A stretch of 39,727 nt of DNA from Patescibacteria group bacterium (GTDB lineage: Bacteria; Patescibacteriota; Microgenomatia; Levybacterales; UBA12049), in the NCBI GenBank assembly GCA_023487605.1, contig JAMDEE010000021.1:1-39727 (forward strand). Reading direction: 5' to 3'. Of the stretch, positions 1-39,727 are shown piece by piece. Under the pieces are notes generated by a model, which was given only the letters and a program-made list of their open reading frames with translations, was not told where the DNA came from and did not search any database. A program made the position numbers and the translations under genes. Each line of letters starts with the position of its first letter. Within the stretch, counting starts at the first letter, position 1.

Positions 1-2199
<2,199 letters not shown>

Positions 2200-2200
<1 letters not shown>

Positions 2201-3726
2201 TAGACCGAAAATCCTTTCTTAAATTCTCCCGTCGCTTTTTGCAGCTGTTTTTTTGTTTCCTCGTCGGGTTTTGCCCCTTTTGAAAGAGTCGCTATTAGTT
2301 TTGGATAATTTGCTTTTATATAATTGTGATATTCTTTTTCGAATCTTGATATTTGTTCGGTAGGAATATCATCGGCGAATCCGTTGGTTATAACCCAGAT
2401 GCTTAAGTATTCCAGGGCTTCAATTAAAGAACCGTATTGAGGCTGTTTTAATATCTCGGTGGTTCTTCTGCCACGGTCCAGCTGAGCGGCGGTAGCGGCG
2501 TCTAACTCGCTTCCGAATTGCGCAAAAGAGGCCATTTCCCTGTATTGTGCAAGTTCAAGCTTCATCTGTCCGACAACCGATTTTATCGTAGGAGTTTGCG
2601 CCGCTCCTCCCACCCTTGAAACGGAAGTGCCTATGTTTATGGCCGGTCTTATACCGCTGTAGAAAAGGTCGCCTTCAAGATAAATCTGTCCGTCGGTAAT
2701 CGAAATTACGTTTGTAGGAATATATGCGGAAACGTCATTTCCCTGCGTTTCTATAATAGGCAGGGCGGTTATTGATCCTTCTCCCAATTCTTTGCTTAAT
2801 TTAACAGCTCTTTCCAAAAGTCTTGAATGAAGGTAAAAAATATCACCCGGGTATGCCTCTCTTCCCGCCGGTCTTTTTAAGACGAGCGATATTTGCCTGT
2901 ATGCCCATGCATGTTTTGTCAAATCGTCATAAACCACCAGGGCATCCTGCCCTTTTTCCATAAAATATTCGGCAATTGCGACTCCCGCATACGGTGCGAG
3001 ATACTGCAGGGCTGCGGGTTCGGATGCCGAAGCGACCATAACTATTGAGTAATCAATTGCTCCGGTTTCTTTTAGTTTATCTATAACCTGCGCAATTCTG
3101 CTTTGTTTTTGTCCTATGGCAACATAAACGCAGATTACGGGTTTTAATCCCTCTTTCGGGTTATTTTTTTGGTTAATAATTGTGTCAATTGCGATTGCAG
3201 TTTTTCCCAATCCCCGGTCTCCGATAATAAGTTCCCTTTGACCTCTTCCGATGGGGAACATCGCGTCGATAGATTTTATTCCGGTTTTCAAAGGGGTATT
3301 TACGGCTTCTCTTTCAACAACTCCCGCAGCTATTCTTTCCAGAGGCATTTCTTTTCCTTTATTCTTTGGTTTAGCTTTTCCGTCCAAAGGTTCTCCCAGA
3401 GGGTTAATAACCCTGCCGATTAAATCTTCCGATACGTTGATGGAAAGCATGCTTCCCGTTGCTTTTACCTTTTCTCCTTCTTTTATGCCGTCTCCGTCTC
3501 CCAGGAGAATTATCGAAACATTGTCTTCGTTTAAATTTAAGATCATTCCGATGACGCCGTTTTCAAAAGAAACCAATTCTCCCATCATGGCCTTGGATAA
3601 CCCCGAAGCCACCACGACACCGTCGGTATTGGATTCAACTTCACCGACGTTCTGCAGTTTGGCGTCCAGTTTAAAAGAAGATAATCCTTTTTCCAGTTGC
3701 TTAATAATCTCGTCGCTGTTTACCAT
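2200..3726 (-). CDS. atpA: F1 ATP synthase alpha subunit
   Basis: 508 aa with Walker A GDRGLGKT. Alpha-type sequence throughout and operon context. Confidence 0.95.
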
Positions 3727-3731
3727 AATAT

Positions 3732-4082
3732 TTATCCGTTTATATGCGAATTTAAATTTTCAAGAGTATTTTTAAGGCTTAATTCGTATATTAAGTCGTT
3801 ATTTTCCACCCTTAGTCCGGTTATAAGAGACGGTTCTTCTTTGAAAATTATTTTTTTCCCGTCAAAAGCCCCGGAAAGCTGTTTTTCAAATTCTTTGTCT
3901 TTGTAAAGCCTGGGGACGATTACGGTAACTTTTTTTGCGTTTTCAAGTTCCCTTAGAATTTTAATATATTCCTTCAGGTCTTGTCTAGAGAGAAAATTCG
4001 CAATTTTTTTTACTTTCTTTCCATCCAATTCTCCCTTTGTATAGCTGAGTTGTGCTAACTTTTTTATTTTATTTTTTATCAT
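3732..4082 (-). CDS. atpH: ATP synthase delta (OSCP)-like subunit, unusually short (116 aa)
   Basis: It sits between atpF and atpA, and its ATG overlaps the atpF stop. The C-terminal half (EEPSLITGLRVENNDLIYELSLKNTLENL) resembles the delta C-terminal domain. Most of the N-terminal domain is missing. Confidence 0.6.
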   Translation of the reverse strand: MIKNKIKKLAQLSYTKGELDGKKVKKIANFLSRQDLKEYIKILRELENAKKVTVIVPRLYKDKEFEKQLSGAFDGKKIIFKEEPSLITGLRVENNDLIYELSLKNTLENLNSHING

Positions 4083-4585
4083 GATTTTTTACCTTTTAAC
4101 TCTTTTACCGCTTTTTCTATCAATTGTTTTTGCTCTTTTTCTCCAAACATCTGTCCCAAAGATTTTGTTAACAGTTCAATGGAGAGATTAGTAATATTCT
4201 GGGACAGCCTTCTTTCTGTTTCTTTTGCTTCCTGCTCGATTTGCCTCCTTGCTTCCTCCAGTATCTTTTCCGCCTGTTTTCTGGAATTATCCTCTATTTC
4301 TTTTGAAATATTAATCGCTTCCGTATTAGCGTCTTCAACAATTTTTTTCGACTGGTCCTGAGCTTTTTTAAGGATTTTTTTCTCTTCTTCGAGCGCTTTT
4401 TCTAAGGCCAGCCTTCCTTCCTCGGCCTGTTTTATCCCTTCCTTAATAGAAGTTTCTCTTTTTTTAAGCATGTCCATAACAGGCTTATAAAGAAGCTTTT
4501 TAAGGATAAATAGAATAATTAAAAAATTTACAATTTGAGCGACCAACAAAATTGGATCAAACCCAAAATTTTTAAGTATTTCCAT
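4079..4585 (-). CDS. atpF: Fo ATP synthase b subunit
   Basis: 168 aa with one N-terminal TM helix followed by a long charged coiled coil (E/K-rich). Operon position supports the call. Confidence 0.78.
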   Translation of the reverse strand: MEILKNFGFDPILLVAQIVNFLIILFILKKLLYKPVMDMLKKRETSIKEGIKQAEEGRLALEKALEEEKKILKKAQDQSKKIVEDANTEAINISKEIEDNSRKQAEKILEEARRQIEQEAKETERRLSQNITNLSIELLTKSLGQMFGEKEQKQLIEKAVKELKGKKS

Positions 4586-4591
4586 AAAATT

Positions 4592-4801
4592 TTATTTCCC
4601 GATAAAGGCAAATATTAAAGAATAAATTGCAATAGCTTCCGCAAAAGCCATTCCTAAAAGCATTGCAGGCAGAATTCTTCCGGTTGCTTCGGGATTTCTT
4701 CCGATAGCTTCCATAGCTTTGGCGCCGATTAAACCGATTGCCAAAGCGGCCATTTGACCTCCGATTGCAATAATTAGGCCTCCTGATATACTAAATGTCA
4801 T
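4592..4801 (-). CDS. atpE: Fo ATP synthase c subunit
   Basis: 69-aa helical hairpin proteolipid with a GRNPE loop and carboxylate motif AFAEAIAIY. Confidence 0.88.
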   Translation of the reverse strand: MTFSISGGLIIAIGGQMAALAIGLIGAKAMEAIGRNPEATGRILPAMLLGMAFAEAIAIYSLIFAFIGK

Positions 4802-5550
4802 TTGTGACTCACCTCCTTGGCCTCAGTGTGATGAGGCGTTGAAAGTATTGCCATAAATGCCATTGTCAGCATTGCAAAAACGAGTGCCTGAACAAAACCT
4901 ACGATAAACTCCAAGAGTAAAAACGGAAGGGGAGCGATGAATGCAAATATAGACGCAATTGTTCCCAGGACTATTTCTCCGGCGTAGATATTGCCGAAAA
5001 GACGGAAAGAGAGCGAAATTATTTTTGTTATTTCGGAAATCATTTCTAAAAACCCTATGAATTGGTTCATAGGGTTAATTGAAAAATATCTGCCTAAATA
5101 CTCCTTAATTCCTATAATCTTGATGCTGATTACATGTGTGGCAACCGCCGATACAAGCGCCAGGCCCAGAGTGGTGTTTAAGTCTGTTGTAGCGCTTCTA
5201 AGAAGCGGAACAAGCGTTTTGCTTTTTCCTACCCCCTCATAGAAACCGATAGTCCCGAACCCCGGAATAAGGCCTGACCAGTTAGCAAGCAAAATAAATA
5301 TAAAGAAAGTTGCAAAAAACGGAAAAATTCTTGCGGCTCTTTCGGGCGCTACCGATTCGGTTAAGTTATACATAGTTTCAACAGCATACTCGGAAATATT
5401 TTGGACAAATCCGGGGATTAACTTTAAATGTTTTTTTATATAAATAGCTATGCCTACCAAAACACCGTCGACAATTAATGTATCCAGTAAGGTGTTTGTC
5501 ACACTAAAAAAGCCCAAACGAAATATAGGTTCTGCTGCAAATGAAACCAC
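4798..5550 (-). CDS. atpB: Fo ATP synthase a subunit (GTG start)
   Basis: 250-aa polytopic membrane protein with the conserved SLSFRLFGNIYAGE motif. First gene of the atp operon. Confidence 0.87.
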   Translation of the reverse strand: MVSFAAEPIFRLGFFSVTNTLLDTLIVDGVLVGIAIYIKKHLKLIPGFVQNISEYAVETMYNLTESVAPERAARIFPFFATFFIFILLANWSGLIPGFGTIGFYEGVGKSKTLVPLLRSATTDLNTTLGLALVSAVATHVISIKIIGIKEYLGRYFSINPMNQFIGFLEMISEITKIISLSFRLFGNIYAGEIVLGTIASIFAFIAPLPFLLLEFIVGFVQALVFAMLTMAFMAILSTPHHTEAKEVSHK

Positions 5551-5557
5551 GTAATTT

Positions 5558-5586
5558 ATTTTATAAAGAAAATAGCTTCAAGTCAA
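5558..5586 (-). promoter_or_regulatory. atp operon promoter TTGACT-17-TAAAAT, 7 nt upstream of the atpB GTG
   Basis: The minus strand reads cttcTTGACTtgaagctattttctttaTAAAATaaattacGTG. The -35 box overlaps the dnaE stop codon. No SD is present. Confidence 0.5.
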
Positions 5587-8500
5587 GAAGAAAAACGGCT
5601 AAAAGCGGATATTTTTTCGGCAATAATTATCGGTTTGTCGTTTTTTGTGTCTATTTTGCCGTTTACAACGATGACGGAATCCTTTGTTAAAATGTTTTTG
5701 TACTGCTCAAATACCCTCGGGAAAATAATACACTCGGCAACCAGACCCTTTTCGTCACTGACTGTAACAAAAGCCATTTCACTGCCGTTTTTCTTTGTAA
5801 AAATTCTCCTGATTGTTTCGATAAGGCCTCCTATTGTAACCTGAGTGCCCTCATTTTCTTCCGGCAGAAGCTCTATATCGTGCGTGACTACGGATCTTAG
5901 TTTGGTAAGGCTTTCCATTTGGGGGTGTGACGTTAAGTAAAAACCCAAAAACTCTTTTTCGAAAGCAAGTTTTTCATTGGGTGAAAAATCTTCAACGTTG
6001 CCTGCGGTAGATCCGGGCGGGTCGTCATCCTGTTCGTCAAAAAGGCTCGTCTGGCCCGATTGGCTTTGTTTCAATTTTCTGTGGGAATTTTCAATTATTT
6101 CGGGATATGTAATTAAAAGATTGGCCCGTTTACCGAAAATATCCATGGCACCTGCCTTGATAAGGCTTTCTACGGTTTTTTTATTCACGGCTCCAAGGTC
6201 TACTTTTGAACAAAAATCTTCAAGGCTTTTGAACGGACCATTTTCTCTTTGTTTGAGAATACTTCCTATTGCCGCGTCTCCGACATTTTTTATTGCAGAT
6301 AAGCCGAATCTTATCTTTGTTTTATCTTCAATTGTAAATTCATCTCCGGATTTATTTATGTCTGGAGGCAGAACCGTAACCTTCAGCCTTTTGCATTCGG
6401 CGACAGCCTGGGCAATTTTTTCATTTTTTACAGGCCCGGTGGTGCCCCTTGATTCTGCGGTTAAAAGCGCGGTCATAAACTCTACGGGAAAGTGGGCTTT
6501 AAGGTAAGCCGTTCTAAAGGCAATAGTTGCATAGCATGCGGCATGTGCCTTGCCGAAACCATATCCCGCAAAGGGTTCAAAAAGAATCCATAAGTTTTCG
6601 GCGTTTTTTTTGTTCATTCCGTTGGTAACGCAGCCGTCAACAAATTTATCATGCTGTTTTTTCATTTCGGCGGGAATTTTTTTACCGACGGCTTTTCTTA
6701 ATTTATCGGCTTCAAGCCAGGAGTATCCTGCGACTTTAATAGCGGTTAAAAGCAAATCGTCCTGAAAAGTTATAATACCGTAAGACTCTTTGAGTACATC
6801 CTCAAGCCTCGGGTCGGGGTATTTAATAAAGTTAGGGTTATTTTTACGTTTAATGAATTCGGGAATATTTGCCATCGGACCCGGACGGTAGAGGGCTACC
6901 ATTGCCTGCAGGTCAAATATGGAAGAGGGTTTTAATTCTTTTACGTAGCGCCTCATCCCCGACGACTCAAGCTGAAAAATTCCGGTTGTTTCGCCTGAAG
7001 CTAAAAGATCGTAAGTTTTTTTATCTTCAAACGGAACTTTTGAAAAATCAATGTCGAGCCCCTGGTTATCTTTTATAAACTTAAGGGCCTCCTGGATAAT
7101 TGTTAAATTTCTAAGTCCCAAGAAGTCTATTTTCAAAAGACCTACTCCGTCTTCACCTATACTGTACATATCGTATTGGGTGATTATTTTTTCTCCGTTT
7201 GTTTCTCTTTGCAAAGGCGTATATTCGGTTATATCTTTATCGGCAATAACGACTCCCGCCGCATGTACCGAAGCATGCCTGGCCACACCTTCCAGTTTTT
7301 TGGCCAGGTCTAAAAGTTTTCTGGTTTCGGTTTCGGTTTGATAGACAAGTCTGAGTTCGGGATTTTGCTCCATAGCTTTATCTATCGTCATTGCGTGCCC
7401 CTGCCAGCCGGGCGGAATCATTTTGGATATCCTGTCGGGACCGGAATAGGGCATACCCATAACTCTTCCCGTATCCCTGACAGAACCTCTTGCCTCCATG
7501 GTTCCGAAAGTTATTATTTGGGCCACCTTATCTCTTCCGTATTTTTCCCTGACGTACTCAATTACTTCGTCTCTTCTGTTGTCTGCAAAATCCAGGTCTA
7601 TATCGGGCGGAGAGGGGCGCATCGGGTTTAAAAATCTCTCAAAAGGAAGCTTAAAATATAACGGGTCTATATCGGAAATACCCAGGGCATAAGATACAAT
7701 GGAACCTGCGTTTGAACCTCTGCCGGGACCGACCGTAATGCCCCGGGATTTCGCCCAATTAACGAAGTCCGCAACTATTAAAATATACGTTTCGTAGCCT
7801 TTTTTAAGAATAATAGACAGTTCGTAATCAGCCCTTTCTTTTATTTCGGGGGATATTTTTTTATATCTGTTCTTGAGTCCTTCTTCTACCTTAATTTGCA
7901 TATACTCGGCAGGGGTTTTCCCTTCCGGAACTTCGAATTTAGGCATAATCCATTTTCCAAGCGTTATTTCCACATTGCACATATCGGCAATTTTTATTGT
8001 GTTTTCTATAGCTTCGGGGATTTGTATGAAAGCGCCTGTCATTTCTTCGGAGCTTTTGATATAAAAATCCGGTGAATCTATCATCGAAAGTTTTCTGTTT
8101 GGGGTATCTAATGTCGTTTGAGTTTGAATACAGAGCAGTGTTTCCTGGGCTTGTGCATCCGTATTATATATATAATGGTTATCGTTTGTCGCAACAAGGG
8201 GAAGGCCTAATTTTTCTGAGAGTTTAATCAATTTTTCATTCAATTTATCCTGGTCCTTTATGTTTATATGTTTTTGCAGTTCCAGATAAAAATGGTCCTT
8301 GCCGAAAATTTCGGCCAGCGTCTCGGCTCTTTTTTCTGCCTCGTCGTCCCGGTTATTGAGTAGGGGATCGGAAACATACCCGCCGATGCACGCGCTAAGA
8401 CATATAAGCCCTTCGTGGTGCTCTTTTAAAAGTTCCATATCTGTTCTTGGCTTGTAATAATAGCCTTCCAAATTTGCAATGGAAATAATTTTCATCAGGT

Positions 8501-8801
8501 TTTTATAACCGATTTGGTTTTCCGCCAACAGAACAAGATGGTTCGAGTCACTGTCTATTCCTGCTTCCTTATCGTGTCTTGTGCGTTTGCTGACGTATAT
8601 TTCGCAGCCGATAATAGGCTTAATCCCCGCTTCTATACAGGCTTTGTAAAAAGTAATTGTCCCGTACATATTTCCGTGGTCGGTAATTGCAAGGGCCTTC
8701 ATGTTAAGTTCTTTTGCACGCGTGACCATCTCCCGTATTTTAGAGAGTCCGTCCAAAAGCGAAAATTCGCTGTGGTTATGAAGGTGTACAAAATCAGCCA
8801 T
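5583..8801 (-). CDS. dnaE: DNA polymerase III alpha subunit
   Basis: 1072 aa with an N-terminal PHP domain (FVHLHNHSEFSLLDG) and DnaE-type polymerase core and OB region. Confidence 0.95.
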   Translation of the reverse strand: MADFVHLHNHSEFSLLDGLSKIREMVTRAKELNMKALAITDHGNMYGTITFYKACIEAGIKPIIGCEIYVSKRTRHDKEAGIDSDSNHLVLLAENQIGYKNLMKIISIANLEGYYYKPRTDMELLKEHHEGLICLSACIGGYVSDPLLNNRDDEAEKRAETLAEIFGKDHFYLELQKHINIKDQDKLNEKLIKLSEKLGLPLVATNDNHYIYNTDAQAQETLLCIQTQTTLDTPNRKLSMIDSPDFYIKSSEEMTGAFIQIPEAIENTIKIADMCNVEITLGKWIMPKFEVPEGKTPAEYMQIKVEEGLKNRYKKISPEIKERADYELSIILKKGYETYILIVADFVNWAKSRGITVGPGRGSNAGSIVSYALGISDIDPLYFKLPFERFLNPMRPSPPDIDLDFADNRRDEVIEYVREKYGRDKVAQIITFGTMEARGSVRDTGRVMGMPYSGPDRISKMIPPGWQGHAMTIDKAMEQNPELRLVYQTETETRKLLDLAKKLEGVARHASVHAAGVVIADKDITEYTPLQRETNGEKIITQYDMYSIGEDGVGLLKIDFLGLRNLTIIQEALKFIKDNQGLDIDFSKVPFEDKKTYDLLASGETTGIFQLESSGMRRYVKELKPSSIFDLQAMVALYRPGPMANIPEFIKRKNNPNFIKYPDPRLEDVLKESYGIITFQDDLLLTAIKVAGYSWLEADKLRKAVGKKIPAEMKKQHDKFVDGCVTNGMNKKNAENLWILFEPFAGYGFGKAHAACYATIAFRTAYLKAHFPVEFMTALLTAESRGTTGPVKNEKIAQAVAECKRLKVTVLPPDINKSGDEFTIEDKTKIRFGLSAIKNVGDAAIGSILKQRENGPFKSLEDFCSKVDLGAVNKKTVESLIKAGAMDIFGKRANLLITYPEIIENSHRKLKQSQSGQTSLFDEQDDDPPGSTAGNVEDFSPNEKLAFEKEFLGFYLTSHPQMESLTKLRSVVTHDIELLPEENEGTQVTIGGLIETIRRIFTKKNGSEMAFVTVSDEKGLVAECIIFPRVFEQYKNILTKDSVIVVNGKIDTKNDKPIIIAEKISAFSRFSS

Positions 8802-8811
8802 TAATAATATC

Positions 8812-9477
8812 CTATCCTTTGTCTGTCAGCATTATATTTTTGTGTTCTTTTTTCGACAGTGTTTTGGCTTGGTAAAGCATTTTATCTGCTCTGTCCAGAG
8901 ATTGTTTTACGGCATCCGGATCAAGATAGGCGGCTCCCGCGGCTATACTTATACCCCGTTGTGTAAATGAGGGCTCAAGTCTTTCGGTCCATAATGAATC
9001 TGCCCCCTCGATTTCTGTTTCGGGCAATACTATTGCAAATTCGTCTCCGCCTATTCTCGCGCCTACGTCAATTGTTCTTGTTGAGTTTCTTATAGCCAAG
9101 CCGACATCTTCAATTAGTTTGTTACCGGCTTCATGTCCCCTTGTATCATTTATTAATTTCAAGTTATTGGCATCCAGGTAAATTACGGTCGTTTTATGCC
9201 CGTGTCTTTTTGCTCTTTCCGCTTCCTCTCTCAATCTTCTCTCGAACCCGTTCCTGTTCAAAAGTCCTGTGACGCTGTCTATTTCTCCTTCTTCCTGTTT
9301 TTTTAACAATGCCCTCCCAAATTTATATCTGGCTTTTTTAAAGATACTTGTATCCGGTTCCAGCCCTGTAGATTTTAAAATTTCTCCGGCTTGTTGCCTG
9401 TGCGGAGAATATTGTTCCTTCAGTGCTCTAAACCAACCTTTGCTTTGGTGCTCGGAATTTAAGTTACTTTCGCTCAT
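8812..9477 (-). CDS. Small GGDEF-domain diguanylate cyclase
   Basis: 221 aa with GLLNRNGFERRL and an intact IGGDEF active-site motif. RTID lies 5 residues upstream (RxxD I-site spacing). The ATG overlaps the gatB TGA (ATGA). Confidence 0.85.
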   Translation of the reverse strand: MSESNLNSEHQSKGWFRALKEQYSPHRQQAGEILKSTGLEPDTSIFKKARYKFGRALLKKQEEGEIDSVTGLLNRNGFERRLREEAERAKRHGHKTTVIYLDANNLKLINDTRGHEAGNKLIEDVGLAIRNSTRTIDVGARIGGDEFAIVLPETEIEGADSLWTERLEPSFTQRGISIAAGAAYLDPDAVKQSLDRADKMLYQAKTLSKKEHKNIMLTDKG

Positions 9478-10829
9478 TTTAATTCCTCCAAAATTAACTT
9501 TCTCAATACTTCGGTATCTATTTTCTTTCTGAGTATATACATTACCTGACCGATTATAAACTGAATGACAGAACCTTTACCTTTTTTGTAATCTGCTGTG
9601 ACTTGAGGATTGTCTTTGAGGATCTTTCTAACTATCTCTTTTAGTTCTTCGGGATTAACATCATTGGTTTTTGAGCTTTTAACAATTTCCCCGATAAGTT
9701 TGGCAGGTAAAATTTCCGTGATGTTTATTTTTTTATTAATTAAGTAATTTGCAACCTGTTTTGCCGTCAGGTTATGATTCTTTCCGGAGCTTACCGCTTC
9801 TTCAAAATAGTCTGCGGTTTCTCTGTCCTTTGTAAGAGTTAGACTGTCCGCTTTGGGAAGGGAATATTCTTTTTCGAATCTTTTTATTTTTTTATCTGGC
9901 AACTCGGGCATTCGGGATTTGAGGCTTAATATTTGAGTCTCTGTCCAGCAAACCGGAGGAATATCGGGTTCGGGAAAATATCTGTAATCGTTTGCCTCTT
10001 CTTTTATTCTTTGCGAGACGGTTGAAGACGTTTTTTCCACGAATCCGCGGGTTTCCTGCAAAGGCGTTTCTCCTTGTTCCAGGATTTCCGCCTGCCTTTT
10101 TATTTCGTAATCGATTGCTTTGCCGACAAAAGCGAATGAGTTGATGTTCTTGACCTCTACTTTGTATGGAGGCAGCCGGTTGCCGGTTGCCGGTTGCCGA
10201 TTAGTGATTTTATGAAGGGATATATTCGGTTCAAGCCTCATATTGCCTTTTTCCATGTCGGCATTGGAAACGTCAAGATATCTTACAATTTGCTGAAGTT
10301 TTTGCAGGTACTCTTTAACTTCGTCTGCCGTTTCGAAATCGGGTTCGGTGACAATTTCTACCAGCGGGACTCCGCTTCTATTAAAATCAATTAAAGAATA
10401 ATTTTGATTTTTGGTTTCTGATTTTTGGTTTTCAAATTGATGCAACAATTTGGCCGTGTCTTCCTCCATGTGGACTCTGGTTATTCCGATTTTCTTGCCG
10501 CTTTCGAGTGTAATGTGCCCGTTAACGCAGAATGGCTGGTCGTATTGGGAAATCTGGTAACCCTTGGGAAGGTCGGGATAAAAATAATTTTTTCTGTCAA
10601 ATTTGCTGAACATTGGAATATCACAGTTTAATGCCAGGCCTATTTTTACACACCATTCTATGGCTTTTTGATTGGGGACGGGAAGCGCTCCGGGGAGTCC
10701 CAGACATACGGGACACGTGTGGGAGTTCGGTTCTTGCCCGAAATAATCGGCGCTGCAAGAGCAAAACATTTTTGAATCGGTTTTAAGTTCGACGTGCACT
10801 TCGAGACCGATTATTGTTTTATAACCCAT
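9474..10829 (-). CDS. gatB: Asp/Glu-tRNA amidotransferase subunit B
   Basis: IGLEVHVELKT N-terminus, conserved GatB core and a YqeY-like tail. ATG 10829 (MGYKTIIGLEVH) is preferred because it has AAAGGA 8 nt upstream and overlaps the gatA stop. The track start at 10844 remains possible. Confidence 0.92.
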   Translation of the reverse strand: MGYKTIIGLEVHVELKTDSKMFCSCSADYFGQEPNSHTCPVCLGLPGALPVPNQKAIEWCVKIGLALNCDIPMFSKFDRKNYFYPDLPKGYQISQYDQPFCVNGHITLESGKKIGITRVHMEEDTAKLLHQFENQKSETKNQNYSLIDFNRSGVPLVEIVTEPDFETADEVKEYLQKLQQIVRYLDVSNADMEKGNMRLEPNISLHKITNRQPATGNRLPPYKVEVKNINSFAFVGKAIDYEIKRQAEILEQGETPLQETRGFVEKTSSTVSQRIKEEANDYRYFPEPDIPPVCWTETQILSLKSRMPELPDKKIKRFEKEYSLPKADSLTLTKDRETADYFEEAVSSGKNHNLTAKQVANYLINKKINITEILPAKLIGEIVKSSKTNDVNPEELKEIVRKILKDNPQVTADYKKGKGSVIQFIIGQVMYILRKKIDTEVLRKLILEELK

Positions 10830-12231
10830 ATGGATTCCTTTCATGCCAGTTATGGTTTATTTCATAATGCTGTCCTATCCTGAAAAGAAGACTTTCCGAA
10901 AAGTGGGGCCCCAGAATTTGCATTCCAACCGGCAGCCCGTCTATGAAGCCTATGGGGACGGAAAGTCCGGGAATGCCTGCCAAATTTATGGGAGCGGCAA
11001 AAACGTCGGACAGGTACATTTTTAAAGGATCATTTACTTTTTCCCCTAATTTCCAGGGCATAGTGGGTGATACCGGCGCAATTATCGCATCGACTTTTTC
11101 GAATGCATTGTCAAAATCCTGTTTTATCAGCGTTCTGACCCTCATTGCTTTTTTATAATAGGCATCGTAGTAGCCAACGGAAAGTGTAAACGTCCCGAGC
11201 ATTATTCTTCTTTTTGCCTCGTCTCCGAATGTTTCCCTGGCGTTTCCAAACCTTATTCCGTCGTAACGGGCCAGGTTTGATGACACTTCGGCCGGCTGGA
11301 TAATATAATAAGTTGCTATGGCGTATTCGGTATTGGGAAGGGAAATGTCTATAATTTGCGCGCCTTCCTTTTCGTAAAATTTAATTGCCTTTTCTATTTC
11401 TTCTTTTATTTTTTTATCTAAACCTTCTATAAAATATTCTTTTGGTATGCCTATCTTTAGCCCTTTTACGCCTTTATTTAAGTCTTTGGCATAGTCTAAA
11501 ACTTCAACAGGAGGGGTAGTTGCATCTAATTCATCTTTTCCTGCGGTAACATTCAAAAGAGACGCACTGTCTTCAACTGTTTTTGTGAAATGTCCTATCG
11601 AATCCAGCGAGGAGGCCATCGCGATAATGCCGTACCTGCTCACCCTTCCGTAAGTGGGTTTTATGCCCACGGTATTCGTAAAGCTCGCGGGAAGCCTGAT
11701 AGACCCGCCCGTGTCGGTGCCTGTTGCGGCAAGAGCCATACCTGCCGTTACGCTCACTGCGGAGCCGCTGCTTGACCCTCCGGGTATGTATGCTTCGTTC
11801 CACGGGTTTTTAGTGGGTCCGAAGTCCGAATTTTCACCGCTTGAACCGTGCGCCCATGCGTCGCAATTGGCTTTGCCAACTATGACTGCTCCCGCGTTCT
11901 TCAATTTTTTTACGACCGTTGCGTCGTAAGGGGGTATATAATCATCCAAAACTTTTGATGCCGCTGTTGTTCTAATTCCTTTGGTTGAAAAAAGGTCTTT
12001 GAGAGCTATAGGAATTCCCAGTAAAGGTAAATCCTGCCGGTTGGCAATTAATTTGTCGGCTTTTTTTGCCTGCTCCGTTGCTTCTTTTTCGGACAGAGTT
12101 AAGAAAACATTCAGGTTTGTGTTTCTTTTTTTTATTTCTTCAAAGCACGAATTCAAAAGGTCTACGGAAGAAAATTGTTTTTCTTTTAGCCCTTTTTTTG
12201 CCTGCTTGATAGAAAGATGGCTTAGTTTCAT
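10819..12231 (-). CDS. gatA: Asp/Glu-tRNA amidotransferase subunit A
   Basis: 470 aa with the amidase signature GGSSSGSAVSV. It overlaps the gatC stop. Confidence 0.93.
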   Translation of the reverse strand: MKLSHLSIKQAKKGLKEKQFSSVDLLNSCFEEIKKRNTNLNVFLTLSEKEATEQAKKADKLIANRQDLPLLGIPIALKDLFSTKGIRTTAASKVLDDYIPPYDATVVKKLKNAGAVIVGKANCDAWAHGSSGENSDFGPTKNPWNEAYIPGGSSSGSAVSVTAGMALAATGTDTGGSIRLPASFTNTVGIKPTYGRVSRYGIIAMASSLDSIGHFTKTVEDSASLLNVTAGKDELDATTPPVEVLDYAKDLNKGVKGLKIGIPKEYFIEGLDKKIKEEIEKAIKFYEKEGAQIIDISLPNTEYAIATYYIIQPAEVSSNLARYDGIRFGNARETFGDEAKRRIMLGTFTLSVGYYDAYYKKAMRVRTLIKQDFDNAFEKVDAIIAPVSPTMPWKLGEKVNDPLKMYLSDVFAAPINLAGIPGLSVPIGFIDGLPVGMQILGPHFSESLLFRIGQHYEINHNWHERNPYGL

Positions 12232-12509
12232 TGTTCTAAAATTGCTTTAACCTTAAAAAATCCGTTAGTTTGGGATTTGGCGTTTGCCATTGCATCTTTT
12301 TGAGACAAAGAAGGGGAGGCAACATCATTTCTCGTTACATTTTCCAAGCCTGTTGTCTGGCTTGTTTCTTCTATATTTTCGGTTTTTACCTCCTTAAGTT
12401 TTTCAATGTAATCAAGGATAGCCGAAAGCTGGGATTCATACTTTTTAGTCTCATTTTCTTTAAGGGGTAAGCTTGCAAGTTTTGCTATGTGGGAAACGTT
12501 GATTTTCAT
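12228..12509 (-). CDS. gatC: Asp/Glu-tRNA amidotransferase subunit C
   Basis: 93 aa of GatC-like sequence (VSHIAKLASLPLKENE), immediately upstream of gatA with a 4-nt overlap. Confidence 0.85.
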   Translation of the reverse strand: MKINVSHIAKLASLPLKENETKKYESQLSAILDYIEKLKEVKTENIEETSQTTGLENVTRNDVASPSLSQKDAMANAKSQTNGFFKVKAILEQ

Positions 12510-12516
12510 TGAGGTT

Positions 12517-12546
12517 ATTATATTGCAACGGATAGTCTTTTGGCAA
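12517..12546 (-). promoter_or_regulatory. gatCAB promoter TTGCCA-18-TATAAT, 7 nt upstream of the gatC ATG
   Basis: The minus strand reads aaTTGCCAaaagactatccgttgcaaTATAATaacctcaATG. The -10 box overlaps the stop codon of the upstream gatD-like gene. Confidence 0.45.
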
Positions 12547-13306
12547 TTACTTTCCTTGCCTTTTCTTCCAAAGAGTCATCCAGTTTTTCCAGTTCAAATT
12601 TTTTACCGTACTTTAATTCCAAGGCAGTTTTTATCAGATAGTCTGCAAGCAACGGATTTTTGGGAAGAACCGGACCGTGGAAATACGTACCTATGGAATT
12701 TTTATAAATGGCACCTTCTTCTTTAGCGCTGTCGTTACTTCCGAACCCTTTCAATACTTTTCCCAAAGGCTTAATTCCTTTGCCCAAAATTGTCCGTCCG
12801 CCGTGGTTTTCAAAACCGATAAGGATAGTTGTTTTGCCGAATAAATTCTTTGCATCAATTGCAATATTCCCTATTAACCGCTCTCTTCCCGGGTTCTGGG
12901 TATACATATTCAAAATTCCAAGTTGGGGTAACTTATTCCCGTTTGCTGTTTTATAATACTCCCCCAGATATTGAAATCCCCCGCAAATATACAGTCCGGG
13001 AATTCCGTTTTCGACCATTGCTTTGAACGTTTTCTTTTTATCCTTCAAGTCTTTTGCCACAACTTCCTGCTGGGTATCTTGTGCGCCGCCCATCAAAAGC
13101 AAATCGCAGGACAAAAAGTCTTTATCGGAAGTCCCAATTCCGATTTCTTTAATTTCTGTTTTGATGCCGCGCCATTGGCAGCGTTTTTGTAAAACAATTA
13201 CGTTTCCCCTGTCTCCGTAAGTATTCATCAGGTCCGGATATAGCCAGCCGATTCTTAGAGAATAAGGCTTAGCGCCCGGCGTGTAGTTTGATTTAGGATT
13301 TGTCAT
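12518..13306 (-). CDS. gatD: CobQ/GatD-type glutamine amidotransferase (lipid II isoglutaminyl synthase partner of MurT)
   Basis: 262 aa with the nucleophile motif CGGFQYLG and GFENHGGRT. It overlaps the murT-like gene by 4 nt. Confidence 0.75.
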   Translation of the reverse strand: MTNPKSNYTPGAKPYSLRIGWLYPDLMNTYGDRGNVIVLQKRCQWRGIKTEIKEIGIGTSDKDFLSCDLLLMGGAQDTQQEVVAKDLKDKKKTFKAMVENGIPGLYICGGFQYLGEYYKTANGNKLPQLGILNMYTQNPGRERLIGNIAIDAKNLFGKTTILIGFENHGGRTILGKGIKPLGKVLKGFGSNDSAKEEGAIYKNSIGTYFHGPVLPKNPLLADYLIKTALELKYGKKFELEKLDDSLEEKARKVIAKRLSVAI

Positions 13307-14586
13307 AAAATTTTCTTTCCCGTTAAAATTTTTCTTACTTCAAGCATAGCCGAGTATGTAGGCAGAACAAATAAAGTTTCGCCTCTAGGCAGATTAATTA
13401 AAGATTCTTTTACCGCTTCGTTTAAATCCTCAAAAGTTTTGTGTTTAATACAGGAATATTTCAGCCTTAAGCCCATATCATAAGCCCGGTCGCCGGCTGC
13501 AAATATTTCAATTTTAGGGCCGATAAAAATTTCAAAATCAACATCCCAAATCCATGAAACATCCCTCCCGTCGGGAATTCTGTCGTTAAGAGCTAGTAAA
13601 AGATATTTTGCTCCAAGAGCGTTTATTGTCCTCAGTGATTCGTTAAAGCTCGTTGGATTTTTTGCCAGAAAAAATTTTACTTTTTTATCTTTTATTGTAA
13701 TTTCTTCCTGCCTTCCGAATGCGGGTTTAAAATCAAGAAGAGATTTGTCGATATTTGTTTGGCTTATGCCTATTTCCTTTGCCAAAAGTACAGCAGCCAA
13801 AACGTTATACATGTTATATACGCCTTCAAGGGGATAAACGCTGTTTTTTTCGCTATCTAACTGTGGTCTTTTAAGCCCGCACTTGGGGCATGACCAGTTT
13901 CCAAGATGAGAATAGTAAACGGGATCAATAACAAGTCTCGTGGAACACTTGGGGCAAAGAATCGAATCTGCAGCGTCTTGGGGTAAATCCGTTTTTAGAG
14001 AAGAATTGTTCAGGCCAAAATATAACCTCTTTATAGAGGGCTGCATCCCCAGATATGCTATTTGGGGATCATCCGCGTTTAAAATAAACTTTGTTTTATC
14101 TATTATTTTCACGTAGACCTCAGCCCAGTTATTAAGGATGGTATTTATCTCCCCGTATCTGTCGAGCTGGTCACGAAAAAGGTTAAGGGCAATCAGATAA
14201 TCGGGCTTAATTTTTTGGCTTACCCGTGTCAGTGCGTTTTCATCTATTTCAAATATTGCAAAGTTTTTTTTAATTTTCCCAAAGATATCGGATTCAATAA
14301 TCAGCGAGGACGCAATTCCGTTTAGCAAGTTTGCTCCTGATTTATTTAAAAAAACGCTTTTGCCGTTTTTCTCCAGAATTGTTTCTATTAATTTTGCAGT
14401 AGTAGTTTTACCGTTGGTTCCTGTTATAAAAACTATTTTGGTATTAGAGTTTTTTAAAATGTCCGAAACAAAATTCTTATTTAAGGAAAGTGCGATATGC
14501 CCCGGCCACGTGGATCCGTTGCCCAAGTTTAGACTTTTACTGATAAAAGATATAAGTTTTCCTAAAACTATTAATACTATATTCAT
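13303..14586 (-). CDS. murT: Mur-ligase-family protein MurT (lipid II isoglutaminyl synthase)
   Basis: 427 aa with P-loop GTNGKTTT and a Cys4 ribbon (CPKC...CPKC) typical of MurT. Paired with the gatD-like gene. Confidence 0.8.
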   Translation of the reverse strand: MNIVLIVLGKLISFISKSLNLGNGSTWPGHIALSLNKNFVSDILKNSNTKIVFITGTNGKTTTAKLIETILEKNGKSVFLNKSGANLLNGIASSLIIESDIFGKIKKNFAIFEIDENALTRVSQKIKPDYLIALNLFRDQLDRYGEINTILNNWAEVYVKIIDKTKFILNADDPQIAYLGMQPSIKRLYFGLNNSSLKTDLPQDAADSILCPKCSTRLVIDPVYYSHLGNWSCPKCGLKRPQLDSEKNSVYPLEGVYNMYNVLAAVLLAKEIGISQTNIDKSLLDFKPAFGRQEEITIKDKKVKFFLAKNPTSFNESLRTINALGAKYLLLALNDRIPDGRDVSWIWDVDFEIFIGPKIEIFAAGDRAYDMGLRLKYSCIKHKTFEDLNEAVKESLINLPRGETLFVLPTYSAMLEVRKILTGKKIL

Positions 14587-14626
14587 CTTGTTATTTTTTT
14601 GGCAGGTTCAGGGCGATGATCGTCTG

Positions 14627-15532
14627 TTACATTTCCCGAAGTGCTTTTATCCTCTCCTCAATTGGCGGATGCGTATCGAAAAGGGAAGCAAACCATGATT
14701 TTGCCGATTTGCCTTTAAATGGGTTTACTATAAAAAGATGGGCGGTTGCATTATTGGCGGTTTTTAAAACGGTTGGGTCTTTTGATATTTTTTCCAACGC
14801 ACTTGCCAAGCCTTCGGGATAACGGGTTAATAATGCACCCGAAGCATCTGCCAGAAATTCACGCTTTCTTGAGACTGCCAGCTGAATTAAGGTTGCAGCG
14901 ATAGGCGAGAGAATAGCAAAAACAATTCCTATTAAAAGAAATATTGCTTGGATGTTATTGCCTCCGCGGTCCTCTCTGTTTCCCCCGAATCCGCCGAACC
15001 AAAGCTGTTGCATAAAAAGATTTGCTAATAGTGCTATAAAGCCTACAAGTATTGCAACAACTCCCATAAGCCTTATATCGTAATTTTTTACATGGGACAG
15101 TTCGTGGGCAATTACTCCTTCCAACTCAACTTTATCCAGCTTGTTTAATATACCGCTTGTTACGCAGACAATAGCATGCTTAGGGTCTCTTCCTGTTGCA
15201 AAAGCATTCGGGGACAGGTCATTGATAATATATATTCTGGGCATAGGAAGCCCGTCTCCTATGCATAAATTTTCTACGGTTCTGAATAATTCCGGGTCAT
15301 CCGATTTTTTAATTTCTTTTGCTCCCGAAGTGGCAAGTACTAATTTATCCGAATAGTAATAGCTTCCAATGCTTGTTAAACCCGCAAAAATAAGGGCAAA
15401 CCCTACAAGAGATAAGCCGTATCCCAGCGCCCGGCTGAATACATAAACTATTGTAGTTATAAAAATAACAAACAACAACATTATTATCCAAGTCTTGGTT
15501 TTATTGGATGAAATAGACGAATACACTTTCAT
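14627..15532 (-). CDS. htpX: M48-family membrane protease HtpX
   Basis: 301 aa with TM segments and zinc motif HELSHVKN. Confidence 0.87.
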   Translation of the reverse strand: MKVYSSISSNKTKTWIIMLLFVIFITTIVYVFSRALGYGLSLVGFALIFAGLTSIGSYYYSDKLVLATSGAKEIKKSDDPELFRTVENLCIGDGLPMPRIYIINDLSPNAFATGRDPKHAIVCVTSGILNKLDKVELEGVIAHELSHVKNYDIRLMGVVAILVGFIALLANLFMQQLWFGGFGGNREDRGGNNIQAIFLLIGIVFAILSPIAATLIQLAVSRKREFLADASGALLTRYPEGLASALEKISKDPTVLKTANNATAHLFIVNPFKGKSAKSWFASLFDTHPPIEERIKALREM

Positions 15533-15538
15533 GGTATT

Positions 15539-16090
15539 TTAAAAACTCACCTTTACGGGTTGTTTTTCCTCTTCCGTTGTGCCGAAGAATTCCGCTTCTT
15601 TAAAGTTAAGAAATCTTGCCAAAAATACATTAGGGAAAACTTTTAACTTGGTGTTGTACTCCATAACCATGCCGTTGTAAAACTGTCTTGCATAAGCAAT
15701 TTTATTTTCGGTATCGGATAATTCTTCCTGAAGCTCCATAAAATTCTGGCTCGCTTTAAGGTCGGGGTAATTTTCCGCAACTGCAAAGATTGATTTTAGA
15801 GTTTCCGACAATTGATTGTTGGCAGAAGCCTTTTCCATAGCACCTTTTGCAGAGACCAGACTCGCTCTCTCTTTTGTTACTTTTTCAAAAAGTTCTCTCT
15901 CGTGCTTTGCATAACCCTTAACCGTTTCTACTAAGTTTGGGATTAAATCGGCCCTTCTTTTCAGTTGAACGTCTATCTGGGAGAAAGCTTCCGAAACTCT
16001 CATTTTGGTGACTATGAGAGTGTTGTACAAATACCAAACAAATCCTGCGATTATTACTACCGCTAAAATAATATATATGCTACTGTTCAT
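15539..16090 (-). CDS. lemA: LemA family protein
   Basis: 183 aa with an N-terminal TM helix and LemA-like core ([27 protein letters not shown]). Strong SD (GGAGGTGA). The classic lemA-htpX pairing is present. Confidence 0.85.
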
Positions 16091-16102
16091 TTACTCACCT
16101 CC

Positions 16103-17875
16103 TTAGCTTGATAACCACTTAGCAAATTCATTATACGATAAAGTATTAAGGATGTCACTTTTCTTTGCCCAGCCCTTTCTGGCAGTTGAAACCCCGAATT
16201 TTTCCAGATCCATTTGCCATAGGGAGTGACTGTCGGTGTTTATTACCATTTTTACCTCTGCCTCAACAGCCATTTTTACGATTTGGTAAGGAAGATCCAG
16301 ACGCCCCGGCCAGCTGTTGATTTCCAAAGCTTTATTATATTTTTTGCAGAATTCAAATATTTTATCCCAGTCAAGTTCGTATCCTTCTCTTTCGTTAAGC
16401 ATCCTTCCTGTAGGGTGGGCGAGTATTTTTGCTTTTTTATGGGATAATCCTTTGATAACCCTTTTGGTCATTGCATCTTTATTCATATTAAATACGCTAT
16501 GAATAGAAACGATAGATGCGTCCAGAATATCAAACGATTTTTTACCGATTGCAAGGTCACCATTGGGTAAAATGTCTGTTTCGAGCAACTTAAATATATG
16601 AAAACTTTTATTACTCTCTAAAAGTTGTTCAATTTCTTCATTTCGTCTTTTAATCAAGCTATAAATTTGTCTGTCAGAGTGTTTAGAAATACTGGGGTTG
16701 TGCTCGGAAAATGCCATATATTCGTATTTGAGCGCTTTAGCTTTAATTATCATTTCCTGCATTGAATTCTTTCCCAAATCGTGACTTGGTTCGATTGGAA
16801 AGCTTGAGTGTAAATGCAAATCCCCTTTGATGTCGTTTTCATCAACCAGTATGGGAAGTTTATTTACCGCCGCCAGTTCAATTTCACCGGTGTTTTCCCT
16901 AATTTCGGGGGGAATCCATTCCATTCCGATTCCATGGTAAAATTGCTCTTCTGTTGCAAAATCATCCGTTTCCCATTTTCCATTCCCTGTCCTTTTTTTA
17001 ATTCCGTATTCGGATAAGGACAGTCCTTTTTTAAGGGCGAATTCCCTAAGATGCACGTTGTGGTTCTTGCTCCCGGTAAAATGTTGCAGAAGCGAGCCGA
17101 AGCTTTGCGGAGGCTGTGTCATTAAGTCTATTTGGGTGCCTCCGGACACCAAGATTGAAGAAGTTGCGCTGCCTTTTTCTATAATTCTTTCTTTGCTTGG
17201 ATATAACGTAAAATATTCAATTACTTTCCGGGGTTCATTTGTTGCTACCGCTATATCTATATCTCCAACCGTGGGCATTCTTCTTCTAAGGCTGCCAAGA
17301 GGCTCAACCCTGATTACGTCTTTGGATTTTTTTAGATACAGAACCAGTTTTTCGGCGATTTCCATTGCATACGGCAGAGTCATTCTGGTTGTTTTGCCTT
17401 TGCCGAGGCGAAACTCCGATATTGCCCTTAATATATCGCTTTGAGATTTTTCTCCAAAACCTTCAAGCTTTGCGATTTTACCCGCTTTTCCCATTTTTTC
17501 GATATCTTCAATAACGGTTTTTGGATTTTTCAAACCAAATTCATTGACGAGTTTGTATGCTTTTTTGGGCCCAAAACTTGGTATATCCAAAAGAGGAAAA
17601 ACAGCCTCGGAAATACCGTCTAAGGCCCAATTAAATTGCTTTACTTCACCTTTTTTAAATAACTCTTCAAGGTGGGAACCGATAGTCGTGCCTATTCCCG
17701 GTAGAGTGTTAAGCTTATTATCTTTATAGAGATCACTAATTTCCGTGGTCAGATTGGAAACTATTTCCGCTGCTTTATGGTAGGCAATTATCTGAAAACG
17801 AAATTTCTTTTCATCTTTTATCGTATAGGCAGCGGCCACATTTCTTAAGAGCTTTGCAATTTCTCTGTTGCTCAT
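16103..17875 (-). CDS. polX: Family X DNA polymerase with C-terminal PHP domain
   Basis: HhH motifs and Pol-beta nucleotidyltransferase motif GSLRRRMPTVGDIDIAV, plus PHP motif GDLHLHS. The start is set at MSNREIAKLL (ATG 17875) because a consensus promoter sits 9 nt upstream. The track start at 17899 is probably an over-extension. Confidence 0.85.
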   Translation of the reverse strand: MSNREIAKLLRNVAAAYTIKDEKKFRFQIIAYHKAAEIVSNLTTEISDLYKDNKLNTLPGIGTTIGSHLEELFKKGEVKQFNWALDGISEAVFPLLDIPSFGPKKAYKLVNEFGLKNPKTVIEDIEKMGKAGKIAKLEGFGEKSQSDILRAISEFRLGKGKTTRMTLPYAMEIAEKLVLYLKKSKDVIRVEPLGSLRRRMPTVGDIDIAVATNEPRKVIEYFTLYPSKERIIEKGSATSSILVSGGTQIDLMTQPPQSFGSLLQHFTGSKNHNVHLREFALKKGLSLSEYGIKKRTGNGKWETDDFATEEQFYHGIGMEWIPPEIRENTGEIELAAVNKLPILVDENDIKGDLHLHSSFPIEPSHDLGKNSMQEMIIKAKALKYEYMAFSEHNPSISKHSDRQIYSLIKRRNEEIEQLLESNKSFHIFKLLETDILPNGDLAIGKKSFDILDASIVSIHSVFNMNKDAMTKRVIKGLSHKKAKILAHPTGRMLNEREGYELDWDKIFEFCKKYNKALEINSWPGRLDLPYQIVKMAVEAEVKMVINTDSHSLWQMDLEKFGVSTARKGWAKKSDILNTLSYNEFAKWLSS

Positions 17876-17884
17876 GGCAAAAAA

Positions 17885-17913
17885 ATCATAACAGAGCATT
17901 GACTATATTTCAA
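17885..17913 (-). promoter_or_regulatory. polX promoter TTGAAA-17-TATGAT, 9 nt upstream of ATG 17875
   Basis: The minus strand reads gTTGAAAtatagtcaatgctctgtTATGATttttttgccATG. Confidence 0.5.
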
Positions 17914-18012
17914 CAATTTGTTAGGATACCAATCAGTTATCGGCTTTAATTAGCCACTAAATGTGGTTATTTATGAGCTTATAAATTGTAACAATATAAC
18001 TAAATTGGACGG

Positions 18013-18090
18013 GGGGTGGTAGCTCAGTTTGGTTAGAGCGCTTCCCTGTCACGGAAGAGGTCGCGAGTTCGAGTCTCGTTCACCCCGCCA
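18013..18090 (+). tRNA. tRNA-Asp (anticodon GTC), CCA encoded
   Basis: Hand-folded cloverleaf. The acceptor is GGGGTGG/TCACCCC and the D arm is GCTC..GAGC. The anticodon stem CTTCC/GGAAG carries loop CTGTCAC, and the T arm carries TTCGAGT. The 3' end is GCCA. Confidence 0.9.
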
Positions 18091-18138
18091 AAAAATTATA
18101 ATAAAACCTTTACCCCTGTCCGGAAAAGGAGGACAAAA

Positions 18139-18765
18139 ATGCCTAAAAAACAAAAAATCAGTAAATCACGAACAGTTTCCAAAATGTCTGCCGAAAATAA
18201 TAATATATTTCCTCAGGTAAAATGGGGGGAGTCTTATACAAGCTTATTTCTTGGAATTGTAGTTGTTGTCGTTGCCGCAATTCTTGTATTTTCATTTTTG
18301 AAAGGCAGGAATTTTAATAAAACAACATCAACGCAATCAACTTCAACAACAGCAGAGCAGCAGGCGAACGCCCCCAAAGAATTACCTAAAACTTACGAGG
18401 TTAAACAAGGAGATAATCTTTGGACAATTGCGGAAACAATATATGGCTCAGGTTACAATTGGGTTGATCTGGCTAATGCAAACAAAATGGAGAATCCCGG
18501 TCTTTTATATGTCGGGACAAAACTTATCGTACCGAATGCAAAACCTATAATTGTAAAAAGTACCGTAAGTGCGCCGCAAACTGCACAGCAGCCGGCAAAT
18601 GCAATTACGGGGGGTACTTATACGGTTGAAAAGGGAGATTATCTTTGGGAAATTTCCGTAAGAGCTTACGGAGACGGTTATAAATGGGTCGAAATTGCAA
18701 AAGCAAATAATTTATCAAACCCTGACTTAATCTTTTCCGGTAATGTTTTGAAGTTACCCCGCTAG
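18139..18765 (+). CDS. Membrane-anchored protein with two LysM domains
   Basis: 208 aa with SD AAGGAGG upstream and one TM helix. There are two LysM repeats (YEVKQGDNLWTIAE...LIVP and YTVEKGDYLWEISV...LKLP). Confidence 0.82.
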   Translation: MPKKQKISKSRTVSKMSAENNNIFPQVKWGESYTSLFLGIVVVVVAAILVFSFLKGRNFNKTTSTQSTSTTAEQQANAPKELPKTYEVKQGDNLWTIAETIYGSGYNWVDLANANKMENPGLLYVGTKLIVPNAKPIIVKSTVSAPQTAQQPANAITGGTYTVEKGDYLWEISVRAYGDGYKWVEIAKANNLSNPDLIFSGNVLKLPR

Positions 18766-18877
18766 TTCAGCAAAGCTAAAATTTAAATACTGTTGAAAGT
18801 AAATTCTTTCAGGTCTTTAAGTGGGAAAGGGTAGTCTTGGCCTATTTATGTTAAAATAGCATAATTAAGTGAAACTA

Positions 18878-18949
18878 GCGGCAGTAGTTCAGTGGTAGAA
18901 TGTCTCCTTCCCAAGGAGAAGGTCGCCGGTTCGAATCCGGTCTGCCGCT
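18878..18949 (+). tRNA. tRNA-Gly (anticodon CCC), no encoded CCA
   Basis: Hand-folded. The acceptor is GCGGCAG/CTGCCGC. The anticodon stem TCTCC/GGAGA carries loop TTCCCAA, and the T arm GCCGG/CCGGT carries TTCGAAT. Confidence 0.9.
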
Positions 18950-18961
18950 CATCTATTTACT

Positions 18962-18990
18962 AAAAAAACTGGGCGTTAACCCAGTTTTTG
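18962..18990 (+). terminator. Intrinsic terminator after tRNA-Gly (potentially bidirectional)
   Basis: The stem is AACTGGG-cgttaa-CCCAGTT, followed by a T run and preceded by an A run. Confidence 0.6.
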
Positions 18991-19116
18991 TACGAAAGTG
19001 AATGCATCCCTTTCCTCCCTTGCTCTTCCCTTATACTCCTTTTAAACTCAATGTCAAGAAGACAATTGTTATCAAACGAAGTCAAAATGTTTGACTAAAA
19101 TACTCGAAATTAGCTA

Positions 19117-19145
19117 TTGACGCGGTTTTACCGTTTTGATATGAT
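19117..19145 (+). promoter_or_regulatory. pyrG promoter TTGACG-17-TGaTATGAT, 5 nt upstream of the GTG start
   Basis: The sequence is TTGACGcggttttaccgttttgaTATGATaaatcGTG, with an extended -10 TG. No SD is present. Confidence 0.5.
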
Positions 19146-19150
19146 AAATC

Positions 19151-20824
19151 GTGCCCGATAGTAAATCACCTAAACATACAAAGTATATTTTTATATCCGG
19201 AGGGGTAATTTCGGGCATCGGAAAAGGTACAACGGCAGCCTCAATAGCACTTCTTCTTAAATCCGCAGGATATAAGGTTGCGCCGATTAAATTTGAAAAT
19301 TACCTTAACCTCGATGCGGGTACGATTAATCCTATAGAGCACGGAGACCCTTTCTTGTGTGAAGACGGAACGGAAGCTGATATGGATATCGGAACATACG
19401 AAAAATTTTTAGATGAAGACATGGGCAAAGATAACTTTGTAACAATGGGACAAATTTATAAGACCGTAATAGACAGAGAGAGAAGATTTGAATACGACGG
19501 GGAGGATGTCGAAGCCATACCTTATATAACGGATGAAATAATTTATAAAATAGAAGCATTGGGCAGGAATAAAAAAGCGGATTTTGTAATTATCGAATTG
19601 GGCGGAACAGCGGGAGAATACCAAAACGTCTTTTATTATGAAGCCTCGAGAATGATGACTTTAAAAAGACCGCAGGATGTTTTACATATCCATGTAAGTT
19701 ACGTCCCCACACCTGGACATTTAGGTGAACCCAAAACAAAACCGACCCAGCTTTCAGTCAGAACTTTAAATTCGATGGGTATTCAACCCGATTTTATAAT
19801 AACCAGAGGAGAAAGATATTTAGACCAGAGAAGAAAAGACAGACTGGCTCTTTTTTGCAACGTGCACAAAGACGATGTTATATCAAGCCCCGATGTTCCC
19901 TCGGTTTACGAAATTCCTCTCGTTTTACACAAACAGGAACTCGATAAAAAAATTATGAAAAAACTCGGTCTTAAAGTCAGAGCGCCAAAGCTTTCCCGGT
20001 GGATAAAATTTGTAGAGAGCACCAAAAATGCCAAAAAAACTATTGAAATTGCAATTGTAGGGAAATACTTCGGGACAGGGGACTACCAGCTCAGAGATTC
20101 ATACGCTGCTTTGTTTGATGCGATAGACCATGCGGGTTGGCGATTGGGAGTTAATGTTAAAACCAGATGGGTTGATGCCGAAAAAGTCGAAAAAGAAGGC
20201 GCAGAAGCGGTTATAGGTAAACCTAACGGCATAATTGTGCCGATAGGTTGGGGTGAAAGAGGGGCGGAGGGGATGATTGCCTCGGCGAGTTACGCAAGAG
20301 AAAAGAAAATTCCTTATTTGGGTCTTTGTTACGGAATGCAGTTGTCGGTTATAGCTTTTGCAAGGGATATTTTGGGTTTTAAAGATGCAAACACCGAAGA
20401 AAATAACAAGAAAACAAAACACTCAGTAATACATTTTATCCCGGCTCAAAAAGATTTACTCGAAAAAAGGGCATATGGCGGAACAATGAGACTGGGAGGG
20501 TGGGATGCTGTTGTAAAAAAGGATACTATGGCATACGGCATTTACAAAAAATACAACGGATTTAAGGAGATAAGTAAATCGCTGACAAGCGAAAGGCACA
20601 GGCACAGGTATGAATTTAATGATAAATATGCAAAAGATTTCGAGAAAAACGGAATGTCAATTGCGGCAAGGTCTGTTATGGAACATTTAGCGGAAATAGT
20701 CGAACTGCCAAAATCCGTCCATCCGTTTTATCTCGGAACTCAGGGGCATCCCGAATACAGAAGCCGTCCGTTGTCGCCCCACCCGATATTTTTGGAATTC
20801 ATAAAAACTTCCTCCGAAAACTAA
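19151..20824 (+). CDS. pyrG: CTP synthase (GTG start)
   Basis: 557 aa with N-terminal YIFISGGVISGIGKG and GATase nucleophile motif GLCYGMQ. Confidence 0.93.
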   Translation: MPDSKSPKHTKYIFISGGVISGIGKGTTAASIALLLKSAGYKVAPIKFENYLNLDAGTINPIEHGDPFLCEDGTEADMDIGTYEKFLDEDMGKDNFVTMGQIYKTVIDRERRFEYDGEDVEAIPYITDEIIYKIEALGRNKKADFVIIELGGTAGEYQNVFYYEASRMMTLKRPQDVLHIHVSYVPTPGHLGEPKTKPTQLSVRTLNSMGIQPDFIITRGERYLDQRRKDRLALFCNVHKDDVISSPDVPSVYEIPLVLHKQELDKKIMKKLGLKVRAPKLSRWIKFVESTKNAKKTIEIAIVGKYFGTGDYQLRDSYAALFDAIDHAGWRLGVNVKTRWVDAEKVEKEGAEAVIGKPNGIIVPIGWGERGAEGMIASASYAREKKIPYLGLCYGMQLSVIAFARDILGFKDANTEENNKKTKHSVIHFIPAQKDLLEKRAYGGTMRLGGWDAVVKKDTMAYGIYKKYNGFKEISKSLTSERHRHRYEFNDKYAKDFEKNGMSIAARSVMEHLAEIVELPKSVHPFYLGTQGHPEYRSRPLSPHPIFLEFIKTSSEN

Positions 20825-20828
20825 GTAA

Positions 20829-20857
20829 TTGTCAAGCCGCCGTTTTTAAGCTATAAT
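20829..20857 (+). promoter_or_regulatory. rplS promoter TTGTCA-17-TATAAT, 7 nt upstream of ATG 20865
   Basis: The sequence is TTGTCAagccgccgtttttaagcTATAATattgagtATG. Confidence 0.55.
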
Positions 20858-20864
20858 ATTGAGT

Positions 20865-21152
20865 ATGTTGGATTTAATTAATTTTGTTCCGGGCGATATA
20901 GTCAGGGTTCACCAAAAAATTAAAGAAGGAGATAAAACAAGAATTCAAATTTTTGAAGGCGTTGTTTTGAAAATTAAAGGCAGAAACGGTAATAAAATGT
21001 TTACTGTTCAAAAAAAAGTCGGAGATGTTGATGTTGAAAGAATATTTCCGACCAATACGCCCAATATAGACAAAGTTGAAGTAAAAAGCCACTTAAAAGA
21101 AAAAGTTAGAAGAGCAAAGCTTTATTATCTTCGTAAAAAAAAGAATAATTAA
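20865..21152 (+). CDS. rplS: 50S ribosomal protein L19
   Basis: L19-like sequence (GDIVRVHQKIKEGDKTRIQIFEGVVLKIKG). ATG 20865 is preferred over the track TTG 20859 because of promoter spacing. Confidence 0.9.
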   Translation: MLDLINFVPGDIVRVHQKIKEGDKTRIQIFEGVVLKIKGRNGNKMFTVQKKVGDVDVERIFPTNTPNIDKVEVKSHLKEKVRRAKLYYLRKKKNN

Positions 21153-21155
21153 TAA

Positions 21156-21518
21156 ATGAGGATTGTTAATCCCATTGCCAGAAAAGGCGAAGACGTAGCC
21201 GCGGATTACCTCAAAAACCACGGATATAAACTAATTGAAAGAAACTTTAGAAAAGGCTATGGAGAAATAGATATAGTTGCTGTAAAAGGAAAAACTTTGG
21301 TGTTTGTTGAGGTAAAAACAAGGACTACGGACCTGTTCGGCGGGGCGAGGGAATCGATTTCCGGCTTCAAACTCCGCAATCTTACAAAAACAGCTCAATT
21401 TTACAGTCTTTTGCATCCGAAGTTGCCCGAGGCAATGCGTATCGATGCAATTTTTATTGAAGTAAATTCAAAAGGAAAATTTAATATAGAACAGATAGAA
21501 AATATTAGCGGGTTTTAA
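21156..21518 (+). CDS. yraN: YraN-family (UPF0102) endonuclease-like protein
   Basis: 120 aa with GEIDIVA...LVFVEVKTR (PD-(D/E)xK-like). Confidence 0.75.
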   Translation: MRIVNPIARKGEDVAADYLKNHGYKLIERNFRKGYGEIDIVAVKGKTLVFVEVKTRTTDLFGGARESISGFKLRNLTKTAQFYSLLHPKLPEAMRIDAIFIEVNSKGKFNIEQIENISGF

Positions 21519-21522
21519 AAAT

Positions 21523-23508
21523 TTATAATTTAAGACTTCGTATCTGGTCTCTAAGTACAGTCGCTGTTTCAAAATCCAACTCTCCTGCAGCTTTTTTCAT
21601 TTCCTTGGATAATTTTTTGATCAATTTTTCCTTGTCATCGGGTAGAAGAATATCCTTTTTGCTTAATGTCAGCAAGTAATTCATTTCATTTTTTTCTTTT
21701 TGTTCCTCGACCAATTTTGCCCTGACCGACTTTTCGATGCCCTTTGGAGTAATGTTATGTTTTTTATTATAAACAAGCTGGATATTTCTTCTTCTGTCGA
21801 CCTCTTTTATTGCCTCTTCCATAGAGCCGGTAACGGTATCGGCATACATAATTACTTCCGCCTCCAGGTGTCTGGCTGCCCTTCCCATGGTTTGAATTAA
21901 AGATGTTTTGCTTCTTAAAAACCCTTCTTTGTCTGCATCCACGATTGCCACAAGGGAAACTTCCGGCAAATCCAGGCCCTCCCTTAATAAGTTTATTCCG
22001 ACCAGGACATCGTATTCCCCGAGCCTTAATCTGTCCAAAACATCCTGCCTGTCCAAAGTCTCTATATCGGAATGCAAATACGATACTTTTATATCCCTTT
22101 CCTCAAGATACGACGATAAATCTTCAGCCATCCGTTTGGTAAGAGTCGTTACTAAAACCCTTTGCTTTTTCCCAACCCTTTTTTGGATTTCCGCAATTAA
22201 ATCTTCTACCTGTCCCTTGGTTGGTTTGATTGTTATCTTCGGATCCACAAGGCCCGTAGGCCTTATCAGCTGCTCTACAACGCTGTTTGTTTCGGTTGCA
22301 AGGGATAATTCATATTCATTGGGCGTTGCGCTTACGTAGGTCAGCTGGTTGACTCTTTGCATAAATTCTTCATATTTTAAAGGTCTGTTGTCCAAAGCCG
22401 ATGGAAGTCTAAATCCGTATTCGATTAAGGTCTGTTTCCTTGCTCTGTCTCCGTTATACATTCCCCGTATTTGCGGCAGGGAAATATGCGACTCATCAAT
22501 TATGGTAAGAAAATCGTCGGAACACTCCTTAAGAAAATTTAAAAGGGTATACGGAGGTTCTCCTTCTTTTCTTCCGTCAAAATACCTTGAATAATTTTCT
22601 ATTCCGTTAACATAACCTATTTCCCTGATCATCTCCAAATCGTAAGTTGTTCTTTGTTCCAACCTGTGCGCTTCGAGTATTTTCCCTTGATTTTTAAGCT
22701 CAAAAATCCTTTTTGCCAAGTCCTCTTTTATTTTGGGGAAAACATCCTTATATGTATCGGGGTTAGTCATATAATGTTTTGCGGGGTAAATAATCGTATT
22801 TTCCAAAACTCCTGTATTTTCTCCTGTCAGAGGGTCCATTTCCAGTATTTTTGTAATTTTGTTATTTTGTAATTCAATTCTTATGCCGTTATCAAGGTAA
22901 GCTGGGTACAGGTCTATGTTTTCCCCTCTCACACGGAATGTCCCTCTTTTAAACCCGTAGTCGTTTCTTTCGTATTGAAGATCGGCAAGTCTTAAAAGTA
23001 TGCTTTTCTGGTCAATTTTCACTCCTGTTTTTATTTCCATTACAAACTTGCCGTATTCAAGAGGCGAACCCAGATTATAAATACACGATACTGAAGCGAC
23101 TACAATAACGTCTTTTCTTGTCAGCAAGTTTGTTGTGGCAGATAATCTTAATTTATCTATTTCTTCGTTAATTTCCACCTCTTTTTCTATATATGTATCG
23201 CTTTGAGGGATATATGCTTCAGGCTGGTAATAATCGTAATAAGATACGAAATAACAAACGGCGTTGTTCGGAAAGAAATCTCTGAATTCCTGATAAAGCT
23301 GTGCCGCCAATGTTTTGTTATGGGAAATAACCAGCGTAGGCCTTTGTAAATTTTGTATTACATTTGCCATCGTGAACGTTTTACCGCTTCCCGTAACTCC
23401 TAAAAGAACCTGGTGCCTGTTATTTTTTTCTATGCTTTCGGTCAGTTTCTCGATAGCCGCCGGCTGGTCTCCCGTAGGTTTGAAATCCGAAGTCAATTTA
23501 AATTTCAT
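21523..23508 (-). CDS. uvrB: Excinuclease ABC subunit B
   Basis: 661 aa with Walker A GVTGSGKT, helicase motifs and a C-terminal UVR domain (FETATVLRDQIRSL). Confidence 0.95.
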   Translation of the reverse strand: MKFKLTSDFKPTGDQPAAIEKLTESIEKNNRHQVLLGVTGSGKTFTMANVIQNLQRPTLVISHNKTLAAQLYQEFRDFFPNNAVCYFVSYYDYYQPEAYIPQSDTYIEKEVEINEEIDKLRLSATTNLLTRKDVIVVASVSCIYNLGSPLEYGKFVMEIKTGVKIDQKSILLRLADLQYERNDYGFKRGTFRVRGENIDLYPAYLDNGIRIELQNNKITKILEMDPLTGENTGVLENTIIYPAKHYMTNPDTYKDVFPKIKEDLAKRIFELKNQGKILEAHRLEQRTTYDLEMIREIGYVNGIENYSRYFDGRKEGEPPYTLLNFLKECSDDFLTIIDESHISLPQIRGMYNGDRARKQTLIEYGFRLPSALDNRPLKYEEFMQRVNQLTYVSATPNEYELSLATETNSVVEQLIRPTGLVDPKITIKPTKGQVEDLIAEIQKRVGKKQRVLVTTLTKRMAEDLSSYLEERDIKVSYLHSDIETLDRQDVLDRLRLGEYDVLVGINLLREGLDLPEVSLVAIVDADKEGFLRSKTSLIQTMGRAARHLEAEVIMYADTVTGSMEEAIKEVDRRRNIQLVYNKKHNITPKGIEKSVRAKLVEEQKEKNEMNYLLTLSKKDILLPDDKEKLIKKLSKEMKKAAGELDFETATVLRDQIRSLKL

Positions 23509-23561
23509 CGTACGTTATTTTAGCATAGGGAATAAATTTATAAAATGATTATATCTGACAC

Positions 23562-23582
23562 ACTTTGTCTTCTTGACAAAGT
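23562..23582. promoter_or_regulatory. Perfect 8-bp-arm palindrome ACTTTGTC-N5-GACAAAGT between uvrB and lexA (candidate LexA operator)
   Basis: Read directly from the sequence. The right arm contains the TTGACA -35 box of the putative lexA promoter. Confidence 0.4.
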
Positions 23583-23602
23583 TTGATTATTTTTCGTATA
23601 AA
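23573..23602 (+). promoter_or_regulatory. lexA promoter TTGACA-18-TATAAA
   Basis: The sequence is TTGACAaagtttgattatttttcgTATAAA. It predicts a 5' UTR of roughly 55-60 nt containing the hairpin at 23620-23648. Confidence 0.45.
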
Positions 23603-23669
23603 ATATACATACGGATAAACCTTATATCAAGCGGATTGATGTATAAGGTAATTTTCCAAAACAAATTAT

Positions 23670-24299
23670 ATGCCCGGAGTTTTATATAGAAAAGAAAGAG
23701 AAGTTTTAGAATTCCTTGCCCAGTTTCAAAGGCAATACGGTTATTCTCCCACACTGGCAGAAATCGCCAAAGCAACAGGACACAGGAGCAATTCAACGGT
23801 CCATACGTTGATTAAGTCATTGGTGGAGAAGGGGTATATCCAAAAAGTTGAAGGAAATACAAGAGTACTTAAAATAATTGACGAAAAAGTGACTCTTTCA
23901 ATGATGGGCAGCCATCCGGCCATCGAACTTCCACTGATGGGTTTTATTGCGGCGGGAAGTCCTTTGGAGCCTCATACCGATCCGAATGCATCGATATTCG
24001 TTTCTTCGACAATGATTACGGGCGACAAAACGGCTTATGCCCTGCAGGTTAAAGGAAATTCAATGATAGAAGAAGGGATATTCGACGGGGATTATGTTGT
24101 AATAGAAAAGGTTAACAGTGCTGTAAACGGAGATATTGTCGTTGCTATTGTCGACGACAATCTTGCCACATTAAAAAAATTCTATAAGGAAAATGACAGG
24201 GTGGTCTTAAGGCCTGCCAATTCGGAGATGGAGCCTATCTATCCGAACAGTTTGATTATTCAGGGTAAAGTTGTCGGGCTTGTCAGAAGATTCCAATAA
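23670..24299 (+). CDS. lexA: LexA repressor
   Basis: 209 aa with an N-terminal winged HTH and a C-terminal S24 peptidase domain. The peptidase domain carries GNSM (Ser) and a downstream Lys (ATLKKF). Confidence 0.9.
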   Translation: MPGVLYRKEREVLEFLAQFQRQYGYSPTLAEIAKATGHRSNSTVHTLIKSLVEKGYIQKVEGNTRVLKIIDEKVTLSMMGSHPAIELPLMGFIAAGSPLEPHTDPNASIFVSSTMITGDKTAYALQVKGNSMIEEGIFDGDYVVIEKVNSAVNGDIVVAIVDDNLATLKKFYKENDRVVLRPANSEMEPIYPNSLIIQGKVVGLVRRFQ

Positions 24300-24309
24300 T
24301 AGATAAAAG

Positions 24310-24933
24310 TTATTTTTTAAATTTTATAATTTTCAGCTTATGGTTTATATAAAATAATACCGCAAAAACCGCCAACACAACTATTGCCAACTCAAATTTC
24401 CTGTAGACCGGTTCCAAATCTTTCCATCTCTCCCCAAGATAAAACCCAACGTAAGCAAGGACACCTGACCATAAAAGCGAGCCGGCAAAAGTATACGCGG
24501 AGAATTTCCAGATATTCATTTCCGAAAGTCCGGCCGGAAGGGAAATAAAAGTTCTTACTCCGGGAAGCAATCTCGAAAAAAAGACAACCCTGTTTCCGTA
24601 TTTTTTAAACCAGTGTGTAGCTTTTGTGTAATCTTGCTCTGTTATAAGCAAAAATTTTCCGTATTTATTGATCAAAGAAACAATTATATTTTCTTCCAAA
24701 AAATACCCGATATAATATCCGATAATCGATCCTACCAGGTTTCCAATTGCTCCCGCCAAAACAACCAGTATAAAAGATAAGCTTCCTTGGTTGGCCAAAA
24801 ATCCGGCAAAAGGCATTGTTACTTCCGAAGGAATTGGGATAAGGGCGGACTCCAGAGTCATCAGGACAAAAATTCCCATGTACCCCGTAGTTTGGATTAG
24901 ATGTATAATAAGAAGCGAAATTTGGGCTATCAT
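24310..24933 (-). CDS. dedA: DedA-family membrane protein
   Basis: 207-aa polytopic protein with DedA-type GYMGIFVLMTLESALIPIPSEV and an FSRLLPGVRTF reentrant motif. Confidence 0.82.
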   Translation of the reverse strand: MIAQISLLIIHLIQTTGYMGIFVLMTLESALIPIPSEVTMPFAGFLANQGSLSFILVVLAGAIGNLVGSIIGYYIGYFLEENIIVSLINKYGKFLLITEQDYTKATHWFKKYGNRVVFFSRLLPGVRTFISLPAGLSEMNIWKFSAYTFAGSLLWSGVLAYVGFYLGERWKDLEPVYRKFELAIVVLAVFAVLFYINHKLKIIKFKK

Positions 24934-24936
24934 AAT

Positions 24937-25641
24937 ATGGGCAACCTGTATATTGTAGCAACACCAATCGGAAATTTACAAGATATATCTTTACGGGCGG
25001 CAGACATACTAAGCTTGGTTGATTTTATTCTCTGCGAGGATACAAGAAAAACCTCAGTCCTTATAAAATATATTCAAAAACAATTCCCAAACATAAAGAT
25101 AAAAGCGAGACTTATTTCTTTTTATGAAGAAAATGAGATGCAAAGACTTCCGGAAATATTGCAGATGCTTAATAAAGATTTTAACTTCGCTTTGGTATCG
25201 GATGCGGGAACGCCTGCAATTTCCGATCCGGGATTTAAATTGATTAGAGAATGTAAGCTCTTAGGAATAAAAGTAGTTTCTGTTCCGGGCGCTTCATCGG
25301 TTATATCGGCGCTTGTAAGTTCCGGTTTGCCCACAGACAAGTTCATGTTTCTTGGATTTTTGCCAAAAAAACCCGGACACAGAAAGGACTTATTGGAAAA
25401 CGTTAAAAAAACTTTGAAAATTGTTAAGCAAACAGTAATATTCTTCGAATCTCCGTTTAGGCTTGTCGAGACCCTGAAAGAATTATCGGACGTTTTTGGA
25501 GATATTGATGTTGTTACAGCAAGAGAGTTAACCAAGCTTTATGAAGAAGTAAGAAAAGAGAAATTGTCGGAAAGTATAAAACATTACGAAAATACAAACC
25601 CGAAAGGGGAATTTGTTGTACTTTTTAACCCAGGGATTTAA
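24937..25641 (+). CDS. rsmI: 16S rRNA (cytidine1402-2'-O)-methyltransferase
   Basis: It starts MGNLYIVATPIGNLQDIS and belongs to the tetrapyrrole-methylase-fold family. The track start at 24901 would overlap dedA and is probably an over-extension. Confidence 0.88.
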   Translation: MGNLYIVATPIGNLQDISLRAADILSLVDFILCEDTRKTSVLIKYIQKQFPNIKIKARLISFYEENEMQRLPEILQMLNKDFNFALVSDAGTPAISDPGFKLIRECKLLGIKVVSVPGASSVISALVSSGLPTDKFMFLGFLPKKPGHRKDLLENVKKTLKIVKQTVIFFESPFRLVETLKELSDVFGDIDVVTARELTKLYEEVRKEKLSESIKHYENTNPKGEFVVLFNPGI

Positions 25642-26887
25642 TTTCTTTCTCTATCTCCAAAAGTCTGTTATATTTTGCAACCCTTTCGCCCCGGACAGGC
25701 GAACCGAATTTGGCATAGTCTGCGGATACTGCGACTGCAAAATCCGCAATAAAATCGTCATTTGTTTCGCCGCTTCTGTGGGATACAATAATTTTTAATC
25801 CTGCTTGCCTCGCGACTTCAACAACGGCCAGCGCCTCGATAACAGTACCTATCTGGTTTGGCTTAATTATTATTCCGGTAATAGCTTTTTTATCAAGCGC
25901 CATTTGCAGTCTGTATGGATTCGTGGCAGTTAAATCGTCACCCACAATCAATGTTTGTTCCGTTAAAGCTCCTGCAATTTTAGACCATCCTTCCCAGTCG
26001 TCTTCCGCCAAAGGATCTTCGAGGTACAAAAGATGGAACTCTTTATTAATTTCCTCGTAAAACGAAATCATATCATTTGGGGAAAGCTGCATAGCCTTAT
26101 CTTTAATACGGTATTTATTTTCGTGGAAAAAATTAGTAGCGGCGGCATCGAGACCCAAAAAAACATCAAACCCGTATCTGAACTGGGTTGACTGAATAGC
26201 TTGCCTTAAAAGGTCCAGGCCTTGTCTGTTTGTCGCAAGTGCCGGCGCAAAACCTCCTTCGTCTCCGATTAGAGTCGTCATATTGTTTTGTGCAAGAGTA
26301 TTTCTTAAAGAGTCGTATAGATTAACAGTCATATTTAAAGATTCGCTGTAAGCTTTTGATGACGCGGGAATAACCATAAATTCCTGAAAATCGGAATTTC
26401 CCCCTGCGTGTCTTCCCCCGTTTAAAATATTAAAAAGGGGAGTCGGAATTTTTATTACCGTGCCCTCTTTTTTTACGAACTCTCGGAGATATAAAAACGT
26501 CGGCAAAAGGGAACTTTTCGCGGCGGCTTTGGCTACAGCCATAGAAACGGATAATATAGCATTTGCTCCCAGACGGGACTTATTTTGTGTTCCGTCAAGC
26601 TCTATCATCCTTTTGTCCACGTCCTGTTGCTTTGTTGCTTCAAGGCCTAATATGGCGGGAGTTATCACTTCGTTAATATTAGAAATAGCTTTTAATACTC
26701 CGTTTCCTAAAAAAAGCTTTTCGTCGTGGTCTTTTAGTTCGCTTGCTTCATAATGTCCCACAGAAGTTCCGCTGGGACAGGAAGCAGTGCCCGATTTTCC
26801 GTCATTAAGGGTTACGGTAGTTTCAATTGTGGGGTTTCCTTTTGCATTAAGTATTTCCCGTGCAGTTACCTGTTTAATTTTTGCCAT
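25625..26887 (-). CDS. eno: Enolase
   Basis: 420 aa with SHRSGETND and other enolase signatures. Confidence 0.95.
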   Translation of the reverse strand: MAKIKQVTAREILNAKGNPTIETTVTLNDGKSGTASCPSGTSVGHYEASELKDHDEKLFLGNGVLKAISNINEVITPAILGLEATKQQDVDKRMIELDGTQNKSRLGANAILSVSMAVAKAAAKSSLLPTFLYLREFVKKEGTVIKIPTPLFNILNGGRHAGGNSDFQEFMVIPASSKAYSESLNMTVNLYDSLRNTLAQNNMTTLIGDEGGFAPALATNRQGLDLLRQAIQSTQFRYGFDVFLGLDAAATNFFHENKYRIKDKAMQLSPNDMISFYEEINKEFHLLYLEDPLAEDDWEGWSKIAGALTEQTLIVGDDLTATNPYRLQMALDKKAITGIIIKPNQIGTVIEALAVVEVARQAGLKIIVSHRSGETNDDFIADFAVAVSADYAKFGSPVRGERVAKYNRLLEIEKEIKSLG

Positions 26888-26889
26888 AT

Positions 26890-29163
26890 TTACTTAAACA
26901 CCCGTTTTTCCGCATCCGAAATAAATTTTCTTGTTTTGTCGACCGCATCGGGCGAAACGGATACGCTTGTTGCTCCCCATTCAACCAGTTTTTCTACCAG
27001 CGAGGGGTATGTGGAAGCAGCCTGTCCGCAAAGCGAAGCCGTAATACCTCTTTTGCGTGCTGTTTTTACAACATGCTCAATAGCCCAAAGTACGGCGGGG
27101 TTTAACTCGTTAAATTCGCTTGCGACCTCATCGTTGTCTCTGTCTGTGCCCAAAAGAAGCATGGTTAGGTCATTTGATCCTATGGATATCCCGTCTATAC
27201 CCACGTTAATAAACTCATCGAGTAAAATTACGTTTGCGGGTATTTCAACCATCATCCACAGCTTAAAAGTTGGAGAGCGCTGAAGGCCTGAAATATTGAT
27301 TATTTTTTTAACTTCCTCCAGCTCTTTTACCGTCCTGACAAACGGAAGCATCAGCCATAAATTTTTATGTCCCATTTTATTCCGCACCATTTTAATTGCT
27401 TCCAGTTCCAGTTCGAATACTTCGGGATCATGGATGTATCTGAAAACTCCCCTGTAGCCAAGCATCGGATTAGGCTCTTCGGGCTCAAAATCTTTTCCTC
27501 CTATAAGCGACCTGTATTCATTGGTCTTAAAATCGGAAGCCCTATAGACAACAGGTTTTTCTCCGAAGGGCTTGCAAAACATTTCCAAATCTTCGGCAAG
27601 TTTATTGATAAATACGTGTTTCTTGCCGTCCCTTATAAGTTTTTTCGGATGAACCCCGATTCCAGCCATCATAAACTCAGCCCTTAAAAGTCCCACCCCG
27701 TCGACATTTTCTTGGGAAATTTTTTCAGCCAATTCCGGTTCCGCGAGGTTAACGTAAACTTTAGTTGCGGTTTTTACAAAATCTTCTGGGTTTACGATAG
27801 TTTTGTTTATATTTGAAGTTAAATGGCCGCCTTTATATATTTCCCCTTTAGTACCGTTTACCGTAATCACTTCTCCTGTTTTCAAAACTTTGGTCGCTCT
27901 TTCGGTTCCGACAACGGCGGGAATTCCGAGTTCCCTGGATACTATTGCGGCGTGGGAAGTTCTTCCGCCGCTGTTTGTTACAATTGCCACGGCTTTTTTC
28001 ATTGCCGGTACATAATCCGGATTGGTTTGAGGAGCGACTAAAACCTCTCCCGGCAGTACTTTCCCGATTTCTTTTGCACTTTCTATCACCCTGACGGGTC
28101 CGGCGGCAATTCCCGGACTTGCGGGGTCACCTTTTAATATAGGGGTTCTGGATGTGTCTTCGATTTCGCTTGTGTCTTTTTTTGACTCCTTTTTTTCGTG
28201 GGTTGTCGTAACCGCCCTTGTCTGCACAATATAAACTTTATTTTTATCTATCGCCCATTCACTGTCCTGGGGAAAATAGTAGTGTTTTTCAAGCTTTTCT
28301 CCTAAGTGCGCCAGCTCGAGTATTTCTTTTTCGGATAATTTTTGGCTCTTGCCTTTCTTTTCGGAAAGCAGTATTTCTTTGTCTGTTGCCCCGACTTTTT
28401 TGAGCATTTTTTTCTGTGAAGCAATTTTTTTGGAAAGAATTGAAAAATCGCTTTTTGATACTTCGTAGTGGTCGGGGTTTTCTATCCCTCCCACGATTAA
28501 TTCACCGAGGCCATAAATTGCCTCAATGATGATTTTTGATTTATCGTTTGTAACCGGATCTATGGTAAACATTATTCCGGACTTTTCCGACTCAACCATT
28601 CTTTGTACGACCAGGGCAATACCTACCTTTAAATGGTCAAAGTGCTGTTGGTGTCTGTAAAAGAGTGCCCTGGCGTCAAAAAGGGAAGCCCAGCCCTCTT
28701 TTATTTTTTCCAAAAGCACGGCTTCACCCTTAACGTTTAAATAGGTTTCCTGTTGCCCGGCAAACGAGGCGCTTGCCAAATCTTCGGCTGTTGCCGAGGA
28801 CCTTACGGCAACCAGAGCATCTTCCAGAACGTTTCCGAGTTTGCCGTAAGCTGTAAAAATCTCGCTTACCAGATCATCGGAGAGCTTGCCTTTTATGACC
28901 ATTTTTTTAATCAAAGAAGATACCTGAGTCAGCGAATCAGTCTTTTCAAAGTTGGCGGTTTTTAGTACTTCGTTTATTTGCAAAGTGAGTTTGTTTTCGG
29001 AAAGAAAGTGGTAATAAGCGTGGGATGTAACTACGAATCCGTTGGGAACAGGGAAGTGGGCATTGGTCATTTCGCCTAAGTTTGCGCCTTTTCCTCCAAC
29101 CAATGCTACATCCTCTTTGCTTATTTCGGAAAACCAGGCAATAAACTTAGAACGAGCAGTCAT
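26890..29163 (-). CDS. ppsA: Phosphoenolpyruvate synthase / PEP-utilising enzyme
   Basis: 757 aa with an ATP-grasp N-terminal domain, phosphohistidine motif GGRTSHAAIVSRELGIPAVVG and a C-terminal TIM-barrel PEP domain. Confidence 0.88.
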   Translation of the reverse strand: MTARSKFIAWFSEISKEDVALVGGKGANLGEMTNAHFPVPNGFVVTSHAYYHFLSENKLTLQINEVLKTANFEKTDSLTQVSSLIKKMVIKGKLSDDLVSEIFTAYGKLGNVLEDALVAVRSSATAEDLASASFAGQQETYLNVKGEAVLLEKIKEGWASLFDARALFYRHQQHFDHLKVGIALVVQRMVESEKSGIMFTIDPVTNDKSKIIIEAIYGLGELIVGGIENPDHYEVSKSDFSILSKKIASQKKMLKKVGATDKEILLSEKKGKSQKLSEKEILELAHLGEKLEKHYYFPQDSEWAIDKNKVYIVQTRAVTTTHEKKESKKDTSEIEDTSRTPILKGDPASPGIAAGPVRVIESAKEIGKVLPGEVLVAPQTNPDYVPAMKKAVAIVTNSGGRTSHAAIVSRELGIPAVVGTERATKVLKTGEVITVNGTKGEIYKGGHLTSNINKTIVNPEDFVKTATKVYVNLAEPELAEKISQENVDGVGLLRAEFMMAGIGVHPKKLIRDGKKHVFINKLAEDLEMFCKPFGEKPVVYRASDFKTNEYRSLIGGKDFEPEEPNPMLGYRGVFRYIHDPEVFELELEAIKMVRNKMGHKNLWLMLPFVRTVKELEEVKKIINISGLQRSPTFKLWMMVEIPANVILLDEFINVGIDGISIGSNDLTMLLLGTDRDNDEVASEFNELNPAVLWAIEHVVKTARKRGITASLCGQAASTYPSLVEKLVEWGATSVSVSPDAVDKTRKFISDAEKRVFK

Positions 29164-29169
29164 ATAATT

Positions 29170-29198
29170 ATTATGTAATTTCTCTATGGGTTTTTCAA
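29170..29198 (-). promoter_or_regulatory. ppsA promoter TTGAAA-17-CATAAT, 6 nt upstream of the ATG
   Basis: The minus strand reads ccaTTGAAAaacccatagagaaattaCATAATaattatATG. Confidence 0.5.
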
Positions 29199-29208
29199 TG
29201 GGGAGTAC

Positions 29209-30246
29209 TTATTTTTTAAGTTGCTCTTTGAAATAATCAACCCAAGGAATCAGACTCGGATCTTCGTTATAAAGCAAAGCAAGGTATAAAGACAGGAATC
29301 CGCCGAAGGACAAAACATTGAGCACCTGCGCTATTTTACTGATTCCTTTTGCCGTATATTCCTGTACTGTCAGGCCGTTTTTTTGGACAACGTCTTTTGT
29401 TAGCTCCGCCCTTTTTTGAAGTTTACTGCTATAAAGGGGAGAGTTGATAAAAAGCATAGTAATATCTTTAGTGGGGTATTTAAGTCCTTCCATTAAGTGG
29501 TGGTTTAATTCGGGTAAAGCCTCAAAATCCGAAAAACTTTTTGCGGTTTCATTTAGCTGGTTTCTTAATATATGGGAATTGCCTTCTAAAAATTCGGCCG
29601 AAATAATAAACGGAATTTTATCCTTAAGAAGGACAGCTAATTTTTGAGCTTCTGACTTTATGTTTTTCGTGTCATTTCTTAGTTGACTGATTGCCTTAAT
29701 GATTTCACTGTCGGAAATTTCCAGAAGGCCTAGTTTGTTAAACATTGCAAATGTCCCCAAAACTATGTATCCGGTGCCGAGTCTCGGCTGTCCCGAAGGG
29801 TTGTGTTTTGATTCAAAAATAAAATGGGGACAGTTATTCTTTTTCAGTATTTCTCCCAAGTCTCCTCCGCTTGTCAGCCCCGCTATTTTGCATCCTTTTT
29901 CCAGGGCTTCTTTAGCGCAGGACAAAGTTTCTTCGGTTGTCCCCGAGTAGCTGGTTAAAAATACAAGAGTGGAGGAGTCGGTAAATGCAGGCAGATGATA
30001 ATCGTTAACAACATAAACGGGAACTTTTAACGTATCGGAAAATAAGCTTTTTATTACGTGCGCGCCGTAGGAGGAACCTCCCATTCCGGAAAACACAATA
30101 TTTTTAATGCTTGAATCTTTTGAAAAATTCAATTTTTTGGCGTCTTCCCAAACTTGTTCGCACTGATCGGCGAGCATTTCCGTTGACCCGAAAACGTTTT
30201 TTGGGTCAATTTTTTTTATTTCGTCCGAATTGTTTAAATCAGTCAT
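29209..30246 (-). CDS. SIS-domain bifunctional phosphoglucose/phosphomannose isomerase-like protein
   Basis: 345 aa with SIS motif GMGGSSYGA and a C-terminal domain like archaeal/bacterial PGI/PMI. It overlaps the pmm-like gene by 8 nt. Confidence 0.7.
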   Translation of the reverse strand: MTDLNNSDEIKKIDPKNVFGSTEMLADQCEQVWEDAKKLNFSKDSSIKNIVFSGMGGSSYGAHVIKSLFSDTLKVPVYVVNDYHLPAFTDSSTLVFLTSYSGTTEETLSCAKEALEKGCKIAGLTSGGDLGEILKKNNCPHFIFESKHNPSGQPRLGTGYIVLGTFAMFNKLGLLEISDSEIIKAISQLRNDTKNIKSEAQKLAVLLKDKIPFIISAEFLEGNSHILRNQLNETAKSFSDFEALPELNHHLMEGLKYPTKDITMLFINSPLYSSKLQKRAELTKDVVQKNGLTVQEYTAKGISKIAQVLNVLSFGGFLSLYLALLYNEDPSLIPWVDYFKEQLKK

Positions 30247-31624
30247 ATTTTGCCACCGAATTTATAAAGTCTTTTAATTCTTTAAATTTCTCGTCAACAA
30301 CCGCCTTTTCGTAACCTTCTACGTTTAACCGAAGCAGAGGTTCGGTGTTGGATGTCCTTACGTTAAAACGCCAGTTCCCGTAAGAAACCGATACTCCGTC
30401 CAAATCCCAAAACTTACCGTCCTTATATTTTTTCTTTAGTGCTTCAAGAATTTCCTTGGCGTTTTTCACTTCAAAATTTAGCTCTCCGGATTCGTAGCTT
30501 CTTCTAAGCTCTTCTACTATTTGCGATAAAGGTTTTCCCTCTTCGCTTATTGCCTTTAAAACAATAAGAATTACGGGAAGGTTGGATTCCGAATTTCCGT
30601 TTGCCCTAAAAAACATGTGTCCCGATGACTCACCGGCGAATATTCCTCCGCTTTTATTCATCGCTTCGGTTATATACGCATGTCCCACCCTGACTATTTC
30701 AGATTTTCCTCCGAACTCCTCGACAATTTTCTCGGGACCTAAAATATCCCTGACGTCAAAATAGATAATTTCTCCGGGATATTTTTTTAAAAGTTCGCGT
30801 GCAACTATAGAGGTAATGCTGGTTGCAGGCACAATATTTCCTTTTTCATCGATAAAATATAATCTGTCCGCATCGCCGTCGGTCGCCAGCCCCAAATCTG
30901 CGTGTTCGTCTACAACTCTTTTTTGCAAATCTTTCAGCGTTTCAAATTTTAAGGGATTCGGTTCGTGCGCGGGAAAATTGCCGTCCAGTTCAAAGTTCAT
31001 TTTGATTAAATCAGCCGGAACTTTTTCAAAAAGCGCGCTTATATACTGTGCGCCCATGGCATTTCCCGGATCGGCTACAATTTTTAATTTTTTAATTTGC
31101 GGGTTGTCCAGTAAATCCAAAGCTGTTTTTACTTCATCTTCCAAAATTCCCGTTATTGGGGTGATTTTTCCAACAACAGGGGGATTAAACACTATTTGCT
31201 CCGCAGCCAGTTTTTGCACTTCGTCCATGCCGGTAGGTTTGCCGATTTTAACCAGACCTTTTGGTGTGTATCTGACAAATTTCATGCCGTTCCATTCTTT
31301 TGGGTTGTGGGATGCGGTTATCTGGATTCCGCAATCGTAAGCATAGTGGTAAACAGCAAAATAAAACGACGGAGTAGAAAGCTGTCCCGCATCTATTACG
31401 TTGGCGCCCATATCAACAAGCGTTTTTTTTGCCTGTTCAAAAAGCCGGGGACCGGAAAGCCTCATATCGTAGGCAAGGACTATATTCAGCTGGTCTTTTT
31501 TAACTGTGTCGTAAAAGAATTTGTAAATGGCTCTTATTATGGGGACAATGTTTCCTTCGTTTATTTGGCTGGGGTAAATGCCTCTGATATCGTAGGATTT
31601 GAAAATTGAAGGATCAATATCCAT
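30239..31624 (-). CDS. Phosphomannomutase/phosphoglucomutase
   Basis: 461 aa with active-site TASHNP and metal-binding motif DGDADR. Confidence 0.88.
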   Translation of the reverse strand: MDIDPSIFKSYDIRGIYPSQINEGNIVPIIRAIYKFFYDTVKKDQLNIVLAYDMRLSGPRLFEQAKKTLVDMGANVIDAGQLSTPSFYFAVYHYAYDCGIQITASHNPKEWNGMKFVRYTPKGLVKIGKPTGMDEVQKLAAEQIVFNPPVVGKITPITGILEDEVKTALDLLDNPQIKKLKIVADPGNAMGAQYISALFEKVPADLIKMNFELDGNFPAHEPNPLKFETLKDLQKRVVDEHADLGLATDGDADRLYFIDEKGNIVPATSITSIVARELLKKYPGEIIYFDVRDILGPEKIVEEFGGKSEIVRVGHAYITEAMNKSGGIFAGESSGHMFFRANGNSESNLPVILIVLKAISEEGKPLSQIVEELRRSYESGELNFEVKNAKEILEALKKKYKDGKFWDLDGVSVSYGNWRFNVRTSNTEPLLRLNVEGYEKAVVDEKFKELKDFINSVAKYD

Positions 31625-31633
31625 TTCTTAATC

Positions 31634-32326
31634 TTATAAATCAAAAAGAAAAAAGTCAATGGCTTGGGTCAGTGTAACAGGCAATTTTCCGGATTTGCTT
31701 TGCGAATCTATTTCAAAAAGCCGGTTGTATGCGGTGTGCAGTTTTTCCGGTCCGAATAGTTTTGCCTGAATTTTGAATTTTCCCAACTGCCAGGGAGCCA
31801 GCCTTTTAATTTCGTCTATGGGGTTCTTGTTTTCCGTATCCGACATTGCAAGTAAAATCCTGAATTGTCTGATAATCATAAAAAAAACAAGTTCCGCGGG
31901 TGTTTGTTCCAGAAGTTCATGAAACAGTTTTATATTATTTAGACTCCCGGGTTTAATTGAGTCAACGAATAAAAACATCTTTTGCGGTATTTTGAATAAA
32001 TTTATAGAGGCTTTATTAAAAGCGGAAATGTCGGTTTTTGAAAGTTCGGTTTTTTCCCAAATAACTATTTTTGCTTCATTAGTTTTTTTGTTTAAATAAT
32101 CAACAATTGTTTTAAAGTTGGGATTTGCTTTTTTTGATGAGAACAAATTTTCGATAAATATTTCTTTTTCTTCGTTAAATAAAGACCCGCTTTCGTTACT
32201 TTGCATCAAGTCGGAAATAGTAAATTTTTCGCCGTCAAAAGTAACAGGATTTTTTGCACTCTGACGCTTTGAAATAAAACTATTTCTCGAAGCCGCCGTA
32301 TCATCACCGTGAATAAGCGTAATCAT
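31634..32326 (-). CDS. holA: Short DNA polymerase III delta subunit-like protein
   Basis: 230 aa with N-terminal LIHGDD, an SLF motif and a C-terminal helical region (EIDSQSKSGKL) like HolA domain III. It is much shorter than E. coli HolA. Confidence 0.55.
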   Translation of the reverse strand: MITLIHGDDTAASRNSFISKRQSAKNPVTFDGEKFTISDLMQSNESGSLFNEEKEIFIENLFSSKKANPNFKTIVDYLNKKTNEAKIVIWEKTELSKTDISAFNKASINLFKIPQKMFLFVDSIKPGSLNNIKLFHELLEQTPAELVFFMIIRQFRILLAMSDTENKNPIDEIKRLAPWQLGKFKIQAKLFGPEKLHTAYNRLFEIDSQSKSGKLPVTLTQAIDFFLFDL

Positions 32327-32331
32327 AAGCG

Positions 32332-32712
32332 TTAATGTTTTGAAAGTTTCTTGTACTCTTTAAATAATTTTGCCGCCTGGGTTTCCAAATGCCTGCTTCT
32401 CCCCCGGTGGGGAAGAAGGGCTCCCGAAAAGTTCTTCGGGATATGCAATAATTCATGGATTATAACGTGCTTTTGTTTGTCGCTGTCTAATTTATCGTAA
32501 TATTTAGATAAAACTTCTATAACGTAAGACGGTTCGATATTCAAAGCAGTCTGAAAAATTTTCGGGAAGGCCCAGATTCTGGCATAAGCCCTGGACTTGG
32601 AACCGTGTGTTCTGTAACAATAAATTCTTTCGGGGTTAATATAGTCCAATTTTAAGACTTTTACTATTTTTTTTAAATCCTTTTTAACTTCTTTAGCTTC
32701 TTCCCATTCCAT
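32332..32712 (-). CDS. Small putative zinc metallopeptidase (HExxH)
   Basis: 126 aa with the motif VIIHELLHIPKNFSGALLPH. It resembles small archaeal-type predicted metallopeptidases; this comes from recall only. Confidence 0.5.
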   Translation of the reverse strand: MEWEEAKEVKKDLKKIVKVLKLDYINPERIYCYRTHGSKSRAYARIWAFPKIFQTALNIEPSYVIEVLSKYYDKLDSDKQKHVIIHELLHIPKNFSGALLPHRGRSRHLETQAAKLFKEYKKLSKH

Positions 32713-32790
32713 AAGTTAGTAAATAGTTATTAGCGTGTAGCGTATAGTTAAATCTCAAGCTAAACCCTAAACGCTATTTTCTATACGCCG

Positions 32791-33315
32791 TTAGGTGTGT
32801 TTATCCGCAACATAAGATGCGCCGTAGGCTTCCGGTTTTGTTTTGGCGACGAATCCGTTGCCGGTAACCATTCCGACGACTTCTTTTATCATTTCCCTTG
32901 TGTCTCCGTGTTCCCCGACGTCTACATGGATTTCAAGGTTATACTTGGGGGAATGCCCGTTAAGTCCTTTTTTAAGTAAAGGAACAAATGTGGTTGCAAA
33001 ATTAAGAGAGGTGAGTGTTTCGGCATATATTTTTTCCCTTAAAGAGTGGATATTGCCGACTTCTTTTCTCACCCAAAAATATTTTCCTCCGAATCCTTTT
33101 CTGTGGATGAGTACGGCCGTTACCAGATTGATTTTTTTTGCGCTTCCGTTTGGCGTCCCGTTTTTTTCATGGGAATCGGTACCTATTACAAGGCTATACT
33201 CGGCGTTTGGTTCGTCTTCCAAAAATAACCTTATTAGCTCGATAATTTTGTCCGCTTTTATATTTCCGTGGGTTAAGCTTTGAAAAGACTGCTTATCCAG
33301 ATCGATGCTTTCCAT
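32791..33315 (-). CDS. DUF458/YkuK-like RNase H-fold protein
   Basis: 174 aa with LVIGTDSH, HVDVGEHGDT and GASYVADKH patterns reminiscent of the YkuK family; this comes from recall only. Confidence 0.5.
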   Translation of the reverse strand: MESIDLDKQSFQSLTHGNIKADKIIELIRLFLEDEPNAEYSLVIGTDSHEKNGTPNGSAKKINLVTAVLIHRKGFGGKYFWVRKEVGNIHSLREKIYAETLTSLNFATTFVPLLKKGLNGHSPKYNLEIHVDVGEHGDTREMIKEVVGMVTGNGFVAKTKPEAYGASYVADKHT

Positions 33316-33393
33316 ACCTATATTCAGATTTTTGAAGTCCCTTTAATTTTTTGCTAAAAGATAAGGAGACAGTAGTAGATTATATCACAAGGC

Positions 33394-34560
33394 CTAAAAG
33401 TTTAGAAGCCATTTGAAAAATAAAACGCCTGCCCTGGACACTGTTGCCGTATAATTTGTCCTGCCATTGGCGTTAAAACTTTTAACAGGGAGGACTTCTT
33501 TAATTACGGTTGCGTTCTGCGTTGTTTGATATTTATTTATCTGAGGCTCTCCTTTTATTTTTTTTAAGCTAAAAACAGCCTTGTAGATGTCTGTAGTATC
33601 GGTTCCGGACTTAATAAACGAAAACTGGGCATACGGTCCGGAACCCGCATTAAGTAAGAACGGGGTTACCGCTATAACGTTTTTATCATCCCAGATATTG
33701 CTAAACGCATCACTATAATAAACGGCCTGCACCGACTCCGGGATTTTGTCCGACGACCAGCCGGTTTCAGTTATGAATACGGGTAATGTTTTTCCTCCCA
33801 AACTCTCGGCTAAATTGTCTTCATATCTAAAACTTGATACCCCTTCATAACCGTATTGCAAAGGCGGCTGGGAAAACCCCGGATTTGGGTAGGAATGGCT
33901 CGCAATTCCGTCTATTTCTCCGAAAACCCCCGGCACTGCATAATTCATTTCCCTCATAAAGTCGTATTCGTTTACAGACTTTCCGTTAACGTTAGCAGCC
34001 GCATTATCCAACCCGGCCGAGAGAATAAAGAAATCAGAGCTTCTTTGTTTAAAAACATGCACTGCATAATCCAGAATCTGCGCGTAACCCGCAGGATCGG
34101 GAGTGCCTCCCCATTCGTCGCCGTTATTCGGCTCGTTATAAATAATAACGTACCTGTTTTTGGTCGGCCAGTTGAGGGAATTTAAAAAATTGGCAAAATC
34201 CAAAACATCGTAATTATTTGGCACTTCCCAGGAGCTTTGGTTAAAATAGTCTCCGGTAGTTGCCAGCCTTATTATAGGGATTAGGTGGTATTTTCCGCAG
34301 TTATCCATAAAAGTTTGCCATTTGGTCAGGTCCATGTCGGTTTGCTGGATGGGTATAGTTACATAGCCCCAGTCTCCGCCTGATGAATTAACCAGTTTTG
34401 CGGCATCGGAAAGCTCGGTCGGAAAAAGTATATGAATACCCACACTGTTATTGGGGGTAGAAGTAGGGTCATAAATAGCAAATGCTGTTTTTGTAAACAT
34501 AAAACATAAAACAAAAAACAAAAAAGAGGATAAGAAGGGTAGTATAAAAAAATTTTTCAT
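33394..34560 (-). CDS. Secreted clan GH-A (GH5-like) glycoside hydrolase
   Basis: 388 aa with an N-terminal signal/TM segment. The candidate acid/base motif is IIYNEPN and the candidate nucleophile motif is FITETGW. Confidence 0.6.
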   Translation of the reverse strand: MKNFFILPFLSSFLFFVLCFMFTKTAFAIYDPTSTPNNSVGIHILFPTELSDAAKLVNSSGGDWGYVTIPIQQTDMDLTKWQTFMDNCGKYHLIPIIRLATTGDYFNQSSWEVPNNYDVLDFANFLNSLNWPTKNRYVIIYNEPNNGDEWGGTPDPAGYAQILDYAVHVFKQRSSDFFILSAGLDNAAANVNGKSVNEYDFMREMNYAVPGVFGEIDGIASHSYPNPGFSQPPLQYGYEGVSSFRYEDNLAESLGGKTLPVFITETGWSSDKIPESVQAVYYSDAFSNIWDDKNVIAVTPFLLNAGSGPYAQFSFIKSGTDTTDIYKAVFSLKKIKGEPQINKYQTTQNATVIKEVLPVKSFNANGRTNYTATVSRAGVLFFKWLLNF

Positions 34561-34586
34561 GCTCTGTTATTTTACATCAACAGGTG

Positions 34587-35420
34587 TTAAAGGGGTATCG
34601 GCAGGAAGTTTTGGGAAAGATTAATTTTTAACGTATCATTCAACCAGTGCTTTCCGTGTGCAGGCGCGTAGGCTTGTTCTTTTGCCGGTGTCGGCAAGCC
34701 GGAGGGTTCTTTCGGAAAAGCATATCCTATTATGTGTCCGAAGTCTACGAACCAGGGACTTCTCAAAAGAATATTTTTTGTTCCTATCCTCATTTGTACA
34801 GCGGCGCCCTTAGTCTTGTCGCTTCCTGTTAGTTTAGATACGTCAATTTTCCAAAAATCCTCGGACGCTGCAGTTTTTTCCGATGTTGCTTCCAGGGTTC
34901 CTTTTAATAACCGGCCGGAGCTATAGTCGTAAACTAAACCGAAAGCAAATCCGTCCTTACTTATTTTTCCATTAACTTTCATTAACTTATGTTTTCCTGC
35001 CGGTGCCAGAGACATTTCAAATTTGTCGCCGTTGGGCGGGGTTAAAGTAAGAGAGCGGAAATCCCAGGCGGGGCGGGAGGGTAAGGGTTCCAGGCCCAAG
35101 TCGGCAAGTTCTTCGGGCGTAAAGTCTGTAGGTTCTTCCCTAACGGAAAATGTAGCCACCGCATTTTGTTTAAAGTCCGCACCGGCGGGGGAAAAATACT
35201 CAACCGTAATTGTTTTGTCGTCTGCTTTTCTGACCATACCTAAATTTTGCGCGTCGGTAGACAAAATTTGTTCTCCTGTTGCGTGTCCCGATTCCCAGGT
35301 TAAATCTTTAACGTAATTTCTGAAGTTTGCAATATCAGCAGGCTTAATAGACGCGGGTTGTTCCGGTGTTTTTAAAATTGTCGGTTTTGGACCAAGTTGT
35401 CCTGTTGTTTCTTCCGGCAT
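34587..35420 (-). CDS. Hypothetical protein (277 aa), no recognisable domain, GC-richer than its neighbours
   Basis: The start is moved to the internal ATG 35420 (MPEETTGQ). A terminator hairpin and a TTGTAA-17-TATACT promoter lie inside the 5' extension of the track ORF (up to 35552). Confidence 0.5.
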   Translation of the reverse strand: MPEETTGQLGPKPTILKTPEQPASIKPADIANFRNYVKDLTWESGHATGEQILSTDAQNLGMVRKADDKTITVEYFSPAGADFKQNAVATFSVREEPTDFTPEELADLGLEPLPSRPAWDFRSLTLTPPNGDKFEMSLAPAGKHKLMKVNGKISKDGFAFGLVYDYSSGRLLKGTLEATSEKTAASEDFWKIDVSKLTGSDKTKGAAVQMRIGTKNILLRSPWFVDFGHIIGYAFPKEPSGLPTPAKEQAYAPAHGKHWLNDTLKINLSQNFLPIPL

Positions 35421-35428
35421 ACAAGGGG

Positions 35429-35457
35429 AGTATAGGACAAAATCGGAAATATTACAA
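35429..35457 (-). promoter_or_regulatory. Promoter TTGTAA-17-TATACT, 8 nt upstream of ATG 35420
   Basis: The minus strand reads aatTTGTAAtatttccgattttgtccTATACTccccttgtATG. Confidence 0.45.
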
Positions 35458-35468
35458 ATTTTAGCCGC

Positions 35469-35488
35469 AAAAAAACCCCTTGCGGGGT
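35469..35488 (-). terminator. Intrinsic terminator downstream of the three-gene cassette
   Basis: The minus strand reads ACCCC-gcaa-GGGGT followed by a T run of at least 6. The stem is short and GC-rich with a GNRA-type loop. Confidence 0.45.
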
Positions 35489-35608
35489 CTTTTCGGGGTA
35501 ACTTTATTGCTAAAGTCTCCTGCCTTTTGAAACTTACGTTTCTGAGGTACATGCATTTTAACCTATGTATATAAACATGTCAATAGGGACAAACTAGGTC
35601 AAATCCAG

Positions 35609-35738
35609 TCAATATTATTACAAATATTAGAATGTTTGAGATACTACTTAACCGTTGTAAGGTTGTGAAGTCCGTTTTAACAGCTCAAAGAGGTCTTTTT
35701 TATCCACGCTTATATTCTGTTTAATCCGATTTTGTATT
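35609..35738 (+). repeat. 130-bp direct repeat, left copy
   Basis: Hand-aligned to 36646-36775 with 129/130 identity. The only difference is C at 35621 versus A at 36658. Confidence 0.9.
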
Positions 35739-35769
35739 TCTTTTCTTTTGATGTTGAAAGGTGTTTTTT

Positions 35770-36015
35770 TCACAAATGTATATCTACATCATATACCTTA
35801 ATTGTGTTGTTTGCTGGCTTATATGTAAAACCCCAGTAATGTTTGTTTATTCTAAACCTCCAAAGTTGTCCACCCGAACCAACTAGGGGCTTAAAATCTA
35901 AAGAAGTATAATTTGAATTAGTTTTCAAAAACCCTATTTGCTTATCAAACTTCTTTGTAATTCCAAAACTCTTTGCTTTTTTAATTGCTTTATCATCAAC
36001 AATTACACTAATCAC
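35770..36015 (-). CDS. RelE/ParE-superfamily-like small protein (putative toxin), GTG start
   Basis: 81 aa. The C-terminal pattern GGQLWRFRINKHYWGFTYKPANNTIKVYDVDIH fits the RelE/ParE consensus (W.(F/L)R(I/V)..(Y/H)R..Y...n..I.V..V..H). The GTG overlaps the upstream stop by 8 nt. Confidence 0.5.
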   Translation of the reverse strand: MISVIVDDKAIKKAKSFGITKKFDKQIGFLKTNSNYTSLDFKPLVGSGGQLWRFRINKHYWGFTYKPANNTIKVYDVDIHL

Positions 36016-36295
36016 TATATTCAGGTAAGTCCTTAAGCCCTGCGATTATTCTCTCTAATTGTTCTTCCGTATAAGAACCAGAGGCTTTTAATGAAGCCTT
36101 CAATTTTCCTAAATCAGGAAAATCAAAAGTAGTCATAAATGAAAGTTCGTCAACTTCTGGCATAATATCTTTCCAAACGACACTCCATTTTGGCAATGGT
36201 TGTGGAGACAACGGCATTAGAACCTCATTGATAACACTTAGGTCAAATGCTTCTAAATCCTGAATTTTGTCTAATGTATATGGTTGATTAATCAT
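36008..36295 (-). CDS. Hypothetical acidic 95-aa protein (putative antitoxin position)
   Basis: The start is taken at MINQPYTL (ATG 36295), which overlaps the upstream stop as ATGATTAA. No domain was recognised. Confidence 0.45.
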   Translation of the reverse strand: MINQPYTLDKIQDLEAFDLSVINEVLMPLSPQPLPKWSVVWKDIMPEVDELSFMTTFDFPDLGKLKASLKASGSYTEEQLERIIAGLKDLPEYSD

Positions 36296-36554
36296 CTTGC
36301 TTGCCTTTCTTTTTCTTTTCATGCAGATTTTGCGTTTGCAATATAGTTTGAGCCAAAGCTATACCAGAACCTAATGGAAGAGTTACCCTAGCAACAACCT
36401 GTCCTTTAGTAACATCGCTAGGGTTAATGTAAGCAAATTCTATTGTTAAATCTATATCTGTAACCGTTACTCTTGCGATTTGGGAATAAGCACTTCCCAC
36501 GACAGTACCAGTGTTTATTACAGTTTCTACCGTTTGTGGTGTTTTGTCAGCCAT
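36288..36554 (-). CDS. DUF3467-like small protein (88 aa)
   Basis: The start is taken at MADKTPQ (ATG 36554), 7 nt downstream of TGgTATAAT. The pattern YSQIARVTVTDIDLTIEFAYINP...VVARVTLP...LAQTILQ resembles the DUF3467 consensus; this comes from recall only. Confidence 0.45.
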   Translation of the reverse strand: MADKTPQTVETVINTGTVVGSAYSQIARVTVTDIDLTIEFAYINPSDVTKGQVVARVTLPLGSGIALAQTILQTQNLHEKKKKGKQDD

Positions 36555-36561
36555 TATTGAA

Positions 36562-36570
36562 ATTATACCA
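36562..36570 (-). promoter_or_regulatory. Extended -10 promoter (TGgTATAAT), 7 nt upstream of ATG 36554
   Basis: The minus strand reads cagtaTGGTATAATttcaataATG. No SD is present. Confidence 0.5.
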
Positions 36571-36645
36571 TACTGTCGCAAATTTTCTCACAACCTTCTG
36601 TTTTAATAATATCAAGGCTCTACGTGCTTAAACTACACATTAGCC

Positions 36646-36775
36646 TCAATATTATTAAAAATATTAGAATGTTTGAGATACTACTTAACCGTTGTAAGGT
36701 TGTGAAGTCCGTTTTAACAGCTCAAAGAGGTCTTTTTTATCCACGCTTATATTCTGTTTAATCCGATTTTGTATT
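36646..36775 (+). repeat. 130-bp direct repeat, right copy (continues into the DUF2958 gene)
   Basis: See the left copy. This copy overlaps the first codons of the ORF starting at 36769. Confidence 0.9.
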
Positions 36776-37035
36776 CCAAAGAAAACGAAAAAGATCCGAT
36801 GGTCGTTTGTAAGTTCTTTTTACCTTTAACTAAATGGGCTTGGTACGCAACCGGGTTTGACGGAAAAGACACATTTTTCGGCTTTGTTTGCGGAGAATAT
36901 CCCGAACTCGGATATTTTTCCTTATCTGAACTTGAAAACCTCGAAGGCCCTTACGGCTTAGGCGTTGAACGAGATAGGTATTTCGAACCCGTCAGATTAT
37001 CTGAAATTCAAAGCATTATTCTTAAAAACCGCTAA
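36769..37035 (+). CDS. DUF2958-domain protein (start uncertain; TTG in the track)
   Basis: The sequence LYSKENEKDPMVVCKFFLPLTKWAWYATGFDG...FGFVCGEYPELGYFSLSELENLEGPYGLGVERDRYFEP matches the DUF2958 pattern seen on plasmids and ICEs. The N-terminus may be encoded in another frame upstream. Confidence 0.65.
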   Translation: MYSKENEKDPMVVCKFFLPLTKWAWYATGFDGKDTFFGFVCGEYPELGYFSLSELENLEGPYGLGVERDRYFEPVRLSEIQSIILKNR

Positions 37036-37038
37036 TAC

Positions 37039-37066
37039 TTGCAATTTGTATAATTAATTTTATAAT
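37039..37066 (+). promoter_or_regulatory. Promoter TTGCAA-16-TATAAT, 9 nt upstream of ATG 37076
   Basis: The sequence is TTGCAAtttgtataattaatttTATAATcagtttgtaATG. Confidence 0.45.
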
Positions 37067-37075
37067 CAGTTTGTA

Positions 37076-37504
37076 ATGACAATTGAAGTTGTAAAAGATA
37101 AATCTAAATGGTTTGGTTTAAGGCATGAAAGAAAAGCTAGGGTATTGGAATATAGGTTTTGGGAAGAACAAGTTTCTCCTGGTTTAACTTATTCTGGAAG
37201 TGCTGATGTAGAAATGACACATATGACTTCTATTTTGGCACACGAAAGACGACCGGGTGATTATTTTCAATTCCTACATCCATTATCAGAAAGAAGTTTA
37301 ATGGTTATAACTAAAACTGATATGTTAGATGAAGGGGAAGAAGTTATTTATTCGGGAGATGAAATAAATCAAGCAAATTTAAAAACCCTACGAGGAGAGA
37401 CAGTAGTATATAGAGCAACAAAACCGGGAGATTATCCTCCGCTAGAACCAGGTCAAATAGATACGACTGAAAGAGCTCATAAACAAAACGGTGTTGTAAT
37501 TTGA
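37076..37504 (+). CDS. Hypothetical protein (142 aa)
   Basis: Clean ORF between its own promoter and a terminator. No domain was recognised. Confidence 0.5.
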   Translation: MTIEVVKDKSKWFGLRHERKARVLEYRFWEEQVSPGLTYSGSADVEMTHMTSILAHERRPGDYFQFLHPLSERSLMVITKTDMLDEGEEVIYSGDEINQANLKTLRGETVVYRATKPGDYPPLEPGQIDTTERAHKQNGVVI

Positions 37505-37511
37505 GAAATTT

Positions 37512-37540
37512 AGGGGTCAGGAAACCGATCCCTTTTTATT
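37512..37540 (+). terminator. Intrinsic terminator
   Basis: AGGGGTC-aggaaacc-GATCCCT (one G-U pair) followed by TTTTTATT. Confidence 0.55.
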
Positions 37541-37708
37541 ATAATTCCACTTTATGCAAAATTTGTGCCTTCATCCCCTGATATCGTATTTCTCCCTTTG
37601 TCGTTAAATAAAAAGATAACTCCGAATTAGTTTCGCATAATTTTTCTATTGGATATAGTGATGGAGATAGTATCTGATTATCTGGAACACTTAAATTAGC
37701 CGAATATA

Positions 37709-37897
37709 TCAAGCTAACTCAACAATTGAGTGGTCCCAAATACCAAGATGTGAGCCGGGTGGGACTACACTTCGCCAAGGCTTCGAGTAGCAGGATTTCC
37801 CTGACTGATATTTTTTCAAACGATTTTTTAAATCTGGGGTATATCCTACATAATAACGGGAGGTTGATAGATTATGAAGAATGTATGTATAAAACAT
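37709..37897 (-). pseudogene. Truncated/decayed GIY-YIG nuclease-family gene
   Basis: The N-terminus FYTYILHNLSTSRYYVGYTPDLKNRLKKYQSGK is a typical GIY-YIG motif. The ORF then diverges after about 45 aa and stops at 62 aa. Confidence 0.5.
37864..37893 (+). promoter_or_regulatory. Putative promoter TTGATA-18-TATAAA for the PLD-nuclease operon
   Basis: The sequence is TTGATAgattatgaagaatgtatgTATAAA. It lies inside, and antisense to, the GIY-YIG remnant and predicts a leader of about 110 nt. Confidence 0.35.
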
Positions 37898-38009
37898 AGC
37901 TTGCTATCTGTAGCTTCAGCGAAAGATAGTGACCCGTCGGGACCGAATGCCGTACTGGCAATCAGCCTCTGGGATAACCTGAGGCAAGTATACCAGAATA
38001 AGGAGGAAA

Positions 38010-38459
38010 ATGAATAGCTTTCTTATCTCCAAACTTTACGACGAAACGACCTTCTACCAAGCATTTTTAACCGATTTAGAGGCTTGTAGAAACGAGGTTA
38101 TCATCGAAAGCCCATATATTACCTCCGAAAGAACCAGGCCCTTTATACCTCTTTTTACCCGCTTGATTGAAAAGGGTGTAAAAATATATGTTTTTACCAG
38201 AGACCCTAAGGAACACGAAGAAATTATGGAATACCAGTCGGAAGAAGTGATTTCTTTGTTTGAAAGAATGGGAGCTCAAGTTCTACTTTGTATCGGAAAT
38301 CATCACAGAAAGTTGGCCATCCTAGACCGAAAAGTACTTTACGAAGGAAGTCTTAACATTCTTTCCCAAAACCACAGCCGGGAAATTATGAGAAGAATTC
38401 AATCGAAGAAATTAGCGATGGAAATTTTTCATTTCTTAAAACTTGAAAAATTCCTTTAA
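38010..38459 (+). CDS. Single-HKD phospholipase D-family (Nuc-like) nuclease, no signal peptide
   Basis: 149 aa with an HxK(x)4D motif in GNHHRKLAILD followed by GSLNI. Strong SD (AAGGAGG). Confidence 0.75.
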   Translation: MNSFLISKLYDETTFYQAFLTDLEACRNEVIIESPYITSERTRPFIPLFTRLIEKGVKIYVFTRDPKEHEEIMEYQSEEVISLFERMGAQVLLCIGNHHRKLAILDRKVLYEGSLNILSQNHSREIMRRIQSKKLAMEIFHFLKLEKFL

Positions 38460-38482
38460 AAAGTATAAAAAGGAGGTGACGT

Positions 38483-38710
38483 ATGGACAAAGAATGGATA
38501 AAAAACAACGGCGAGATGATTAAGAAAGCATATTCCATTGCCGTTAAGAATAAATATAATGTTGGACTAGTTGTTGATGTTCTGAAAATTTTGAAGGAAA
38601 TTGATCCTAAGAACGCGGATTACAAATTTGCAGTTAAACTATCTAATATCTTAAAGTTGTTTGATAAAACGGCTAAAGTGAAGGCATTAAGAAGACTTAA
38701 AGCAAACTAA
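38483..38710 (+). CDS. Hypothetical 75-aa helical, lysine-rich protein
   Basis: Strong SD (AAAGGAGGTGA) and a position 23 nt downstream of the PLD gene. No domain was recognised. Confidence 0.45.
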   Translation: MDKEWIKNNGEMIKKAYSIAVKNKYNVGLVVDVLKILKEIDPKNADYKFAVKLSNILKLFDKTAKVKALRRLKAN

Positions 38711-38904
38711 ATCTTGATGCTTATTTTAAGTACCTTTCCGATTCTTCCCAAAATATCCGAATTTGCGTTTACCTCAGCTCTTTCAATCATTGCGTAATAT
38801 GTAGTCGTAATCTCTGCTTTTTCAGCGACTTCTGCTTGGGTAAGCTTACTTTTCTCCCGTGCTTCTCTTACCTGTTTTGCGATTCTTTGTCTTGTCGTAA
38901 TCAT
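38707..38904 (-). CDS. XRE-family helix-turn-helix transcriptional regulator
   Basis: HTH LTQAEVAEKAEITTTYYAMIERAE. ATG 38904 (MITTRQRIAK) is preferred over the track GTG 38934. It is convergent with the 75-aa ORF and overlaps it by 4 nt. Confidence 0.7.
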   Translation of the reverse strand: MITTRQRIAKQVREAREKSKLTQAEVAEKAEITTTYYAMIERAEVNANSDILGRIGKVLKISIKI

Positions 38905-38936
38905 AATTATATTTATAGTATTATAGCACTTCACAC

Positions 38937-38969
38937 AAAAAAATAGGGGGCAGACATTCTACCCCTATT
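38937..38969 (-). terminator. Intrinsic terminator after the chrA-like gene
   Basis: The minus strand reads AATAGGGG-12 nt loop-CCCCTATT followed by TTTTT. Confidence 0.55.
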
Positions 38970-39125
38970 CCAGAACTAAATTTTAGCTTCATTTCTTACT
39001 AAAAACACACTGCATAAAAGTATTATTCAATGGATTAAATGTTAGCATTGGTATTTTCGTTTAATGATCGATAATCTCAACGAAATGAATGATGACAGAA
39101 ACTAGTTTAACGATGGGAATTTTGC

Positions 39126-39686
39126 TTAAAATAAGAATAGAGAGATAATTGCCGTTCCTAAAATTGTCCAAATAACATCCTTTTTAAATCTGACGATAAC
39201 TATGAGAGCTGCTAAAAAGATTAGCCATGTCTGCCAGTTAATAAGCGATTTTTCGCCAAACTGAAGTGCAACCGCAGCGATAATCCCTATAAATCCTGCC
39301 TGAAAACCTTTTACCACAACTTTGACTGCCTTAAGGTGTTTAATTTTTTCGTGGAATTGTCCCAAAAAAATAATAAATAAAAGTGAGGGAAGAAAAATCG
39401 CAACTGTTGCAAAAAATGCGCCAATCCATCCGTAAACTTTATACCCTATAAATGCCGCAGTTATAAAAACCGGACCTGGGGTAATCTGCCCTATCGCAAT
39501 TCCGTCCCTAAACTGGGGCAGGGTTAACCAATGAAACCCGTTAACGACAATGCTATTTATAAGAGGTATCGAACCGAAACCCCCTCCGAATGCAAATAGG
39601 CCAATCTGAAAAAAAGTCGAGGAAAGGGTCCAGACAATAGAATGGTTAAACCATAAAATCAGACTTATGATAACAAGCGTTATCAA
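39126..39686 (-). CDS. chrA: Chromate transporter (CHR) family protein; start uncertain
   Basis: Motifs [15 protein letters not shown] and ITPGPV in a polytopic protein. The track start is TTG and the frame stays open to the right window edge, so the gene may extend off-window. Confidence 0.78.
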
Positions 39687-39727
39687 AAGGAAAACAAGTT
39701 TTATATCTATTGCATAATTTTGCGGAA

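Follow-up and report, generated by a model that had tools for sequence, protein, structure and literature searches.

Across Microgenomates (CPR), toxins of at least four families were preceded by a common head gene, a member of the DUF3467 family here called P1. In the window, by which we mean the whole 39.7-kb stretch of DNA that was analysed, P1 led a three-gene operon that is probably toxin–antitoxin (TA) in nature, with the last gene, P3, as the presumed toxin. CPR/Microgenomates bacteria have small genomes and are mostly uncultured.

Operon layout and predicted transcript

The three small minus-strand genes of 88, 95, and 81 aa and the two 8-nt overlaps of the original prediction were all present in the sequence. 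The operon contained the following features, given in the direction of transcription:

36593..36599, minus strand: purine-rich Shine-Dalgarno (SD)-like box AGAAGGT, directly 5' of the -35
36562..36591, minus strand: predicted operon promoter, read from the sequence and a consensus scan
36554-36288, minus strand: P1, ATG start, 88 aa, DUF3467 family, Microgenomates subfamily
36295-36288, minus strand: P1/P2 overlap ATGATTAA, 8 nt, containing the P1 stop and the P2 start
36295-36008, minus strand: P2, ATG start, 95 aa, acidic, putative dedicated antitoxin
36015-36008, minus strand: P2/P3 overlap GTGATTAG, 8 nt, containing the P2 stop and the P3 start
36015-35770, minus strand: P3, GTG start, 81 aa, basic, predicted RelE/ParE-superfamily fold, putative toxin

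P1, P2, and P3 shared the layout of type II TA modules, in which small adjacent genes are co-oriented, an acidic product is encoded upstream of a basic one, and stop and start codons are coupled. Both overlaps exceeded chance. They were kept with substitutions (ATGACTAA / GTGACTAA) in a relative whose P3 is 78% identical. An SD-like AAAGG lay 8 nt 5' of the P2 ATG, within the lysine codons of the P1 tail, whereas no SD preceded the P3 GTG in the window sequence, and P3 alone therefore looks strictly coupling-dependent. The obligatory co-translation first read from the overlaps was thus overstated.

The predicted promoter consisted of a -35 GTGAGA at 36591-36586, an 18-nt spacer, and an extended -10 TG-n-TATAAT at 36570-36562, with 7 nt between the end of the -10 and the P1 ATG. 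Given this position of the -10 box a leaderless mRNA is predicted, with a transcription start site that would lie at P1, and there was no SD motif upstream of the P1 ATG in the window. The same geometry recurred among 71 dereplicated homologous loci and bore out the leaderless call: in 54 of them the -10 box ended 4-11 nt 5' of the ATG (mode 6-7 nt), 43 of those 54 boxes had the TG extension, and an SD-like motif occurred in just 2/71. Boxes of the AAGGAGGTG type at -80..-38 were found in 22/71 loci, compared with a shuffled mean of 7.3 (max 13) and 9/71 in a control region. Beyond the -35, the -10, and this purine box, the 71 promoter regions contained no conserved operator-like motif.

Partner genes and genomic context

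The three-gene order was present in every P3-bearing contig of sufficient length, P1 was found on 7/7 P3-seeded contigs that extended far enough upstream, and many further genomes retained the order although their flanking regions were unrelated, which, together with the P3 fold described below, upheld the earlier interpretation. We took a census of partners at 77 dereplicated P1-seeded loci, 74 of which were assessable. A TA-like pair followed P1 at 72/74 assessable loci and no pair followed it at 2. The partner was P2 with a YoeB-like gene (type A) at 23/77 P1 loci, a second RelE-like clade (type B) at 35/77, a DUF433 pair (type C) at 10/77, a PIN_3 domain protein at 1/77, and some other, unclassified pair at 3/77. 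The profile of the type-B clade matched YoeB at 1e-5 and RelE at 4e-3; types A and B were treated as separate superfamily clades because hhalign between them was not significant. Third genes of types C and D had no Pfam assignment, and by eye only, the type C gene resembles PIN/DUF5615 and the type D gene HicA. The 8-nt junction between P1 and the second gene, of the ATGAnTAA type, occurred at 16/24 type-A and 20/35 type-B loci, and the second and third genes met in an 8-nt junction at only six type-A loci, which are near to the window's own.

P1 sequences were neither sorted by partner type nor co-varied with it. P1 proteins with the same type of partner shared an identity of 0.50-0.54, those with different types 0.46-0.50, and 16/68 nearest-neighbour P1 sequences had a different partner type.

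A 130-nt direct repeat flanked the operon in the window:

35609..35738, no strand assigned: direct repeat copy 1, 130 nt, 31 nt 3' of the P3 stop codon
36646..36775, no strand assigned: direct repeat copy 2, 130 nt, 91 nt 5' of the P1 ATG

One mismatch separated the two copies, and the last 7 nt of copy 2 overlapped the start of a plus-strand DUF2958 ORF. The repeat had no significant secondary structure on either strand (folding z-scores +1.2 and 0.0) and no Rfam match, and a structured RNA or known RNA family was rejected on this basis. Just two copies occurred in the 39.7-kb window, a 26-mer from the core had 0 matches in JGI metagenomes, and ten other triad loci had no flanking repeats. 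An integron cassette (attC) was likewise rejected, since the repeats lacked a hairpin fold or an array, numbered only two, and were missing at other loci. Of the repeat-flanked cassette described originally, the repeat itself is real and is particular to this locus; the ten triads without it indicate that it is not a property of the module.

We consider it possible, though on the unlikely side, that the repeats owe their arrangement to an artefact of assembly or to a simple duplication in place. The ten repeat-free triads, the missing hairpin and Rfam match, and the lack of any further copy in the window or the JGI metagenomes would all agree with that origin. However, the one-base difference between the copies argues against trivial duplication by the assembler, and the 3' boundary of the module, ~10 nt past the P3 stop, differs from that of a close relative, which fits relocation of the module. 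A search for an empty site by exact match of the neighbour protein yielded just one contig, of 919 bp, which stops short of the junction. If the arrangement is an artefact or duplication, the repeats would say nothing on mobility or on the operon as cassette cargo.

Properties of the three proteins

P3 is basic (pI 9.9). Its AlphaFold model (pLDDT 92) had the element order E-H-H-E-E-E, in keeping with the compact alpha/beta fold of the superfamily, where one strand and two helices are followed by an antiparallel sheet of three or four strands, and Foldseek against the PDB matched it to YoeB, YafQ, RelE, and HigB at probability 1.0 and TM 0.74-0.76 (entries 6n90, 2a6r, 7v6w, and 4q2u). ParE2 (5cw7) had a TM of 0.56 to P3. 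The P3 family profile matched S. aureus YoeB (chain 7v5y) at E = 2e-4, and P3 matched the PHROG "RelE-like toxin" family at E = 2.9e-4. By itself P3 had no Pfam or NCBIfam match and fell below every Pfam toxin model; among its homologues 5/15 matched ParE_like, 4/15 HigB-like, and 3/15 ParE_toxin. In its model, the fold of P3 is of the RelE/ParE superfamily and nearest to that of YoeB/YafQ, and the model, the structural matches, and the YoeB and PHROG profile matches together upheld the expected RelE/ParE-like third gene. Word-indexed homology searches with P3 and P2 gave only the query itself and one relative, so an exhaustive profile search was needed to find the family.

The catalytic residues of YoeB, which we take to be Glu46, Arg65, His83, and Tyr84 (E. 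coli numbering), aligned to K42, W61, H80, and L81 of P3, so that the His alone was kept (1/4). Because K42, W61, and L81 replace Glu46, Arg65, and Tyr84, P3 could be non-nuclease, ParE-like, or inactive. More distant members of the P3 family contained the Glu + Arg pair.

P2 (pI 4.3) had a variable N-terminal half and a conserved C-terminal half with the motif LSFM..F.FP.L..L..SL..SG.Y..EQ...I..GL..LPEY. It had no match in Pfam, NCBIfam, PADLOC, or PDB, nothing significant in PHROGs, and no resemblance to YefM/Phd-family or RelB-family antitoxins, in agreement with its first description as an acidic protein without a recognisable DNA-binding domain. The middle proteins at the other loci also had no DNA-binding domain in Pfam. 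P2 lay upstream of a P3-family gene at every locus where the contig permits, and the two were together in 39/39 complete type-A loci. Position, charge, and this strict co-occurrence suggest that P2 is an antitoxin and that it neutralises P3. The charge complementarity of P2 (pI 4.3) and P3 (pI 9.9), together with their co-occurrence, is a point for the TA model. In the window and most of the closest relatives, P2 ended 1-2 residues after the conserved LPEY, where it overlaps or abuts the P3 start, and had no C-terminal ChAD-like extension; P2 of some more distant type-A members had short basic tails. The middle proteins of types A and B had M-[TI]-N-x-Q-[PLG]-[YF] in common as a motif at the N terminus, and the motif h-x-W-h was enriched in them; type C and some of type B lacked these motifs. 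These two motifs are a possible docking site for P1.

P1 matched Pfam DUF3467 (PF11950) with 26.1 bits against a gathering score of 25, over residues 17-80 and model positions 22-85 of 92, so the DUF3467 resemblance first noted by inspection passed the family threshold. We found 258 homologues at E <= 1e-3, many with a precomputed PF11950 assignment, and every named one was from CPR/Microgenomates. The core of P1 (residues 1-77) is acidic with pI 4.5 and the tail, HEKKKKGKQDD, is basic. The AlphaFold model (pLDDT 82) consisted of four strands and a long helix at 61-84, and Foldseek found no significant match to it in PDB or BFVD and no characterised structural relative; PURA repeats were weak matches only (probability 0.07-0.15). 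PDB sequence profiles also returned nothing for P1. No DNA-binding domain was detected by Pfam, and the protein had no HTH, RHH, or AbrB fold. DNA binding through a new fold is possible. The acidic core, the lack of a known DNA-binding fold, and the lack of a conserved operator-like motif are observations against P1 binding DNA. A SecB-like identity was tried and rejected: hhalign of the P1 profile to E. coli SecB (sequence entered by hand) gave 4% probability, and SecB was absent from both the Foldseek PDB matches and the PDB profile matches, which leaves a SecB-type chaperone identity of P1 unsupported. DUF3467 has essentially no literature, with one incidental mention in a full-text search.

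Comparison with known systems and models of the operon

By analogy, the closest known architecture is paaR2-paaA2-parE2 from the E. coli O157:H7 prophage CP-933P (PMC8630535), and the layout thus has a precedent, whereas the first description recognised none. In both there are three co-oriented genes in the order regulator-antitoxin-toxin, a first gene on a leaderless mRNA, a small second-gene antitoxin without a DNA-binding domain, and a RelE/ParE-superfamily toxin as the third (PMC8630535), if P1, P2, and P3 have the roles proposed here. PaaR2, however, is a CI-like repressor of ~15 kDa in a prophage immunity switch, while P1 is a chromosomal DUF3467 protein with a sheet-plus-helix fold, an acidic core, and no recognisable DNA-binding fold, and is common to at least four toxin families. 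P3 was also nearer to YoeB/YafQ (TM 0.74-0.76) than to ParE2 (TM 0.56). Measured against paaR2/omega-type systems in general, the operon had the gene order, the putative antitoxin without a DNA-binding domain, and the leaderless first gene as in paaR2, and it lacked the HTH or RHH domain in the first gene product. The omega-epsilon-zeta system of plasmid pSM19035 has the same regulator-antitoxin-toxin order and is regulated by a separate small first protein, but its repressor, omega, is of the ribbon-helix-helix type, its toxin, zeta, is a kinase rather than a RelE fold, and the system is plasmid-borne. YefM-YoeB, DinJ-YafQ, and RelBE share with the operon the toxin fold of P3 and an acidic upstream partner with a stop/start overlap with the toxin gene; unlike it, they consist of two genes only and have antitoxins that are themselves equipped with a DNA-binding domain, and P3 has no equivalents of YoeB Glu46, Arg65, and Tyr84 as we take these to be. 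TAC antitoxins also keep DNA-binding domains, unlike P2. TAC systems with SecB-like chaperones resemble the operon in being tripartite and in having a conserved third protein that serves several unrelated TA families (PMC5105189, PMC6377645), but P1 has no SecB homology, the extra gene is first here and last in TAC, and P2 has no C-terminal ChAD.

In our preferred reading, the operon would be transcribed as a leaderless mRNA and encode a three-component type II TA-type system; for the chain as a whole, including the role of P1, our confidence falls somewhat short of even. P3 would be a RelE/YoeB-fold toxin, most likely blocking translation on the ribosome via mRNA, with a chemistry that is uncertain because the active site is remodelled. 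P2 would be a dedicated acidic antitoxin without a DNA-binding domain, neutralising P3 probably via its conserved C-terminal ~45 residues. P1 would be a generic, exchangeable head subunit that Microgenomates set ahead of many TA pairs. Its specific role we put forward tentatively, and with less confidence than the chain around it, as half of a "split antitoxin": P1 may supply the N-terminal functions of ordinary antitoxins, oligomerisation and binding at its own operon promoter, and dock the toxin-specific middle protein, with tight translational coupling from P1 to P2 keeping the two in step. Its function would then be that of PaaR2 or omega plus contact with the antitoxin. P1 also precedes the DUF433 middle proteins of type C, an observation against the split-antitoxin model. 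DUF433 proteins are usually considered self-sufficient antitoxins.

P1 might instead be a TAC-like chaperone or adaptor that acts at the protein level without DNA contact and stabilises or folds a labile middle antitoxin, such that loss or titration of P1 would free the toxin. We judge this rather unlikely, and still the strongest competitor for the role of P1. It would suit a small protein that is built of a beta-sheet plus a helix around an acidic core, whose conserved residues are of mixed charge, unlike a basic DNA-binding surface, and which is paired with at least four toxin families without co-variation. The N-terminal and Trp-containing motifs of the type A/B middle proteins could be the docking element, even though it weighs against this model that type C and some of type B lack them. 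The chaperone gene stands last in the M. tuberculosis TAC module, so the order here is reversed. TAC chaperones serve several TA families, which parallels P1, and chaperone–ChAD pairs are transferable (PMC5105189); P2, however, stops at LPEY without a ChAD-like extension, and P1 has no SecB homology by either hhalign (4%) or Foldseek against the PDB.

Other readings question what the operon as a whole does. It seems very improbable to us that P1 is a conserved sensor or trigger-binding subunit, responding for example to a phage or host cue, with the downstream pairs as swappable effectors of an abortive-infection module in CPR bacteria, which are reported to be mainly without CRISPR (PMC4742961). 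Defence systems typically combine a conserved head with variable effectors, the pattern seen across P1 loci; one preprint reports that TAC systems mediate antiphage defence (bioRxiv 10.1101/2024.02.24.581848), which is a precedent; and the window neighbours are of accessory or mobile type (DUF2958, a GIY-YIG fragment, a PLD-like nuclease, and a phage metallopeptidase). Yet no PADLOC defence model matched P1, P2, or P3, no relatives were found on IMG/VR viral contigs or in PLSDB plasmids, and the triads in other genomes lay between housekeeping genes, e.g. gyrA, carAB, nusG, and ddl, and not in defence islands. The same housekeeping contexts would suit a P3 that is a dead or repurposed RelE fold in a non-toxic complex with a ribosome- or RNA-associated housekeeping role, and no working TA system at all. 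We regard this too as improbable, if marginally less so. The clade of the window departs from YoeB at three of its four catalytic positions, with Glu + Arg kept in distant members, and no Pfam toxin model scores P3 above its threshold. Against this reading, active sites in the RelE superfamily are notoriously variable; bona fide toxin families, namely PIN and a second RelE clade, also follow P1; and the acidic/basic pairing, overlaps, patchy distribution, and swapping of pairs are hallmarks of TA systems.

The preferred reading, with P1 as an exchangeable head subunit, has a wider form. DUF3467 might form a class of its own among the third components of TA modules, one of universal use, with P1 as a hyper-promiscuous head subunit that plugs into RelE-like, PIN, DUF433-linked, and other CPR toxin pairs alike; at this breadth we think it doubtful. 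Such a universal head subunit could act as an antitoxin domain that is detachable, as a chaperone or adaptor of a new, non-SecB kind, or as a sensor, and it is the modular pattern of P1 that suggests these three options, the same pattern that drew the field's interest to TAC chaperones. DUF3467 gains a strong guilt-by-association context as a leaderless gene directly ahead of a TA-like pair in 72/74 loci. If the universal-component reading is true, an uncharacterised family that is widespread in bacteria and archaea, with a fold that lacks characterised relatives, would gain its first functional handle.

Gene layout and predicted leaderless expression

The three minus-strand genes of the module, designated P1, P2, and P3 from first to last, were read from the window sequence as originally predicted, together with the two 8-nt overlaps that couple them, ATGATTAA and GTGATTAG.

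36554-36288, minus strand: P1, ATG start, 88 aa
36295-36008, minus strand: P2, ATG start, 95 aa
36015-35770, minus strand: P3, GTG start, 81 aa
36570-36562, minus strand: extended -10 (TG-n-TATAAT) ending 7 nt before the P1 ATG

A -35-like GTGAGA occurred 18 nt upstream of the extended -10, and we found no Shine-Dalgarno (SD) motif upstream of the P1 ATG in the window. The -10-to-ATG geometry was kept in 54/71 dereplicated loci, where a TATAAT-like -10 ended 4–11 nt before the P1 ATG (mode 6–7), 43 of them with the TG extension, while SD-like motifs were present at the P1 start in only 2/71. These counts bear out the claim that P1 is leaderless, and leaderless expression is predicted to be a trait of the whole family.

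A near-perfect SD-like purine box (AAGGAGGTG type; AGAAGGT in the window, 36593-36599, minus strand) was located just upstream of the P1 -35 and was also noted in homologous loci L008, L017, L018, L022, L024, L031, L034, and L036. The box occurred at -80 to -38 in 22/71 loci compared with 7.3 expected from shuffles, and in several loci it was followed by a mini-ORF of 3–5 codons starting within the -35 TTG.

Lysine codons of the P1 tail encoded an SD-like AAAGG 8 nt before the P2 start. Upstream, the P2 frame had no stop as far as a second possible ATG at 36322 (minus strand), which would give a 104-aa form that starts MKRKRKASKM and overlaps P1 by 35 nt. Because reading the lysine-rich P1 tail in the +1 frame yields MK(R/I)KRK, this extension recurred in many loci; its absence from others suggests that P2 translation really begins at the downstream ATG.

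Folds and families of the three proteins

Searched alone, P3 had no match in Pfam, NCBIfam, PADLOC, or PDB sequences, and the one relative that a word-indexed search recovered was 78% identical and came from Rifle groundwater metagenomes. When 1.84 billion representative proteins were searched exhaustively by profile, a small family of ~16 genuine members with 30–53% identity emerged, and Pfam matches among 15 of these were ParE_like (5/15), HigB-like_toxin (4/15), ParE_toxin (3/15), and YoeB (1/15). The family profile matched S. aureus YoeB in the PDB (E = 2e-4), and the PHROG ‘RelE-like toxin’ family was matched along the full P3 length (E = 2.9e-4). The AlphaFold2 model built from the family alignment had a pLDDT of 92, and its top Foldseek matches in the PDB were RelE-superfamily toxins only (probability 1.0, TM 0.74–0.76): YoeB/ParE 6n90, YoeB 2a6r, S. 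aureus YoeB 7v6w, YafQ 4q2u, M. tuberculosis RelK, and RelE. The profile matches, model, and structural comparison therefore confirmed the RelE/ParE fold proposed for P3.

Catalysis by E. coli YoeB relies on Glu46, Arg65, His83, and Tyr84. In the family alignment, P3 and its close clade had K42, W61, H80, and L81 at these positions, and more distant members kept the Glu and Arg pair of YoeB Glu46/Arg65. The active-site positions co-varied, with Lys/Gln plus Trp in the window’s clade versus Glu plus Arg, which suggests that the catalytic site was remodelled or lost in one sub-clade. P3 may act as an mRNA interferase whose site has been remodelled, resemble ParE in activity, or have no activity.

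P2 was acidic (pI 4.3) and P3 basic (pI 9.9). P2 had no domain match in Pfam and no PDB relative, in line with the earlier failure to see a DNA-binding motif in it. Aligning the genes upstream of P3 homologues on their contigs revealed a variable N-terminal half and ~45 conserved C-terminal residues (LSFM..F.FP.L..L..SL..SG.Y..EQ...I..GL..LPEY), a motif that runs to the stop codon overlapping the P3 start. P2-type and P3-type genes occurred together in 39/39 complete loci of this partner type (type A, below). Position, charge, and strict linkage make P2 the likely, putative cognate antitoxin of P3.

P1 scored above the Pfam DUF3467 gathering threshold (26.1 bits vs 25), which upheld its suspected DUF3467 likeness. 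A profile search returned 258 homologues at E ≤ 1e-3, and all named ones belonged to Microgenomates-group CPR (Roizman-, Levy-, Shapiro-, Curtiss-, Gottesman-, and Daviesbacteria). P1 has an acidic core (pI 4.5) and a basic tail (HEKKKKGK). In its AlphaFold2 model (120 sequences, pLDDT 82), a helix of 24 residues comes after four beta-strands. Foldseek found no significant match to this model in PDB or BFVD, with PURA repeats appearing only at probabilities of 0.07–0.15, and comparison with PDB sequence profiles found nothing. The predicted fold is thus without a characterized relative among PDB/BFVD. Profile comparison with E. coli SecB was negative, and a full-text literature search for DUF3467 returned a single paper with an incidental mention.

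Conservation, partner exchange, and genomic setting

The three-gene order was conserved elsewhere: every P3-seeded contig that reached far enough upstream (L003, L007-L011, and L014) carried DUF3467, P2-like, and P3-like genes in succession, with different flanking genes each time (gyrA/carAB, nusG/rnhB, IS1595 transposase, ddl). We also collected P1-seeded loci from GTDB species genomes (25) and JGI metagenomes (80), dereplicated them at 95% P1 identity to 77 loci, and classified the two genes 3′ of P1 using local HMMs and Pfam.

Partner types of P1 among the 77 dereplicated loci
Type A: P2 and YoeB-like P3, 23/77
Type B: unrelated middle protein and second toxin clade, 35/77
Type C: DUF433 protein (E 1e-11 to 1e-19) and unassigned 125–150-aa protein, 10/77
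Type D: other unclassified pair, 3/77
Type E: 79-aa protein and PIN_3 domain protein (E = 4.6e-10), 1/77
No downstream pair: 2/77
Contig ends before the pair can be judged: 3/77

The type B toxin profile matched YoeB (1e-5) and RelE (4e-3) in the PDB. P1 identity was 0.50–0.54 inside one partner type vs 0.46–0.50 across types, and the nearest-neighbor P1 had another partner type in 16/68 cases. That P1 does not sort by partner argues that P1 is conserved and exchangeable as the head gene of several toxin–antitoxin-like pairs. P1 and the second gene were most often joined by an 8-nt ATGAnTAA junction in both type A (16/24) and type B (20/35), and the 8-nt junction between second and third genes was found only in the window’s near relatives. 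In one genome (locus L016), the type B triad sat between two opposite-strand genes of equal length (729 aa; 701-2890 and 3922-6111) that are possibly paralogous.

Otherwise unrelated type A and B middle proteins had a common N-terminal M-[TI]-N-x-Q-[PLG]-[YF] motif (36295-36270 in P2, compared with the second genes of L015-L120). An h-x-W-h motif occurred in their N-terminal halves in 10/21 type A (4.7 in shuffles) and 15/35 type B proteins (7.2 in shuffles). These shared motifs may mark a peptide that docks on P1 or a scar left by recombination.

The neighborhood of the module in the window was accessory in character, with DUF2958, truncated GIY-YIG, PLD-like nuclease, RNase H-like, and phage metallopeptidase genes. 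Features noted around the module are listed below.

35609-35738 and 36646-36775: 130-nt direct repeat bracketing the module, one mismatch (35621 C vs 36658 A)
36769-37035, plus strand: DUF2958 gene (Pfam E = 4e-17, match from model position 19)
37709-37897, minus strand: 62-aa ORF matching the GIY-YIG catalytic domain over model positions 1–35 of 78 only
38010-38459, plus strand: PLD-like (PLDc_2) nuclease gene adjoining the 62-aa ORF
35555-35583, minus strand: strong promoter-like site (TTGACA, 17 nt, TAAAAT; 11/12 matches)

The predicted repeat-flanked cassette was correct in that the repeat is real. However, we found no third copy in the window, none in JGI metagenomes, and no flanking repeats at ten other triad loci, so the repeat is a trait of the window locus and not of the module, whose 3′ boundary lay within ~10 nt of the P3 stop by comparison with L003. 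The repeat had no hairpin (folding z-scores +1.2 and 0.0) and no Rfam match, and could stem from insertion by duplication, single-crossover integration, or an assembly problem. The TTG start of the DUF2958 ORF sits within the second copy; with the match beginning at position 19, the gene may therefore have been 5′-truncated or re-started by the repeat-forming rearrangement. The 62-aa ORF is probably a truncated homing-endonuclease-type gene. Only 2 nt separated the end of the promoter-like site from the first ATG in a 321-aa ORF (34587-35552) with no Pfam domain, which either starts further downstream or is likewise leaderless.

Role of P1 in the operon

The module is best read as a type II toxin–antitoxin-type operon of three components, which supports the hedged original prediction of a tripartite system, and we consider a toxin–antitoxin nature probable. 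The closest precedent is paaR2-paaA2-parE2 of E. coli O157:H7 (PMC8630535). We favor a split antitoxin, in which P1 would supply the generic N-terminal-domain functions of ordinary antitoxins, oligomerization and promoter binding, and the toxin-specific middle protein would dock onto P1. The absence of DNA-binding domains from middle proteins, the tight coupling of P1 to the second gene regardless of partner type, and the possible docking peptide support this arrangement. Nevertheless, the acidic core of P1, its lack of any known DNA-binding fold, and the lack of a conserved operator across 71 promoter regions argue against DNA binding, and we hold P1 as a regulator or split antitoxin only tentatively.

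Those same points make a role like that of the chaperone in toxin–antitoxin–chaperone (TAC) systems, or of an adaptor (cf. PMC5105189), nearly as likely, though doubtful in itself. In TAC systems the third component is SecB-like, the gene order is the reverse of the P1-first operon, and the antitoxin carries a chaperone-addiction (ChAD) extension, whereas P1 has no SecB homology and P2 no such extension. It is unlikely that P1, P2, and P3 form a non-toxic or repurposed complex, and less likely still that P1 is a sensor within a defense system. Returning to the toxin–antitoxin reading, we would rate the module among tripartite toxin–antitoxin systems, as a variant with a DUF3467 head gene. Its RelE-fold toxin and acidic partner are ordinary; what is out of the ordinary is a leaderless DUF3467 head gene of uncharacterized fold, which toxins of at least four families share across Microgenomates.
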